64,000 nucleotides of DNA, taken from Alphaproteobacteria bacterium. Its GTDB lineage: Bacteria; Pseudomonadota; Alphaproteobacteria; SP197. The notes under the pieces are model-generated. The model was given only the letters and a program-made list of their open reading frames with translations. It made no database searches and had not been told where the DNA came from. The stretch spans positions 896,001 through 960,000 of the forward strand of contig OZ219917.1 of the NCBI GenBank assembly GCA_964291415.2, written 5' to 3'. The position numbers were made by a program, and so were the translations under genes. Shown one piece after another: positions 1 through 64,000 of the stretch. Every line of letters begins with the position of its first letter. Positions within the stretch are counted from its first letter, which is position 1.

Positions 1-2
1 GG

Positions 3-521
3 GTGGGCAGGGCCGGCTCCGGCATCGCCCACTGCCCGGGATCCAACATGGTCCTGGGGTCGGGGCTGTGCCGCGCCCCTGAACTCGAGGAGGCCGGGTC
101 TCCCGTCGGCATCGGTGTCGACGGCTCGGCATCCCAGGATGCGTCAAACATGATTCAGGAGGTGCGCCTGGCGTTGCAGGTCGAACGCCTGCGCTATGGA
201 GCCTCGAGGGTCAGCCACCAGGATGTGCTGCGCTGGGCAACGCGAGGCTCCGCCGCATGCCTGGGACGCGACGACATTGGCCGGATCGAGGCGGGGCGCC
301 AGGCCGACCTGGCGCTCTTCACGCTGGACGAGCCACGGTTCTCCGGGGCCCACGATCCGCTGGCCGCCCTGGTGCTGTGCGGCGCCCACAGGGCCGACCG
401 GGTCATGGTGGCCGGAAGGTGGCGGGTCATCGACGGCGCCATCGTTGGTCTCGATCTCGAACGCCTGATGGCGCAGCACAACGAGGCGGCCCGCTCGCTC
501 CTCTGCGCGGCCGATCTCTGA
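3..521 (+). CDS. Amidohydrolase superfamily deaminase (8-oxoguanine deaminase/AtzB-like), C-terminal part only
   Basis: AHCPGSNMVLGSG, GIGVDGSASQD, LGRDDIGRIEAGRQADLALF motifs; runs off the window start. Confidence 0.8.
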   Translation: MGRAGSGIAHCPGSNMVLGSGLCRAPELEEAGSPVGIGVDGSASQDASNMIQEVRLALQVERLRYGASRVSHQDVLRWATRGSAACLGRDDIGRIEAGRQADLALFTLDEPRFSGAHDPLAALVLCGAHRADRVMVAGRWRVIDGAIVGLDLERLMAQHNEAARSLLCAADL

Positions 522-528
522 AGTCACG

Positions 529-1401
529 TCACGTCCGGTTGGCGGCGTTGCCTCCGGTCCACCGGCGGTCTGCTTCCGCCACGCCGGAAAAGTAGGCGCC
601 GGCGCGTTCGCCGGTCACCTTGCGCCACAGGGCGACCGAATCCGGCGAGGCGTCCGCGCGGGGCCTTGGAACCGGCGTGTAGTGACCGAAGGCGTCCTCT
701 CCGCAGACGAGTTGCGCATAGTCGCGTTCGATGACCACCGGACGCATGGCCGGCGTCGCGAATCGCACCACCAGGCCGACGCGCCGTTCCGCCGAACGAT
801 TGGGCTCGGACGCATGCATGGTGAGGCCGTGGTGAACGGACATCTCGCCGGCCCTGAGTTCGCCGAGCCTCGTTTCGCTCTCGTCGATCTGCCACCTCAC
901 GTTCTGACCCCGGGTCAGCAGGTTGTCGGTTTCGAAGGTGTCGTCGTGGTCGACGAGACCGGCCCGGTGTGATCCCGGAAGGAAGCGCATGCACCCCATG
1001 GCGCCGGTGGCGTCGGTGAGAGCGATCCACGCGGTGACGGCGTCGTGGGAATCGACCCCCCAATAGCGAAGATCCTGGTGCCAGCTGACGTATCCCTGCG
1101 AATGGGCTTCCTTGATGAAGACATCGCTGTCCCAGACGATGAGATCGTCGCCGAGCAGTTGACGCACGACGTCGAGAACGCGTGGATGACGCACCATGTC
1201 GTCGACTGCGCGCATGACGAGGTGACTTCCCGTGCGGAACATCTCGGCCACCGGCAGATGTCCGGCATGGATCCGGGCGAACGCATCGACTTGCTCAAGC
1301 ACAGCGGCAGCGGCGTCCTCCTCGAAGACCCTCACACCGGCGATGAAGCCGTCACGCCGGAAGGCGTCGGCAATCGCCGAACCTCCGGCGTCATCCATCA
1401 C
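529..1401 (-). CDS. Phytanoyl-CoA dioxygenase (PhyH) family Fe(II)/2OG dioxygenase
   Basis: FIKE...WHQDLRYW (HxD), GCMRFLPGSH, distal His in HHGLTMHAS, RRVG. Confidence 0.85.
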   Translation of the reverse strand: MMDDAGGSAIADAFRRDGFIAGVRVFEEDAAAAVLEQVDAFARIHAGHLPVAEMFRTGSHLVMRAVDDMVRHPRVLDVVRQLLGDDLIVWDSDVFIKEAHSQGYVSWHQDLRYWGVDSHDAVTAWIALTDATGAMGCMRFLPGSHRAGLVDHDDTFETDNLLTRGQNVRWQIDESETRLGELRAGEMSVHHGLTMHASEPNRSAERRVGLVVRFATPAMRPVVIERDYAQLVCGEDAFGHYTPVPRPRADASPDSVALWRKVTGERAGAYFSGVAEADRRWTGGNAANRT

Positions 1402-1404
1402 GCG

Positions 1405-2949
1405 TCAAGGCCGACGCTTCATCTCGTACCAGAACACGATCGCCGAGTAGGGCGGCACCGGTACCAGACCCTCGATGTCGCTGCCGTGGGCAATGATGAG
1501 CGGCGCATCCATGGCGAAGATCGACACCGCTTCCTCGTGCAGGATGCGCTGTGCCTCCACCCAGGTCGCACCGGCGGCGTCGGCGTCCGTGGCTTCCTGC
1601 CCCCAGGCTTCGAACACGAGGCTGTCGAACTCGGGGTTGTTGTAGCCGATGGCCGGGAACCAGCCATAGGGCGAACTGGTGAAGATGATGAGCCAGGCGT
1701 AGGGCGACGGCACGTCACCGGACGCAGCCACCACGAAGACGTCGTAGTCCTCGTTATCGGGGTTGAAGGCACTGTCCCAGAAGGCGCCGCCGGACAGCTG
1801 GCGAATGTTGAGGGTCACCCCGACTTCGGCCAGGGCGGACTGCCACAGGCGCACCGCCTCCGCCACTTCCTTGGAACCGGCCGAGACCGCGAGATCAAGC
1901 TCGAATCCGTCACCGAAACCGGCCTCGGCGAGCATGGCGCCGGCGGCATCGAGATCCTGGTTCCAGGAAGGGAAGTCGGCAGGGGGCGTCCACAGCGCCG
2001 TCGGACCGGAGCCGGCGCTGACGCGGCCGTGACCGAGAAACACCCCCTTGTGGACATCGTCATAGGGAAAGGTCATCGCCAGTGCCCGGCGCACGGCCCG
2101 GTCGTCAAGCGGCGGATTGCTGTGATCGAAGGCGAAGATGAGCTGAGCCAGTGGCAGATAGGGCAGGACCACGAGATCGTCCACACCCTCGAGACTGGCC
2201 ATCGAATCGAAGGGAAGATGGGTCGTCAGGTCGACCTCGCCGGAACGAATGAGCTGGTCGCGCACGGTCGGGTCCTCGACGATCAGGTAGACGACCTTGG
2301 TGAACTGGCCCTCTTCCCAGCCTCCCCAGTAGTCGGGATAGCGATCGAGAACGGCACGGGTTCCGGGTTCGAAGCCGGCAACCACATAGGGACCGGTGCC
2401 GGCGTCGTTGCCTTCGGCCCACCACTCGGGCGGCTGGTCCACGGCTTCTGCCTTGTAGATGAACATGCCGTACTGCGCCGACACGATGAGCGGCACGTTG
2501 CGCGGTTCGCTGGCGATGAAGCGCACCGTCATGTCGTCAACCACCTCGATCGACTCGATGCCGATGAAGTCGTAGGCGACCATGCCGACCGCGATGTTGC
2601 GATCGAGTGATGCCTTCACGTCGGTGGCCGTGAAGGGTGATCCGTCGTGGAATGTGACACCCTCGCGCAGGGTGAACGTCCATTCGGTTCCTTCGGCATT
2701 GGACTCCCAGGACGTGGCCAGCACTCCGACGAGTCCCTCGTCCTCGGTCCAGCGGGTAAGTGTCTCGTACACGTTGAAGCCGAGCGTCGTATCCCAGCTC
2801 AACATGTAGGGTGGATCGAGCGAGGGCAGTTCACCGGGAATCGCCTGGAAGGCAATGTTCTCGGTGATGTCCTGGGCCTGAAGCGGCCCCACACCGACAG
2901 ACAGCGCGGTGACGGCGGCGATGACCGATCCGCGGACATACCTGTTCAT
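1405..2949 (-). CDS. ABC transporter substrate-binding protein, family 5 (peptide/nickel/opine type)
   Basis: Signal peptide, then LATSWE...WTFTLREGVTFHDGSPFTATDV and GTGPY; ATG at 2949 has a GGGGAGG RBS; the N-terminal extension in the ORF track is antisense to the permease. Confidence 0.9.
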   Translation of the reverse strand: MNRYVRGSVIAAVTALSVGVGPLQAQDITENIAFQAIPGELPSLDPPYMLSWDTTLGFNVYETLTRWTEDEGLVGVLATSWESNAEGTEWTFTLREGVTFHDGSPFTATDVKASLDRNIAVGMVAYDFIGIESIEVVDDMTVRFIASEPRNVPLIVSAQYGMFIYKAEAVDQPPEWWAEGNDAGTGPYVVAGFEPGTRAVLDRYPDYWGGWEEGQFTKVVYLIVEDPTVRDQLIRSGEVDLTTHLPFDSMASLEGVDDLVVLPYLPLAQLIFAFDHSNPPLDDRAVRRALAMTFPYDDVHKGVFLGHGRVSAGSGPTALWTPPADFPSWNQDLDAAGAMLAEAGFGDGFELDLAVSAGSKEVAEAVRLWQSALAEVGVTLNIRQLSGGAFWDSAFNPDNEDYDVFVVAASGDVPSPYAWLIIFTSSPYGWFPAIGYNNPEFDSLVFEAWGQEATDADAAGATWVEAQRILHEEAVSIFAMDAPLIIAHGSDIEGLVPVPPYSAIVFWYEMKRRP

Positions 2950-3147
2950 GACCCTCTTCCTCCCCATTGCATCGACAGATGTACGGATCGAAGTGTGCAC
3001 CGTGTCGATCATGGTCTCAACCGCCTCTGCTGTCGTGTGATCGTGCTGCCCGCCCGTGCCGGGATTTTGTTGGTCAAATGCAGTCCGCCACCGCACAATC
3101 GTTGACGTCATGAAGGGTGTTTGCGCGTTGATCGAGACAATGCGGCC

Positions 3148-4185
3148 ATGAGCGGGGTTCGATACCTCCTGCGGCGGCTGGTTCTGGCACTCTTCGTGAT
3201 GCTCGGAGCGTTGACGGTCACGTTCGCCATTTCCCATGTCATTCCGGGCGATCCCGCACGCCTCTATCTGGGTGCGCGCGCCAGTGACGAAGCAATTGCC
3301 GCCGTGCGCGCCGACCTTGGTCTCGACGATCCCCTCCCCGTGCAGTTCGTTCGGTTCGTTTCCAACGCGGTCCAGGGAGAGTTCGGCTACTCCTATCGCA
3401 CCAAGCGGCCGATCGTCGAGGACCTGGCCGAACGACTGCCCGCCACCATGGAACTCGTGGTGCTCGCCACGTTCCTGGCGATCGCTGTCGGTGTTCCCGC
3501 CGGCGTCCTTGCGGCTGCGCGCTTCGCTACCGGATTCGACCGCGTGATGCGGGTGGTGTCCATTCTCGGCGTGTCCATGCCTGCCTTCTGGCTCGCCCTG
3601 CTGTTGCAACTCCTCTTCTTCCTGTGGCTCGACCTGCTGCCGCTCGGCGGACGTCTGAGCCAGACCACCAGCTTCCTCCATCCGGTGACGACCCTGACCG
3701 GCTTCCATCTCGTCGATGCCGCACTTACCGGGAACTGGGTGGCATGGAGAGATGCGCTGGCCCACGCGATCCTGCCGGTGGTGGTGCTGGCGACATTTCC
3801 GGTCAGCCTGGCCCTGCGCATGACCCGGGCGTCGATGCTCGATGTGCTTGCCGAAACCCACATCGCCGCCGCCCGCGCGGCGGGACTGCACGAACGCGAG
3901 ATCCTGTTCCGCCTGGCGTTGAAGAACGCCATCGTGCCCACGCTGACCGTTCTGGGACTGGTGTTCGCCTTCTCGATCACCGGTGCCGTCCTCATCGAGA
4001 GCATCTTCAAGTGGCCGGGCCTCGGGAGCTACATGCTCGATGCCATTCTCAACGACGACATTCCGGTGCTGTTTGCCGTCACCCTGGTCGTCACCGTGAT
4101 CTACATCGTCGTCAATCTCCTAGTGGACCTGCTGCAGGCGGTGCTTGATCCACGAATCCGGCTCGGTGAGAGCAGTGTCGGCTGA
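3148..4185 (+). CDS. Peptide ABC transporter permease (DppB/OppB-like)
   Basis: RYLLRRL, PGDPA, GLDDPLPVQF, EAA-loop region ARAAGL, IESIFKWPGLG, LDPRIR. Confidence 0.92.
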   Translation: MSGVRYLLRRLVLALFVMLGALTVTFAISHVIPGDPARLYLGARASDEAIAAVRADLGLDDPLPVQFVRFVSNAVQGEFGYSYRTKRPIVEDLAERLPATMELVVLATFLAIAVGVPAGVLAAARFATGFDRVMRVVSILGVSMPAFWLALLLQLLFFLWLDLLPLGGRLSQTTSFLHPVTTLTGFHLVDAALTGNWVAWRDALAHAILPVVVLATFPVSLALRMTRASMLDVLAETHIAAARAAGLHEREILFRLALKNAIVPTLTVLGLVFAFSITGAVLIESIFKWPGLGSYMLDAILNDDIPVLFAVTLVVTVIYIVVNLLVDLLQAVLDPRIRLGESSVG

Positions 4186-5095
4186 AAGGCCAGTTTCGGG
4201 AGCGGCAGCGACGTTGCTGACAGCCCTCGTCAACCCGCCTGCGGGATCGGCACGCCGGCACGTTCTCGGCGACCGCCTGGCCGCGGGCGCCCTTGTGGCC
4301 CTTGTGGTCATTGTCCTGCTGGCCGTTGCGGCACCCCTCGTCACGCCCCACGCCGATCAGGGGCGCGGGACGACGAACATCGAGGACAAGCTCCTTGAGC
4401 CTTCACTGGCTCACCCCTTCGGCACCGATGCGCTTGGCCGCGACGTTCTGGCCCGTGTCCTTTTCGGGGCGCGTACGGCACTCGTTTCGGGCCTTGCCAT
4501 CGTCCTCATCGGGGTCGTGGCGGGAACACTGCTCGGGGCCACGGCAGGCTATGTCGGTGGCTGGCTCGACGAGGCGATCATGCGCGTCACCGACGTGTTC
4601 CTCGCATTTCCGCCCCTGCTGCTGGCCATGACCGTCGCCGTGGTCCTGCAGCCCAGCCTGGAGAATGCGATCCTGGCCATCGCGCTCACCTGGTGGCCGT
4701 GGTACGCGCGCATTGCGCGGGGGCAGGCGATTTCGCTGCGAGAACGGCACTATGTCAGGGCGGCGCGTGGCATCGGTGTCAGTCACCCGGTGGTGGTGCT
4801 GCGCCATGTCCTGCCCAATGTCATGACTCCGGTATGGGTCCAGGCGACACTGGATCTCGGCGCCGCGATCCTGACCGTGAGTGCGCTGGGCTTCGTCGGA
4901 TTGGGTGTGCCGCAGCCGACAGCCGACTGGGGGGCGATGATCTCGGAGGGACGGATCTATGTGCAGACTGGCCACTGGTGGGTTCCGACATTTCCCGGCG
5001 TGGCGCTCTTCGTGACCATCATGGCGTTCAATCTCGCGGGCGATGCGGTGCACATGGCGACCAGCCCGCGTGGTCGCGCCATGCAGCAAACATGA
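4175..5095 (+). CDS. Peptide ABC transporter permease (DppC/OppC-like)
   Basis: HPFGTDALGRDVLARVLFGAR, RHVLPN, PTADWGAMI; start codon uncertain. Confidence 0.9.
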   Translation: MSAERPVSGAAATLLTALVNPPAGSARRHVLGDRLAAGALVALVVIVLLAVAAPLVTPHADQGRGTTNIEDKLLEPSLAHPFGTDALGRDVLARVLFGARTALVSGLAIVLIGVVAGTLLGATAGYVGGWLDEAIMRVTDVFLAFPPLLLAMTVAVVLQPSLENAILAIALTWWPWYARIARGQAISLRERHYVRAARGIGVSHPVVVLRHVLPNVMTPVWVQATLDLGAAILTVSALGFVGLGVPQPTADWGAMISEGRIYVQTGHWWVPTFPGVALFVTIMAFNLAGDAVHMATSPRGRAMQQT

Positions 5096-6063
5096 ACGCA
5101 CCGCTCCTTTCCGTCACTGGTCTCAAAGTCGGGTTTCCAGGCCCCGGGGGGCGCCGCCTGGTGTTGCGCGGAATCGATTTCAAGGTCGAGGAAGGCACGG
5201 CTTACGGCATCGTCGGCGAGTCGGGGTGCGGAAAGTCGATGACGGCCCACGCCATCCTTGGCCTGGTGCCGCCGCCAGGATCGATTGCCGGTGGCACAAT
5301 CGCCTATCGGGGCCGGGACCTGGTATCCGGGGGACCCGATGCCTGGGCCGGACTGCGTGGCCGGCATATCGCCATGGTCCATCAGGATCCGACCGCCGCT
5401 CTCAATCCCCTGTTTACGATCGGCAGCCAGATCAAGGCGATCATGCAACGACACGGAAGGGCCCGGGCCCGGGAGGCACGGGAGCGTGCCGTGTCCCTGC
5501 TTGGCGAACTCGAACTGGCCGATCCCGCCGCCCTTCTTGATCGCTATCCTCACGAACTCTCCGGCGGCATGCAGCAGCGGGTCCTTCTCGCCATGGCCCT
5601 GGCCGGCGATCCCGACCTGGTGATCGCCGACGAGGCTACGACGGCCCTTGATGTCACCATCCAGGCTCAGGTTCTCGCCCTGCTCGACCGGTTGCGCAGG
5701 AAGCGCGGCCTGACCTTGATCATCATCACGCATGATCTCGGCGTCGTGGCGCAGACCTGTGACCGGGTGGCGGTGTTGTATCTCGGACGGATCGTCGAGG
5801 AGGGAGATCCCGAAGATATCTTCCTTGCGCCGCATCACCCCTACACGAGGGGACTCCTCAAGGCACGGCCTGGCGAACAGACGCAGCGCACGCCGCTTGC
5901 CGTGATTCCAGGCTCCGTACCCGCTGACGCCGAGAACATCGAGGGATGCACCTTCCGCGAGCGGTGCGCCTTCGCCATGGCCTGCTGCCGTCTCGAGGAT
6001 CCTGCGGTGCGGCGCCTCTCGGATCGTCATCGCAGCGCCTGCCATCTCGAGGTCGGTCGATGA
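5092..6063 (+). CDS. Peptide ABC transporter ATP-binding protein (DppD-like)
   Basis: [30 protein letters not shown]-terminal Cys motif; ATGA overlap with the upstream permease. Confidence 0.93.
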
Positions 6064-7040
6064 CGGCGAAACACGACGTCCTGCTCGACGTCAGGAACCT
6101 CGCGGTCGACTACCGCACGGGAACCGGCCTCTTCGGCCGGCGGCGCGGACATGTGCGGGTTCTCGAGAACATCAGCCTGCGGCTCCGACAAGGCGAAACC
6201 CTGGGCGTCGTCGGAGAATCAGGGTGTGGCAAGTCGACCCTTGCCATGGCGCTGGCGAGGTTCGTGATCGCCAGCCACGGCGACATCCTGTTTGACGGGC
6301 GCGACGTGCTTCGGCTTGACGCTGCTGGCCTCAAGGCGTGGCGCCGGGACATGCAGCTCGTGTTCCAGAATCCCCTGGCCTCCCTCAACCCACGCATGAC
6401 CGTTCGCGCCATCGTCAGTGAACCCCTTGTGACACACACCAGGCTTGACCATGGCGAACGCCGCAGACGGATCGAGGCTCTTCTTGGCGAAACCGGTCTC
6501 GATCCGTCATTCCTCACCCGATACCCCCACGAACTCAGCGGTGGCCAGGCCCAGCGGGTGGTGCTGGCGCGAGCCCTTGCCCTCAATCCGCGGCTGCTGG
6601 TGCTCGACGAACCGACATCCGCCCTCGACGTTTCCGTCCAGGCGCAGATTCTCAATCTCCTCATGCGCCTGCAGGACCAGCACAACCTGACCTACATGCT
6701 GATTTCCCACAGTCTCGGCGTTGTCGAGCATGTCAGTGACCGCATCGTCGTTCTCTATCTTGGCGAGATTGTCGAGGAAGGACCGCGAGACGAGATCTTC
6801 AGGCAGCCGCGCCACCCCTATACCCAGGCGCTGATGGCGGCGACACCCGTTGTCGATCCTTCGAAGAGGCAGACTCATCGGCCGCTGTCGGGGATGATCC
6901 CCGGTCCGGCATCGCGGCCCGAGGGTTGCCGGTTCCACACCCGGTGCCCCCGCGCCTGGTCCCTGTGTCACGACTCCAGGCCACGCCCGCAGCGCGTTGG
7001 CGACGGCCATGTGGCCTCGTGCCACCTTCTGACGTCATGA
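6060..7040 (+). CDS. Peptide ABC transporter ATP-binding protein (DppF-like)
   Basis: [37 protein letters not shown]; ATGA overlap. Confidence 0.93.
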   Translation: MTAKHDVLLDVRNLAVDYRTGTGLFGRRRGHVRVLENISLRLRQGETLGVVGESGCGKSTLAMALARFVIASHGDILFDGRDVLRLDAAGLKAWRRDMQLVFQNPLASLNPRMTVRAIVSEPLVTHTRLDHGERRRRIEALLGETGLDPSFLTRYPHELSGGQAQRVVLARALALNPRLLVLDEPTSALDVSVQAQILNLLMRLQDQHNLTYMLISHSLGVVEHVSDRIVVLYLGEIVEEGPRDEIFRQPRHPYTQALMAATPVVDPSKRQTHRPLSGMIPGPASRPEGCRFHTRCPRAWSLCHDSRPRPQRVGDGHVASCHLLTS

Positions 7041-7112
7041 AACCCATGCCGACTGTCGCTTTGCGGGCGGTCTTCCGGATAGACTCGGCCATGCCGGGCT
7101 GAGGAGAGACAC

Positions 7113-8723
7113 ATGAGCGTTCGTGACGGCCAACCCAAGGCGCCCTATGCCTGGTCGATGCCGGACTGGCCGTCCCCGGGACAGTCCACCGACGACGATG
7201 CCCTCGAGGTGTGGGGCTATACGGATCGCATGTCCTACGAGGCGGGTGACGTGATCAGGCTCCACGTCAGTGCGACGCGTGCCTTGTGGTCGCTGACGAT
7301 CTACCGCGATGGCGCATCGCCGCAGCGTGTCCTGCAACGCAAGGACCTGTCCGGCGCGCGTCACGCCGTTCCCGAGGATTCTTACGCCTCGGGCTGCGGT
7401 TGGCCCGTGGCTCTCACCATCCCTGTCGACGAGGACTGGCCGTCGGGTCTCTACATTGTTGTCCTTGGTATCGGTGACGGTTCGGACCACTTCGAGTCCG
7501 ATGCCTTCTTTGTCGTGCGCAGACCGGCCCGGCAACGGCGGAAGATCGGCTTCATGCTGACGACGAGCACCCTGATTGCCTACAACGACTGGGGAGGCGC
7601 CAATCACTATCGCGGCCTCGGGAACGATCCGCGTGACGACGTCGCTTCGCCGGTGCTGTCGACACAGCGTCCCGTGGGCCGCGGTTTTCTCCGCAAGCCG
7701 GCTGAGGCGCCGCGCGAATCCCATGCCTTCTCGCCGCCGATCGGCTGGCAGCCCCGCTATCCCTCCTACGAGTGGGCGCGTCTCTACGACATGAGCCGAC
7801 ATCATGCCGATGCCTTCTGGGCAACATACGAGAGGCTGTTTGCCGTGTGGGCGGAGAACCGGGGCTATGAACTCGACTATCTCACGCAGCACGACCTTCA
7901 CTTCGACGAGAGCAGCCTCGATGGCTTTGATGCGCTGGTGATCGTCGGACACGACGAGTACTGGACCTGGGAAATGCGCGACCGGGTGGACGACTTCGTC
8001 GATCGCGGTGGTGGTCTCGCCCGCTTCGCCGGGAACTTCTACTGGCAGGTGCGGCTGTCCCAAGACGGCACCACGCAGTACTGCTATCGGGTTCCCGGTG
8101 CCGATCCCGCCACGTCCACCACGCCGCACCTCGTGACCACCGCATGGGACTGCACCCTGACCGGACGCCCGGCGGCGGCGACGATGGGGTTGACGGGCAT
8201 GGCCGGGACCTACAATCGCTACGGGGTGGCGGCGCCCCGCTCCTCGGGAGGCTATACGGTCTACCGGCCGCGGCACTGGGCCTTCGCCGGCACCGATCTC
8301 TACTACGGCGATCTCCTGGGCGGTACGCCTGTCAATCTCGCGACCTTCGAACTCGACGCGGTGGAGTACACCTTCCGCCGAGGGCTGCCTTTCCCGACGT
8401 TCGAGGATAGCGCCCCGGAATCCCTGGAAATCCTCGCCCTGGCGCCGGCGGTGCGCGGCGAAGAGGACCGATTCGGGGGCACTGTCCCGCTCAACGGCCC
8501 GTTGCGCGAGGCCGAGCAGGTCATGGAGGCGCTGGGAGACCTCCTGCCGCCCCACTGCCGCGAAAACGAGGGGCGTGGCGCCGGCATGATCGCCGCCTTC
8601 ACCCGAGGCAAGGGAGAGGTGTTCAACGGTGGTTCGACGGAATGGCCGCGGGCGCTGGAGTTGCGCGATCCCTTCGTCGAACGCATCGTCGCCAACGTTC
8701 TCGACCGGTTCACCGCGTCGTGA
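7113..8723 (+). CDS. N,N-dimethylformamidase large (beta) subunit-like protein
   Basis: WPSGLY, TLIAYNDWGGANHY, VGHDEYW, FAGNFYWQVR, GEVFNGGSTEW motifs; GAGGAG RBS. Confidence 0.8.
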   Translation: MSVRDGQPKAPYAWSMPDWPSPGQSTDDDALEVWGYTDRMSYEAGDVIRLHVSATRALWSLTIYRDGASPQRVLQRKDLSGARHAVPEDSYASGCGWPVALTIPVDEDWPSGLYIVVLGIGDGSDHFESDAFFVVRRPARQRRKIGFMLTTSTLIAYNDWGGANHYRGLGNDPRDDVASPVLSTQRPVGRGFLRKPAEAPRESHAFSPPIGWQPRYPSYEWARLYDMSRHHADAFWATYERLFAVWAENRGYELDYLTQHDLHFDESSLDGFDALVIVGHDEYWTWEMRDRVDDFVDRGGGLARFAGNFYWQVRLSQDGTTQYCYRVPGADPATSTTPHLVTTAWDCTLTGRPAAATMGLTGMAGTYNRYGVAAPRSSGGYTVYRPRHWAFAGTDLYYGDLLGGTPVNLATFELDAVEYTFRRGLPFPTFEDSAPESLEILALAPAVRGEEDRFGGTVPLNGPLREAEQVMEALGDLLPPHCRENEGRGAGMIAAFTRGKGEVFNGGSTEWPRALELRDPFVERIVANVLDRFTAS

Positions 8724-9030
8724 CTCCACGTCCGGATCGACCCGGGACCGCAATTGCATCGCAATTGGGATCAGGCCAGCACATCCGGAATCTTCTCCGG
8801 CCTTCGATCCCGTAGCCATGCCGTCCGGTTCATCAAGGCGCCTCCTCACCGGAACACCCAACCGGACGACTCGTGTGCTACCTGACGGAACAGATCATGT
8901 GTCAGCGACAGTGTTGTCTAATCTGCGGTGATAGTGAATGATACCTGCTACGATAACAGAACGAGGGGGGGAGACGCCGCCCCGCAAGTCGGGTTCCCCC
9001 AAACCACACAGATGGCAAGGAGGACAGATC

Positions 9031-10314
9031 ATGACTTTTGGCTCTATTGACAGACGCAGGTTCATGGGCTCGACGGCGCTCGCTGGCGCCGCTGCGGCCA
9101 CTGCCGTGAATCCGGGGAAACTGCGCGCCGAGGAGACGGTCCGCGTCGGATTTCTCGCGCCGCTGACCGGTGGTGTTGCAGCCTGGGGGCTGCCCGGCCT
9201 CTACGGATGCGAAATCTGGGCAGAACAGAAGAACGCCGCCGGCGGTGTCGACATCGGCGGGACATCCTACAACGTCGAAATCGTCTCGTACGACAACGAG
9301 TATCTTCCGGACAAGGCGCGCACCGGCGCCCAGAAGCTGATCAACGAAGACGGCGTCTCGTTCATCGAGATGCTCGGCGGCGACACCATGCCAGCCGTGA
9401 CTCCGATCGCCAATCGTGCCGAGATGCTTGTCTCGACGCTTCTTCCCTCGGATCTCTCTCCGGACACGCCCTTCCTGGTCGCGCCCGCGGAAGTCCATCC
9501 GATCTACAACCTCACGGGTGTCTGGTGGATGGCCGAGAACATGCCGGAGGCGAAAACGGCCGTGATCTGCGCCCAGGACGACGCTCTCGGGCGGCCCTCC
9601 GTGGCAACCTACCTCGCGGCGTTCGAAGCCCATGGCATCGAGGTCAAGGACACCATCTTCTTTGACATCGCAACGACGGACTTCGCGCCCGTCATGACCG
9701 CGATGCTGGCACACAAGCCCGATATCCTGTGCCTCGACACGGCCTATGCGGAGTTCGTCAACGAGCTCTGCAAGCAGGCGTTCGTGCAGAACTATGGTGG
9801 CCAGATCATCTCCTGCACGGCGGACTTCTATGCCGACATCATCGCCAACACTTCCGAGGAATTCATGGAGGGGGTGATCTTCCAGTTCCCCGACTTCGAC
9901 GATCCGGCGCTGAACAGCGAGGGCATCAACTTCAACGATCCCAACGGCTTCTTCCAGGTCTATAACGAGCGCCATCCCGGCCAGTGGGGTGCGGTGTCCT
10001 GGGAGTACGCGTCGATCCTCGACTTGTGGCTGGACGGCGCCCAGAAAGCGGGTTCCATCGAACCGGCAGCGGTGCTCGACGGCATGAAGCAGGGCGGCAC
10101 GGGCGCCCACGCCTTCGGCGAAGCCAACTGGTGGGGCGAGGAACTCTTCGGAATCGACAATGCGCTGGTGGGCAACTGGCCCGTGGTGCAGATCCAGAAC
10201 GGAAAGGCCGTGATCGTCGAGTTCAAGAACATCCCCGAGTGGTGGGGAGAACACAGCGCGACCATGATCAAGCACTTCGAAGCGATGGGCGAAATGTGGT
10301 ACCAGCGCGCCTGA
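9031..10314 (+). CDS. Branched-chain amino acid-type ABC substrate-binding protein, Tat-exported
   Basis: DRRRFM Tat motif, VGFLAPLTG, AAWGLPG; AGGAGG RBS before ATG at 9031. Confidence 0.88.
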   Translation: MTFGSIDRRRFMGSTALAGAAAATAVNPGKLRAEETVRVGFLAPLTGGVAAWGLPGLYGCEIWAEQKNAAGGVDIGGTSYNVEIVSYDNEYLPDKARTGAQKLINEDGVSFIEMLGGDTMPAVTPIANRAEMLVSTLLPSDLSPDTPFLVAPAEVHPIYNLTGVWWMAENMPEAKTAVICAQDDALGRPSVATYLAAFEAHGIEVKDTIFFDIATTDFAPVMTAMLAHKPDILCLDTAYAEFVNELCKQAFVQNYGGQIISCTADFYADIIANTSEEFMEGVIFQFPDFDDPALNSEGINFNDPNGFFQVYNERHPGQWGAVSWEYASILDLWLDGAQKAGSIEPAAVLDGMKQGGTGAHAFGEANWWGEELFGIDNALVGNWPVVQIQNGKAVIVEFKNIPEWWGEHSATMIKHFEAMGEMWYQRA

Positions 10315-10353
10315 TCACTTTCCTCGCCGGCCCGCGCGGCACGGCGGCACGCA

Positions 10354-10386
10354 ATACCGGGGCCGGCCTCGTGCCGGGCCCGGTAT
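10354..10386 (+). terminator. GC-rich intergenic hairpin after the SBP gene (mRNA stabiliser or partial terminator)
   Basis: ATACCGGGGCCGGC-ctcgt-GCCGGGCCCGGTAT near-perfect inverted repeat; no U-tract. Confidence 0.5.
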
Positions 10387-10412
10387 CGTCTTTCCGGACA
10401 TTCCGTTAGCCC

Positions 10413-11291
10413 ATGGACTTCGGTGTCTTCCTGCAGACCTGCCTGAACGCGACCTATGCTTCGAGCTATCTGGCGCTGGTTGCGGTCGGTCTCGTCCTCA
10501 TCTTCGGTGTCATGCGGGTCGTGAACTTTGCCCACGGCGAACTCTACATGGCCGGCGCCTATTGCCTGTTCTGGGTGTTCTACCAGAACGAACTGCCATT
10601 CTTCGCGGGCGTTGCGGTCGCCGTTCTCGCTGTGGCCGTGGTCGGACTCCTCCTGGAGAGAACGATGTTCCGGCCCATGAAGGACAATCCGCTGGGAGGT
10701 CTCATCTGCTCGATCGGCGCCCTGCTGGTCCTGCAGGCCGGAGCCGTTGCGCTCTTCGGCGTCCGCAAGAAGTCGTTTGCCGGTCCCTACAATGAAGCCG
10801 TGACGCTGTTCGGGATCGATGCCCTGACCATTTCCGGCCAGCGTCTTGTCGTCATTGCCTTTGCCGTCATTCTCCTTGGCGCGTTGTGGATCTTCCTGCG
10901 CAGGAGCCGGTTCGGCTGGGCGTTGCGGGCCGTGGCGCAGGATTCGGAGGCGGCCGCGCTGCAGGGCATATCGATCAGCCGCATCTCGATGCTCGCCATG
11001 ATTCTGGGCGCCGCGCTGGCGGGAGCCGCAGGGGCGCTGACCGCCACCATCGTGCCGACCGGCCCCTACATGGGACATCCGGTCATCATCGGGGCCTTCA
11101 TCGTCATCATCGTTGGGGGACTGGGCAGCCTCGAGGGTGCAGTCCTTGCATCCGTGCTCTATGCCTTCACCCATACCTTCGTCACCACGATCTTCGATGG
11201 CACGATTGCCGACATCACGGGCCTCGTGCTGATGCTCGTCGTGCTCGTCGTGCGGCCCCACGGCCTCCTCGGCAAGCCGGAGCGTGCCTGA
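10413..11291 (+). CDS. Branched-chain amino acid ABC permease (LivH-like)
   Basis: GLVLIFGVMRVVNFAHGELYM, GWALRAVAQD, IIVGGLGS. Confidence 0.92.
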   Translation: MDFGVFLQTCLNATYASSYLALVAVGLVLIFGVMRVVNFAHGELYMAGAYCLFWVFYQNELPFFAGVAVAVLAVAVVGLLLERTMFRPMKDNPLGGLICSIGALLVLQAGAVALFGVRKKSFAGPYNEAVTLFGIDALTISGQRLVVIAFAVILLGALWIFLRRSRFGWALRAVAQDSEAAALQGISISRISMLAMILGAALAGAAGALTATIVPTGPYMGHPVIIGAFIVIIVGGLGSLEGAVLASVLYAFTHTFVTTIFDGTIADITGLVLMLVVLVVRPHGLLGKPERA

Positions 11292-12355
11292 TGGGCGCCG
11301 TCACCTACGCGGTATGGCTGGCGCTCATTGCATTGTCGCTGACGGCGGCAGCCCTTGCCCTCGATCCGCACCTTGGCGGTCCGAACCGTCGCCGGTGGTG
11401 GCAGGGGCTGGCGGTCGCGTCGGCTGTCGTGCTGGCACTCTCGCCGCACGTCGTGACCTTTTCGCAACAGGAACTTCTGGTGTTCCTCACCATCAACACC
11501 CTGGTCGTGGTGAGCTACCGGCTGCTTGCGCTGACAGGCGAGTTCTCGCTCGGCCACGTGGTCATGATGGGGGTCGGGGCCTACGCATCGGCCCTGCTCA
11601 GCAAGCAGTTCGCCATTCCCGTTCCGCTTTCGATCATCCTCGCTGCCGGTCTCACGGGCCTCGTTGCCTTTGTCCTCGCCTTTCCGCTGTTTCGCATGAA
11701 GGGATTCTATTTCCTGATCGGGTCCTTTGCCGCAGGCGAAACCATAAGGCTGCTCTGGAAGGCCTTCATCGGGCCGAAGGGCATCTCCCGCATTCCCGGT
11801 GTCCCCGACATCGAGATCGGCGCCTACGAGATCAATTTCTGGGAACCGGTCGCCTCGTACTACCTGGTGCTCATGATCGCGGCCGTTTCCGTCTGGATCC
11901 TCTGGCGCATCGAGCATTCGCACATCGGCCTGACCTTTCATGCCGTCCACTGGCGTGATCAGCTCGCAGGCGCGGTGGGCGTCAACACCTGGCGAACGAG
12001 GACCCAGGCCCTGGTGCTGGCGTCGTTCTTCGCCGGTCTCGCCGGCGCGCTGCTGGCGCACTATCTCACCACCGTCAATCCCAACCGCTTTGCGGTCCAC
12101 GAGATGGTATTCGTGCTGATCTGGGTGATTGTCGGAGGCACGGCCACGATCTGGGGGCCCATCATCGGGCTCGTCACGCTGACCGCCATCAACGAGGTGC
12201 TGCTGCGCGATATCGGATACGACGAACTGCGCCCCCTCTTCTATGGCGTGCTCCTCGTTTTCGCCATGCTGTTTCTGCCGAACGGTCTCGAGACCCTGCC
12301 GGCGCGCGTCCTTCGGCGCTTCAGGCGCGCGAGGCCGCTGACATCCCAGGGTTGA
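11291..12355 (+). CDS. Branched-chain amino acid ABC permease (LivM-like)
   Basis: TGEFSLGH, GVGAYASA, VIVGG, FLPNGL; TGATG overlap with livH. Confidence 0.9.
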   Translation: MGAVTYAVWLALIALSLTAAALALDPHLGGPNRRRWWQGLAVASAVVLALSPHVVTFSQQELLVFLTINTLVVVSYRLLALTGEFSLGHVVMMGVGAYASALLSKQFAIPVPLSIILAAGLTGLVAFVLAFPLFRMKGFYFLIGSFAAGETIRLLWKAFIGPKGISRIPGVPDIEIGAYEINFWEPVASYYLVLMIAAVSVWILWRIEHSHIGLTFHAVHWRDQLAGAVGVNTWRTRTQALVLASFFAGLAGALLAHYLTTVNPNRFAVHEMVFVLIWVIVGGTATIWGPIIGLVTLTAINEVLLRDIGYDELRPLFYGVLLVFAMLFLPNGLETLPARVLRRFRRARPLTSQG

Positions 12356-13025
12356 GGCGGCCCCGCCGCTCAGGCTCGAGCGTCAGCGGCACGAGGAGGG
12401 CCGCGGCGTAGAGGCGCGCTTCGTCGTCCCTCATCATCGGCGGGTGTTCGGCGAAGCGGTCGATCTCGCGGCCCGGAACGGATTCTCCCAGCCAGTGCGC
12501 CATGGCCGCGGCCGACGACTCGCGATGGCCGAAGGCATCGCGCCGGCACGCCAGGGCGGTCTCCATGGCCTGCCGGTCGCCACGCCGCGCGGCACGTTCG
12601 GCTTCGACAAGGGCCATGCCCGCCTGGAGCATCTTGCGGCATCGCTGGCGCACGATGGAGGGATAGACACCGCGATGCTTCGATTCGAGCCGCATGTGAA
12701 AGAGCGAACTGCGGGCACGAACGCCGGGCGCCATCCTCTCGACCCAGGGACCGGCGGTCCGCCATGCCTCGAGCGCGGCGGCAAGCCCCGCCTCCACGCC
12801 GTCCGGCCCCGGGATCATCAGGGCGTGCGCGTGCGCCGTTGCCGCCCGCCTCGGATCGTCCGGCTCGAAGCCTGAGGCCATCACGCCGGCCTGACGGCAG
12901 CACGCCGCCGCATGGACCTGATCGCCGTCGAGCCACGCAGCGCGGGCTCCCGCCATCCAGTCCACCCACAGTTCGTCCCCCAGGCGCCAGCCGGAGAGGC
13001 TCTCCCTAGCCTCCGAGGTAGGCAC
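12321..13025 (-). CDS. Hypothetical helical protein (possibly TPR-like)
   Basis: Ala/Arg-rich open frame downstream of livF; GTG at 13025 overlaps the livF end; contains DDPRRA and RARSSLFHMRLE segments; start uncertain. Confidence 0.6.
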   Translation of the reverse strand: MPTSEARESLSGWRLGDELWVDWMAGARAAWLDGDQVHAAACCRQAGVMASGFEPDDPRRAATAHAHALMIPGPDGVEAGLAAALEAWRTAGPWVERMAPGVRARSSLFHMRLESKHRGVYPSIVRQRCRKMLQAGMALVEAERAARRGDRQAMETALACRRDAFGHRESSAAAMAHWLGESVPGREIDRFAEHPPMMRDDEARLYAAALLVPLTLEPERRGRLNPGMSAASRA

Positions 13026-13716
13026 GGCGGACGTGTTCATTCTCGCGCAGCACGTCGGTAGGCCCGGAGAGCGCGATGCGGCCGGTTTCAAGCACGTAGC
13101 CGTAGCTCGCCAGGTGAAGCGCGAGGCTGGCGTTCTGCTCGACGAGAACGACGGGAACGCCCTTGCGGTTGATTTCGCCGATGATCGTGGCGATTTCCTG
13201 CACCATCAGGGGCGACAGTCCGATCGAGGGCTCGTCCATCAGCAGCAGCCGTGGCGCCGCCATCAGGGCGCGCCCCATGGCCAGCATTTGCTGTTCGCCG
13301 CCCGACAGTGTCTTGGCGTACTGGCCACGCCTCTCGCGCAATCGCGGAAAATGGCCATACACCATGTCGAGGTCGGAACGGACCGACGGCCCGTCACGGC
13401 GCAGATAGGCGCCAGTCATGAGATTCTCCAGAACCGTCAGTTCCGGAAAGACGCGGCGGCCCTCGGGGACGTGGGCGATTCCACGAGCGACAATCCGGTC
13501 GGGCTCGAGTCCTTCAATTCTCTCGCCTTCGAAGAGGATCGTGCCCGTCGTGGGACGATTGAGCCCGGAGAGCGTGCGCAGGGTCGTCGACTTTCCCGCT
13601 CCGTTGGCGCCGATCAGGGTGATGATGTCGGCCGCCTCCAGCCGGATGTCGATCCCCTTGATGGCCTGGACCTTGCCATAGTGAACCTCAAGGTTCGTCA
13701 CCTCCAGGAGTGTCAC
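13006..13716 (-). CDS. Branched-chain amino acid ABC ATP-binding protein (LivF-like)
   Basis: GANGAGKST, VPEGRRVF, LSGGEQQMLA, VEQNA, VRRAYLG; GTG start overlapping the livG stop. Confidence 0.93.
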   Translation of the reverse strand: MTLLEVTNLEVHYGKVQAIKGIDIRLEAADIITLIGANGAGKSTTLRTLSGLNRPTTGTILFEGERIEGLEPDRIVARGIAHVPEGRRVFPELTVLENLMTGAYLRRDGPSVRSDLDMVYGHFPRLRERRGQYAKTLSGGEQQMLAMGRALMAAPRLLLMDEPSIGLSPLMVQEIATIIGEINRKGVPVVLVEQNASLALHLASYGYVLETGRIALSGPTDVLRENEHVRRAYLGG

Positions 13717-14492
13717 GCCACGCCCTCGATCGGGGTCCCGAGATAGGCATCGACAACCTCGGGATTGGTGCGGATCGCCTCGGGGTCCCCCTCGGCAAGC
13801 AGGCTGCCGAAATTGAGCACGGTGATGGTCTCGCACAGGCCCATGACCGCCTGCATATCGTGCTCGACGAGAAGAATGGTGACCCCACGGTCCCGCACCT
13901 GGCGCACGAGATCCATCATGCGTCGCGTCTCGTCCGGATTCATGCCCGTGAACGGCTCGTCGAGCAGGAGAAGTCGCGGTTCCGCGGCGAGGGCAACGCC
14001 GACGCCCAGGGTGCGCTGAAGCCCATGGGGGAGATTGGCGCATGACTCGCCAGCGACTCCGTCGAGCCCCATGAACGCGAGGATCTCCTCGACCCGGGCC
14101 TGGGCCTGCTCCTGGCGTTCCCGTTGCCGGCCAAGGAGGACGCTGGCGAGCCCGATCCTCGCACCGAGATGGCAGCCGGCGAGAACATTCTCGGCGACGG
14201 TGAGTTCGTGGAACAGGGTCGTCGCCTGGAACGTGCGAACGAGACCCAGCGCGGCGACCGCATGGGTCGCCATGCCCGAGATGTCACGCCCGGCGTAGAT
14301 CACGCGTCCGCTCGTCGGCCTGTAGAAGCCGGAGATCACGTTGAAGGTCGTCGTCTTGCCGGCGCCGTTCGGTCCGATGAGCCCGTGAATCGCACCCTCC
14401 TTCACGGTGAAGGTGAGGTCGTCGACCGCCGTCAGGCCGCCGAATCGCCGCGTCAGCCCCTCGATGCTCAACACGCCGGTTTGCTGTCCCAT
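13713..14492 (-). CDS. Branched-chain amino acid ABC ATP-binding protein (LivG-like)
   Basis: FGGLTAV, GPNGAGKTT, RTFQ, LLDEP, VEHDM, AYLG. Confidence 0.93.
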   Translation of the reverse strand: MGQQTGVLSIEGLTRRFGGLTAVDDLTFTVKEGAIHGLIGPNGAGKTTTFNVISGFYRPTSGRVIYAGRDISGMATHAVAALGLVRTFQATTLFHELTVAENVLAGCHLGARIGLASVLLGRQRERQEQAQARVEEILAFMGLDGVAGESCANLPHGLQRTLGVGVALAAEPRLLLLDEPFTGMNPDETRRMMDLVRQVRDRGVTILLVEHDMQAVMGLCETITVLNFGSLLAEGDPEAIRTNPEVVDAYLGTPIEGVA

Positions 14493-14858
14493 GGACCTCC
14501 GTTGCCGCGCAAGGAATGCAGACGATCTCGTCCGTTCGGCTTTCCAGTCATGTCAGCCAGCGGATCCTTGCAGTGTCCAAGAAAGGACTATCCCGCACGC
14601 CAACCACGCCATCAAGTGCGACAGTGCATTTGGTTCCGGCGCGGACCGCCGGATGTCGCGCGATGGGCACAGGCGCGTGCGAGTCGGAACCGGCCATGAC
14701 GTGATGGCTGGAATTCGACGGGTGAGGCCGGATCCGTGCGAACCCGCGCCATCGACTGGACTGCAGAATCTGCGAGCAGACGCAACCGAGTTCCCCCAGT
14801 GATTCCCGAGGGGGCGGGCACCCGCTCCGCCTACCAGGAACCGGCGATGGTCTGCTGA

Positions 14859-15593
14859 TCACGCATCGACAACGCCTCGGTCCAGCAAGTCCGGCAGATC
14901 TTCGACGCTGTCGATGATGACGTCGAAGAACTGCTCCTGATCCGGCGTCATCATGCCCCCGGTCCGCACGCCGACGGCTGCCCCGAAGCCGGCGGCACGG
15001 CTCATCAGGGCATCGACAATCGAATCGCCCACCATGAGAACACGTTCTGGAGGGATCCCGATTTCTTCACAAAACGCCAATCCCATGCCCGGGCCCGGCT
15101 TCCCTCCGTAGCCGGCATCGGCGCCACAGTGGAAGGCAAGTTCGTCGGCCAGACCGAGGTGATCGACCATCCGCTGTACCTTGCGCGTGCTGTCGTTCGT
15201 GGCCGCGCCCAGAATGTAACCCCTTCTGCGAAGTGAGCGCAGGAGTGCCCCCACATCGGTGACGGGAACGGGATCGCGCGTCGAGGCTTCGGCGAATACC
15301 CTCAGGATCATGGATTCGAGATCGGCTGGCGCCTTGTCGTCGAGAACGGTTTCCCACGCGTTGACGATATCGTGCACCGTGCCTGTGAGGAGCGTGGCGT
15401 TCGGATCGAACGTTGCCGTGGCACGATGATAGCCGGTCTTCCGCAGCAAGGCGTCGGCAAGGTCGGGTCGTCCGGCACGTGTCGCCACCTGGTGTGCAGC
15501 CCCTTCCCAGGCTGGAAGCCACATCGAGTCCAGTTCGATCAGCGTTCCGTCCTTGTCGAACAGGATGCCCCTGATGGCGCTCAGGTCGACCAT
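14859..15593 (-). CDS. HAD family hydrolase (phosphoglycolate phosphatase-like)
   Basis: Motif I LFDKDGTL, II ATND, III/IV KPGPGM...MVGDSIVD. Confidence 0.85.
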   Translation of the reverse strand: MVDLSAIRGILFDKDGTLIELDSMWLPAWEGAAHQVATRAGRPDLADALLRKTGYHRATATFDPNATLLTGTVHDIVNAWETVLDDKAPADLESMILRVFAEASTRDPVPVTDVGALLRSLRRRGYILGAATNDSTRKVQRMVDHLGLADELAFHCGADAGYGGKPGPGMGLAFCEEIGIPPERVLMVGDSIVDALMSRAAGFGAAVGVRTGGMMTPDQEQFFDVIIDSVEDLPDLLDRGVVDA

Positions 15594-15742
15594 GCGAGCA
15601 GGCTTGTCGTCAGAGAGTTCACGCGGTCCCTGGAACGTTGCGACCGTGACGCGCGATTAGTCACCGGCGCAACGACACGGCCTCGTCCTGCACGCGCGCT
15701 GCCGCCTTCGATGAGGTTCGCCGTCTGGCGCATCCGGCTCAT
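15581..15742 (-). pseudogene. Possible degenerate stub of a PIN/VapC toxin gene
   Basis: ATGA-coupled to the upstream antitoxin-like gene; MSRMRQTANLIEG loosely resembles a PIN N-terminus (MSRIFWDTNLFIYLIE type) but lacks the first acidic residue; 53 aa only. Confidence 0.3.
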
Positions 15743-16227
15743 TGCCAGCCTGACCGCTGGCGCCGCACATGGTCATCGGCGGCCTCGTCGGCCCAGAGTC
15801 CCTTGCCCAGTCCGCGCAGAGCCAGGATGGGATCCACGGTGCCTGCGCTCGTCCGGGGCGCGTACACGGCACCATACCAGTCGAGGAGTTCGCCGTGGCA
15901 TGCCGGGATTTCGTGGCGCTTCGGCATGTGCATTCCTGTCGCCCTGCGGGGGTGGCACGGGTCCCCAGGACGAAACAGACGCCGATGGCCGGCCCGTGTC
16001 TCGAAGAGCATGCAATGGCGCTCAGGATCGGGAGGCCTGTTGGCAACGCAATGAAGACAGATATGGGCTCTGACCGAGGGCCGCACCGTCCCCTGACCGG
16101 TCACGCTGGCGGCTTCCGCCTGCTCCATGATCTCGTCGATGGTGAAGCCCTCTCGCTCAGGATGATCGCGGTGAAGGCTTGCGACCGCGATCCAGACTTC
16201 ATCGGCTACCCGGATGTTCTGCCGCAT
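15739..16227 (-). CDS. Hypothetical antitoxin-like protein
   Basis: VADEVWIAVASLHR...HCVANRPP...RRLFRPGD, with C-terminal DPILALRGLGKGLWADEAADDHVRRQRSGW typical of VapB-like tails. Confidence 0.6.
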   Translation of the reverse strand: MRQNIRVADEVWIAVASLHRDHPEREGFTIDEIMEQAEAASVTGQGTVRPSVRAHICLHCVANRPPDPERHCMLFETRAGHRRLFRPGDPCHPRRATGMHMPKRHEIPACHGELLDWYGAVYAPRTSAGTVDPILALRGLGKGLWADEAADDHVRRQRSGWQ

Positions 16228-16651
16228 GTCCGGAATCTCCTGCCTTGGCACTCGCAGTTCGGCTGTCCAAAGGGCGGTTGGAAGGGCTGTTGCGGAACCC
16301 ATGAGCCAAACAACCAGATTCGTCGCCCACTCACTCAAGGCTATCAGCATCCACGAGCCACGACAGCGAAATCGGTCACGCGGTCCGACCTCGCCGAAAC
16401 AGGCGCGTCAATCAACCACGATCGCGGTGCATGAGTTGAGCGGGCAATCGGTGCTTCCAGCCATCACCATCTGGTTCGGCGCCCAGGAGACTCATTCGGC
16501 ATCGCACGGTTCCATCGGGTACCTTATCCGGTGTTGTTCGTGGTGCTGGCCGTGAACCTGACGGTCTCTGACCTCTTGGCGGCATGGACATCAGCACCGG
16601 CAAACACATCAACAGCGTGCGCAGGACGCTCATAAAGCGAGCCGTCGATGA

Positions 16652-17095
16652 CCTCCAGGAATACGCCACCGGCTGGACCAGGACATTGTCAGCCTATCGG
16701 CGATCCTGCTGGACGACGCCTGTTTCGAGGCACTCCAGGGCGCCAGGCACCAGGTTGACGGCGTTACGGTCGTCGACGAGACCCTGCTCATACCGTTCAA
16801 GGCCCGCGCGGTTATCGACCTCATCACTCGGTCCGAGGCGGCCGCGAACGTCGATCGAAGGGATATCAGGAAACACCGCAATGATGTCTTCCGGCTGACG
16901 CAGCTGCTGGCTGAGGATGCCCGGGTCACACTGCCGGAACCCGTCCGCCGGGATCTTCTCGCTTTCGTCAATCTGGTTCACACCGACGAGGATCTGAATC
17001 CCAGGGCGTTTGGCGTTCCGTTCACCCGGAATGAGGCGGTTGATCTACTCGGTGCCGCGTACGGACTCATTGAAACTTCATCTGAATTGACGTGA
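16652..17095 (+). pseudogene. C-terminal remnant of a predicted nucleotidyltransferase (AbiEii/type IV TA-like) gene
   Basis: Frame absent from the ORF track (no start codon, stop at 16649): SLSAILLDD...LIPFKARA.IDL...VDRRDIRKHRNDVFRLTQLL. Confidence 0.55.
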
Positions 17096-17105
17096 CGATG
17101 CGTCT

Positions 17106-17136
17106 CCCAACATTGTGATTCGACGACATTGTTGGG
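17106..17136. terminator. Hairpin downstream of the remnant gene
   Basis: CCCAACATTGT-9 nt-ACATTGTTGGG, 11-bp stem with one mismatch. Confidence 0.4.
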
Positions 17137-17378
17137 CTGAGGACCGCGGTTTCAACCTGTCAGGATTATGGGAACAGTGCGGTCGGGGCTGACTTCCAGG
17201 AGTTCGAAGGCGCGGCTCTGCAGCCTGGTCCGCCGGCCGGATTCTCGGCACGCCACAGCTCGAGCCTTTCGCGGCCCGCTTCGCATTTCGCGATGCAGGT
17301 CAAGGCGGCGGTCCCCTTGACGCCAGCGGGCTTGACCGGTTCAAGGGTGCCGGGACGGCCTGAACCAGGGAGGAGGCC

Positions 17379-18959
17379 ATGGACATTTCTGACGCCAAGC
17401 GCTCGGCACTCGACTGGGTCGATGCCCATCGTCAACAGCTCTCGGACTGGCACGCGACAATCTGGGACCTGCATGAGCCGGCCTGGCGGGAGTACCGGTC
17501 GGCGGCCTGGTACGTCGATCGCCTGCGCCGCGAGGGATTCGAGGTCGAGGAGGGATCCGGCGGCATGCCGACAGCCTTCTGCGCCACGTGGTCCAACGGT
17601 GACGGGCCGACGATCGGATCCTACGCGGAGTACGATGCGGTTCCCGGAAACAACCAGGACCGCGTTCCCTGGCGCAAGCTGCGCGATGGCGTCCATCACG
17701 CCGCGGCCGGACATACCGACCCCCACTCCGCCCTCGGCATGTCCACCCTGGGCGGCATTCTGGCGGCCAAGGCGGCGATGGAACGGCACGGCATCCAGGG
17801 GCGGCTGAAGTTCATGGGCGAGCCGGCGGAGAAGGTGTGCGGGTCCAAGCCTGTCCATGCGGCGAAAGGCTATTACGACGACATGGACGCCGCGGTCTCG
17901 TTTCATCCTTCCTACGGCACCCTGCGCACCAACACCTGCATTCTCGACACCCACTGCGGCAGCTACTGGAGCCGCATCTACAGCTTCATCTGCGATTCCC
18001 CGGAGACGTGGAGGAGCGTTGGCGCTCCCGGTCCGTCGTCAGCCCACACCGTCGCCAGGGCGCCCGGCGCCAACGATGCGCTGTGCCTGATGTACACGAC
18101 CACCAAGTACACGAAGGAATCGATGCTGCCGCACACTGGCACGTGGACGCTGAACGAGGCGCTGCTGGCGGCCGGCAACGCGACGAGCGACAACCTGGCG
18201 CCGCGGTTCGGCCAGATCCAGTACTCATGGAGGTCGCCGACGCTGGAGATGCAGCAGCGCATCGCCGAGGTGCTCGACCGGAACGCCGAGCATGTCGCCG
18301 CCATGACCCACTGCCGCCTGGAATCCCACTGGGTGACGCGCACGCGGGTCGGGTTGCCCAACCACGCCATGGCCCGCCTTGCCTATGCGAATCTCGAGCT
18401 GGTTGGCGGACCGCAGTGGGATGACGAGGCCAGGTCCTTCTGCCGGGAGCTGCAGGAGAACCTGGGGATCGAGCCCATGGAGGAGCCGATCCTCGCCGAG
18501 ATGACCAATCTCTGCCCTCCGGAAAAGGGCGAGGCGCAGCTGCGCGCCATCCTGCCGCCGTGGCAGCTCAACTACACGTCCGACGATTATGTCGACTGGA
18601 CGTGGCATGCGCCCACGGTGCGCCTCATCGTTGGCCGCTGCACCCTGAAGGCTCCCGCGGGCTATACCTATCCGGACTGGTCATGGAATGCTCTCGGCGG
18701 CCATGCGCCGACCATCGATCCCACCATCATGTGCGCCGCCAAGGTGATCGGCGCGACCGTCGTCGATCTCCTCACCGATCCGCCGCGCCTGCAGGAAGCG
18801 CGCGCGGAATTCGAGGAGAGGACCGGGGGCGGCATCGGCGGATCGTCCTGGGTGGCGCCGCTGCTGCCGCGCGACTTCCAGCCGCCGGTCGGCTTCGCCT
18901 GGCCGGAATATGTCACGACGGCGCGTGGTGAGAGCTGGTACGTGCCGGCGACTGCCTGA
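17379..18959 (+). CDS. M20 family amidohydrolase (AbgB-like)
   Basis: IWDLHEPAWREYRS, GGMPTAF, AEYDAVPG, HTDPHSALG, GEPAEK, SFHP; GGAGG RBS. Confidence 0.85.
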   Translation: MDISDAKRSALDWVDAHRQQLSDWHATIWDLHEPAWREYRSAAWYVDRLRREGFEVEEGSGGMPTAFCATWSNGDGPTIGSYAEYDAVPGNNQDRVPWRKLRDGVHHAAAGHTDPHSALGMSTLGGILAAKAAMERHGIQGRLKFMGEPAEKVCGSKPVHAAKGYYDDMDAAVSFHPSYGTLRTNTCILDTHCGSYWSRIYSFICDSPETWRSVGAPGPSSAHTVARAPGANDALCLMYTTTKYTKESMLPHTGTWTLNEALLAAGNATSDNLAPRFGQIQYSWRSPTLEMQQRIAEVLDRNAEHVAAMTHCRLESHWVTRTRVGLPNHAMARLAYANLELVGGPQWDDEARSFCRELQENLGIEPMEEPILAEMTNLCPPEKGEAQLRAILPPWQLNYTSDDYVDWTWHAPTVRLIVGRCTLKAPAGYTYPDWSWNALGGHAPTIDPTIMCAAKVIGATVVDLLTDPPRLQEARAEFEERTGGGIGGSSWVAPLLPRDFQPPVGFAWPEYVTTARGESWYVPATA

Positions 18960-18961
18960 CG

Positions 18962-19846
18962 TCAGCCGTTGCCCCGCCACGCGTCAAGGGCGCGGTTGAA
19001 GCGGCCGAGGTAGTCCGCCGTATAGGCGACATAGTCGACATCGAGGGGCGAGTGGGTCTCCTGCACCATGCTCCACATCGCTTCGCGCAACAGCGATGCG
19101 CAGGCCAGCGCCCCGAGGCGCCGCCTCAATTCATCGGTGATCGCCTGGTCCAGGACCCGTTCGGCGACCTTCTCGCGGCTTTCGGCGTCGAGGTGACTGT
19201 TGGAGGCAAGGTTGGCAATGTCGAAGAGGGCCGTGTTGTAGCCGGCGTATTCCCAGTCGACGAGCCACAGCCTCTCACCGTCATCGAGGAAGTTCGCGGC
19301 CAGCAGGTCGTTGTGGCAGAGCACCGGACTGATGGGGCCGACGGCCGCTTCCAGGTCCTGCGCCGCCCCGAGGAGGTGCGGCACCTCCGCCAGCAGGCGA
19401 TGATCGTCGTCGTGAAGACGGTGCCCGTAGTCGCGGATGACGTGGAAAACCCAAAAGAACGGAGCCCGGCCGCGCAGATGACGCGCCCCGTCGCGGTGGA
19501 GGCGGGCCAGCAGTTCCGCAATGCGTTCGAGATTCTTGGGATCGCGCACATCGGCATCGTCGAAGGTGTGGCCATCGATCCAGCGCACCACCAGGACGCC
19601 CTTGGCGGTGTAATGGACTTCCGGCGCGATGCCTGCCGCGTACGCCGCACGGCTGCAGGCAGTCTCATAGGTCCGGCGGATGCCGTGGACAGGAATGTTG
19701 CCGCCCACCCGCACCAGAAAGCTCCGGTCGCCGTCATCGACGCGGAAGTTGAGATTGGTGATGCCCCCGCTGATCGGGCGGGGTGTCACCGGCCCTTTCC
19801 AGCAGGGCAGCCCGGCGGCCCTGGCAACTGCCTCGTCAGGCGTCAT
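18962..19846 (-). CDS. Choline/ethanolamine kinase family phosphotransferase
   Basis: GGITNLNF, Brenner motif CHNDLLAANF, LVDWEYAG. Confidence 0.85.
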   Translation of the reverse strand: MTPDEAVARAAGLPCWKGPVTPRPISGGITNLNFRVDDGDRSFLVRVGGNIPVHGIRRTYETACSRAAYAAGIAPEVHYTAKGVLVVRWIDGHTFDDADVRDPKNLERIAELLARLHRDGARHLRGRAPFFWVFHVIRDYGHRLHDDDHRLLAEVPHLLGAAQDLEAAVGPISPVLCHNDLLAANFLDDGERLWLVDWEYAGYNTALFDIANLASNSHLDAESREKVAERVLDQAITDELRRRLGALACASLLREAMWSMVQETHSPLDVDYVAYTADYLGRFNRALDAWRGNG

Positions 19847-20300
19847 GGTGATCGTCTCCCGCTGGCGCTGAGTTCGCTGCCACGGCGTAACGGGGCGTGT
19901 CCGTGGCGGTGGTCGGTTGGCCGATATCGGCGAGGCGGCCTTCGATGGCGTCGGTCTCGAGGCGGATGAGGCCGCCGCTGCGGAAGACGAGGGATATGCA
20001 ACCGGCCGCCTCCCGGTGGCCTTCGCTGACGATGGTCATCAGTTCCGCGTCACCGTCGCCTCCCAGGCCGTCGAGATCCCAGGTGTCGACCCTGGCGACG
20101 CGGTCGAGAACGAGAGCGCAGTCGACCTGCATGCCATCGCCACCGGGAAGTTCATAGCAGAAACGCCGGAACAAGGCGGCAAACCGATGGTCTTCCTCGA
20201 CCCATGTGACCTCGGCGAGGGGCATGCGCGCGCTTTGCAGCACGGTGGCGAAGACCTCCAGATCGTCATCGTCGACAGCCTTGAGTCGAAGCGGCTTCAT
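19836..20300 (-). CDS. DUF2948 family protein
   Basis: PLRLKAVDDDDLEV...LQSA...RFCYE...FRSGGLIRLE; usual position downstream of murA. Confidence 0.8.
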   Translation of the reverse strand: MKPLRLKAVDDDDLEVFATVLQSARMPLAEVTWVEEDHRFAALFRRFCYELPGGDGMQVDCALVLDRVARVDTWDLDGLGGDGDAELMTIVSEGHREAAGCISLVFRSGGLIRLETDAIEGRLADIGQPTTATDTPRYAVAANSAPAGDDHHDA

Positions 20301-20301
20301 G

Positions 20302-21564
20302 TCAGCCCGGAATCCTCTCGATCGTAGCCCCGCACCCCTGGAGTTTTTCCACAAGCCGTTCGTAGCCGCGGTCGAGGTGATAGACGCGGTTGACCATGGT
20401 TTCGCCGTCGGCGACCAGCCCGGCAAGGACCAGGCAAACGGAGGCGCGAAGATCCGTGGCCATGACCGGAGCGCCCTTCAGCCCGTCGACTCCCTGGACG
20501 ATGGCTGTGCCGCCGCGCACTTCGATATCCGCACCCATGCGCATCAGCTCGGGCACATGCATGAACCGGTTTTCGAAAATGTTCTCGTGAATCCGCGAAA
20601 TCCCGCAAGCTGTGGTCATGAGCGCCATGAACTGGGCCTGAAGGTCGGTGGCGAAGCCGGGGAAGGGGCGGGTGGTGACATCGACTCCCTTGAGGATGCC
20701 GTCGGCGCGCCGGACGTCGATACCGCCGTTCCGGCTTTCGATGGCCACGCCTGCCTGACGCAATGCGGAGGCGACATCGCCGAAGTGGTCCTCCGTGGCT
20801 CCGGCAAGTCGCAGGCGCCCGCCGGTGGCTGCCGCCGCCATGGCATAGGTGCCGGCCTCGATGCGGTCCGGGAGCATGCGGTGGGTGGCGCCTCCCAGGC
20901 GGGCGACGCCGTTGATGCGGATGTTGCAGGTTCCGGCACCGGTGATGTCGGCGCCCATCGCGTTGAGGCAATCGGCAAGGTCGAGGATTTCCGGTTCCAT
21001 GGCGGCATTGCGGATGAGGGTGGTGCCGCGGGCCAGAGTCGCCGTCATCATGACGTGCTCGGTAGCGCCCACCGAGACCTGCGGAAAGGTAAACTCAGCG
21101 CCATCAAGGCCACGTGGCGCCGCGCCCACGAGATAGCCGTCCTTCAGTTCGATAGTGGCGCCAAGCGCCTCGAGCCCGGCGATGTGGAGATCCACCGGCC
21201 GCGTGCCGATGGCGCAACCGCCAGGCAGCGAGACCTCGGCGTGGCCGCAGCGGGCAAGGAGCGGACCGAATACGAGGATCGAGGCTCTCATCTTGCGGAC
21301 CAGGTCATAGGGAGCCTTCATCGAGGTCAGCGATGCGGCGTCCAGTGTCATGCATCCGTCACCGTTCTTGCCTACGCGAACGCCCAGTTCGGCGAGCAGG
21401 TGAGCGAGGACGCTGACATCCACCACGTCCGGCTGGTTCGAGAGAATCAGGGGTCCGTCGCTCAACAGCGAGGCGACCATGAGCTTGAGCGCGGTGTTCT
21501 TGGCGCCCGCAATGGCAATCGTGCCCTCGAGCGGCCTGCCGCCCTCAAGACGAATCCTGTCCAC
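20302..21564 (-). CDS. murA: UDP-N-acetylglucosamine 1-carboxyvinyltransferase
   Basis: [44 protein letters not shown]. Confidence 0.97.
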
Positions 21565-21595
21565 GTCCCTGCTCCCGGAATCCCTGGCGCGGTCT

Positions 21596-21811
21596 TCATA
21601 GACCTTCTGGGTCTCGACAAGTCAACCGTGGCCCTGTGGTTGAATCGTGGCCTTGCGGCGTGGTGCGGCCCCGGGTGTTTTCGTCGCCGGTGTCCCGCAG
21701 GGCCGGCCGGGAGCGCGCCCTGGACTGTTCCTTGCGCCGTTTCAGGTTGGCGCGCAGGGCCTCGGCGAGGCGTCTTGCCTTCTCGTCTGACGTTCCGGCT
21801 TTTCGGCCCAC
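21596..21811 (-). CDS. Small basic hypothetical protein upstream of murA
   Basis: [16 protein letters not shown] motif of the small ORF often found between tRNA-Thr and murA in Alphaproteobacteria. Confidence 0.6.
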
Positions 21812-21878
21812 GATTGCGCTCCCGAACTTGTTTCCGCCAGTCCGCTGTGGCAGGTTCCGGCCGCCTGTCAGGCGCCGC

Positions 21879-21953
21879 GCCGCCGTAGCTCAGTGGTAGA
21901 GCGCACCCTTGGTAAGGGTGAGGTCCTCAGTTCAATCCTGAGCGGCGGCACCA
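21879..21953 (+). tRNA. tRNA-Thr (GGT)
   Basis: GCCGCCG/CGGCGGC acceptor stem, TAGCTCAGTGGTAGAGC D arm, CACCC-TTGGTAA-GGGTG anticodon arm, GTTCAATC T loop, encoded CCA. Confidence 0.97.
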
Positions 21954-22062
21954 CACTCGTGACGATATCCGATCCCGGTCCCCGGCACCAAGGCCGCGTC
22001 GGATTGAACGCGGCGTCGTGACGTGCGTTATGGTGAGGCGTTCCCCCAGGGAGGTGGCCGCC

Positions 22063-22748
22063 ATGATGCTGACCCCGACAGAGCTCGAACGCATGACCAT
22101 CTTCGTCGTGGCCGAAATGGCAAGGCGGCGCAAGGCGCGGGGCCTCAGGCTCAACCACCCCGAAGCCCATGCCTACATCGCCGACACCCTGCTCGAAGGG
22201 GCGCGGGAGGGGCGCAGCCTCGCCGACCTTGCAGGCTGGGGCGCCACGCTGCTCTCCAGCGGCGACGTGATGCCGGGCGTGGGGGCGCTCATGCCGATCG
22301 TCCAGGTCGAGGGACTCTTTCCGGATGGAGCCAAACTGATCACGGTACACCAGCCCATTCGTCCGCACGCCGACGGCGCGCAACCGGGAGAGGTGATGAC
22401 CCCCGACTCGGACATCACGCTCAACGCCGGGCCGTCGGCGGGTCGAGCTCGCGGTGCTCAACACGGGCGACCGGCCGGTCCAGGTGGGGAGCCACCATCA
22501 CTTCTTCGAGGCCAATGCCGAACTCGATTTCGATCGCGAGGCGGCATTCGGCATGCGCCTCGACATCGCGGCCGGAACGGCCGTTCGCTTCGAACCCGGC
22601 GAGAGCCGAACCGTCTCGCTGGTGGCCTATGGCGGCGACGGCATGGTCGAGGGGTTCAACCGCCTTGTCGAAGGATCCCTGGATGATGCGGACATCCGCG
22701 AGAGGGCCCTGGAGCGGGCCCGTGACACGCGGCTTCAGGGGGGCGTGA
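22063..22748 (+). pseudogene. ureAB: Fused urease gamma-beta subunit with two apparent +1 frameshifts
   Basis: Gamma: MLTPTELER...RRRKARGLRLNHPEA...FPDGAKLITVHQPI. Beta: ITLNAG | [28 protein letters not shown]...AVRFEPGE. Shifts at about 22430 and 22726. Confidence 0.85.
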
Positions 22749-22749
22749 C

Positions 22750-24459
22750 ATGGCGAGCATGTCGAGGGCGCGCTACGCCGGAACCTACGGGCCGACCACG
22801 GGCGACCGCGTCAGGCTTGGCGACACGAGTCTCCTGGCCGTGGTCACCAGGGATCACCTCGTGGCCGGTGACGAACTGACCACGGGGGCGGGCAAGAGCT
22901 ACCGCGACGGCATGGGAATGGACTGCGGCGCCCGTCACGACAGGGGAGCCCTCGATCTCGTCATTCACAACGCGCTGGTCATCGATCCCGTGATCGGAAT
23001 CGTGAAGGCCGACATCGGCGTGCGCGACGGCCGCATCGCCGGGATCGGCAAGGCGGGCAATCCGCGAATCATGGATGGCGTCCATCCCGGACTGGTCTGC
23101 GGACCCTCGACGGTCGTCGCCCATGGAGAACGTCTCATCGCCACGCCGGGCGGCATCGATGTCCATGTCCACTTCAAGTCACCCGACCTGGTGCGCCATG
23201 CCCTTGCAACCGGCCTCACCACCCTCGTGGGCGGTGGCCACGGTCCGCTCTTCAGCATCGATTCCGGCGGCGCCTGGACCACCGGGCGCATGCTGCAGGC
23301 CACCGACGCCCTGCCGATGAACTTCGGTTTTCTCGGGCGCGGCAGCACGAGCCGGGCCACGGGGATACGTGAACATGTCGCCTCAGGCATCATCGGCATC
23401 AAGGTGCACGAGGACTACGGAGCGAGCCCGGCTGCGATCGACACGGCGCTTGGCGTCGCCGACGACGTCGACTTCCAGGTGCAGCTCCACACGGACACGC
23501 TGAACGAGTCGGGCTTCTACGAATCCACCATGGCGGCCATCGCCGGGCGCACCATCCACATGTATCACACGGAAGGTGCGGGCGGCGGTCATGCTCCCGA
23601 CATCATCCGCTGCAACGGTGAAGCCCATTGCCTGCCGTCTTCGACCAATCCGACCAATCCCTTCACCGTCAACACCTTCGACGAGCACCTCGACATGGTG
23701 ATGGCGGTGCATCACCTGTCTGCGGATTCACCCGAGGATGTGGCCTTCGCCGAGAGCCGGATCCGCCGCACCACCACGGCGGCCGAAGACATCCTTCATG
23801 ATCTCGGGGCGATTTCCATGTTCGGCTCCGACAGCATGGGCATGGGACGGGTGAACGAGGTCGTGGCGCGCTGCTGGCAGCTGGCCAGCAAGATGCGGGA
23901 TCAGCGCGGTCCTCTCGAAGGCGAGCCGGTGGAGGGCGCCGACAACGCGCGCATCCTGAGATACCTCGCCAAGTACACGATCAACGCGGCCCGGGTCTTC
24001 GGCATCGATCACGAGGTGGGCAGTCTGGAGACCGGGAAAATGGCCGATATCGTGCTGTGGAAGCCGGCGTTCTTCGGACTCAAGCCGCAGACCGTGATCA
24101 AGGGCGGTTTCACCACCTTTGCGGCAATCGGCGACGCCGCTGCGAGCATCGGCCACGCCGATCCGGTTCTCGAGAGACCGGCCTGGGGCATGTGCGGTCG
24201 CGCGCCAGCGTCCATCGCGACAACGTTCGTCCACCCCTCGGCGATCGGGCAGGATCTGGCTGGCAGGCTGGACCTGGCGAAACCCCTCACGGCGATCGGA
24301 CCGACCCGCCGGCTCACCAAGGCCGACATGCTCCACAACGATGCCCTGCCGGAGATTCGCGTCGATTCGCAGACCTTCGAGGTGATGGTCGATGGCGAGG
24401 CGGCCTGGTGCGAACCCGTCGATCACGTGGCCCTGGGACAACTCTACCTTCTCGGATAG
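22750..24459 (+). CDS. ureC: Urease alpha subunit-like protein (divergent)
   Basis: [63 protein letters not shown]. Confidence 0.92.
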
Positions 24460-24462
24460 GCC

Positions 24463-25395
24463 CTACCTGTCGTCAAGGAACTGCAGGTACTGTTCCTCGA
24501 AATCGAAGGCGAGAAGTTTCTTGTAGGCGTCCATGATGCGCCGCGTCACCGGGCCGGGAATGGTGCCGCAGATCGTTTCGCGGCGGTCGACCGAGCGGAC
24601 GGGACAGACGCACAGGCTGGTCGACGACAGGAAGATCTCGTCAGCCGTGTAGGCATCGAAGAGATCGAGGCTGGTCTCGTGCACCACGATTCCGAGATCG
24701 GCTGCAAGGTCCATGACGGTCGACCGGCTGACGCCCTCGAGCACCATGTCGCCCCGCGGCGTGAAGAGTTCGCCCCGGCGCACGATCCACAGGTTCTGTC
24801 CCGCGCCCTCGTTGAGATTCCCGTTGATGTCCAGCAACCCGGCCCAGGCGTCGGGATTCGCCGCCTTCACCTGGCGGTCCGCGAGGAAGACGTTGATGTA
24901 GTTCGTGAGCTTGGCGCGGGGACTCTGGGATTCGGGAGGTGTCCGGCGGATGGACGAGATGCCGATGTCGATGCCGTCGCGGAACAGCCGCGCCCGCGGC
25001 CGGAAGGGGATCGGCTGGACATGGACGATGACCGTGGGGCCGGTACGCAGGTTGGGTTCGTCACCGACCCAGTCGGCGCCACGCGAGACGTTCTGGAACA
25101 CCCAGTAGTCCTCTCCCTCGGGCAGGAGCGGAAGGTTGCGGGAGACCACCTCTTCGGTGATGGCAGCCATGTCGTCAGGCGATTCGTCGACGTCGATTCC
25201 GAGGTAGCGCAGGGACCGGTAGAGACGGTCGATGTGCTCCGCGAGGCGAAACAGCCTGCCGTTGACCGTGCGTTCCGTGTCGAAGGCGCCGTCTCCCCAG
25301 CGGAATCCGCGGTCGCGGAACGGAACGACGACATGGCTTTCCGGAACGTAGTGGCCATTGAAGTAGGCGATTCGCTCGTTGGGACGTTCTGTCAT
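24463..25395 (-). CDS. Class IV aminotransferase (branched-chain/D-amino acid aminotransferase-like)
   Basis: DRGFRWGDGAFDT, HIDRLYRS, RAKLTNY (PLP Lys), EGAGQN, LEGVSR, ADEIFLSST. Confidence 0.88.
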   Translation of the reverse strand: MTERPNERIAYFNGHYVPESHVVVPFRDRGFRWGDGAFDTERTVNGRLFRLAEHIDRLYRSLRYLGIDVDESPDDMAAITEEVVSRNLPLLPEGEDYWVFQNVSRGADWVGDEPNLRTGPTVIVHVQPIPFRPRARLFRDGIDIGISSIRRTPPESQSPRAKLTNYINVFLADRQVKAANPDAWAGLLDINGNLNEGAGQNLWIVRRGELFTPRGDMVLEGVSRSTVMDLAADLGIVVHETSLDLFDAYTADEIFLSSTSLCVCPVRSVDRRETICGTIPGPVTRRIMDAYKKLLAFDFEEQYLQFLDDR

Positions 25396-25535
25396 CGGAA
25401 TCTCCGGCGGGGCATCACCGATTCCCGAGAGTGTGCGAGATCGCCGGCGGGGGCAACCTTCGAGTGCGAGCGTTCGCTCGGCATTGCACCACATGATACC
25501 GTTCCTTGGGAAGACACCCCAAAATTGGGTATGCC

Positions 25536-25581
25536 GGTCAATATATGGTAGATTCAAAAAAACATGTTGAACATATGGTAG
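25536..25581. promoter_or_regulatory. Tandem NrdR-box-like operators upstream of nrdJ
   Basis: gtCAATATATGGtag (core 25539-25548) and ttGAACATATGGtag (core 25569-25578), 30 bp apart, matching the CwAtATaTwG core; weaker copy at 25519. Confidence 0.7.
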
Positions 25582-25656
25582 ATCCGTTGTCACAATGATC
25601 GTTCGTCAGCAGCCGCCAAGAGCTGTGATGAGGCAAGTCACGAGGGAGTTGGACGG

Positions 25657-28600
25657 ATGCGGATCAGGCGCCACTTCACCACCGCAGGCAAGGATGCCTA
25701 TCACGGCATCGGCTTCCGCAAGGCGATGAGCGAGATCCGCAACCCCGATGGTTCGGTCGTTTTCCGGCAGGAGGGAATCGAGGTTCCCGACTCCTGGTCA
25801 CAGGTCGCCAGCGACATCATTGCCCAGAAGTACTTCCGCAAGGCGGGTGTGCCCGACAGCCTGCAGGCGGTCGAGGAAGGGTCGGTTCCGGCCTGGCTCA
25901 GCCGTCGCGAGGCCGCACCCGGCGCCGGCACGACCGGTGAGACGGACAGCCGGCAGGTCTTTGACCGCATGGCCGGCACCTGGACCTACTGGGGCTGGAA
26001 GGGCGGCTACTTCGATCGCGAAGAGGATGCGCGCACCTTCTTCGACGAGGTGCGGTTCATGCTGGCCTCGCAAATCGCGGCGCCCAACTCGCCACAGTGG
26101 TTCAACACCGGGCTTCACTGGGCCTACGGCATCTCGGGCCCGGCCCAGGGTCACTACTACGTCAACCACGAGACCGGTCGCCTCAACCGCTCGACCAACG
26201 CCTACGAGCGGCCCCAGCCTCACGCCTGTTTCATCCAGAGCGTGGCCGACGACCTGGTCAACGAGAACGGCATCATGGACCTGTGGGTACGCGAAGCGCG
26301 CCTCTTCAAGTTCGGGTCCGGCACCGGATCGAACTTCTCGGCGCTCAGAGGCGAGGGCGAGCCGCTGTCGGGCGGGGGCCGTTCATCGGGTCTCATGAGT
26401 TTCCTCAAGGTGGGAGACAGGGCGGCAGGCGCCATCAAGTCCGGTGGCACGACACGCCGCGCCGCCAAGATGGTGGTCGTCGACATCGACCACCCGGATG
26501 TCGAGAACTTCATCTCCTGGAAGATGGTCGAGGAACAGAAAGTGGCGGCGCTCGTCGCCGGATCGAGGCAGTGCCACAAGCACCTCAACGCCGTGATGGA
26601 GGCATGCCACGAGGGAGACCGTCACGACGAGACGAGGTTCGATCCGAAGGAGAATTCGTCGCTGCGCAAGGCCGTTCTGGCGTGTCGCCGGGCGATGGTC
26701 CCGGAAGCCGGAATCCAGCGTGTGCTCCAGCTCGCCCGGCAGGGTTACCGCACGGTCGAGTTTCCGTTGCTGGACACGGACTGGGATTCGGAGGCCTACA
26801 GGACCGTTTCGGGACAGAACGCCAACAACTCCGTCAGGGTGACCAACGCGTTCCTCGAAGCCGTCGAGGCCGATCGCAACTGGGACCTGATACGGCGCAC
26901 CGACGGCACGGTGTCCAGGTCCGTGAAGGCGCGGGACCTGTGGGACAGGATCGCCTTCGCCGCCTGGGCCTCGGCGGACCCCGGAATCCAGTACGACACG
27001 ACCATCAACGAGTGGCACACATGCCCCGGGTCGGGACGGATCAACGCCTCCAATCCCTGTTCGGAGTACATGTTCCTCGACGACACGGCATGCAATCTCG
27101 CCTCGCTCAATCTCCTCAAGTTCCGAATGGACGACGGCCGCTTCGACATCACCGCCTTCGAGCATGCGGTCCGGCTGTGGACCATCGTGCTGGAGATATC
27201 GGTCATGATGGCCCAGTTCCCGTCCCGGGAGATTGCCAGGCGGTCGTACGACTTCCGGTCGCTCGGACTGGGCTATGCCAACCTCGGCGGCCTGCTGATG
27301 GCATCGGGTCATTCCTATGACTCCACGGAAGGCCGGGCCTTCTGCGGCGCCGTCAGCGCCATCATGACCGGGGTCGGCTACGCCACGAGCGCCGAGATGG
27401 CCGGCGAACTCGGACCTTTCCCCGGTTTCGCCAGAAACCGTGACGCCATGCTGCGGGTGATGCGCAACCACCGCCGGGCCGCCATCAGCGGACAGGACAA
27501 CTACGAAGGACTGTCGGTGCTGCCCGTGGCCATCGATCACGGAGCGCTGCCTCTGCCCGAACTGGGCGAGGCGGCCGTCCGGGCGTGGGACGAGGCTCTC
27601 CGGCTGGGGGAGCAGCACGGCTACCGGAATGCCCAGGCGACGGTGATCGCGCCGACGGGGACCATCGGCCTCGTCATGGATTGCGATACCACGGGAATCG
27701 AGCCCGATTTCGCGCTGGTGAAGTTCAAGAAGCTGGCGGGCGGCGGTTACTTCAAGATCATCAACCGGACGGTGCCGGTGGCGCTCGCCATGCTGGGTTA
27801 CAGCGAGCGCGAGATCACGGCGATGATCACCCATGCCGTGGGCCACGGCACGCTTGCCGGCGCGCCGTCGGTGAATCACGAGACCCTTCGCGCGAAGGGA
27901 TTCACGGACGATGTCCTGGAGAAGGTCGAGAATTCACTGAAGGCGGCGTTCGACATCCGTTTCGTCTTCAACAGGTGGACCCTTGGCGAGGATTTCTGCA
28001 CCGGGACACTGGCACTCGATGCCCAGGATCTCGAGGATCCCGGCTTCGATCTTCTGACCGCCATCGGCTTCAGTCGGGCCGACATCGAGGCCGCCAACAG
28101 CTTCTGCTGCGGCACCATGACCCTTGAGGGAGCACCGCACATTCGTGACGAGCATCTTGCGGTGTTCGACTGCGCCAATCCCTGTGGCCGCCTGGGCAGG
28201 CGGTTCTTGTCGACCGACAGTCACATCAGGATGATGGCGGCCGCACAGCCCTTCATCTCGGGCGCCATCTCCAAGACGATCAACATGCCCGCCACGGCTT
28301 CGGTCGAGGAATGTCGCGACACCTACAAGCTGTCCTGGCGCCTTGGCCTCAAGGCCAATGCGCTCTACCGGGACGGTTCGAAACTCTCACAGCCTCTCTC
28401 TGCCATGCATTTCGGTGACCTGGCAGAGGATCTCGAGGAGGCGCAAGACCGCCCCGAGGCGATCCGCAAGGTCGTTACCACCATCGTGCGCAACGAGCGC
28501 CGGCGTCTCGACAACCGTCGTCGCGGCTATACGCAGAAGGCCATCGTCGGCGGTCACAAGGTCTACCTGAAGACCGGTGAATACGTCGACGGCAGTCTGG

Positions 28601-29205
28601 GCGAGATCTTCATCGACATGCACAAGGAAGGCGCGGCCTTCCGCAGCCTGATGAACAATTTCGCGATCGCCGTGTCGATCGGCCTGCAGTACGGCGTGCC
28701 GCTCGAAGAGTTCGTTGACGCGTACACCTTCACCCGCTTCGAGCCCAGCGGCATGGTCGAGGGCAACGACACCATCAAGATGTCAACGTCCATCCTCGAC
28801 TACATCTTCCGTGAGCTGGCGATCAGCTATCTCGCCCGCAACGATCTCGCCCATGTCGAGCCCGGTGACCTGATGCCGGACACGGTGGGTCGCGGCGATG
28901 CCGGCGAGGAGTTCGCCGAAACCGATGACGGCATGGCCGAGGTTCAGAGCCTGCTCGAACAGGTCGCGAGCAGAGGCTACATGCGGGGCCGTCACCTCCA
29001 GGTTCTCGATGGCGGGCGCCAGGCAGAACCGGTCAGGGTGGCCGCGGCCCAACACGAAATGTTTGCAGGCGTCACCGCCGCCGATGCGGCACGCATGCAA
29101 GGCTACGAGGGGGATCCGTGCGAAGAATGCGGCAACCTCACACTGGTCCGCAACGGGACCTGTCTCAAGTGCGTCACCTGTGGTGCGACAAGTGGATGCT
29201 CGTGA
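25657..29205 (+). CDS. nrdJ: Vitamin B12-dependent (class II) ribonucleotide reductase
   Basis: [47 protein letters not shown]-like domain and C-terminal CxxC/CxxC zinc ribbon. Confidence 0.97.
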
Positions 29206-29221
29206 CTCCCGTTGCTGACAT

Positions 29222-29317
29222 GGGTGGTCGGGTCTGGCGATCGGCCGGCTGACTGCCTGATTTCATGGTGTGTCCTCCCCAACTTGGGGGTGGGTTTCGG
29301 CTCACCCCCATTTTTTT
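29222..29317 (+). ncRNA. Candidate suhB/MmgR (alpha-r8)-like small RNA with intrinsic terminator
   Basis: 5' hairpin (29222-29258), single-stranded anti-SD tract TGTCCTCCCCAACTT, then terminator TGGGGGTGGGT-TTCG-GCTCACCCCCA-T7. Confidence 0.55.
29285..29317 (+). terminator. Rho-independent terminator downstream of nrdJ
   Basis: 11-bp stem with UUCG loop followed by 7 T. Confidence 0.85.
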
Positions 29318-29482
29318 GCAACCCGCTTCCGTCACCGGTGGGCATGACGCCTTTCCCTCCCCGATTGCGTACCGAAGTGATCGTCTGTCTTGCGGACAGG
29401 CACTGAATGGCGGCGTTGGCGCCGCGAGTTGTCATGACGGCCGATCTATGCTGCACTGCACAATGACGAGTTCGGGGTGGGT

Positions 29483-30334
29483 ATGACACCTGTACGCACC
29501 GTGGCGGCACTGCGACTTCAGCTGGATGAATGGCGGGTGGCTGGTGACACCATTGTCCTCGTTCCCACGATGGGCGCCCTGCACGACGGACACCTGGCGC
29601 TGGTCCGGGTGGCGAGGGAACGCGCGCGCCGCGTGGTGGCGAGTCTCTTCGTCAATCCCGCCCAGTTTGCCCCGGGCGAGGATTTTGCCAGCTACCCAAG
29701 GAACGAGGCGGAGGACATGGCGTGTTTTCTCGATGCCGGCGTTGACCTCGTCTATGCCCCGGAAGCGCAGGACATGTACCCTGAGGGGTTTGCCACGACT
29801 GTTACGCCGGGCGGCGCCGCGCAAGGGCTCGAGGCCGATTACCGGGAAGGGTTCTTTTCGGGCGTTGCCACCGTGGTGCTCAAGCTGTTCATGCAGACCC
29901 GCGCCGACGCAGCGGTGTTCGGGGAGAAGGACTACCAGCAACTTGTGGTCGTGAATCAGATGGTCCGCGATCTCGACCTTGGGATTGACATCGTCCCGGT
30001 GGCCACGGTGCGTGAGGCGGACGGTCTCGCCATGTCTTCGCGCAATGTCTACCTCGGCGCCGAAGACCGCCATCGCGCGGCCGGACTCTTCCGCATCCTG
30101 TTGGAGACACGTGACGTCCTTGGTGGAGGAGAGCCTCCGGATACGGCGATCCGCAATGCCTTGAGACGTCTGGAAGCTGCCTTCGATGCCGTCGACTATC
30201 TCTCGTTGCGCGACCCCGTCACTCTTGGTGTGGTAGAGACGCGGGCCCGTGCAGCAAGACTGCTGTCCGCCGTGCGTCTCGGAGGAACCCGGCTGATTGA
30301 CAATGTGGCGGTGACATTGCCGGGAGGAACGTGA
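29483..30334 (+). CDS. panC: Pantoate--beta-alanine ligase
   Basis: VPTMGALHDGH, FVNPAQF, FGEKDYQQ, DGLAMSSRN, RLIDN. Confidence 0.96.
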   Translation: MTPVRTVAALRLQLDEWRVAGDTIVLVPTMGALHDGHLALVRVARERARRVVASLFVNPAQFAPGEDFASYPRNEAEDMACFLDAGVDLVYAPEAQDMYPEGFATTVTPGGAAQGLEADYREGFFSGVATVVLKLFMQTRADAAVFGEKDYQQLVVVNQMVRDLDLGIDIVPVATVREADGLAMSSRNVYLGAEDRHRAAGLFRILLETRDVLGGGEPPDTAIRNALRRLEAAFDAVDYLSLRDPVTLGVVETRARAARLLSAVRLGGTRLIDNVAVTLPGGT

Positions 30335-30337
30335 GAC

Positions 30338-31171
30338 ATGGCGCCGGACCCACCGGACAATCCTGACCCAAGCGGACTGCTCGGTCCCCGGGGTGGTGAG
30401 CCGATCGTCGGCCTGACGGCCTACACGGCGCCCATGGCTGCCAGGATCGACCGGCATGTGGACTTCATCCTGGTTGGCGATTCGGTCGCGATGGTGCTCT
30501 ACGGCATGGAGACGACACGGACCATCGACATCGACACGATGATCCGCCATGGCCGGGCTGTCGCCCAGGCAGCCGCCAACACCCTGGTCGTTATCGACAT
30601 GCCCTTCGGCACCTATGAGCACAACCGGGACGTGGCGCTCTCGAATGCCCGGCGCATGCTTGCCGAGACGGGCTGCGATGCCGTGAAGATGGAAGGCGGG
30701 GACAGTCTGGCCGGGACGGTCGAGGCCGCCGTCGCGGACGGCATTCCCGTGATGGGCCACGTCGGCCTGATGCCGCAGCGGGCGAGAAGCGTCGCGCAGA
30801 TGCGCTCCAGGGGCCATTCGGACACCACCCGGCGACGCATCCTGAAAGATGCCCGGGCGATTGCCCAGGCCGGGGCCTTCGCCATCGTTGTTGAGGGAGT
30901 CGTCGAAAGCGTTGCGCGCGACATCACTGAAGCCTCGTCCGTTCCCATCATCGGCATTGGCGCTTCGGTCGCCTGCGACGGTCAAATCCTCGTCACCGAG
31001 GACATGACCGGCATGTTCGACACCTTCACGCCGAAGTTCGTGAAGCGCTATGCCGAGGTCGGACAGATCGTGGAAGAGGCGGTCATGGCCTATGCCGGCG
31101 ATGTCCGCAGCCGGCGCTTCCCGGGACCCGAACACACCTTCGCAAAACGCCGGAAAAAGGCCGCCAGGTGA
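30338..31171 (+). CDS. panB: 3-methyl-2-oxobutanoate hydroxymethyltransferase
   Basis: LTAY, LVGDS, DMPFG, AVKMEGG, GHVGLMPQ, IGIGA, CDGQILV, PKFVKRY. Confidence 0.96.
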   Translation: MAPDPPDNPDPSGLLGPRGGEPIVGLTAYTAPMAARIDRHVDFILVGDSVAMVLYGMETTRTIDIDTMIRHGRAVAQAAANTLVVIDMPFGTYEHNRDVALSNARRMLAETGCDAVKMEGGDSLAGTVEAAVADGIPVMGHVGLMPQRARSVAQMRSRGHSDTTRRRILKDARAIAQAGAFAIVVEGVVESVARDITEASSVPIIGIGASVACDGQILVTEDMTGMFDTFTPKFVKRYAEVGQIVEEAVMAYAGDVRSRRFPGPEHTFAKRRKKAAR

Positions 31172-31244
31172 GACATGGAGTTCCGTCGTTGATCGGAGCA
31201 TGGCGGGTACATAGGATCGAAGGCGGATGAAGCGGGTGGGGATC

Positions 31245-32003
31245 ATGGCGCATCGTGTGGAGTATGAACCTTCTCCCAGGCGGGTGAGGGCGGTGTTGCG
31301 GGGCGAGACGATCGTGGACAGCACGGACGTCCTGCTGGTGCGCGAGACGGGTCATGTTCCGGTCTACTATTTCCCTCGCGACGATGTCGCCATGGACCGG
31401 CTCACCCCCACCGCAAACAAGACGCATTGCCCGTGGAAGGGGGACGCCTGCTACTGGACCATCCATGCCGATGGTCACGCGGCGGAGAACGCCGCCTGGG
31501 CCTATCCCGAGCCACTGGAAGAGGCATCCGCGCTGCGGGACCGCATCGCCTTCTACTGGCAGAGCCTCGATCACTGGTACGAGGAGGACGAGGAGGTTTT
31601 CGTCCATGCCCGGGATCCGCGCGTCAGGGTCGACACGCTTCTGAGCCACCGGCCGGTCGAGGTGACCCATGCCGGCGAAGTGCTGGCGAAGAGCAGCCGG
31701 GCGCAGTTTCTCTTCGAAACCGATCTTCCGACCCGCTACTACATTCCTCCAGAGGACGTGCGCCGGGACCTCCTTGTCGAATCGCCGACCAACACGCGCT
31801 GCCCCTACAAGGGTGCGGCCACGCACCTTTCGCTCGTCATCGATGGCGTCACTCATGACGACATCGCCTGGGTCTATCCCGATCCGATTCCGGAGTGCCC
31901 CCGCATTGCCGGTCACATCGCCTTCTACAACGAGCGGGTCGACCGGATCCTTGTGGACGGCAAGCCCGTCGGGCAGCCGCAGACGGCGTGGTCGCGGGAC
32001 TGA
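31245..32003 (+). CDS. Tandem DUF427 domain protein
   Basis: Two repeats of ET..P.YY.P..DV...T.CP(W/Y)KG.A...AW.YP.P. Confidence 0.88.
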   Translation: MAHRVEYEPSPRRVRAVLRGETIVDSTDVLLVRETGHVPVYYFPRDDVAMDRLTPTANKTHCPWKGDACYWTIHADGHAAENAAWAYPEPLEEASALRDRIAFYWQSLDHWYEEDEEVFVHARDPRVRVDTLLSHRPVEVTHAGEVLAKSSRAQFLFETDLPTRYYIPPEDVRRDLLVESPTNTRCPYKGAATHLSLVIDGVTHDDIAWVYPDPIPECPRIAGHIAFYNERVDRILVDGKPVGQPQTAWSRD

Positions 32004-32010
32004 AGGCCGC

Positions 32011-33780
32011 TCAGGAAGGCTTGGCGAGACGGATGCCGAGTTCTCTCAGCTGCCGTCCCGAAACCTCTCCCGGCGCCCCCATCATCAGGTCCTGGGCCTG
32101 CTGGTTCATCGGGAAGAGCGTGACTTCGCGGATGTTCGATTCACCTGCGAGCAGCATGACGATGCGGTCGATTCCAGGAGCGATGCCGCCGTGGGGAGGG
32201 CATCCGTAGCGAAACGCATCGTGGAGGGCGCCGAACCGCGCCTCGACCTCGCTCGCCGGGTAACCGGCGATCTCGAATGCCTTGATCATGGTGGCCGGCT
32301 CGTGATTGCGGATGGCGCCGCTGGAGAGTTCGACGCCGTTGCACACGATGTCGTACTGGTAGGCCAGAATATCGAGGGGGTCCCGGGTCTCAAGGGCCTC
32401 GAGACCGCCCTGGGGCATGGAAAAGGGATTGTGGCTGAAATCGATCCTCTTTCTCTCCGGATCGTACTCGTACATCGGATAGTCGACGATCCAGCAGAAA
32501 CGGAAACTGTCCTCATCGGCAAGAGATAGCTCATCGCAGACACGGGCACGCACCAGCCCTGCAATGCGCTCGGCCGCATCCCTCGAATCGCAGGAGAAGA
32601 ACACCGCATCGCCGTCATCGAGTCCGGCGAGTGAACGGATCGCGTCGAGTTCACCGTCTTTCAGAAGCCGTGCAACGGGTCCCTTGCCGGCACCGTCCTG
32701 GAAGACGATCCAGGCCAGGCCCCCGGCCCCGTTCTCCTGGGCAAAGGCGATCATGCGATCGAAGAAGCTGCGCGGCGACGCCGCACCTCCCGGTACGGGA
32801 ATGGCGCGGACCACCGCGCCTTCGCTGATCTGACGGCGGAATATCCTGAAGTCGGACTCGGCAAAGGGCGCCGTGGCATCGACGTTGATGAGGGGATTGC
32901 GCAGGTCCGGCTTGTCGGTGCCGTACTTCAGCATGGCGTCGGCATAGGAGATGCGGGGGAACGGGGACTCCGTGACCAAAGACGACGTGAACTCCCGGAA
33001 CAATCCGCCGATGACGGGTTCGATGGCCGCGAACACGTCCTCCTGCGTCACGAAGGCCATTTCCACATCGAGCTGATAGAACTCACCAGGCGATCGGTCG
33101 GCGCGCGCATCCTCGTCACGGAAACAGGGCGCGATCTGAAAGTAGCGGTCGAAGCCGGAGGCCATGACAAGCTGCTTGAACTGCTGTGGCGCCTGTGGGA
33201 GGGCGTAGAAGGAACCGTGATGAAGGCGGCTGGGGACCAGGAAATCCCGCGCCCCTTCCGGACTCGACGCGGTCAGTATGGGAGTCTGGAACTCGAGGAA
33301 ACCGCCCTGGATCATGCGCCGGCGTATGGACTCGATGATCCTCGAGCGCAGCACGATGTTGGCGTGCATCGATGGTCTGCGCAGGTCGAGAAACCTGTAG
33401 CGCAGGCGCACGTCCTCGGGATAATCGACCTCGCCGAAGACCGGCATCGGCAACGGCTCGGCCTCCGACAGCACATGGAACTCCCGGATGCGGACCTCGA
33501 CCTCGCCGGTGTCGATCTCCGGGTTCACGGTGTCGTCGGCGCGGGACACCAGTTCGCCTTCGATGGTGACCACGCTTTCCGGCCGGATCCGCTCGACGGC
33601 GGCAAACCCGGGATCGTCGGTCTCGATGACGCACTGGGTCATGCCGTACTGGTCGCGCAGATCAACGAAGAGAAGGTTGCCGTGATCCCGCTTGCGGTGA
33701 ACCCAGCCGGAAAGGCGTACGGCGGTGCCGACATGGTCGCGGCGAAGTTCACCGCAGGTGTGTGTGCGATAACGGTGCAT
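32011..33780 (-). CDS. aspS: Aspartate--tRNA ligase (probably non-discriminating Asp/Asn)
   Basis: [20 protein letters not shown] (His typical of the non-discriminating type), [28 protein letters not shown]. Confidence 0.97.
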
Positions 33781-34016
33781 GAACGACAATCCGGGAAGCA
33801 GGTGTGAAGGCTAGACAACGCAACGCCACCTGTTTGTCAAGCGGCGGATGGCATGCTGTCGGCACGTTCCCCGCTCGATCTTTCACGGCGCCGCCATGAC
33901 ATGGCGATCGTGGTGGCGACAGCTCCGTTCGTTGCCCGTGGTTCCGCGAGTACCGCGCCGCGCACGCAGGGCTCCCCGTGTGGACTTCCGGGAAGCACGC
34001 CGGTAGAGAGACCGCC

Positions 34017-35165
34017 ATGCAGGTTCTTGCCGACACGCAGAGCATTGCCGGGTTCTGTCGTCGCCTGCGGGGCGACACCTGGATCACCGTCGATACGGAG
34101 TTCATTCCGGAGCGCACATACTGGCCGCAGTTGTGCCTCGTTCAGATCGCCGGCGCCGGCGAGGCGGCGGTCATCGATGCCCTGGCGGACGGGCTCGATC
34201 TGGGTCCCGTCTTCGATCTCATGACCGACAGGAATGTGCTCAAGGTGTTCCATGCGGGCCGCCAGGATCTCGAGATTCTTCTCCGCCTTTCGGGCTCCCT
34301 GCCGGGCCCTGTTTTCGACACCCAGGTGGCGGCCATGGCCTGCGGTCATGGTGAACAGGTCGGCTACGCGCGGATTGTCGAGGCGGTCACCGGCAGGACC
34401 ATCGGCAAGGGAGCGCAGATCACGGACTGGTCGAAACGGCCGCTCTCCAGGAAGCAGATTGCCTATGCCCTCGAAGATGTGACCGGTCTTCGCCATGTCT
34501 ACGAACACCTCTCCTCGGTGCTGGCCAGCAAGGGGCGCGAGGCGTGGGTCGGTGACAGAATGGCATGGCTCAACGACCCGCAGACCTACCGCAATGACGT
34601 CTCCCAGGCCTGGACCCGCATCAGGAAGAAGCCCCGGCGGCCGCGCGATCTGGCGGTGTTGCGCGAGGTCGCGGCATGGCGCGAGCGGCTGGCGCAGGAA
34701 AGAAATCTTCCCCGTCGGCGCGTCATGACCGATGACGCCCTTGTTGCCATCGCCACCTCCCGACCGCAGACTGAGGAGGCGCTCCAGGGAGTCCGGCTTG
34801 TTCCGCGCGGCATGGCGGGAGGCTCCCGGGGACGCCAGATCATCGAGGCAGTCAATCGTGCCATGGAACTTGGCACGGACGCCCTGCCACAGCTCGACGA
34901 AAGGCAGACTGCGCGTGTGCCGCTGCCCCTTGCCGATCTCATCCGCACCCTGATCAACGCCCGTTGCGAGGAACTTGGCGTGGCCCAGGCGCTGATCGCC
35001 AGTTCAGACGAGATCCGCCGATTTGCCGCCACGCCTTCGGGCGACAACCCGCTGGCATGCGGCTGGCGCTATGACCTGCTCGGACGGGACATCGAACGTC
35101 TGCGGGAGGGAACGCTGGCGCTCGCCCTGGAGAAGGGAACGCTGAAGCTGATCCCGCTCCAGTGA
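34017..35165 (+). CDS. rnd: Ribonuclease D
   Basis: VDTEFIPERTYWPQLCLVQ, KVFHA..QD, FDTQVAA, TDWSKRPL, YALEDV, HRDC region; divergent from aspS. Confidence 0.93.
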   Translation: MQVLADTQSIAGFCRRLRGDTWITVDTEFIPERTYWPQLCLVQIAGAGEAAVIDALADGLDLGPVFDLMTDRNVLKVFHAGRQDLEILLRLSGSLPGPVFDTQVAAMACGHGEQVGYARIVEAVTGRTIGKGAQITDWSKRPLSRKQIAYALEDVTGLRHVYEHLSSVLASKGREAWVGDRMAWLNDPQTYRNDVSQAWTRIRKKPRRPRDLAVLREVAAWRERLAQERNLPRRRVMTDDALVAIATSRPQTEEALQGVRLVPRGMAGGSRGRQIIEAVNRAMELGTDALPQLDERQTARVPLPLADLIRTLINARCEELGVAQALIASSDEIRRFAATPSGDNPLACGWRYDLLGRDIERLREGTLALALEKGTLKLIPLQ

Positions 35166-37067
35166 TCAGCTGACTGCCGGATAGCCGATTGTCGCCAGGG
35201 CTTCCCTGATCTCGTCAAGCGCGGCGGGATCCTCGATGGTGGCCGGCATGGGCACGGTCTCACCGTCGGCGATCTGTCGCATGGAACGGCGCAGGATTTT
35301 GCCCGAACGGGTCTTGGGAAGGCGCGGAACGATCACCGCCTTGCGGAAGTTCGCCACGGCGCCGACATCGTTGCGCACCCGCCGCACGGCATCGTTCACG
35401 ATGTCGGCATGGGAGGCGGTCGACGTCGCGTTGAGCACCAGAAGTCCGACGGGAACCTGGCCGCGCAACGCATCGGCGACGCCAATCACCGCGCATTCGG
35501 CGACGTCCGGCAACGTGGCCAGGATTTCTTCCATGGCGCCCGTCGACAGGCGGTGGCCGGCGACGTTCATGACATCGTCGGTGCGGCCCATGATGTAGAG
35601 ATAGCCGTCGCTGTCGTACATGCCGGCATCACCGGTTGAATAGTATCCGGGGTACTCCTCGAGATAGCTCGAGACAAAGCCCTCGTCGTTGTTCCACAGG
35701 GTGGGGAGAGAACTCGGCGGCAGGGGCAGACGCACGCAGACGGCGCCCGTGGTGTCGGCAGGCAGGCGATGGCCTCGCGCATTGAGAATGTCGATGGCGT
35801 ATCCGGGAGTCGGTCGGCCCGGCGAGCCGTGCCGTACCGGGAGATCGTCGATGCCACGGCAATAGGCAGCCATCGCCCAGCCCGTCTCCGTTTGCCACCA
35901 GTGGTCGACCACCGGCCGCGACAGCTTCTCCTCTGCCCACGCGATGGTGTCGGGATCGGCGCGTTCACCGGCAAGGAAGAGGGTGCGGAACGCCGAGAGA
36001 TCCGCCTCTGCGAGGAAGTTGCCTTCCGGATCGTCGCGGCGGATGGCGCGGATCGCGGTCGGCGCCGTGAAGAGGGCCGCCACGCGGTTCCTCTCGATGA
36101 CGCGCCAGAAGACCCCGGCGTCGGGTGTACCGACCGGCTTGCCCTCGAAGAGAATTGTCGAATTCCCGTGGAGAAGGGGTGCATAGACGATGTAGCTGTG
36201 ACCGACGACCCAGCCAATGTCGCTCGCCGCCCACCAGCATTCGCCCGGCGCCACGTCATAGATCGCCTGCATGGTCCACGTGAGCGCCACGGCGTGCCCG
36301 CCATTGTCCCGCACGACGCCCTTCGGCTTGCCCGTGGTCCCGGAGGTATAGAGGATGTAGAGCGGGTCGGTGGCGGCCAAAGGGATCCAGTCGACGGGTG
36401 TCGCGCGTGCCATTTCCTCGTGCCAGTCATGGTCGCGTCCTGCCTTGAGTTCGGCGGACTGCTGTTCCCGCGCCAGGACGATCATCGTTCCGGGGACGTG
36501 TGATGCGAGGGTGAAAGCCTCCTCGAGTATGGGGAGGTAGGGGATGATGCGGCCCGGTTCGATACCGCAAGTGGCGGTGAGAACCACTTTGGGCGTCGCG
36601 TCATCGAGGCGCTTGGCGACCTCCGCCGCGGCAAACCCGCCGAACACCACCGAGTGGACGGCACCGATGCGGGCACAGGCCAGCATGGCAATGACGGCCT
36701 CGGGCACGGCGGGCATGTAGATCACGACACGGTCTCCCCGGGCGACCGCGTGGTTGCTCAGGACACCGGCAAAGGTCGCCACCTCGCGCTTGAGTTCGCT
36801 GTAGGTCAGCGTTCGCCTGGCGCCGGTGATCGGGCTTTCCCAGATCAGTGCGAGTTGATCGCCGCGTCCATCGTCCACGTGGCGATCAATGGCATTCCAG
36901 CAGGTGTTGGTCTCGCCGCCGGAGAACCAGTGATAGAAGGGCGCTCCGGAGTCGTCGAGCACCCGGTCCCAGCGTTTCGTCCAGCAGATATTGCCGGCCA
37001 GCTCTTCCCAGTATCCGGCGGGATCAGCCAGCGATTGATGGTAGACGCTCTCGAAAGCCTGCGACAT
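35166..37067 (-). CDS. prpE: Propionyl-CoA synthetase (acyl-CoA synthetase)
   Basis: YILYTSGTTGKPKGVVRDNGGH, WWAASDIGWVVGHSY, DHWWQTETG, LPKTRSGK. Confidence 0.88.
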   Translation of the reverse strand: MSQAFESVYHQSLADPAGYWEELAGNICWTKRWDRVLDDSGAPFYHWFSGGETNTCWNAIDRHVDDGRGDQLALIWESPITGARRTLTYSELKREVATFAGVLSNHAVARGDRVVIYMPAVPEAVIAMLACARIGAVHSVVFGGFAAAEVAKRLDDATPKVVLTATCGIEPGRIIPYLPILEEAFTLASHVPGTMIVLAREQQSAELKAGRDHDWHEEMARATPVDWIPLAATDPLYILYTSGTTGKPKGVVRDNGGHAVALTWTMQAIYDVAPGECWWAASDIGWVVGHSYIVYAPLLHGNSTILFEGKPVGTPDAGVFWRVIERNRVAALFTAPTAIRAIRRDDPEGNFLAEADLSAFRTLFLAGERADPDTIAWAEEKLSRPVVDHWWQTETGWAMAAYCRGIDDLPVRHGSPGRPTPGYAIDILNARGHRLPADTTGAVCVRLPLPPSSLPTLWNNDEGFVSSYLEEYPGYYSTGDAGMYDSDGYLYIMGRTDDVMNVAGHRLSTGAMEEILATLPDVAECAVIGVADALRGQVPVGLLVLNATSTASHADIVNDAVRRVRNDVGAVANFRKAVIVPRLPKTRSGKILRRSMRQIADGETVPMPATIEDPAALDEIREALATIGYPAVS

Positions 37068-37190
37068 CGCTCCAGCCCCTGGTTCAACCGGTCACTATCG
37101 TAGGGTCCTTTGGCGCGACCTGAAAGCCGCGCCCTCGCGCTCTCCGGCCGGTCGATTGACGCAAGAGGCCGGTCGGTGCAAGGAAGGGGC

Positions 37191-38675
37191 ATGTCGATGA
37201 ACCAGTCTCCCGACCTCGCGGCAGCGATTGACCGGCTCGCCGGCGCTCGTGTCATGGTGATCGGCGACGTCATGCTCGACCGTTTCATCTACGGGGGCGT
37301 GGAGCGCATCTCTCCCGAGGCACCCGTTCCCGTGCTGCGCGTCGAGACCGAGGAATCCATGCCGGGGGGAGCCGGCAATGTCCTGCGCAACCTGGTCGCC
37401 ATCGGCGCACGGGTGTGTTTCGTGGCTGTCGTGGGAGATGACCAGGTCGGCCGCGATCTGATCTCCATGATCGCCCGGGAAGAGGGCGTGGAACCTTACG
37501 TACTGGTGGAGCGGGACCGGCTATCCACCCGCAAGGACCGGTTCGTCGACGGCGGACACCAGCTGTTGCGCGCCGACCATGAGACGGATCGCGCCATCCT
37601 GCCGGAAACGGCGTCCAGGATCGTCGACATCGCCACCCACGCCATGTCGGGTGTCGATGTGCTTGTCCTGTCGGACTATGCAAAGGGTGTGATGACGGCG
37701 GAGGTAACCGGTGCCGTCATTGCCGCGGCGCGTCACGCGGGCATCCCTGTCATCGTCGACCCCAAGAGTCACGCATTCTCGCGTTACCGCGGGGCCAGCG
37801 TTCTCACCCCCAACCGCCAGGAACTCGCCATGGCGGCCCGCATGGACGTGAACGGCGACGGGGACATTGTCGCGGCCGCCCGAACCGTGATGGACGAATC
37901 GGGTGCCGGATGCATCCTTGTCACACGCAGTGCCGCCGGCATGTCACTCGTCGAGCGCAACGGCGCGACACTCCATCTGCCGGCGGAAGTGCGCGAGGTC
38001 TATGATGTGTCCGGCGCCGGAGACACCGTGGTCGCGGTGTTCGCTGCCGCCCTGGGACAGGGCCTCGCGCTGGAGACCGCCGCCCGGCTGGCCAACCTTG
38101 CCGGTGGTGCGGCCGTGGGCAAGAGCGGTACAGCGGTGGTCGGCACCGACGATCTGCGGCATGTCCTGCATGGCCAGGCCTTCGAAAGCAACGAAGCGAA
38201 GATCGTGTCCCTCGAGACCGCCCAGGACATGGTCGCCTCGTGGCGTGACTCGGCAGAGCGGATCGGCTTCACCAATGGCTGTTTCGATCTGCTCCATCCC
38301 GGCCATGTATCGCTCCTGCGCCAGGCCCGCCAGCAGTGTGACCGGCTGGTGGTGGCGCTCAACAGCGATAGTTCCGTCCGGGGTCTCAAGGGTCCTGGAC
38401 GTCCCGTGCAGTCCGAGATATCCAGGGCCCAGATCCTCGCCTCGATGGCGGACGTGGACCTGGTGGTCGTCTTCAGCGAGGAGACGCCGCTGGCCCTGAT
38501 CGAGCGCCTTCGCCCGGACGTTCTGGTCAAGGGATCGGACTACCGCATCGACGAGGTCGTCGGCGCCGATATCGTGACCTCCTATGGCGGCAGGGTCTAC
38601 CTTGCCGATCTGGTCGACGGATTCAGCACCACCGCGACCGTGACCCGGATGGCGGCCGACGCCGATGGGAAATGA
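37191..38675 (+). CDS. hldE: Bifunctional D-glycero-beta-D-manno-heptose-7-phosphate kinase / heptose-1-phosphate adenylyltransferase
   Basis: GDVMLD...RISPEAPVPV, LSDYAKG, DVSGAGDTV, then FTNGCFDLLHPGH...PDVLVKG. Confidence 0.93.
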   Translation: MSMNQSPDLAAAIDRLAGARVMVIGDVMLDRFIYGGVERISPEAPVPVLRVETEESMPGGAGNVLRNLVAIGARVCFVAVVGDDQVGRDLISMIAREEGVEPYVLVERDRLSTRKDRFVDGGHQLLRADHETDRAILPETASRIVDIATHAMSGVDVLVLSDYAKGVMTAEVTGAVIAAARHAGIPVIVDPKSHAFSRYRGASVLTPNRQELAMAARMDVNGDGDIVAAARTVMDESGAGCILVTRSAAGMSLVERNGATLHLPAEVREVYDVSGAGDTVVAVFAAALGQGLALETAARLANLAGGAAVGKSGTAVVGTDDLRHVLHGQAFESNEAKIVSLETAQDMVASWRDSAERIGFTNGCFDLLHPGHVSLLRQARQQCDRLVVALNSDSSVRGLKGPGRPVQSEISRAQILASMADVDLVVVFSEETPLALIERLRPDVLVKGSDYRIDEVVGADIVTSYGGRVYLADLVDGFSTTATVTRMAADADGK

Positions 38676-38705
38676 GCGCCTCGCGGCACCTTGTGCCTGA
38701 CAGGG

Positions 38706-38885
38706 TCAGGCAGGACTGTTCACGGTCGACATTCTCTCGATCTGCTCCTTGATCTGAAGTTTCCTGCGCTTGAGATCCGTGAGATGGGTCTGGTTCGGTA
38801 GCGGGCGACGGGATTCATCATGGATTTCCTGCTCGAGTGCTGCATGCCGCGCTTCCAGGACAGCCAAATCATCGGGGTTTGTCAT
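38706..38885 (-). CDS. DUF465 (YdcH) family small protein
   Basis: LEARHAALEQEI...RPLP...LKRRKLQIKEQIE; GGAGG RBS. Confidence 0.85.
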   Translation of the reverse strand: MTNPDDLAVLEARHAALEQEIHDESRRPLPNQTHLTDLKRRKLQIKEQIERMSTVNSPA

Positions 38886-39098
38886 CGATTCCTCCGCCAG
38901 GATTCCCATTTTGCCGGTTCCATGCCGGACATCGCCACAAGGCGAACACTCTGTCCAGGCAGGACCTGGCGGACAGTATAGGAAGGAAGCCGCGTGGTGG
39001 CTATTCAAGAGCGCCTGCCTCTCGTGCCCCGGCTGTTTCGCCGAATTGCCCGGGTGTAGGATCGGTGCGGAGCTGCCTTGAAGGGGAGGCGACGGGTC

Positions 39099-39584
39099 AT
39101 GGTTGAAGTGGGCATCATCATGGGAAGCCAGTCGGACTGGGACACCATGCGCCATGCCGCCGAGACACTGGGAGAAATCGGCATCCCGCACGAGGTCAGG
39201 ATCGTTTCGGCCCACCGCACCCCCGACCGACTCTTCACCTATGCCGAGGCTGCCCATGGCCGCGGTCTCAAGGTCATCATCGCCGGTGCCGGCGGCGCGG
39301 CGCATCTTCCGGGCATGACGGCGGCCAAGACCTCTCTTCCGGTGCTTGGCGTGCCTGTCGAAAGCCGGGCGCTCAATGGCCTCGACAGCCTGCTTTCCAT
39401 CGTGCAGATGCCGGCCGGAGTGCCGGTCGGCACGCTTGCCATTGGCAAGTCGGGCGCAATCAATGCCGCCCTTCTGGCTGCCGCCATCGTCGGTCTCGTC
39501 AATCCGCACGTGGCCCGGGCCCTGGAGGACTGGCGGAGCCAGCAGACCGCATCCGTGGCCGAGCATCCCGACGCCGATGGATGA
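39099..39584 (+). CDS. purE: N5-carboxyaminoimidazole ribonucleotide mutase
   Basis: [37 protein letters not shown]. Confidence 0.97.
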
Positions 39585-40653
39585 TGACAAGCGTGTGGTC
39601 CCGCCGGGTGGTGTCATCGGCATCGTCGGCGGCGGTCAGCTCGGTCGCATGGCGGCCCTCGCCGCCGCGGCGCTGGGCTACCGTTGCCATGTGTTCTGCC
39701 CCGCAGAGGATAGTCCTGCCGTGGAGGTGGCCCATGCCGCGACCATCGGAGCATACGATGATGCCGGCAGTATCGATGCCTTTGCCTCAGGCGTGGATGT
39801 CATCACCTTCGAGTTCGAGAACCTGCCGGTGGAGTCCTTCCGGCACATGGCCCGGCACGCGCCGGTACGTCCCCACTGGCGTTGCCTGGAAATGACCCAG
39901 CACCGGGTGGTCGAAAAGGACTTTCTCAACCGCCATGACTGCGCCACCGCACCCTACGCCGCCCTTCCCGGACCCGGCGAACGGCTCGCAACGACCGGCA
40001 GCCCGGCGATCCTCAAGACGGCGCGCATGGGCTATGACGGCAAGGGTCAGGTCCGCGTCACACGCCAGCGGGATCTCGAGGACGCCTGGGCAGCCATGGG
40101 GCGCCGGGAGGCCATCCTGGAAGGCGTCGTCGACTTCACCATGGAGGCCTCGGCCATCGTTGCCCGCGACATCAGGGGCGTCATCCGGGCTTTCGATGTT
40201 GTCCGGAACACCCATCGCGACGGCATCCTCGCGGAAACCCGGGCGCCCGCACCCCTGCCCGAACGTGTGGCCGATGGCGCCGTGGCCATGGCCGGCCGGC
40301 TCGCAGAGGCTCTCGACCTCGTCGGTCTCCTGGCAGTGGAGATGTTCGTTGCCCCCGGCGATCGCCTTCTGGTGAACGAACTTGCCGCCAGGCCCCACAA
40401 TTCGGGGCACTGGACCATCGATGCCTGCCGCACCAGCCAGTTCGAACAGTTCATCCGCGCCGTCGCCGGACTGCCCCTGGGCGATCCGTCACGCCACAGC
40501 AACGCCGTGATGACCAATCTCCTGGGTGACGACGCATCCTCCTGGCACGACATTCTCGGCGAGGGCGACGCCAAGCTGCACCTCTACGGCAAGACCCAGG
40601 CACGCCCGGGCCGCAAGATGGGCCACGTCACGCGGCTGTTCCCGCTGGAGTGA
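39577..40653 (+). CDS. purK: N5-carboxyaminoimidazole ribonucleotide synthase
   Basis: [48 protein letters not shown]. Confidence 0.96.
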
Positions 40654-43250
40654 TCCGACAGGCCACCTCTCAAGGGATGCAAGGCAGAGTGGCATCAAGA
40701 CCCATTCACTTCCGCGCGTATCAGACCTAGCCGGGCTTGACCTCGATCAGCCGAAGGCTGCCCCGTAGAGGATCGCTGTCTGCCAGGTTGATCGATGTCG
40801 GCCGGCCGATGCCGGACCTATCCTTCGTGGCATCTTCGTGACTCGGTCTCCTACACACTGCTGCCTTGTTTGGCAGCCGCGATTGGCGAGGCGAGAACAG
40901 AACCGTGAGTGAGTTCGCCCCGCTTGCTTCCGTGTGTGTACTGGTGACGGGTGCGACCTAAGACTTCAGTCAAGCATCTGTCAAGCAATGAACAAATGAA
41001 TAAACCCTTATATTACAGTATGTTATAGTCACTATTCCATTGGCATGAAGGTATAGCATGTTACAGAATCAAGCAAGTTTACAGTGACATTGTCCTTCCG
41101 GAAGCCTAATGCGACTACCGCAAGATTCGATTGCAGATTCGCTACAAGATCCCAGCTTCGAAGCAAGTGCATGAGAGTCGCCTGATGTCTGCAGACGACG
41201 GAGTCAAGCACAAGTCAGACAACTCACAGCCCAATTACTCTATGTAAGACAGATATTTATGAGCGACTAGCGGCCCCAATCGAGCCAGTTCCGGCTACAG
41301 AGTCAACCATCTTGGGTGGTCAAGCGCTCGGGAGCCGCCCAGAATGGAAGATAGCTACGCGCCCTCGTGCCCGCGTCGGGGTCTGCCAAAGCGATAACGT
41401 TCGCAGCCACTGCATCATTCAGCAACCTTGAGATCATTGATGAATTTTGTTCGGCCACACCAAACCGTTCTCGAATCGACCTATTGGTCATGGGTTCGCG
41501 AACAACATATCGCAGACAGGCGTGCAGATAACAGGCACGGATCCGATCGTCTCTATCCATGTACCGGAAGTCTCTATGCGAGAACAGAACCGCACGAGTA
41601 AATCCTGCCGGTGCTTCAAAAAGTGGTGCCGGAAGTTGGTATGCCTCGACAAGCGACACAACTTTATCAATACCGCTGCCGCGTTCTTCGCAGATTCCCA
41701 ACCGACGCATAAGAGCAGCAAGAGTCTCATTTCGAGACCTGGGGGGAGTGTCGATAAAGCGCCGAGTATCCACAAGTGGCTCACCCGGACTGGTAACCTC
41801 GATCCGGTCACCGAAAATCTCCACCATCGGACCCGAGCCTGTAACAAAGAAATCTTGATGAATAAGTGCGTTTCCCACCAATTCGCGAACAGCCAAAGTT
41901 GGAAACACAGAAACGGTCTTGCGAAGAGCGCCAGCGATCACTTCATTCACAGGCAGGAGACTGTCGACATATTGAACCATCCCCTCAAAGCCGCAGGCAT
42001 AACCTTTGACACCTTCCTGTTCTCTGACGACTTCAGTACGGTTGTTCCCAGCATATTGGATGACCCTCGTTGCTTTGCGCTGAATGAAGTCAAAACGATC
42101 AAGACGCTTCGAAAACAGGATTGCGCCCATATTGGAAATGTTCCATTTCCCAGCATCGTTTCGGTTAATGAGCCTGTCGCCTTCGAGTGCTTCAAGAATG
42201 CCACTTCGGTTATGCGGTAAAGGCGATTCCAAAAGGTCAAAATAGGATGCATAATCCAACAGGCGCAGTACATCTTCTTCGTCGACGTGTTCGGCTGCGA
42301 TTCCACTTTCAAATGGGATTTCATCGAAGACCCGCCAAAGACGCCTCTCCCTTTCGGGAAAGTTCTTCAGTTTCTTCTTGTACGATCCAACGCGGATCGA
42401 CTCCTCGCCGTTGAAGCGTATTGGACAATGGGTTGCACGTGGAATCCTCAACATGACAATTTGTTTATCACCTTCAATAGAAAAAGTGAAAAACCGAAAT
42501 GCCACATCTGGCTCTAGCATATGTGAAAGCCAGCTTTCGAGTTGCTCTCCACCTTTCCTTTGGGAATAAGGATCGAAACTAGTTCCAACCACCTCGTGGT
42601 CCTCGTCACGCACTCCCCATACCAAGTATGCATAGGTCTTGTATGAAATGGCCGCCGCGTTAGCTAATGCTGAAATATATTCACCGATTTCATTAGGATC
42701 GGAGTTATTGTGCTTGAACTCCACCCACTCGGTTTCGCGCGGTAACGCTCTGAGCTGTGAGAGAAGGTTGGCCAGATGTGTATTGCTCACTATTCTGCCT
42801 CCGCACTTGATGTCGCCCTAGCGACGGCAATGGCGGGTCTAGGCCCGGGAAATGGTCTGCTTGAAATACTATTGCACGGATGACGGCCGCTCCAGTGGCG
42901 TCGGAGCGTGTCCTCGGGGCGCCGAGGAGTGGGTCACCCGCAAACCTGTCATCAGCGAGAAATTATGCCCGAAAGGTGGTGAGAACGGCATTGGCGGCCT
43001 GTTTGATATGCTTGGTGCCACCCTTGAATTGTACCGTATTGGTGGCCTTGGCGACATGGTTGGCGGCTTGACTTTGATCACACCTGTGGATGAGACGATG
43101 CTTCAGGCGACCAGGGGTGCTGCAGCATATTGGCCCTTGATTGCGGAGAGGCGTCCTCGTTGCACATGACGGGAACGATCCGCTTGACGTCGCACAGTTT
43201 CCGGGCGTCGGCAGAGAGATCAGAGTGACAAGGATGATTGAAGGGTAGGT
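40654..43250. mobile_element. Lower-GC horizontally acquired insert (no mobility gene visible)
   Basis: Abrupt rise in A/T content after the purK stop; A/T-ending codons in the 41303-42790 gene; boundaries approximate. Confidence 0.55.
41303..42790 (-). CDS. Schlafen/AlbA_2 domain protein with HATPase_c_4-like and C-terminal HTH regions
   Basis: ETEWVEFKHN...ISALANAA...YLVWGV (AlbA_2); AVRELVGNALIHQDF...DRIEVTSPG...RNETLA...CEERGSGIDK; C-terminal MTNRSIRERFG. Confidence 0.82.
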   Translation of the reverse strand: MSNTHLANLLSQLRALPRETEWVEFKHNNSDPNEIGEYISALANAAAISYKTYAYLVWGVRDEDHEVVGTSFDPYSQRKGGEQLESWLSHMLEPDVAFRFFTFSIEGDKQIVMLRIPRATHCPIRFNGEESIRVGSYKKKLKNFPERERRLWRVFDEIPFESGIAAEHVDEEDVLRLLDYASYFDLLESPLPHNRSGILEALEGDRLINRNDAGKWNISNMGAILFSKRLDRFDFIQRKATRVIQYAGNNRTEVVREQEGVKGYACGFEGMVQYVDSLLPVNEVIAGALRKTVSVFPTLAVRELVGNALIHQDFFVTGSGPMVEIFGDRIEVTSPGEPLVDTRRFIDTPPRSRNETLAALMRRLGICEERGSGIDKVVSLVEAYQLPAPLFEAPAGFTRAVLFSHRDFRYMDRDDRIRACYLHACLRYVVREPMTNRSIRERFGVAEQNSSMISRLLNDAVAANVIALADPDAGTRARSYLPFWAAPERLTTQDG

Positions 43251-43255
43251 GCCGT

Positions 43256-43384
43256 GCACGGGCAGTGCCACTCAGGCGATCGTCACCGTTCCGGGAGAAT
43301 TCAATGTCCTGGCCGGTCTCTTGTCCCGGTCCCGATCAAGTTCGTGGGACCGGGAAAACACCCGTTGCCGGAGATTCCCGCATG
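43256..43384 (+). repeat. Imperfect direct repeat, copy 1 (leader of the methyltransferase gene) containing an extra palindrome
   Basis: GCACGGGCAGTGCCAC...CGTTCCGGGAGAATTCAATGTCCTGGCCGGT...GCATG; internal hairpin TCCCGGTCCC/GGGACCGGGA. Confidence 0.75.
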
Positions 43385-43894
43385 AACGCGGAACTCATCA
43401 AGGCCATTGTGATCCTGCCAGGGACGGCGCTCGTGTACATTCCCGGAGCCCTGCTCTGGACCTCGGCCGGCACCTCGGCCGACATGGTGCCGGCAGAGAT
43501 CGCCGGGACCCGATTGTGGATTGGTCTCGTCGTCGCCGTGATCGGACTCGTCATCGCCGTTTGGACGGTCAGACTGTTCCTGACCGTGGGCAAGGGCACT
43601 CCAGCTCCGTGGGCGCCCCCGCAGAGACTGGTCGTCCGCGGTCCATATCGCTACGTCCGAAACCCCATGATCACGGGCGTCCTGTTCATGCTCGCCGGCG
43701 AGTCCCTCATTCTTGGCTCATGGCCCGTCGCGGGCTGGACGCTTGGCTTCTTCCTTCTCAACTCGCTCCACTTCGTGCTGGTGGAGGAGCCGGGCCTCGA
43801 ACGACGGCTCGGCGAGGATTATCGGCAGTACAAGGCAAACGTGCCGCGCTGGATCCCCAGGCTGACGCCGTGGGAGACGGACCCGGATGGATGA
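43382..43894 (+). CDS. Isoprenylcysteine carboxylmethyltransferase/PEMT family membrane protein
   Basis: GKGTPAPWAPP..LVVRGPYRYVRNPM, EEPGLERRLGEDY..Y...VPRWIP. Confidence 0.9.
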   Translation: MNAELIKAIVILPGTALVYIPGALLWTSAGTSADMVPAEIAGTRLWIGLVVAVIGLVIAVWTVRLFLTVGKGTPAPWAPPQRLVVRGPYRYVRNPMITGVLFMLAGESLILGSWPVAGWTLGFFLLNSLHFVLVEEPGLERRLGEDYRQYKANVPRWIPRLTPWETDPDG

Positions 43895-44000
43895 GCACGG
43901 GCAATGTCACGCACGCGATTCGGCGTCGTTCCGAGAGAATTCAATGTCCTGACCGGTTTCCGGGCCGCGTGAAACCCGGCGCCGGCAATACTCCAGCATG
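43895..44000 (+). repeat. Imperfect direct repeat, copy 2
   Basis: GCACGGGCAATGTCAC...CGTTCCGAGAGAATTCAATGTCCTGACCGGT...GCATG; begins at the first base after the stop codon. Confidence 0.75.
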
Positions 44001-44029
44001 CTGGACCGGCCATGGCAGCACCGGTGCCG

Positions 44030-44683
44030 TCAACGATCGGGCCGGCAGCCGGAAAAGGGCGATCGTGACATGGCGAAACGGGCTATTGGTCCCGGTCGCA
44101 GCCGGGGGATGCGCGCCTTCAGCGTGCCGATGGTCATGACATCGGCAATGCGGCGGTCGAGAAAGGCCCAGGTCGTTTCGCGGCCCGGACTGTCGTCGTT
44201 GAGCCAGCAGAGCAGCGTCGCCGCATGGACGCCCGCCAGCAGCAGACGCTTGGTGTAGTAGTTGAAGTCGGTTGCCGTGTCTCCGGCGGCATGCCAGATG
44301 GCGTCGACCGTGCGCCAGAGTGTCCTGGCACCGGTGGGACCGGTTTTGAGGGCGGCGGCCCTCAGCACCGCCTCGCGATGTTTGCCATCGACCTCGAGGC
44401 GGATTCTCACCGCCGTGGCGATACGGTCGCGCACCCTCATGTCTGCGAGATTGATCGCCGAGAGTTCATCAAGCATGGCGCGGTCGCCCTCGGCGAGAAA
44501 GAAGGACACCATCTCGCCGGCCCCTTCCGGAAACAGCCGCCGCGCCTCGCCAGCCTCCATCCCGGCATCGGCAGCGCCGGCATCGATCGATGCGCGGGTC
44601 CAGCCGTCAAAAGGCACATGGGGAAGGGTGGCGGCAAGAAGCCGCCGCCGGAGATCCTGCCTGGTGGCGGAAGCCGTCGTCAT
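44030..44683 (-). CDS. COQ9 family protein (RpsU-divergently transcribed protein)
   Basis: HVPFDGWT, VDAIWHAAGDTATDFNYYTKR, TWAFLDRRI. Confidence 0.92.
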   Translation of the reverse strand: MTTASATRQDLRRRLLAATLPHVPFDGWTRASIDAGAADAGMEAGEARRLFPEGAGEMVSFFLAEGDRAMLDELSAINLADMRVRDRIATAVRIRLEVDGKHREAVLRAAALKTGPTGARTLWRTVDAIWHAAGDTATDFNYYTKRLLLAGVHAATLLCWLNDDSPGRETTWAFLDRRIADVMTIGTLKARIPRLRPGPIARFAMSRSPFSGCRPDR

Positions 44684-45198
44684 GACTCGTCCTCTTCGGC
44701 GCGCCAGTGTCGTTCCGAGGTGAAGATGAAATGTCGCATGTCCGTCATCCGCTGCGGGTAGAGGATGCCGTCAAGATGGTCGAACTCGTGCTGAACCACC
44801 ACCGCATGATAGCCGTCCACGGTCCTTGAGACCTCGACCCCGTCAGGCGTGGTGCCGGTGTAGCTCACGCTGGGTGCGCGCGGTACAAGCCCCTGCAGCC
44901 CGGGGACCGAGAGGCATCCCTCCCAGCCCTCCACGCGCTCGTCGGTGAGGATCTCGTGGCGCGGGTTGACGAGCGCCAGGACCGGTTCGTCCTCCGGGGC
45001 ATCGGGAGGCATGAACACCACGATGCGCAAGGGAACATGGACCTGGGGCGCGGCGAGACCCACGCCGCCCGCATCGTGCATGGTCTCGATCATGTCTTCG
45101 ACGAGCTGGCGCACCTCGGGCGCCGTCGGGTCCGCCACCTCTGCGGCGCGTCCGGCCAGCACCGGGTGCCCCATGCGTGCAATCTTCAGCAGCGTCAC
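44680..45198 (-). CDS. def: Peptide deformylase
   Basis: GVGLAAPQ, EGCLS, QHEFDHLDG. Confidence 0.96.
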   Translation of the reverse strand: MTLLKIARMGHPVLAGRAAEVADPTAPEVRQLVEDMIETMHDAGGVGLAAPQVHVPLRIVVFMPPDAPEDEPVLALVNPRHEILTDERVEGWEGCLSVPGLQGLVPRAPSVSYTGTTPDGVEVSRTVDGYHAVVVQHEFDHLDGILYPQRMTDMRHFIFTSERHWRAEEDES

Positions 45199-45401
45199 CG
45201 GTGGTGCTCCTCGCCCATCGCCACGCCGCCCTCGAGGATGCGTCGACGGGTTGCCGCCACCACCCCCGGATCGATGGCATCCGGCTCACGCCACTCCAGG
45301 CAGGGCGCCGGCGCGTCGGGAAGGCCCGGGCGGGCGACATTGCCGATGTCCGATGACTCCTCGATCCGGTCGAGGCGGATATCTCCAAGCATCACCGTCA
45401 T
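45195..45401 (-). pseudogene. Possible internally deleted MBL-fold hydrolase remnant
   Basis: LGDIRLDRIEE...LPD...W.EPDAIDP joined directly to AATRRRILE; RBS present and GTGA-coupled to def. Confidence 0.4.
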
Positions 45402-45505
45402 CGGACTCCGCGCGCCATGCACCCTTCACAAGGACCTGGGTAGCATGGTAATAGCACACGCGCCGGGATAGCACGACGCCGGCCGAACCCTTGAGGAGAA
45501 GACCC

Positions 45506-45715
45506 ATCGTTCACATCATTGTCCGCGACAACAACGTCGACCAGGCCCTGCGGGCGCTGAAGAAGAAGCTGCAGCGCGAGGGCGTTTATCGTGAAATGAA
45601 ACTGCGCCGCCACTTCGAGAAGCCGTCGGAGAAGAAGAAGCGCGAGCGCGCCGAAGGCGTGCGCCGGGCCCGCAAGATGGCCCGCAAGCGGGCCCTGAGG
45701 GAAGGCAACGCCTGA
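45506..45715 (+). CDS. rpsU: 30S ribosomal protein S21 (probable ATC start; alternative TTG at 45491)
   Basis: [34 protein letters not shown]. Confidence 0.95.
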
Positions 45716-45722
45716 GTCCCCT

Positions 45723-47108
45723 TCAAAGTCCCTTCACAATATCCTCGACCATCTTCCTCGCATCCGCGAACAGCATCATGGTGTTGTTGCGGTAGAACAG
45801 CGGGTTGTCGATTCCGGCATATCCCGGTGAAAGCGATCGCTTGACCACCATGACGGCGGCCGCGTTCTCGGCGTTGAGCACCGGCATGCCGGCAATCGGA
45901 CACGAGGGATCGGTCTTGGCCAGGGGATTGCAGACATCGTTGGCGCCGATCACGAAGGCGACGTCGGCGGTGGAGAACTGTGAATTGATTTCCTCGAGTT
46001 CGAAGACCTCGTCATAGGGAATGTTCGCTTCGGCGAGCAGGACATTCATGTGCCCGGGCATGCGCCCGGCGACGGGATGGATAGCGTAGGCCACCTCGAC
46101 GCCGTTGTCCTTGAGCTTGTCGGCCATGTCCCTCAGGGCGTGCTGCGCCTGGGCGACCGCCATGCCGTATCCGGGAATGATGATTGCCTTGCGGGCATTC
46201 TGCAGGATGAAGGCCGCATCATCGGCGCTGCCCTGGTTCACCTTGCGCTGGCCGGCTGCCGTGTCGACCGGTCCGGAACCACCGAATCCGCCCAGGATGA
46301 CGTTGACGAAGGAGCGGTTCATGCCCTTGCACATGATGTAGCTCAGGATGGCGCCGGACGACCCGACGAGGGCACCGGTGATGATGAGGAGCTCGTTTTC
46401 CAGGGTGAAGCCGATACCGGCCGCGGCCCAGCCGGAGTAGCTGTTGAGCATGGATACAACCACCGGCATGTCCGCGCCGCCGATCGGGACGATGAGGGTG
46501 ACTCCGATCAGGAAGGCCAGTGCGGCGACAATCCAGAAGGCGCCCGTGTGGCCGTTGGCGGCAAACCACACGCCGGCAGCGGCCATGACGGCGCCGATCA
46601 GCAGGTTGAGAAGATGCTGTCCCCGGAAGACCATCGGGGCGCCGGACACCAGGCCCTGGAGCTTGGCGAAGGCGACCACGGAGCCGGAAAAGGTGATGGC
46701 GCCGATCGCCATGCCGAGGATCATCTCGATCCTGCTGGCAAGCCGGATGGCGCCGTCGGCGCCCACGATGCCGTAGGCTTCCGGAGAATAGAGCGCTGCT
46801 GCAGCGACGAGAACGGCTGCCAGGCCCACCAGGCTGTGAAAGGCGGCCACCAGTTGCGGCATCGCCGTCATCCGGATGTTGAAGGCGATGGCCGTGCCGA
46901 TGGCGCCGCCGACGAGAAGGCCGCCAGCGATCCACCAGTAGGACATGACGGAGGGATCGGCGATCGTGACGGCAACGGCGATGATCATGCCGATCATGCC
47001 GACGAGATTGCCCCGGCGCGATGACTCAGGCGCCGAGAGGCCCTTGAGCGCCAGGATGAAGCAGATCGCCGCCACCAGGTAGGCGAGGGCCGCCAGGTCG
47101 GCGGTCAT
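45723..47108 (-). CDS. pntB: NAD(P) transhydrogenase subunit beta
   Basis: MPQLVAAFHSLVG, IGGADMPVVVSMLNSYSG, PGYGMAVAQAQH, HPVAGRMPGHMNVLLAEA. Confidence 0.97.
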   Translation of the reverse strand: MTADLAALAYLVAAICFILALKGLSAPESSRRGNLVGMIGMIIAVAVTIADPSVMSYWWIAGGLLVGGAIGTAIAFNIRMTAMPQLVAAFHSLVGLAAVLVAAAALYSPEAYGIVGADGAIRLASRIEMILGMAIGAITFSGSVVAFAKLQGLVSGAPMVFRGQHLLNLLIGAVMAAAGVWFAANGHTGAFWIVAALAFLIGVTLIVPIGGADMPVVVSMLNSYSGWAAAGIGFTLENELLIITGALVGSSGAILSYIMCKGMNRSFVNVILGGFGGSGPVDTAAGQRKVNQGSADDAAFILQNARKAIIIPGYGMAVAQAQHALRDMADKLKDNGVEVAYAIHPVAGRMPGHMNVLLAEANIPYDEVFELEEINSQFSTADVAFVIGANDVCNPLAKTDPSCPIAGMPVLNAENAAAVMVVKRSLSPGYAGIDNPLFYRNNTMMLFADARKMVEDIVKGL

Positions 47109-47419
47109 GGATCCTGTCCCCTGGCGCCGTCCCTCCGGCGGAACATCTCCAGCATGCGCTGGGTCACGGCGAAGCCGCCAAAAATGTTGATGGCCGCCAG
47201 GGTGACGGCGACGAAACCGAGGATGCCCGAAAGGTCCATTCCCTCCGGTCCGGCAGCGATCAGCGCACCGACGATGATGACGCTGGAAATCGCGTTGGTG
47301 ACCGACATCAGGGGCGTATGGAGTGCCGGGGTCACGGCCCAGACCACATGGTACCCGACAAAGATGGCGAGCACGAAGATTGTCAGCCGGAAGAAGAACG
47401 GATCGACAGCGGCTTCCAT
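47105..47419 (-). CDS. pntAB: NAD(P) transhydrogenase subunit alpha part 2
   Basis: VTPALHTPLMSVTNAISS, NIFGGFAVTQRML. Confidence 0.95.
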   Translation of the reverse strand: MEAAVDPFFFRLTIFVLAIFVGYHVVWAVTPALHTPLMSVTNAISSVIIVGALIAAGPEGMDLSGILGFVAVTLAAINIFGGFAVTQRMLEMFRRRDGARGQDP

Positions 47420-47423
47420 GAGC

Positions 47424-48572
47424 TCAGCACTCCTTCGTGTCGCAGAGCAGGGGGTGGACAAGCACGCCGTCACGCATCACGCACATTCCATTGATCACCT
47501 CGTCCGCGTGATCAAGCGCCAGGCGTCCGGCAGAGGAGTCGATGAAGGGCGTGATGAGATTGAACAGGTTGCGTGCGTAGAAGGTCGAGGCATCGGCCGC
47601 CAGACGTCCCGCAACGTTGGAAAAGCCGACAATGGTGACACCGTCGGCATCGACGATTTCGTCGCAGCGGCTGCCATCGCAGTTGCCGCCGTCCTCGACC
47701 GCGAGGTCGACGATGACCGAGCCTGGTTTCATGTCCTGGACCATGGCGGCGGTCACCAGCCGCGGCGCCGGGCGCCCGGGAATGCGTGCGGTGGTGATGC
47801 AGATGTCGGTCTTCTTCAGGGCGCCCGCGATCACCTCGCCCTGCCGGGCGAGATAGGTATCATCCATCTCCCGGGCGTAGCCTCCTTCGGTCTCGGCGTC
47901 ACCGGCGCCAGGGACCTCCACGAAGGTGGCGCCGAGACTCTCCACCTCCTCCTTGACAGCCGCGCGCACATCGAAGGCCTCGACCACGGCACCAAGCCGC
48001 CGTGCCGTGGCAATGGCCTGGAGCCCCGCCACGCCGGCGCCGAGGACCAGCACCCGTGCCGGCGCGATCGTTCCGGCGGCCGTCATCATCATGGGCATGG
48101 CGCGGCCGAAGAACATGCAGGCGTCCAGCACCGCCTTGTAGCCGGCCAGGCTGGCCTGGGATGTCAGGGCGTCCATCGACTGGGCGCGACTGATCCTGGG
48201 GATCAGCTCCATGGCCAGCACGGTCAGTCGCCTGGCGGCGTAGCCGGCGTACTGTTCGCGGTCGACGAGGGGATTGATGAGGCCGACGACGATGCATCCT
48301 TCGGGGATGAGGGCCAGTTCGTCGACGTCGTCCGTGGCGACCGGCCGGCCGACCTTGAAGACGATGTCAGCGCCGTTCAGGACATCCGCGGCATCGGCGG
48401 ACACGTTGGCGCCGGCCTCGCGAAACGTGACGTCCGTCCAGCCGGCGGCGTCGCCTGCTCCCGCTTCAATGGCGACTGCGACACCCTGGTTCTTCAGCCT
48501 CTTGACCATGTCCGGAGAGGCGGCAACCCTGGTCTCGCCGGGGTGACGCTCCCGCAATACTGCACACTTCAT
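47424..48572 (-). CDS. pntAA: NAD(P) transhydrogenase subunit alpha part 1
   Basis: GETRVAASP, PRISRAQSMD, GAGVAGLQAIATA, GGYA, DLAVEDGGNC. Confidence 0.95.
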   Translation of the reverse strand: MKCAVLRERHPGETRVAASPDMVKRLKNQGVAVAIEAGAGDAAGWTDVTFREAGANVSADAADVLNGADIVFKVGRPVATDDVDELALIPEGCIVVGLINPLVDREQYAGYAARRLTVLAMELIPRISRAQSMDALTSQASLAGYKAVLDACMFFGRAMPMMMTAAGTIAPARVLVLGAGVAGLQAIATARRLGAVVEAFDVRAAVKEEVESLGATFVEVPGAGDAETEGGYAREMDDTYLARQGEVIAGALKKTDICITTARIPGRPAPRLVTAAMVQDMKPGSVIVDLAVEDGGNCDGSRCDEIVDADGVTIVGFSNVAGRLAADASTFYARNLFNLITPFIDSSAGRLALDHADEVINGMCVMRDGVLVHPLLCDTKEC

Positions 48573-48966
48573 CGACTGTCCGGATGACTGGGGGACGGGC
48601 GCCACATCTTGGCGAAGACACCGGACAATGTGAAGGGGAGGGTGGTGACACTGTCATGCCCTGCACCAGTTCGACCACCGCGCAGGCCTCCTTGGCGCAG
48701 TCGCGAAGGTTGGTCCTGCGTTAACCCAACCCCATGCCGAAGCCGTGATGGCCGATGGTGGGACACGACCAAGGCAACCAGGAAGGGAATGAAGATCGCG
48801 ATATCCAGCGACACCGGGAGATTCTCTTTTCTTCCAAGACGATGGCGAGGATTGTGATGAAAAAATGTGACAATGCTGCATACTTGCCAGTCAACGCAAC
48901 ATGGCCGTTTCAAGAGCCATGAGTGACACCATGCAGATTCAACAATGGAATGAGGAGGACCAAGGC

Positions 48967-49977
48967 ATGATTTCTCGGCGTAGTTTTCTTCAAACTGGTA
49001 GCTGCCTGGGGCTGGCGGCCGTCGTTCCTTCCGTTGTCGTTCCGGCGCACGCCGGGACCTCCATCACCGTCGCGGAGAGCGAAGGACACGGCTGGGCGGT
49101 GGTCTATACGGCAGATGCCGCCGGCCTGTGGGCCAAGAATGGCCTGGAGGCCAGCGTTGCCAAGTTCACGGCCGGTCGTCTGGCGCTCGATGCGGTGCTG
49201 ACGGAGAATGCCGACTTCTGCACGACCACCCAGAGCCCGACATTGCTTGCACTGATGCGCGGCCTGGAACCGCGTATCGTGGCTGATTTCAGCCGCTCCT
49301 CCAGGGAAATGCTGGTGGCCGCCAACAGGACACTGGGCGTTTCCGAACCGTCTGACCTCAAGGGCAGAAAGATTGCCACCAAGGTGGGCACGAGTGGCCA
49401 TTTCTTCCTCAATCAATGGCTGGCGCTTCATGGCATGGCATTGAGCGACGTTGAACTGGTGAACATGGGCGGCCCGGAGATGGTGACCGCGGTTGTTCGC
49501 GGAGATGTCGACGCGTTTGCCTGGGACTGGCTGACAGCTATTGCCGCCCAGAACCAGGCCGGCGAGGACATTGTCGTGCTGGATCGGGAAGGCATAGAAG
49601 AGATCTGGGCGTACCGCCTGATTCTTGTCGCCAACAACAGCCTGGTCGAGGAATCACCGGAAACGGTCGAAATGGCGGTGCAGAGCCTGCTGGACGCGGA
49701 AGATCTGATCAACACGGACCGCGCCCAGGCAATCGAGCATGTTGCCGAACGGACCGCGACATCCATCGATGACACCTCCACGGGAATGGACCTGCTCGAT
49801 ATCGGGGTGATACTCGATGATGGCCTGGTCGACGTCATGGTTGCGGAAGCCGAATGGGCAATAGGTCAGGGTATCTCACCGGAGTACGATGGCGACCTGC
49901 GTGCTCTCTTCAGGGGTGCGGTCTACGAGGACGCTCTCCAGAAACTGGCACCTGAGCGCGTGAACCTGTCGAGCTGA
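48967..49977 (+). CDS. SsuA/TauA/NMT1-type ABC substrate-binding protein, Tat-exported
   Basis: SRRSFL Tat motif, DLKGRKIA...GTSGHF, GDVDA; GAGGAGG RBS. Confidence 0.85.
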   Translation: MISRRSFLQTGSCLGLAAVVPSVVVPAHAGTSITVAESEGHGWAVVYTADAAGLWAKNGLEASVAKFTAGRLALDAVLTENADFCTTTQSPTLLALMRGLEPRIVADFSRSSREMLVAANRTLGVSEPSDLKGRKIATKVGTSGHFFLNQWLALHGMALSDVELVNMGGPEMVTAVVRGDVDAFAWDWLTAIAAQNQAGEDIVVLDREGIEEIWAYRLILVANNSLVEESPETVEMAVQSLLDAEDLINTDRAQAIEHVAERTATSIDDTSTGMDLLDIGVILDDGLVDVMVAEAEWAIGQGISPEYDGDLRALFRGAVYEDALQKLAPERVNLSS

Positions 49978-50056
49978 ATTCTGGTGGTGGTGAGGGAAGA
50001 GCGTGAGACGAGTCGCGCGGGGAAGCGAGGCGGCTCGATCCTCCGGTAGAAGCTCC

Positions 50057-50839
50057 GTGGCCGAGCGGCCGGATGAAGGTGTAGTCGCGATCGAGCATGT
50101 CTCCAAGCTCTTTCCCTCGACGGAGGGCGAGTCTACCTGGGCGCTTCTCGACGTGTCGCTGTCCATCCGGGATGGGGAGTTCGTGTGTGCGATCGGGCCG
50201 AGCGGGTGCGGAAAGACGACGCTCCTCAACCTGATCGCAGGCTTCATCGAACCGACGCGTGGTGAACTTCGTTTCGACAGGACGCCGATCTCGGGGCCGG
50301 CACCTGAACGCGGCGTCGTTTTCCAGGAGTATGCCCTTTTTCCCTGGTTGACAGCACAGCGCAACGTTGAGTTCGGTCTGAAAATGCAGGGCATGGCAAA
50401 GGCCGAGCGAAGGGAACGCGCTCACGAGGCATTGAATCTCGTCGGTCTTGCAGATGCGGCCCGACGCTATCCCTTCGAGCTTTCTGGCGGCATGCGTCAG
50501 CGGGTGGCTGTCGCGCGCGCTCTGGTGAATCACCCCCGGATCCTGCTGATGGATGAACCTTTCGCAGCAGTCGACGCCCTGACCCGCGCTTCCCTTCAGA
50601 CCGAACTGCTGAGGATCTGGGAGGAGATCGGCATCACGATCTTCTTCATCACGCACAACATCGAGGAAGCCGTCTATCTCGGGGATCGCATTGTCGTGAT
50701 GTCACCCAATCCCGGCCAGATACAGGAAACGGTGGAAGTGGACGTCGCTCGGCCACGGAACCGGAGTGAGCTCGAGTTCGGTCGGCTCTATGCAAAGGTC
50801 AACGGTATCTTCCATCGGCAAGGAGATTCAGCGTCATGA
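50057..50839 (+). CDS. SsuB/TauB-type ABC ATP-binding protein
   Basis: GPSGCGKTT, VFQEYALFPW, LSGGMRQR, MDEPF, ITHNIEEA; start uncertain. Confidence 0.92.
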   Translation: MAERPDEGVVAIEHVSKLFPSTEGESTWALLDVSLSIRDGEFVCAIGPSGCGKTTLLNLIAGFIEPTRGELRFDRTPISGPAPERGVVFQEYALFPWLTAQRNVEFGLKMQGMAKAERRERAHEALNLVGLADAARRYPFELSGGMRQRVAVARALVNHPRILLMDEPFAAVDALTRASLQTELLRIWEEIGITIFFITHNIEEAVYLGDRIVVMSPNPGQIQETVEVDVARPRNRSELEFGRLYAKVNGIFHRQGDSAS

Positions 50840-51723
50840 CGGAGATGGAAACGGACTCTGGTTCTGCTCGTGCTGGAGAACGGGAGCTATTGACGCCGGA
50901 TCTTGTGCAAAGGATCGAGGAGAGGTTTCGCTACGACCTGCAGCGCAGTCGCCACCGCCGCCGGGTTCAGCGCCTGATGCTGAACGTTGCGGGTGTGATT
51001 CTGTTCCTGATCGTCTGGGAGGTCGCTCCACGCGTGGTTCCCGGGGTGAACCTGCAAATGTTTCCCCCGCCCTCTGGTGTTGTCGGAACCCTCTGGGACC
51101 TGATTGCCAGCGGTGAACTGGCCGGTCATGCCTGGTCGAGCCTGAAGCGCGCCATTGCCGGCTTCGTGCTGGGCTCGACAGCCGGTATCCTTGTCGGCTT
51201 GCTGACAGGCCGCCTCATGATGCTGCGCGACCTGTCCGATCCCGTGCTTCACAGCCTGAGGTCGATACCATCGATCGCTTTCGTTCCACTGGCCATCGTC
51301 TGGTTTGGCCTGGGCGAAACGCCCAAGATCGCCCTGATCACCTGGGGTACGTTCTTCCCCGTCTGGGTGAACACGTTCATCGGCGTCCGTGATGTGCCCA
51401 ACATCTATGTTCGTTCCGCAGCAAGCCTGGGGGCTTCACCCGCGGGAATCATGCTGCAGGTTGTTCTGCCAGCAGCATTGCCGTTTATCATCGCCGGCCT
51501 GCGTCAGGCCACGGCTGTTGCCTTTGTCATCCTGGTCGCCGCGGAACTGGTCGGGGCAAGCAGCGGTCTGGGCTACCTTATCTCCTTTTCTCACCTGGTG
51601 TTCAGAGTCGACATGATGTTCGTCGGGCTGATGGCGTTGGGCGCGCTGGGATTTCTGGCCGACACGCTGTTTGCAGCGTCACTCGACAAGATTTTTCCCT
51701 GGTATGGCGCCGAAGCGCGATGA
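50836..51723 (+). CDS. SsuC/TauC-type ABC permease
   Basis: SLKR...G, RSIPSIAFVPL..WFGLGE, LPAALP, AAELVGASSGLG. Confidence 0.92.
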   Translation: MTEMETDSGSARAGERELLTPDLVQRIEERFRYDLQRSRHRRRVQRLMLNVAGVILFLIVWEVAPRVVPGVNLQMFPPPSGVVGTLWDLIASGELAGHAWSSLKRAIAGFVLGSTAGILVGLLTGRLMMLRDLSDPVLHSLRSIPSIAFVPLAIVWFGLGETPKIALITWGTFFPVWVNTFIGVRDVPNIYVRSAASLGASPAGIMLQVVLPAALPFIIAGLRQATAVAFVILVAAELVGASSGLGYLISFSHLVFRVDMMFVGLMALGALGFLADTLFAASLDKIFPWYGAEAR

Positions 51724-51753
51724 TCGTTCGGGCGACGTGAGGGACGTCAGGTC

Positions 51754-53415
51754 ATGAGCCGCCCTCTGTTCGTGTGTGGCGCAGACATCGTGACCATGGA
51801 TGCTGCCTCGCCCCGTGCCGAGGCCATGCTGGTGCGCGATGGCCGGATAGTTGAGGTTGGTCGCAACGACGACATCGCGGGCGACCTTCCTTCCGGAACC
51901 GAGACGGTCGATCTGGAGGGCCGATGCGTCATTCCCGGATTGATCGACGCCCATGCCCACATGGAGCGCGAGGGCCTCAAGGACATCCGGATCAGTCTGG
52001 CGGGCGCACGTTCACTCGACGATGTCCTGTCGCGGGTGGCCGCTGCTGCTGTCATGACACCGAAAGGCGCATGGATCGTCACAATGCCGGTCGGAACAGC
52101 TCCCTACTATCTGGACGGTCCCTCGGCGCTCGTGGAAGGCCGTCTGCCGGACCGTCGGGAGCTCGACCAAGTGGCTCCCGACCATGCCGTTTACATCATG
52201 GCGCCCTTCGGCTCGTGGAGCCGGGTGCCGACGCATGCAGCATTGAACACCTTGGCGCTGGATCGTGCCGGCATCCTTCAGGGGTCCAGAGCACGCTGTG
52301 ACGGCGTCGACATTGAATGCGATTCGGACGGCGTTCCCAGTGGCATCATCGTCGAGCACAACGAGCGCCCAAGCCTGGAGTTCGATCTCTTGAAGAGCCT
52401 GCCAGGTTTCACCTGGCACCAACGCTTCGAAGCCATTCAGCGCTCCATGAAAATCTACAATGCCGCCGGAACGACCAGCGTCTACGAAGGCCATGGCTCC
52501 TACGCCATGAGTGTCGGGCTCTACCAGCATCTCTGGGAGGAGCGGAAACTCAGTGTCCGCGTGTCATTGACGATCAGCCCGACCTGGAACAGCCCGGACG
52601 AAGCCCGTCGAATCATGCGTGACTGGCTGGGCTTTGCCCGAGGCCGCGGACTGGGCGATGAATGGTTGCGTGTATCGGGTGTCTACATTGGCTTTGGAGG
52701 GAACGCCTGCACCTCCGAACTGATGCGAGAATCACTGCCCGATACCGGATGGGCCGGCTTTGTCGAATGGTGCAACGACGAAGAACAGTATGCCGCGCTT
52801 GTTGGCCTGGCTGCCGAATTCAACCTGCGTGTTCACACGGTGATTCTCGAGGATCTGGGACGGGTTCTGCCGATCTTCGAGCGACTCGCCGAGCGCTATG
52901 CCATCGCGAGGCGCCGTTGGGTGATGGAGCATGTCGGTCAGCTCGCGCCATCCGATTACCAGCGCGTGCGCCGACTCGGTCTCATCATCACGACCATTCC
53001 GGTCTATCAACTCTGGAAGAACGGCGATGACTACTTCGACGCGCCGAATGAAGGCAACGAGGTCGCGGCCCACAAGTCCCTGCTGGAGGCTGGCATTCCG
53101 GTCGCGATCGGCTCGGACAACATTCCCGTTTCCCTGTTCAGGGCCATGGCCGTGACACGCCAAAGGCTCGAGCATGTCACCGGACGATGCATCGGGCCGG
53201 ATCAGAGGCTCGATGGTATGGCGGCGTTGAGAACCTGCACGATCGAGGCCGCACGCCTCTCGTTCGAGGAGGATCTCAAGGGTAGCCTGACCCCAGGCAA
53301 GCTGGCCGATTTCTCGATCCTCTCCTGTGATCCGACGATCGTGGACGATAGGACGCTGGAGACACTGAAGCCGGATGCAACCGTGGTAGACGGCCGTTTC
53401 GTCTTTCGTGCATGA
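51754..53415 (+). CDS. Amidohydrolase 3 family protein (YtcJ-like)
   Basis: DLEGRCVIPGLIDAHAH, LDQVAPDHAV, MEHV, GSDN, KGSLTPGKLADF. Confidence 0.85.
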   Translation: MSRPLFVCGADIVTMDAASPRAEAMLVRDGRIVEVGRNDDIAGDLPSGTETVDLEGRCVIPGLIDAHAHMEREGLKDIRISLAGARSLDDVLSRVAAAAVMTPKGAWIVTMPVGTAPYYLDGPSALVEGRLPDRRELDQVAPDHAVYIMAPFGSWSRVPTHAALNTLALDRAGILQGSRARCDGVDIECDSDGVPSGIIVEHNERPSLEFDLLKSLPGFTWHQRFEAIQRSMKIYNAAGTTSVYEGHGSYAMSVGLYQHLWEERKLSVRVSLTISPTWNSPDEARRIMRDWLGFARGRGLGDEWLRVSGVYIGFGGNACTSELMRESLPDTGWAGFVEWCNDEEQYAALVGLAAEFNLRVHTVILEDLGRVLPIFERLAERYAIARRRWVMEHVGQLAPSDYQRVRRLGLIITTIPVYQLWKNGDDYFDAPNEGNEVAAHKSLLEAGIPVAIGSDNIPVSLFRAMAVTRQRLEHVTGRCIGPDQRLDGMAALRTCTIEAARLSFEEDLKGSLTPGKLADFSILSCDPTIVDDRTLETLKPDATVVDGRFVFRA

Positions 53416-53577
53416 CGAGCTTGGAGAGTTCGGACGACCGTAACGCAAGGCGCGGAATCCCTGGGACGAGGTCGGGACCCAGTTCGGCCACCCGGTGCAG
53501 TTTGCGTTCCTTGCCAGTTTCCCGGAACCGATGTTTTTTCGCCCTCACCGTGCCGCGACGGGGAACTCAACGTCCAT

Positions 53578-54267
53578 TCACGTTTCGTCAGCTGGCCCCG
53601 CACCCTCGCTTCTCGACCGCTCGGTCGAGGGCACCAGTGTCTTGCCATAATAGGCGAGAACGCCGGACCAGGCCGCGCCGTCGACAGAGATTCCGTGATC
53701 CAGCGCCGCTTGCCGTCCCTCGTCGACGGCATTGAGGGGGATGCAGTCGGGAACGGTAGCGCCCGGGGCATTCGCCACCACCGTCACCGCTGCCCGGCCA
53801 CAGGTGGTGTTCCCCTTCACCGCCACCATGTTCCCGGCGACGTCGATGGCCGTTTCGGCGCCCCTGTGCCAGGAAAGGCGGACGTGGCCCGAGCCGGCAG
53901 CGGCCACGGCGCCCGCAAGAAGAAGCGGGACATCCACCTCCTCCACCTGGAGTGCCAAGGGTTCGGCCGGCGCCATGGAGAGCCGGTCCGTGATGACGGG
54001 ACCGGCGAAGATCGCCGATACCGTCCGTCCGTCGCGACAGGCAACCCGATTGTCCCGGATCACGAGGTCACCGCCGCTTTGCCCCCTTGCCAGGGCATCG
54101 AGCGCGGGCAGCGCTGCCCGGGCCGGGTCCTTGTCGACGAAGGCAAGCCACGCCGCGGTGGCGGCAAACTCCTCGCAGATGCCGACGGGGGCGCCGGCGC
54201 CGGCGGCGGCACGCGCAAGGTGGAAGAGGATCTCGTTGAGCGAGAGAAGGGCAGGAGATGTTGTCAT
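53578..54267 (-). CDS. DUF3726-like protein
   Basis: SLNEI...RAAAGAG...EE.A...WL at the N-terminus and TLVPSTERSR..GAG at the C-terminus. Confidence 0.7.
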   Translation of the reverse strand: MTTSPALLSLNEILFHLARAAAGAGAPVGICEEFAATAAWLAFVDKDPARAALPALDALARGQSGGDLVIRDNRVACRDGRTVSAIFAGPVITDRLSMAPAEPLALQVEEVDVPLLLAGAVAAAGSGHVRLSWHRGAETAIDVAGNMVAVKGNTTCGRAAVTVVANAPGATVPDCIPLNAVDEGRQAALDHGISVDGAAWSGVLAYYGKTLVPSTERSRSEGAGPADET

Positions 54268-54531
54268 GCCGGACTCTAGGCGGAACTCAACTGGCGCTCA
54301 ATTTGTCCAACTCGGTGTATTGAAGGCGCATGTTGCGTGACTGAAACATGTAACCCGTCGTGTGTTCCCATAACAGACGCCTCATGGTCTTCAGCATCGA
54401 ACACGTCCCCGACCAGGCCGGCAAGCCTGCCTGCTCCTCAAGCAAGGCCTGGCGCAAAGGGTTCGGGTTCAGGAAGAAGACCATCGCCAGCCTCGCCATG
54501 CTCCCCGATCATGTCGTCGAGGACGGGACTG

Positions 54532-55548
54532 TCAGATCGCGGGGGCGTAGATGACGTTGGCCTGACCCGCGAGCCGGCTGTCGGTCGACCTGATCCGCAC
54601 CGGCTCGGCGTTCAGTAGTTCGCGACACCGCTCCACGGTCTCGCGCTCGAGGCGCGCCATCGCCTCGCGCGTGTAGAAGGCAAGGTGCGGCGTGAGAATG
54701 ACGTTCGGCATGCCGTAGAGATCGGAGAGGGGGTGCCCCTTGCGGGCCAGGGGCTCGTCGTCGAAGACATCCAGTCCGGCGCCGGCGATCCGCTGCTCCA
54801 GGAGTGCTTCGACGAGTGCTGTCTCGTCGACGATGGCGCCGCGCGAGACATTGACGAGGATCGCCGTCGGCTTCATGAGGGCGAGTTCGCGGGCACCGAT
54901 CATGCCCCGGGTGGTGCTGTCGAGAACCGCCAGCACCGCCACCGCATCGGCTGCCGCCATGAGATCGTCGAGGGTATCGAGCTTCACGACGCCGAGCGCT
55001 TCCATGTCGGCGGCGGGTACGCAAGGGTCATAAGCCACGACGCGTGCGCGAAAGCCGCATCCGGCCATGCGTGCCAGGCTGCGGCCGATCCGGCCAAGTC
55101 CGACAATGCCGATCGTCTGGCCGGCGATGTCCGAACCGATCCAGGCCGGTTCCGGCCAGGCCCAGCCGTGTTGTTGCATGTGACGATGGAGATCCGGCAG
55201 GCGCCTGGCGAGAGCGATGATGAGAGCGAAGGCAGCTTCGGCCACGGTCTCTTCGGCGTAGGTCGGGATGTTGACCACCGTGACGCCGCGATGCCTTGCC
55301 GCCGCAATGTCGATGGCATCGATGCCGACGCCATACTTGACGATACCGCGCAGACGGGTGGCGGCGGCGATGGCTTTCGCCGTGACGGGCGTGTAGCACG
55401 CAAGGAGGACATCGGCATCGGCCAGGGCCTCGATCAGGCGTGCCTCCGGGATGGCGTGGGGCAACAGGAGAAGCTCGTGTCCGTCCCGCCGGAGCCCTTC
55501 GTCGATACGCGGAGTGCTGATCTCGCAGTCGGTCCGGACGATTCTCAT
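54532..55548 (-). CDS. D-isomer-specific 2-hydroxyacid dehydrogenase family protein (PbfF-like candidate)
   Basis: KYGVGIDAID, GLGRIG, NVSRGAIVDE, LDVF..EP, TPHLAFYT; ATGA-coupled to pbfA. Confidence 0.85.
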   Translation of the reverse strand: MRIVRTDCEISTPRIDEGLRRDGHELLLLPHAIPEARLIEALADADVLLACYTPVTAKAIAAATRLRGIVKYGVGIDAIDIAAARHRGVTVVNIPTYAEETVAEAAFALIIALARRLPDLHRHMQQHGWAWPEPAWIGSDIAGQTIGIVGLGRIGRSLARMAGCGFRARVVAYDPCVPAADMEALGVVKLDTLDDLMAAADAVAVLAVLDSTTRGMIGARELALMKPTAILVNVSRGAIVDETALVEALLEQRIAGAGLDVFDDEPLARKGHPLSDLYGMPNVILTPHLAFYTREAMARLERETVERCRELLNAEPVRIRSTDSRLAGQANVIYAPAI

Positions 55549-56900
55549 CGACGGCGCTCCTCCTGGTCGATCGCGTTCTGAACGACATCGAGGGCCCGGT
55601 CGAGATCCTCCCTGGAGATCACGAGCGGTGGCGACAGGGTGAGGACGCACCCCTGGCTGATCTTGAAGCTCACGCCGCCCTCGAGGCAGCGGTAGAAGAT
55701 CCGCTCGGCAGCTTCGCGATTCTCCTCCCGTGTCGCCCGGTCCTTCACGATCTCGATCCCGAGCATCAGTCCTCGGCCGCGCACATCGCCGACGAGGGGC
55801 TGGTCGGCCCCGAAGGAGCGCAGCCTTGCCAGGGCATGGGCGCCGAGGTCGGCGGCCCTCTCGACGAGGCCTTCCTCCTCGATGACCTCGAGAGTGGCGA
55901 GTGCCGCCGCCGCCGTCACCGGGTTCTTCTCGTGGGTGTAGTGACCGATGGCGAAGTCGCCGCCGACATCGAGGCCGGGACGCGCCAGACAGGCCGCGAT
56001 CGGAAGAACGCCGCCACCCAGGGCCTTGCCCAGGGTCACGATGTCGGGAACGACATCGTCGTGTTCACAGGCGAACATCCGGCCGGTCTTGCCGAGGCCG
56101 GTGGGAATCTCGTCGAGGATCAGCAGGGCGCCGTGGCGATCGCAGGCTTCCCGCACCGCCCTCCAGAATCCGGGCGGCGGAACATGGGGAACCGCACGCA
56201 TGGGTTCGCCGATGACGGCGGCGACGTCGCCCTCGCGCTCGAGCACATAGTCGACCATCCGCGCGCAGGCCAGGCCGCAGACATGCGGGCCGGCATGGCT
56301 GTAGGGGCAACGGTAGCAGGCGAACGGCGCCACGTGTTCCGTGCCCGGCAGCAGCGGTCCGGCAATATGGCTGCGAAAGGTCGCCTCGCCGCCGATCGCC
56401 GCCGCCCCCAGTCCGGCACCGTGGAAAGAGTCCCAGAACGAGACGGTCTTGAAGCGCCCCGTCGCCGCGCGGGCAATCTTGAGGGCCACCTCGTTGGCGT
56501 CGGAGCCTCCGGTGGTGAACAGCGCCTTCGCGTTCCCGCCCGGCGCGAGTTCGCCCAGCCGCTCGGCGAGGCGGACGGCCGGCTCGTTGGTGAAGCGGCG
56601 CGGTGAGAACGGCAAGGCGTCGAGCTGGGCCTTGATCGCCGCGATGACCCTGGGGTGGCCGTAGCCGATGTGATGGACGGAGTTGCCGTGAAGGTCCATG
56701 AAACGGCGCCCGTCGTGATCCTCGATCCAGATACCTTCGGCACGCCGGATGGTCGTCAGGCAGGGCGTGGAGAGACTCTGGTGCAGGAAGGCGCCGGCAT
56801 CGCGCTCGAGAAGCGGCGTGGAACGGCTGCCTGAAGTCCAGGCGCGTCGCGCCGCCGAGAGATTGGATTCGCCTTCCCCGTGAACGGTCGGGCCAGTCAT
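55545..56900 (-). CDS. pbfA: Class III aminotransferase-fold enzyme, probable (R)-1-hydroxy-2-aminoethylphosphonate ammonia-lyase
   Basis: [61 protein letters not shown]; sits within the phnWAY operon. Confidence 0.8.
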
Positions 56901-58342
56901 CCGGGCCACGGAAGCGAGTAGGTCTTGACGTTGGTGAAGAACCTCATGGCCTCCACGACACCCTCCTTGACGCCATTGCCGCTGTCCTTGATTCCGCCGA
57001 ACGGCGACATCTCGATACGATAGCCGGGCTGCTCCCAGATGTTGCAGGTGCCGACGTCGAGCCCGTTGATGAAGGCGATGGCGCGCCCGAGATCGTTGGT
57101 GCAGACCCCCGAGGAGAGGCCAAAGGGCGTGCCGTTCGAAATGGCCATGACGGCGGCATCGTCATCGGGTACGCGGAGGATCGGAATGACCGGACCGAAT
57201 GTTTCCTCCATCACGAGTTCGCTGTCCCGGGGCACGTGGTCGACGACGATCGGCGGCAGGAGAGCTCCCCGCCGCTCCGGGTGATAGAGAATCCGGGCGC
57301 CGGCCCTGGCGGCGTCGAGGACCCGATTCTCGAAGAGCGCCGCGGCCTCGGCATCGATGACGCAGCCGAGTTCCGTGGCCGGATCCTCGGGGTCGCCGAA
57401 CCTGATGGCGCGGGCCAAAGCGAGGACGCGGGCGACGAACGTTTCCGCCACGCTCTCCTGCACGAGGATGCGCTTGACCGCGGTGCAGCGCTGGCCCGAG
57501 TTGCCGGTGGCTCCGGCGACCGCGAGTCCGGCTGCCTTGTGGAGATCGTCGTCGCCGAGGTCGTTGAGGACGATCAGGGGATCGTTGCCGCCGAGTTCCA
57601 GGGCGGTGCGCCGGAACCCCGCCTTTTCGGCGATCATCTTGCCTACAGGCACCCCGCCGGTGAAGGTGATGATGTCGATGTTCCGGTTGGTGATCATCTC
57701 GTCGCCGATGTCGGCGGGCCAGCCGGTGACAACCTGGAACATCTCGGGCGGAAGCCCGGCCTCGTAGAGGATGTCGGCGAGGGCAATGGCCGTCAGGGGC
57801 GTACGCTCCGTGGGCTTGCAGACCATGCAATTGTTGGTCGCGATCGCCGGCGCCACCTTGTGGCTGACCATGTTGAGAGGGTGATTGAACGGGGTGATGG
57901 CGCTGATGGCGCGCACCGGTTCGCGCCTCGTGTAGATCTTGCGTTCCTTGCCCTGCGGCGTCAGGTCGCAGGAGAAGATCGTGCCGTCGTCGACCAGCGC
58001 CATCTGTCCGGCGAAGGTGAAGACGTCGCAGGCCCGTCCCGTCTCGTAGAGGGCGTGACGGTGGCAGATGCCGAGTTCCAGCGTGAGCCAGCGGGCGAGC
58101 CAGTCGCGCTTGCGTTCGATGAGTTCGGCCGTCCCGAGGAGGATCCTCTGGCGCTCGTAGCGGCTGAGCGTCGCCCGGTAGCCGGCGGCAACCTCGAAGG
58201 CGCGGGCAGCGTGTTCGGCCTTGCCCGCCGGAACCGAGCCGACGACCTCGCCTGTATAGGGGTAGTGCACGGGAATGACGTCATCGGTGAAGACGGTCTC
58301 GCCGCCGATCCTCATGCCTTCGTGACGAACCTCCCGGCCCAT
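56897..58342 (-). CDS. phnY: Phosphonoacetaldehyde dehydrogenase
   Basis: ALDH motifs [34 protein letters not shown]; FSCDLTP; operon context. Confidence 0.93.
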
Positions 58343-59586
58343 CAGGCGGCGGCCGCGGCGGTGGCGTGGAAGAAGGCGTCGAAGTTGCGCAGGCGCGGCT
58401 CGTCGGGAATGTCAACGACACGATTGATGATGAAGGGGACCACCTGCTCCGTCAGGCCGCCATGGCTGCGCAGGGGTTCGCGCAGGAGATCGAGATCGTG
58501 ACGGTCACGTGAGGTGCCGATGCAGACATGGGCCCCTGAAATGATGACGATGTCGCCGATACGGTCGGCCGGCAGCTCGAACCGCGACACGGCTTCGGCC
58601 CGGGTCAGCACATGGGTGATTCCCTTCGTCTGCAGGAACCTCGCGATGATGGCGTTCACATCGGCGTCGTGCGGCAGGTAGGCGGTGGCGTAGGAGCCCA
58701 GCGCGCCGTGATGCACCACATAGGGATCGGTGATCGGCAGGATGACCCTGGCGGCCTCCCGGCCGAGCCAGTCATCCAGCAGGTCCTGGGCGTAGACGAC
58801 AGAGGGGGAGCCGTCGGAGAGATGCTTGGGCTTCATGCCGTGATCGGCCGTCAGCACGATCACCGCGCCGGCCGCGTCCATGGCGTCGAGGTAACGGTCG
58901 AACATGGCGTAGAAGGCCTTGGCCTCGGCGTCCTCGGGCGCGAACTTGTGCTGGATGTAGTCGCTCGTGGTGAGATAGAGCACATCCGGAGACCATTCGC
59001 GCAACAGCTTGACGCCGGCGGCGAAGACGAACTCGCTGAGCGCGCCCGAGTAGACCTCGGGCCTGGCCCGGCCGAGCCACGCGCTGGCGTTCTCGATACC
59101 GTGTTCGGCGAGGGTCGTGCTGTCGCAACGTTCGGCGGAAAAGCAGCGCCCCCGGTCCTGCGACATGGTGAGCCCGGCGCCGAGCAGGGCCCGCAACTTG
59201 TCCTTGGCCGTGACGATGCCGACCCGGGCGCCGGCATTCTGGAGGTCGCGGAAGATGGTGCCCGTCCTCAGGAACCGGACATCGTTCATCATCACTTCCT
59301 CGCCTGTCGCCGGATCGTAGAGAAAGTTGCCACAGATCCCGTGCACCGAAGGCGGCACGCCGGTGGCAATCGACAGATTGTTGGGATTGGTGAAGGTCGG
59401 CACCACGGCGTCCGCGAGGCGATCGGTTCCGGTCTCGCGGATCCTCGCCAGGCACGGCATCAGGCCGTCTTCGATCGCCCTGTCGAGATAGTCCGGTTCG
59501 CATCCGTCGAGACAGATGGCGATGACCGGCACCCTGGGAAAGGGATAGAGACGACCGTTGGTCTCGACCGCTGCCGTGGCGTTCAT
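58342..59586 (-). CDS. phnA: Phosphonoacetate hydrolase
   Basis: [53 protein letters not shown]. Confidence 0.95.
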
Positions 59587-60746
59587 TGTTGCGATACCTC
59601 CGCGCTGGATTGTACGAGCGATGGTGCCGCGCTTGCGACGCCCATGTCCGCAAGCGAAGCGCGCGCCGCGGCCACGACCTGACGCATGACGTCCTCGTCG
59701 AGATCCCCGATGCAGCCGATGCGGAAACTCTCGACCGCAGTCTGCTTGCCGGGATAAATCACGAATCCCCTCGCCTTCATACGTTCATAGAACCGGTCGA
59801 AGTCGAACGCGGCGTCTGCCGGACACAGGAACGTGACGATGACCGGGCTTTGCCAGCGGTCGTCGAGCAGGGTGACGAAGCCTGCATCGCGCATGCCCGT
59901 TACCAGAACGTCGCAGTTGCGGGCATAGCGGGCGCCCCTTCCGGCAACCCCGCCCTCCGCCTCGTGGAGACGCAGGGCCTCCACGAAGGCCGCGATGCAC
60001 TGGGTCGGGGGCGTGAAGCGCCACTGGCCTGTCCGGTTCATGTGCGACCACTGGTCGTGAACATCGAGGCTGAGCGACCGGCTGTTCCCGTGAGCCTCCT
60101 CAAGGGCGTCCTTGCGGGCGACGATGAAGGCGAGGCCGGGCACCCCTTCGATGCACTTGTTGGCCGACGACACCACGGCGTCGAACGGGACGTCGGACGG
60201 CGAGAGCGGGAGGGCGCCGAAGGCCGACATGGAATCGATCAGGAACCGCCGTCCGGCCTGCCGGGTTGCCGATGCCATGGCGCTCAGTGGATTGAGCATG
60301 CCCGAACTCGTCTCGCAGTGGACCGCGACGACATGGGTGATCGCCGGATCGCGGGCCAGGGCCTCGGCGATGTCCGCGCCGCAGAGCGGCTGGCCGTCCC
60401 CCTTCTCGATAACCGTCGAGGCGCGGCCGAGGCAGGCCATCACCTTCGCGATTCGCCGGGCGTAGGCGCCGTTCGAGGGAATCAGGGCCTTGCCGCAGGC
60501 CGGAATGAAGGAGTTGAGCATGGCCTCTACCGAGAAGGTGCCGCTTCCCTGCATCGGCACGCAGTCGAAGTCCTCGTGAGCATCCTCGAGCATGGCGACA
60601 AGCCGCGTGCGCATCTCCCGCGTCAGGGCGATGAAGTCGTCATCACGGCTGCCCCAGTCGCGCAACATCGCCTGCCTGACCGACGGCGCGGTCGTCAGCG
60701 GACCGGGCGTCAACAGGTAAGGCGCGGAAGGATCGGCTCGTGTCAT
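59583..60746 (-). CDS. phnW: 2-aminoethylphosphonate--pyruvate transaminase
   Basis: LLTPGPLTT, DWGSRD, QGSGT, HCETSSG, DSMSAFG, SSANKCIEGVPG, QWRFTPPT, IYPGK. Confidence 0.95.
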   Translation of the reverse strand: MTRADPSAPYLLTPGPLTTAPSVRQAMLRDWGSRDDDFIALTREMRTRLVAMLEDAHEDFDCVPMQGSGTFSVEAMLNSFIPACGKALIPSNGAYARRIAKVMACLGRASTVIEKGDGQPLCGADIAEALARDPAITHVVAVHCETSSGMLNPLSAMASATRQAGRRFLIDSMSAFGALPLSPSDVPFDAVVSSANKCIEGVPGLAFIVARKDALEEAHGNSRSLSLDVHDQWSHMNRTGQWRFTPPTQCIAAFVEALRLHEAEGGVAGRGARYARNCDVLVTGMRDAGFVTLLDDRWQSPVIVTFLCPADAAFDFDRFYERMKARGFVIYPGKQTAVESFRIGCIGDLDEDVMRQVVAAARASLADMGVASAAPSLVQSSAEVSQQ

Positions 60747-60804
60747 GGCCCACCGGATAGCACCCGGGCTAGCCCAGGACAAAACCTTTCCTTACGATGA
60801 ATCG

Positions 60805-60819
60805 ATCAATTCAATTTAT
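60805..60819. promoter_or_regulatory. Possible LysR T-N11-A box in the divergent phnW/LysR promoter
   Basis: ATCA-N7-TTAT within an AT-rich patch between the divergent starts. Confidence 0.35.
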
Positions 60820-60835
60820 GGAAAGTCTGTCGGCC

Positions 60836-61771
60836 ATGAACCACACGCAGATCCGCGCCTTCCACGCGGTGGCGAGACTCGGGGGATTTTCGCGGGCCGC
60901 CGAAGCGTTGCATCTCACGCAGCCGGCGGTTTCCGAACAGGTCCGCCGCCTGGAGCAGGCCCATGACCTGCGGCTGTTCCACCGCCACCGCAAGCGTGTC
61001 CGGCTCACCGAAGTCGGCTCCAGGCTGCAGGTCCTCACCAGGCGGTACTTCGAGATCGAGGACGAGATCGATGCTTTCCTCGTGGAGCGCGCCGCCACGA
61101 CGTCCGGGCGCCTTCGCATCCACGCCGATTCGGCGCGCCACATCACGAACATACTCACCCGGTTCCGCAGCCGCCATCCGGACGTGAGGATCCAGCTTCG
61201 ACCCGGCAACACCGGCACCATTCTCGGTGCCTTGCGCAACTGGGACGCCGACATTGGCGTCGTCGGCCAGGTGCCGGACGCGGCAGACCTCGATTCGCTC
61301 GATCTCGGATCGACACCCATCATCGCCTTTGCCGCGCGGGGTGTCGTTCCGTCCGGCATCGAGGCCATGACGATGCGGGATCTTGCCGGCTATCCCCTGG
61401 TCCTGCGCGAACCGGGCTCGGCGACGCGCCGCCAGGTTCTCGAGCGGGCGCAGGCGCTTGGCATCGGTCTCGACGTGGCAATCGAGGCCGAGGGGCGTGA
61501 TGCCGTGCGCGACCTCGTGCTGTCCGGCGGTGGGGTGGGGTTCGTGTCGCGTGCCGAACACATTCCCGGTCCGGACGTTGTTGCCATCGAGGTCACCGAC
61601 CTCGGTGCCCGCATGGCCGAATCGATCGTCCACCTGTCGCAGCGGCGAAACGTGCTTGTGATCAGGCGGTTCATGGAGTTCGCCCGCGGCGATGCTCTCA
61701 TGGATCAGGTCAGCGAAAGCGCCAGGCCTGTGTCCGCTTCATCACGCCGCGCGAAAGCGCCAGATGAATGA
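60836..61771 (+). CDS. LysR family transcriptional regulator (probable AEP-cluster regulator)
   Basis: QIRAFHAVA..GGFSRAAEALHLTQPAVSEQVRRLE HTH; LREPGSATR; divergent from phnW. Confidence 0.92.
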   Translation: MNHTQIRAFHAVARLGGFSRAAEALHLTQPAVSEQVRRLEQAHDLRLFHRHRKRVRLTEVGSRLQVLTRRYFEIEDEIDAFLVERAATTSGRLRIHADSARHITNILTRFRSRHPDVRIQLRPGNTGTILGALRNWDADIGVVGQVPDAADLDSLDLGSTPIIAFAARGVVPSGIEAMTMRDLAGYPLVLREPGSATRRQVLERAQALGIGLDVAIEAEGRDAVRDLVLSGGGVGFVSRAEHIPGPDVVAIEVTDLGARMAESIVHLSQRRNVLVIRRFMEFARGDALMDQVSESARPVSASSRRAKAPDE

Positions 61772-63722
61772 TGCGCGCCGCGGCATTGGTATAGAAGATC
61801 ATCATGCCCATGGCTGCGGCGGGAGCGATGTCCCCGGCGTCGTCCATGTTGAGGACCGCAATCGAGGCCAGCGACGTCTTCGGCGAATAGAGGAAGACCA
61901 CGGCGGAGACCGTCGTCATCGCATTGACGAAGAGATAGATCGAAATGTCGAGGATGGCGGGCAGGCAGACCGGAACGGTCACCCGGGAGAACAGCTTCAT
62001 GGCCGGCTGCTTCAGTGACGCCGAGACCGCCTCGAACTCGCGGTCCATCTGTTTCAGCGCCGTGACGGCCGTCAGGTGGGACACCGTGTAGAAGTGGGTG
62101 ATCGTGCAGATGACCAGGATGGCCATGGTGCCGTAGAGGACGTTCAGCGGATTGGCCGGGTCGTTGAAGAAGAAAATGTAGGCCAGCCCGAGCACCATGC
62201 CGGGGATGGCCATCGGCAGCATCGCGAACATCTGAAAGATGTTGCGGCCCGTCGTGAAGCCATTCGATTTCTCGACCAGGAAGGCGCCGAAGAAGATGAT
62301 CACGGTCCCGACGGCAGCGGTGATGAGGCCCATCTTGATCGAGTTGTAGTAGCTCGCCCAGCCGCCACCATCCATGAGATCGAAGCGGTAGTTGTTGAGA
62401 CTGAGGCTCAAGTCATAGGGCCAGAACTTGACCAGGGCCGCGAACTGGCAGACACCCAGAATGCCGAGAATGAAGACGGCGATGACGGCGCAGCACGCGA
62501 ACCAGGCGCGATCCCGCACACGCTCGGGTTTGGGCTGGAAGGGCACCGAGCGGGCCGTGAGCTGGGCCACCTGGCGGCGTTGCACGAAACGGTCGACAGC
62601 GAATGCCAGGAGCGCCGGGAAGACCAGTACCACCGAGACCACCGCACCCATTTCGAAGTTCTGCTGGCCGATGACCTGCTTGTAGATGTCCACGGCCAGC
62701 ACGTTGTACTGGCCGCCGATGACCTTCGGGAGACCGAAGTCCGTGATCACCAGGTTGAAGACGACGAAGGCCGCCGAAATCAGACCGTATCGGGCTCCGG
62801 GGATGGTGACGGTCCAGAAGGTCTTCCACGGCGACGCGCGTAGCGCGGCCGCGGCTTCGTAGAGTCGGGCGTCGGAGATCGCCAGTGCCGTCGACAGGAT
62901 GAGGAAGGCGTGCGGGAAGGTGAAGAAGACCGCCCCGATCACGATGCCGATGGGGCCGTAGATGCTCTCTCCCATGAGCAGGGCCTTCAGCATCCCCTGG
63001 TTGCCGAAGAGGTAGACGAGAGCGATCCCGGGCAGCAGGGAGGGCACCAGGATCGGCGCCATGGCCACGAGACGGAAGAATCCCTTGAAACGCGCGCAGG
63101 ATCGATTGAGGGCGTAGGCGTAGGCGAACGCCAGGACGATGGTGACGATCGTGCTCACGGTGGCGATCACGAGGGAGTTCATGATCGAGTTGGAGAGCGC
63201 CGGCGTGGCGAAATAGGTGCGGAAGTTGTCGAGTCCCGTGGAGGCGGCAGGACGCAGTTGCACGCGGCGGAAGGTGTTGGAATCGAGCTCCACCCACTCC
63301 CGGCCCTGATGGCGTGTCGAGCCGACAAGGAACGTCGCGTCATCGACCGTGCCGCGGATCCGGTACATCACGGGGCTGCGGAAACTGAACTCGGGAAAGA
63401 ACTTCGTCGCCGGCAGGCGTCCGTTGCTGCCGGTCGCAAGATCGGCCTCGCCATAGAGCTCCAGATCGGCGTTCAGCGCGCTGGCAAGGATCGGTGCGGT
63501 GACGAAAAGCCCCTCCTCGTCCGAGACCTGGAATTCGAACCCGGTGAGATCGAAGCGGAACGTCGACACCGACTTCGACAGCATGGCGTAGAGGGGAAAG
63601 GCGAGCGTCACGACAAGATAGAGGGCGATGATGACCATCCACAGCCGCATCATCACATCGTCGCGGCCGAGTTTCGCTCTGACGCGGCCCCCCTTCGGGA
63701 GTGCCGCGACGCTCTCAGACAT
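61710..63722 (-). CDS. Putative 2-aminoethylphosphonate ABC transporter permease (two fused TM domains)
   Basis: PSLLPGIALVYLFGNQG, DARLYEAA, TDFGLPKVIGG, HFYTVSHLTA, FVNAMTTVSAV. Confidence 0.9.
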   Translation of the reverse strand: MSESVAALPKGGRVRAKLGRDDVMMRLWMVIIALYLVVTLAFPLYAMLSKSVSTFRFDLTGFEFQVSDEEGLFVTAPILASALNADLELYGEADLATGSNGRLPATKFFPEFSFRSPVMYRIRGTVDDATFLVGSTRHQGREWVELDSNTFRRVQLRPAASTGLDNFRTYFATPALSNSIMNSLVIATVSTIVTIVLAFAYAYALNRSCARFKGFFRLVAMAPILVPSLLPGIALVYLFGNQGMLKALLMGESIYGPIGIVIGAVFFTFPHAFLILSTALAISDARLYEAAAALRASPWKTFWTVTIPGARYGLISAAFVVFNLVITDFGLPKVIGGQYNVLAVDIYKQVIGQQNFEMGAVVSVVLVFPALLAFAVDRFVQRRQVAQLTARSVPFQPKPERVRDRAWFACCAVIAVFILGILGVCQFAALVKFWPYDLSLSLNNYRFDLMDGGGWASYYNSIKMGLITAAVGTVIIFFGAFLVEKSNGFTTGRNIFQMFAMLPMAIPGMVLGLAYIFFFNDPANPLNVLYGTMAILVICTITHFYTVSHLTAVTALKQMDREFEAVSASLKQPAMKLFSRVTVPVCLPAILDISIYLFVNAMTTVSAVVFLYSPKTSLASIAVLNMDDAGDIAPAAAMGMMIFYTNAAARIIHLALSRGVMKRTQAWRFR

Positions 63723-64000
63723 CTCGGGCAAAGGCCATGAGGCCGGATTTCTGGAGAGAGACGTGGATGTCCTGACCCGCCTCGAGCGACAGGTTGCGCA
63801 CGGCGTTCGCCGGGAAGTCGGCCATCAGCGCGTCGCTGCCGAAGTCCTCGCTGTGGAGAAGGCAACGCCAGAAGGACCCAAGGAACGCCATGTCGGCCAG
63901 GGTGACCTTCTCGCAGTTGACGTCATCGGGAGAAGGCCGGTACCCGGTGCCGAGCGGCACGATCTCGTCGGGCCGGATGGCCGCGATGACCGCTGCGCCG
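63715..64000 (-). CDS. ABC ATP-binding protein C-terminus (TOBE domain), probable AEP transporter; partial
   Basis: IAAIRPDEI...MAFLGSFWR TOBE-like segment; stop overlaps the permease start; runs off the window end. Confidence 0.75.
   Translation of the reverse strand, partial: GAAVIAAIRPDEIVPLGTGYRPSPDDVNCEKVTLADMAFLGSFWRCLLHSEDFGSDALMADFPANAVRNLSLEAGQDIHVSLQKSGLMAFARDV

What the first reader, a model, noticed from the sequence alone, without database searches (positions are those of the whole stretch)
22063..24459. Divergent, accessory-free urease paralogue with a remodelled substrate pocket next to tRNA-Thr
Seen: UreC keeps all six dinickel-ligand positions (HVH, K in [24 protein letters not shown] in GSDS). 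Substrate-contacting segments differ from canonical urease: flap MLMVCHH becomes MVMAVHH (Cys319, Klebsiella numbering, to Val); SDSQAMGR becomes SDSMGMGR (Ala363 position Gly); the GGGTGP..GT.ATT.TPG loop carrying Ala167 becomes the shorter [19 protein letters not shown] becomes HEDYG. Gamma and beta are fused, no ureD/E/F/G or Ni transporter is adjacent, and the pair starts 110 bp after tRNA-Thr. Known: Helicobacter mustelae UreA2B2 is an iron urease encoded without accessory genes. Inference: this may be a urease-fold enzyme for a non-urea substrate (substituted urea or amide) or with a different metal. It is the best candidate here for an undescribed enzyme system.
Basis: partly seen in the sequence, partly recalled or inferred. 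Interest (0 to 1): 0.75.

Follow-up and report, generated by a model that had tools for sequence, protein, structure and literature searches.

The report
Divergent urease paralogue with broken small subunit
This is one of two unusual urease gene pairs in an uncultured marine alphaproteobacterium; it belongs to a conserved side-branch of ureases with an altered active-site lid, most likely still relies on nickel helper genes kept elsewhere in the genome, and its small-subunit gene is broken in this assembly.

Summary
Three corrections apply.

1. ureAB carries two private one-base insertions (about 22430 and 22725). These are absent from the closest genomes and from contigs of 4 of 4 public runs.
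2. The short loop and the Ala363-to-Gly change are not special. Fused-type ureases in complete ureE-F-AB-C-G-D operons share them.
3. The genome is not accessory-free. It has an intact, unlinked ureEFGD cluster, a second divergent ureAB-ureC pair and no canonical-pocket UreC.

The truly clade-specific changes are:
- loss of the lid Cys;
- Trp to Tyr in HEDWG;
- Gln to Met in SDSQ.

Sequences with these changes form a well-supported clade (99 SH-aLRT). They are under purifying selection (dN/dS 0.06-0.11). They are never next to ureG or ureF (0 of 15 and 0 of 14, against 60 of 60 and 56 of 56 for the sister clade). In the genus, ureG is present exactly where a UreC is present (22 of 23 genomes; one has neither).

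Best reading: a nickel urease isozyme matured in trans, with this copy probably inactivated. A non-urea substrate is not excluded (about 0.25).

The parts
21879..21953 (+). tRNA-Thr (anticodon GGT), upstream neighbour
   Evidence: ARAGORN. No copy of its 3' end or other att-like direct repeat flanks the urease pair.
22049..22054 (+). Shine-Dalgarno-like GGGAGG before the ureAB start
   Evidence: Read directly from the sequence.
22063..22431 (+). ureAB piece 1: gamma domain, linker and first residues of the beta domain (frame 1)
   Evidence: Pfam Urease_gamma 1-99/99, E 1.2e-37. NCBIfam NF009671 bifunctional gamma/beta 160 bits. Translation.
22429..22432 (+). first private one-base insertion (GG to GGG), shifts the frame
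   Evidence: Alignment with intact L009/L010 orthologues. Left out in contigs of runs X1, X2 and X20. Also seen against G006.
22433..22726 (+). ureAB piece 2: beta domain (frame 2)
   Evidence: Pfam Urease_beta E 1.8e-35. Translation.
22723..22727 (+). second private one-base insertion, shifts the frame again
   Evidence: Alignment. Left out in contigs of X1, X2, X3 and X20. Also seen.
22728..22748 (+). ureAB piece 3: last six codons and TGA (frame 0), one base before the ureC ATG
   Evidence: Translation RGFRGA*. Same ending in L009/L010.
22750..24459 (+). ureC, intact, 569 aa
   Evidence: ORF. TIGR01792 757.5 bits against cut-off 680 and NF009686 801 bits. AlphaFold2 model pTM 0.92, TM 0.93-0.95 to solved urease alpha chains.
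23164..23172 (+). H139-V-H141, two nickel ligands
   Evidence: Both His invariant in 43 of 43 aligned clade A and B proteins.
23230..23277 (+). shortened loop [16 protein letters not shown] (stands where K. aerogenes Ala167 lies)
   Evidence: A deletion of 3 residues is shared with the sister clade B; clade A lacks one more.
23395..23421 (+). GIKVHEDYG: carbamylated-Lys position 218, His220, Asp222, and Tyr223 in place of the Trp of HEDWG
   Evidence: Trp is present in 66 of 66 canonical-pocket rows and replaced throughout clade A.
23692..23718 (+). lid (flap) DMVMAVHHL: Val320 in place of the lid Cys; catalytic His321 kept
   Evidence: His321 invariant in 43 of 43.
23824..23850 (+). GSDSMGMGR: Asp361 nickel ligand; Met363 in place of Gln
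   Evidence: Gly364 is also found in clade B.

Best explanation
The window holds one member ('W type') of a conserved side-branch (here called clade A) of the fused gamma/beta urease family.

Shown:
- The alpha subunit keeps the full dinickel site, the catalytic lid His and the Arg that holds it, and the urease fold.
- It is under purifying selection.
- Its clade has left the ureE-F-AB-C-G-D operon of its sister clade.
- In this genus one unlinked ureEFGD set goes with one to three UreC paralogues.

Inferred:
- The enzyme is a nickel amidohydrolase loaded in trans by that UreEFGD set.
- Its substrate is most likely still urea.
- The clade-specific changes (lid Cys to Val/Ile, Trp to Tyr in HEDWG, Gln to Met next to the Asp ligand) change lid behaviour, kinetics or sensitivity to thiol-reactive inhibitors, not the chemistry.

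In this assembly the small-subunit gene ureAB is broken by two one-base insertions. This copy is therefore probably (about 0.55) a very young pseudogene. The other divergent pair (T type, contig C2) would then be the working enzyme of this genome.
For: Enzyme identity:
- TIGR01792 urease alpha equivalog passed, 757.5 bits against 680.
- 53% identity over the full length to K. aerogenes UreC, and TM 0.93-0.95 to solved ureases.
- Invariant in 43 of 43 aligned proteins: ligands H139, H141, K218, H247, H273, D361, plus H220, H321 and R339.
- Of the ten residues the review PMC7433671 (passages read) names as enclosing the K. aerogenes pocket, seven are unchanged. Ala167 (loop) and Ala363 (Gly) are changed in the same way in clade B, and both contact urea through backbone carbonyls. 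Only Cys319 differs from clade B.

Clade:
- 99 SH-aLRT with the trait columns removed, sister to clade B.
- 96 of 192 listed database hits are of the divergent kind.

Selection:
- dN/dS 0.062-0.109 against 7 orthologues.

Accessory genes in trans:
- ureE, ureF, ureG and ureD are intact at C2 with no structural gene between ureF and ureG.
- 22 of 23 genus genomes have both UreC and one ureG; G007 (99% complete) has neither.
- All 15 genomes with clade A UreCs only keep ureG, at least 215 kb from any UreC where both lie on one contig.
- 5 of 5 clade-A-bearing genomes outside the genus also have ureG.
- A NicO-family nickel/cobalt transporter is present.

Urea:
- A substrate-binding protein scores 484.5 bits against 494.8 for TIGR03669 (urea ABC transporter). 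UrtB-, UrtD- and UrtE-like genes lie beside it, about 10 kb from ureG. In 6 genus genomes (G000, G004, G006, G012, G014, G019) the two genes lie 9-11 kb apart; in G002 and G010 they lie 23 and 27 kb apart (with ureG places).
- This genome has no canonical-pocket UreC.

Broken ureAB:
-.
- The W type is dispensable: present in 14 of 23 genus genomes, with a decayed remnant at the same murA/aminotransferase locus in G005.
Against: - No activity, metal or substrate was measured.
- The Trp of HEDWG is invariant in 66 of 66 canonical-pocket rows yet replaced in all of clade A. The lid motif differs between subclades but is fixed within each of them. Up to three paralogues with different pockets coexist in one genome. 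This is the pattern expected of changed specificity.
- The urea-transporter-like binding protein is just under its cut-off. It was found in only 11 of 23 genus genomes at that score level.
- Co-occurrence counts come from close kin and are not independent.
- Against 'pseudogene': ureC shows no relaxation on its own branch (2 non-synonymous against 14 synonymous private changes). Contigs of 4 of 4 public runs, one from an RNA library, lack both inserted bases. The bin has 8.99% contamination, so a consensus error is possible.
- ureAB is one of two long ORFs, of 46 compared, whose frame is broken relative to G006. So frame breaks are not unique to it.
Confidence: 0.5

Rival explanations
1. Clade A enzymes, the W type included, are nickel-dependent amidohydrolases of the urease fold that have moved to a substrate other than urea (a substituted urea, a guanidine-like compound or a small amide). 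They are still matured by UreEFGD. Each subclade, with its own lid motif, has its own substrate.
For: - Lid motifs are subclade-specific and fixed (T[VI]HH, VAHR, LCHT/S/M, ACHL, MAHN and others). The otherwise invariant Trp of HEDWG is lost.
- Two or three paralogues with different pockets occur per genome, sometimes beside a canonical one.
- The sister T type keeps an MFS transporter directly downstream in 17 loci of the genus.
- An SBP_bac_5 binding protein lies next to the pair in L011-L014.
- Five literature searches found no characterised member.
Against: - Every catalytic and metal-binding residue is kept.
- Relative to clade B, which sits in complete urease operons, the only changed residue among the ten named pocket residues is the lid Cys. 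The review says that Cys only helps to orient the neighbouring His.
- 15 genus genomes have no other UreC yet keep ureEFGD. In several of them a urea-transporter-like system lies near it.
- Gene neighbourhoods give no consistent hint of another substrate.
Confidence: 0.25
2. The pair is an accessory-independent urease that uses iron or another metal, as H. mustelae UreA2B2 does. That would explain why it stands alone.
For: - No accessory gene lies beside any clade A pair: 0 of 15 with ureG, 0 of 14 with ureF.
Against: - ureG co-occurs with UreC in 22 of 23 genus genomes and is kept in all 15 genomes that have clade A UreCs only.
- In this genus the canonical-lid fused UreCs (L103, L106, L114, L130) are also unlinked from accessory genes, so unlinking is a trait of the lineage and not of the divergent pocket.
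- Five clade A loci keep ureD directly downstream.
- The protein is no closer to UreB2 (3qga, 562 bits) than to K. aerogenes UreC (623 bits).
Confidence: 0.07
3. The two insertions in ureAB are consensus errors of a mixed-strain metagenome bin. The organism has an intact, working W-type urease.
For: - All contigs that cover the two sites in runs X1, X2, X3 and X20 lack the extra bases. One 90-nt X1 contig is otherwise identical.
- ureC shows no relaxed selection on the window's branch.
- Bin contamination is 8.99%.
- Another ORF of the window (39319-40650) also differs in frame from G006.
Against: - The laid contigs differ from the window at other positions (for example 12 of 816 letters). They are therefore relatives, not this strain, and cannot vouch for the assembly.
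- Two breaks fall in one 0.69-kb gene, while the 1.7-kb ureC and its neighbours are clean.
- The W type has been lost or has decayed in other members of the genus.
Confidence: 0.45

Closest known systems
Fused gamma/beta ureases in ureE-ureF-ureAB-ureC-ureG-ureD operons (clade B here; NCBIfam NF009671 and NF009686), e.g. loci of Pseudomonas syringae (L056, L068), Methyloversatilis universalis (L035), Bradyrhizobium (L053)
   Same: - Fused gamma/beta subunit and a 569-570-aa alpha subunit.
- Shortened loop with I-D-[CS]-G-G, and Gly in SDSxGMGR.
- All ligands kept.
- 61-65% identity.
- Sister clade in the trees.
   Different: - Clade B keeps MVCHH and HEDWG. It is flanked by ureF (56 of 56) and ureG (60 of 60).
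- Clade A has varied lids and Y/F/L/I for Trp, one more residue deleted from the loop, and no flanking ureF or ureG.
- I found no biochemical study of either clade.
Klebsiella aerogenes urease UreABC (PDB 2KAU, 1FWJ) and Sporosarcina pasteurii urease
   Same: - Same fold (TM 0.93-0.95).
- 51-53% identity.
- Same six ligands, His219, Asp221, catalytic His320 and Arg336 equivalents.
   Different: - Three separate subunits there, and the long GGGTGPA.G..ATTCTPG.W loop.
- Lid Cys319, Trp in HEDWG and Gln/Ala in SDSQAMGR.
- Accessory genes in the same operon.
Helicobacter mustelae UreA2B2 (iron urease, PDB 3QGA)
   Same: A second urease encoded as two structural genes without accessory genes beside them (PMC2846917, passage read).
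   Different: - Here the genome keeps ureEFGD, and its presence tracks UreC.
- There is no special sequence closeness (562 bits against 623 for K. aerogenes).
- The fusion there is of the Helicobacter type.
The T-type paralogue of the same genome (C2:1137647-1140049; L007 7642-10049, minus strand)
   Same: - Same clade A and same ureAB-ureC layout.
- 60% identity.
- Unlinked from ureEFGD.
   Different: - Lid MLCHT, SDAEGMGR and HEDLG.
- Intact ureAB.
- Present in 22 of 23 genus genomes.
- MFS transporter directly downstream in 17 loci.

Membership tests
Urease alpha subunit (TIGR01792 equivalog; EC 3.5.1.5) | Score over the curated cut-off of the family model | tested here: met
   757.5 bits against cut-off 680; NF009686 801.3 against 354.
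Urease alpha subunit (TIGR01792 equivalog; EC 3.5.1.5) | Two His, carbamylated Lys, two His and Asp that hold the dinickel centre | tested here: met
   H139, H141, K218, H247, H273 and D361 are present and invariant in 43 of 43 relatives.
Urease alpha subunit (TIGR01792 equivalog; EC 3.5.1.5) | Catalytic lid His, the Arg and Asp that hold it, and substrate-binding His | tested here: met
   H321, R339, D222 and H220. The helix-turn-helix lid is modelled as H307-320 and H328-335.
Urease alpha subunit (TIGR01792 equivalog; EC 3.5.1.5) | The ten residues that enclose the K. aerogenes pocket (Ala167, His219, Glu220, Asp221, Gly277, Cys319, His320, Arg336, Ala363, Met364; PMC7433671) | tested here: inconclusive
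   Seven are identical. The Ala167 loop is remodelled and Ala363 is Gly, both as in clade B. Cys319 is Val.
Urease alpha subunit (TIGR01792 equivalog; EC 3.5.1.5) | Intact partner small subunits | tested here: not met
   ureAB has two frame-shifting insertions in this assembly. It matches as one full-length piece (residues 1-231) in 10 orthologous loci (L089, L090, L092-L098, L100); L091 matches over 1-215 only and L099 is cut by its contig end.
Urease alpha subunit (TIGR01792 equivalog; EC 3.5.1.5) | Hydrolysis of urea | not testable with these tools
   Needs an enzyme assay.
Fused gamma/beta urease family (NF009671 ureAB + ureC) | Gamma and beta domains in one gene directly before ureC | tested here: met
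   Pieces score 160.4 and 138.3 bits on NF009671 positions 1-127 and 136-226. Orthologues are single frames of about 231 aa. The family branch has 100 support.
Fused gamma/beta urease family (NF009671 ureAB + ureC) | Operon ureE-ureF-ureAB-ureC-ureG-ureD | tested here: not met
   No accessory gene lies within about 10 kb. 0 of 15 and 0 of 14 clade A loci have ureG or ureF beside them.
Accessory-independent iron urease (UreA2B2-like) | Works without UreD/E/F/G; the genome context does not need them | tested here: inconclusive
   Independence itself cannot be tested here. The genome keeps ureEFGD, and ureG tracks UreC in 22 of 23 genus genomes.
Accessory-independent iron urease (UreA2B2-like) | Closest relative among solved ureases is UreB2 | tested here: not met
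   3qga_C 562 bits against 623 bits for K. aerogenes.

The most novel reading that the evidence does not exclude
Clade A is an uncharacterised radiation of nickel amidohydrolases of the urease fold in uncultured, largely marine and sponge-associated proteobacteria. Several paralogues with different active-site lids share one unlinked UreEFGD maturation set, and each hydrolyses a different small ureide, guanidine-like compound or amide. The W type of this window would be one such specificity.
Probability: 0.25. Interest if true: 0.8.

Novelty: new variant of a known kind. Interest (0 to 1): 0.4.

Why it matters
- Urease is treated as a one-substrate enzyme with an almost invariant pocket. A large, selected side-branch that varies the lid motif and drops an invariant Trp, while keeping all catalytic residues, is a natural experiment on what the lid does. 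It is also a possible source of thiol-insensitive ureases or of new specificities.
- One unlinked ureEFGD set serves up to three structural paralogues. So 'no accessory genes nearby' should not be read as 'accessory-independent' when genomes are annotated.
- For nitrogen budgets of sponge and marine holobionts, counting every ureC as urea use may over-count or under-count. Some copies may act on other compounds, and some, like this one, may be broken.

Tried and rejected
- tRNA-linked island: no direct repeat of the tRNA 3' end and no integrase signal around the pair. The locus is syntenic (murA, tRNA-Thr, ureAB, ureC, class IV aminotransferase) in the close genomes. Dropped.
- Promoter and terminator scan: nothing above the shuffles.
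- Substrate hints from neighbours of clade A loci: ABC permeases with a MalK-type ATPase, NUDIX, dehydrogenase, two-component system, aminotransferase and an M24 hydrolase. Nothing is shared across lineages. The SBP_bac_5 proteins beside L011 and L012 hit nickel-NikA models best, but far under cut-off (151 and 134 bits against 600). They cannot be called nickel or substrate binders.
- Bacterial UrtA model TIGR03407: best 229 bits against cut-off 492.75. UrtD TIGR03411: only generic ABC ATPase-level hits. HupE/UreJ: not found in G000.
- Public runs are contigs only, with small shares of words. I draw no conclusion on habitat or expression from them beyond the two indel sites.
- Raw gap counts against G006 (145 gaps, 137 not a multiple of 3) proved hard to read, because most are compensating clusters. 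I replaced them by the ORF-split test.
- My strict motif regexes flagged 25 proteins as 'motif miss'. I did not follow these up and rely on the alignment instead.
- Literature: five full-text searches found nothing on this clade or on fused ureases without the lid Cys. The Nitrospirales paper PMC12342949 (passages read) was not relevant. PMC6077230 (passages) added only a reference. PMC3156221 is not held. Supplements were not consulted.
- The structure model gives fold and confidence only. No coordinates were available, so the pocket could not be measured.
Full report
WHAT IS THERE

tRNA-Thr(GGT) lies at 21879-21953. After a gap of 109 nt and a GGGAGG ribosome-binding motif, a fused gamma/beta urease gene starts at 22063. 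Pfam finds Urease_gamma and Urease_beta. NCBIfam finds the 'bifunctional urease subunit gamma/beta' model NF009671 in two pieces.

ureC (22750-24459) is an open 569-aa frame. It passes the urease-alpha equivalog TIGR01792 (757.5 bits against 680) and is 53% identical to K. aerogenes UreC over its whole length. An AlphaFold2 model built on 43 relatives (pLDDT 86, pTM 0.92) matches solved urease alpha chains at TM 0.93-0.95.

THE SMALL-SUBUNIT GENE IS BROKEN HERE

Aligned with the intact orthologues of the two nearest named genomes (L009 at 96% and L010 at 94% UreC identity), the window has one extra base at about 22430 (GG to GGG) and one at about 22725. The reading frame therefore runs 1, then 2, then 0, and ends in RGFRGA-TGA one base before the ureC ATG.

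Evidence on whether the breaks are real:
- Logan contigs of four public runs from four studies, one from an RNA library, cover one or both sites. All of them lack the extra bases. They differ from the window elsewhere (for example 12 of 816 letters), so they show that relatives are intact, not that the assembly is wrong.
- Within the genus, UreAB matches as one full-length piece (residues 1-231) in 10 other W-type loci (L089, L090, L092-L098, L100). L091 matches over residues 1-215 only, and L099 is cut by its contig end.
- In an ORF-by-ORF comparison with about 60 kb of syntenic DNA from G006, ureAB is one of two long ORFs, of 46 matched, whose frame is broken in the window. It is the only one broken twice.
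- ureC shows no decay. It has 2 non-synonymous against 14 synonymous private changes, and dN/dS of 0.062-0.109 against seven orthologues.

I put a real, very recent inactivation at about 0.55 and a consensus error at about 0.45.

THE GENOME IS NOT ACCESSORY-FREE

The assembly (5 contigs, 4.44 Mb) has a second ureAB-ureC pair on contig C2 (60% identical UreC, intact 231-aa UreAB). It has no other UreC. It also has intact ureE, ureF, ureG and ureD in a row at C2:512.6-515.3 kb, with no structural gene among them.

WHICH DIFFERENCES ARE SPECIAL

Among 79 related loci from species genomes, 63 have a UreC with the canonical lid MVCHH and HEDWG. These sit in the operon ureE-ureF-ureAB-ureC-ureG-ureD:
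- ureG directly downstream in 60 of 60;
- ureF directly upstream in 56 of 56;
- ureD downstream in 58 of 58, counting only loci with enough flank.

These canonical-lid fused ureases already have the shortened loop (GGSLGPIT---VGIDCGG, against GGGTGPA.G..ATTCTPG.W in three-subunit ureases). They also already have Gly in SDSQGMGR. In addition, the review PMC7433671 (passages read) states that Ala170 and Ala366 of S. pasteurii contact urea through backbone carbonyls.

What sets the window's branch apart:
- the lid: Cys to Val/Ile, with Val to Thr/Ala before it;
- Trp to Tyr in HEDWG (Trp is present in 66 of 66 canonical-pocket rows);
- Gln to Met before the Gly;
- a few further fixed changes (N199S, T375C, I455T);
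- one more deleted loop residue.

A CLADE, NOT DECAY

In a FastTree of 115 rows, and in an IQ-TREE of 54 rows from which the 54 trait columns were removed, all sequences with non-canonical lids form one clade. Support is 99 in both trees. This clade is sister to the canonical fused ureases (99 in the FastTree, 94 in the IQ-TREE), and both trees are rooted on three-subunit ureases. I call the two clades A and B.

Clade A has subclades with their own fixed lid motifs: T[VI]HH or AVHH with SDSMG and HEDY (the window); VAHR; LCH[TSMNK] with SDAEG and HED[LI] (the C2 copy); ACHL; MAHN and others. Of 192 database hits listed in two searches, 96 are of the divergent kind. Every one that carries a source name is called 'urease subunit alpha' and comes from a metagenome-assembled genome.

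The metal ligands, His220, the lid His321 and Arg339 are invariant in 43 of 43 aligned clade A and B proteins.

None of 15 clade A loci has ureG beside it, and none of 14 has ureF. Five of 12 have ureD downstream.

ACCESSORY GENES IN TRANS

Among the 23 genomes of the window's genus, 22 have at least one UreC. The same 22 have exactly one ureG over its cut-off. G007 (99% complete) has neither. Where both lie on one contig they are at least 215 kb apart.

Typing every UreC by its motifs gives:
- the C2-like T type in 22 genomes;
- the window-like W type in 14, plus a decayed remnant at the same murA/aminotransferase locus in G005;
- canonical-lid fused UreCs in 4, also unlinked from accessory genes;
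- three-subunit ureases in 3.

Fifteen genomes have clade A UreCs only, and all 15 keep ureG. Five clade-A-bearing genomes outside the genus also have one or two ureG genes and two or three UreC paralogues each. These genomes are kin, so the counts overstate independence. Even so, they fit nickel loading in trans, not an accessory-independent enzyme like H. mustelae UreAB2 (PMC2846917, passage read). The window protein is in any case no closer to UreB2 than to other ureases. A NicO-family transporter is present.

UREA OR NOT

For urea:
- The chemistry-bearing residues are all kept.
- Against clade B, only the lid Cys differs among the ten residues named as enclosing the pocket.
- This genome, which has no canonical-pocket UreC, carries a binding protein that scores 484.5 bits against a cut-off of 494.8 for the urea ABC transporter model TIGR03669. 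UrtB-, UrtD- and UrtE-like genes lie beside it, about 10 kb from ureG. The binding-protein gene and ureG lie 9-11 kb apart in 6 genus genomes (G000, G004, G006, G012, G014, G019) and 23-27 kb apart in G002 and G010.
- From memory, not from a call: K. aerogenes C319A keeps substantial activity, and Staphylococcus xylosus urease has Thr at this place. One search shows only that C319A/S/D/Y variant structures exist.

Against urea:
- The subclade-specific lids, the loss of an invariant Trp and the coexistence of two or three pocket variants per genome are what changed specificity would look like.
- The T type keeps an MFS transporter directly downstream in 17 loci.
- Neighbourhoods of clade A loci give no consistent substrate hint.

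VERDICT

The inference 'accessory-free, other metal' is not supported. The inference 'other substrate' stays open at about one in four.

The thing itself is a new variant of a known kind: a selected, unlinked, lid-variant branch of fused ureases. It is represented here by a copy whose small-subunit gene is broken.

Noticed in passing
G000 contig C2:1136259-1140049 (L007 6259-10049, minus strand): The second divergent pair (T type: lid MLCHT, SDAEGMGR, HEDLG) is followed directly by an MFS transporter gene. That arrangement is kept in 17 loci of the genus, at 61-95% identity. It may be a substrate or product carrier.
   Followed up: partly
G000 contig C2:512672-515312 (L008 7672-10312) and C2:524083-529045: A stand-alone ureE-ureF-ureG-ureD cluster has the order of the fused-urease operon with ureAB-ureC missing. 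A urea-ABC-transporter-like system, just under the TIGR03669 cut-off, lies about 10 kb away. The binding-protein gene and ureG lie 9-11 kb apart in 6 genus genomes and 23-27 kb apart in two more.
   Followed up: partly
L134 (G005:C2:1733352-1738879): A decayed remnant of the W-type pair lies at the same murA/aminotransferase locus. UreAB is in two pieces and only about 174 residues of UreC are left.
   Followed up: partly
L015 4107-5813 and L130 (G012:C1:1817861-1822402): Two further damaged UreC genes. A clade A ureC of a Dongiaceae bin is split into frames of 287 and 254 aa. A canonical-lid fused ureC is cut short at about 538 aa.
   Followed up: no
window 39319-40650 (near 40255): Relative to G006 the window lacks 13 bases inside a long ORF, so the frame changes there too. 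This is either another broken gene or an assembly difference.
   Followed up: no
G000 C1:426-1913 vs C2:14891-16378; C3:19567-20250 vs C4:77916-78599; C3:99634-100239 vs C4:952-1557: Pairs of ABC ATPase hits on different contigs have identical scores and frame lengths. This suggests duplicated stretches between contigs, in line with the 8.99% contamination figure.
   Followed up: no
L011 9827-11422; L012 670-2298: Orphan SBP_bac_5 binding proteins lie next to clade A urease pairs in two lineages. Their best but weak hits are to nickel-binding NikA models.
   Followed up: partly
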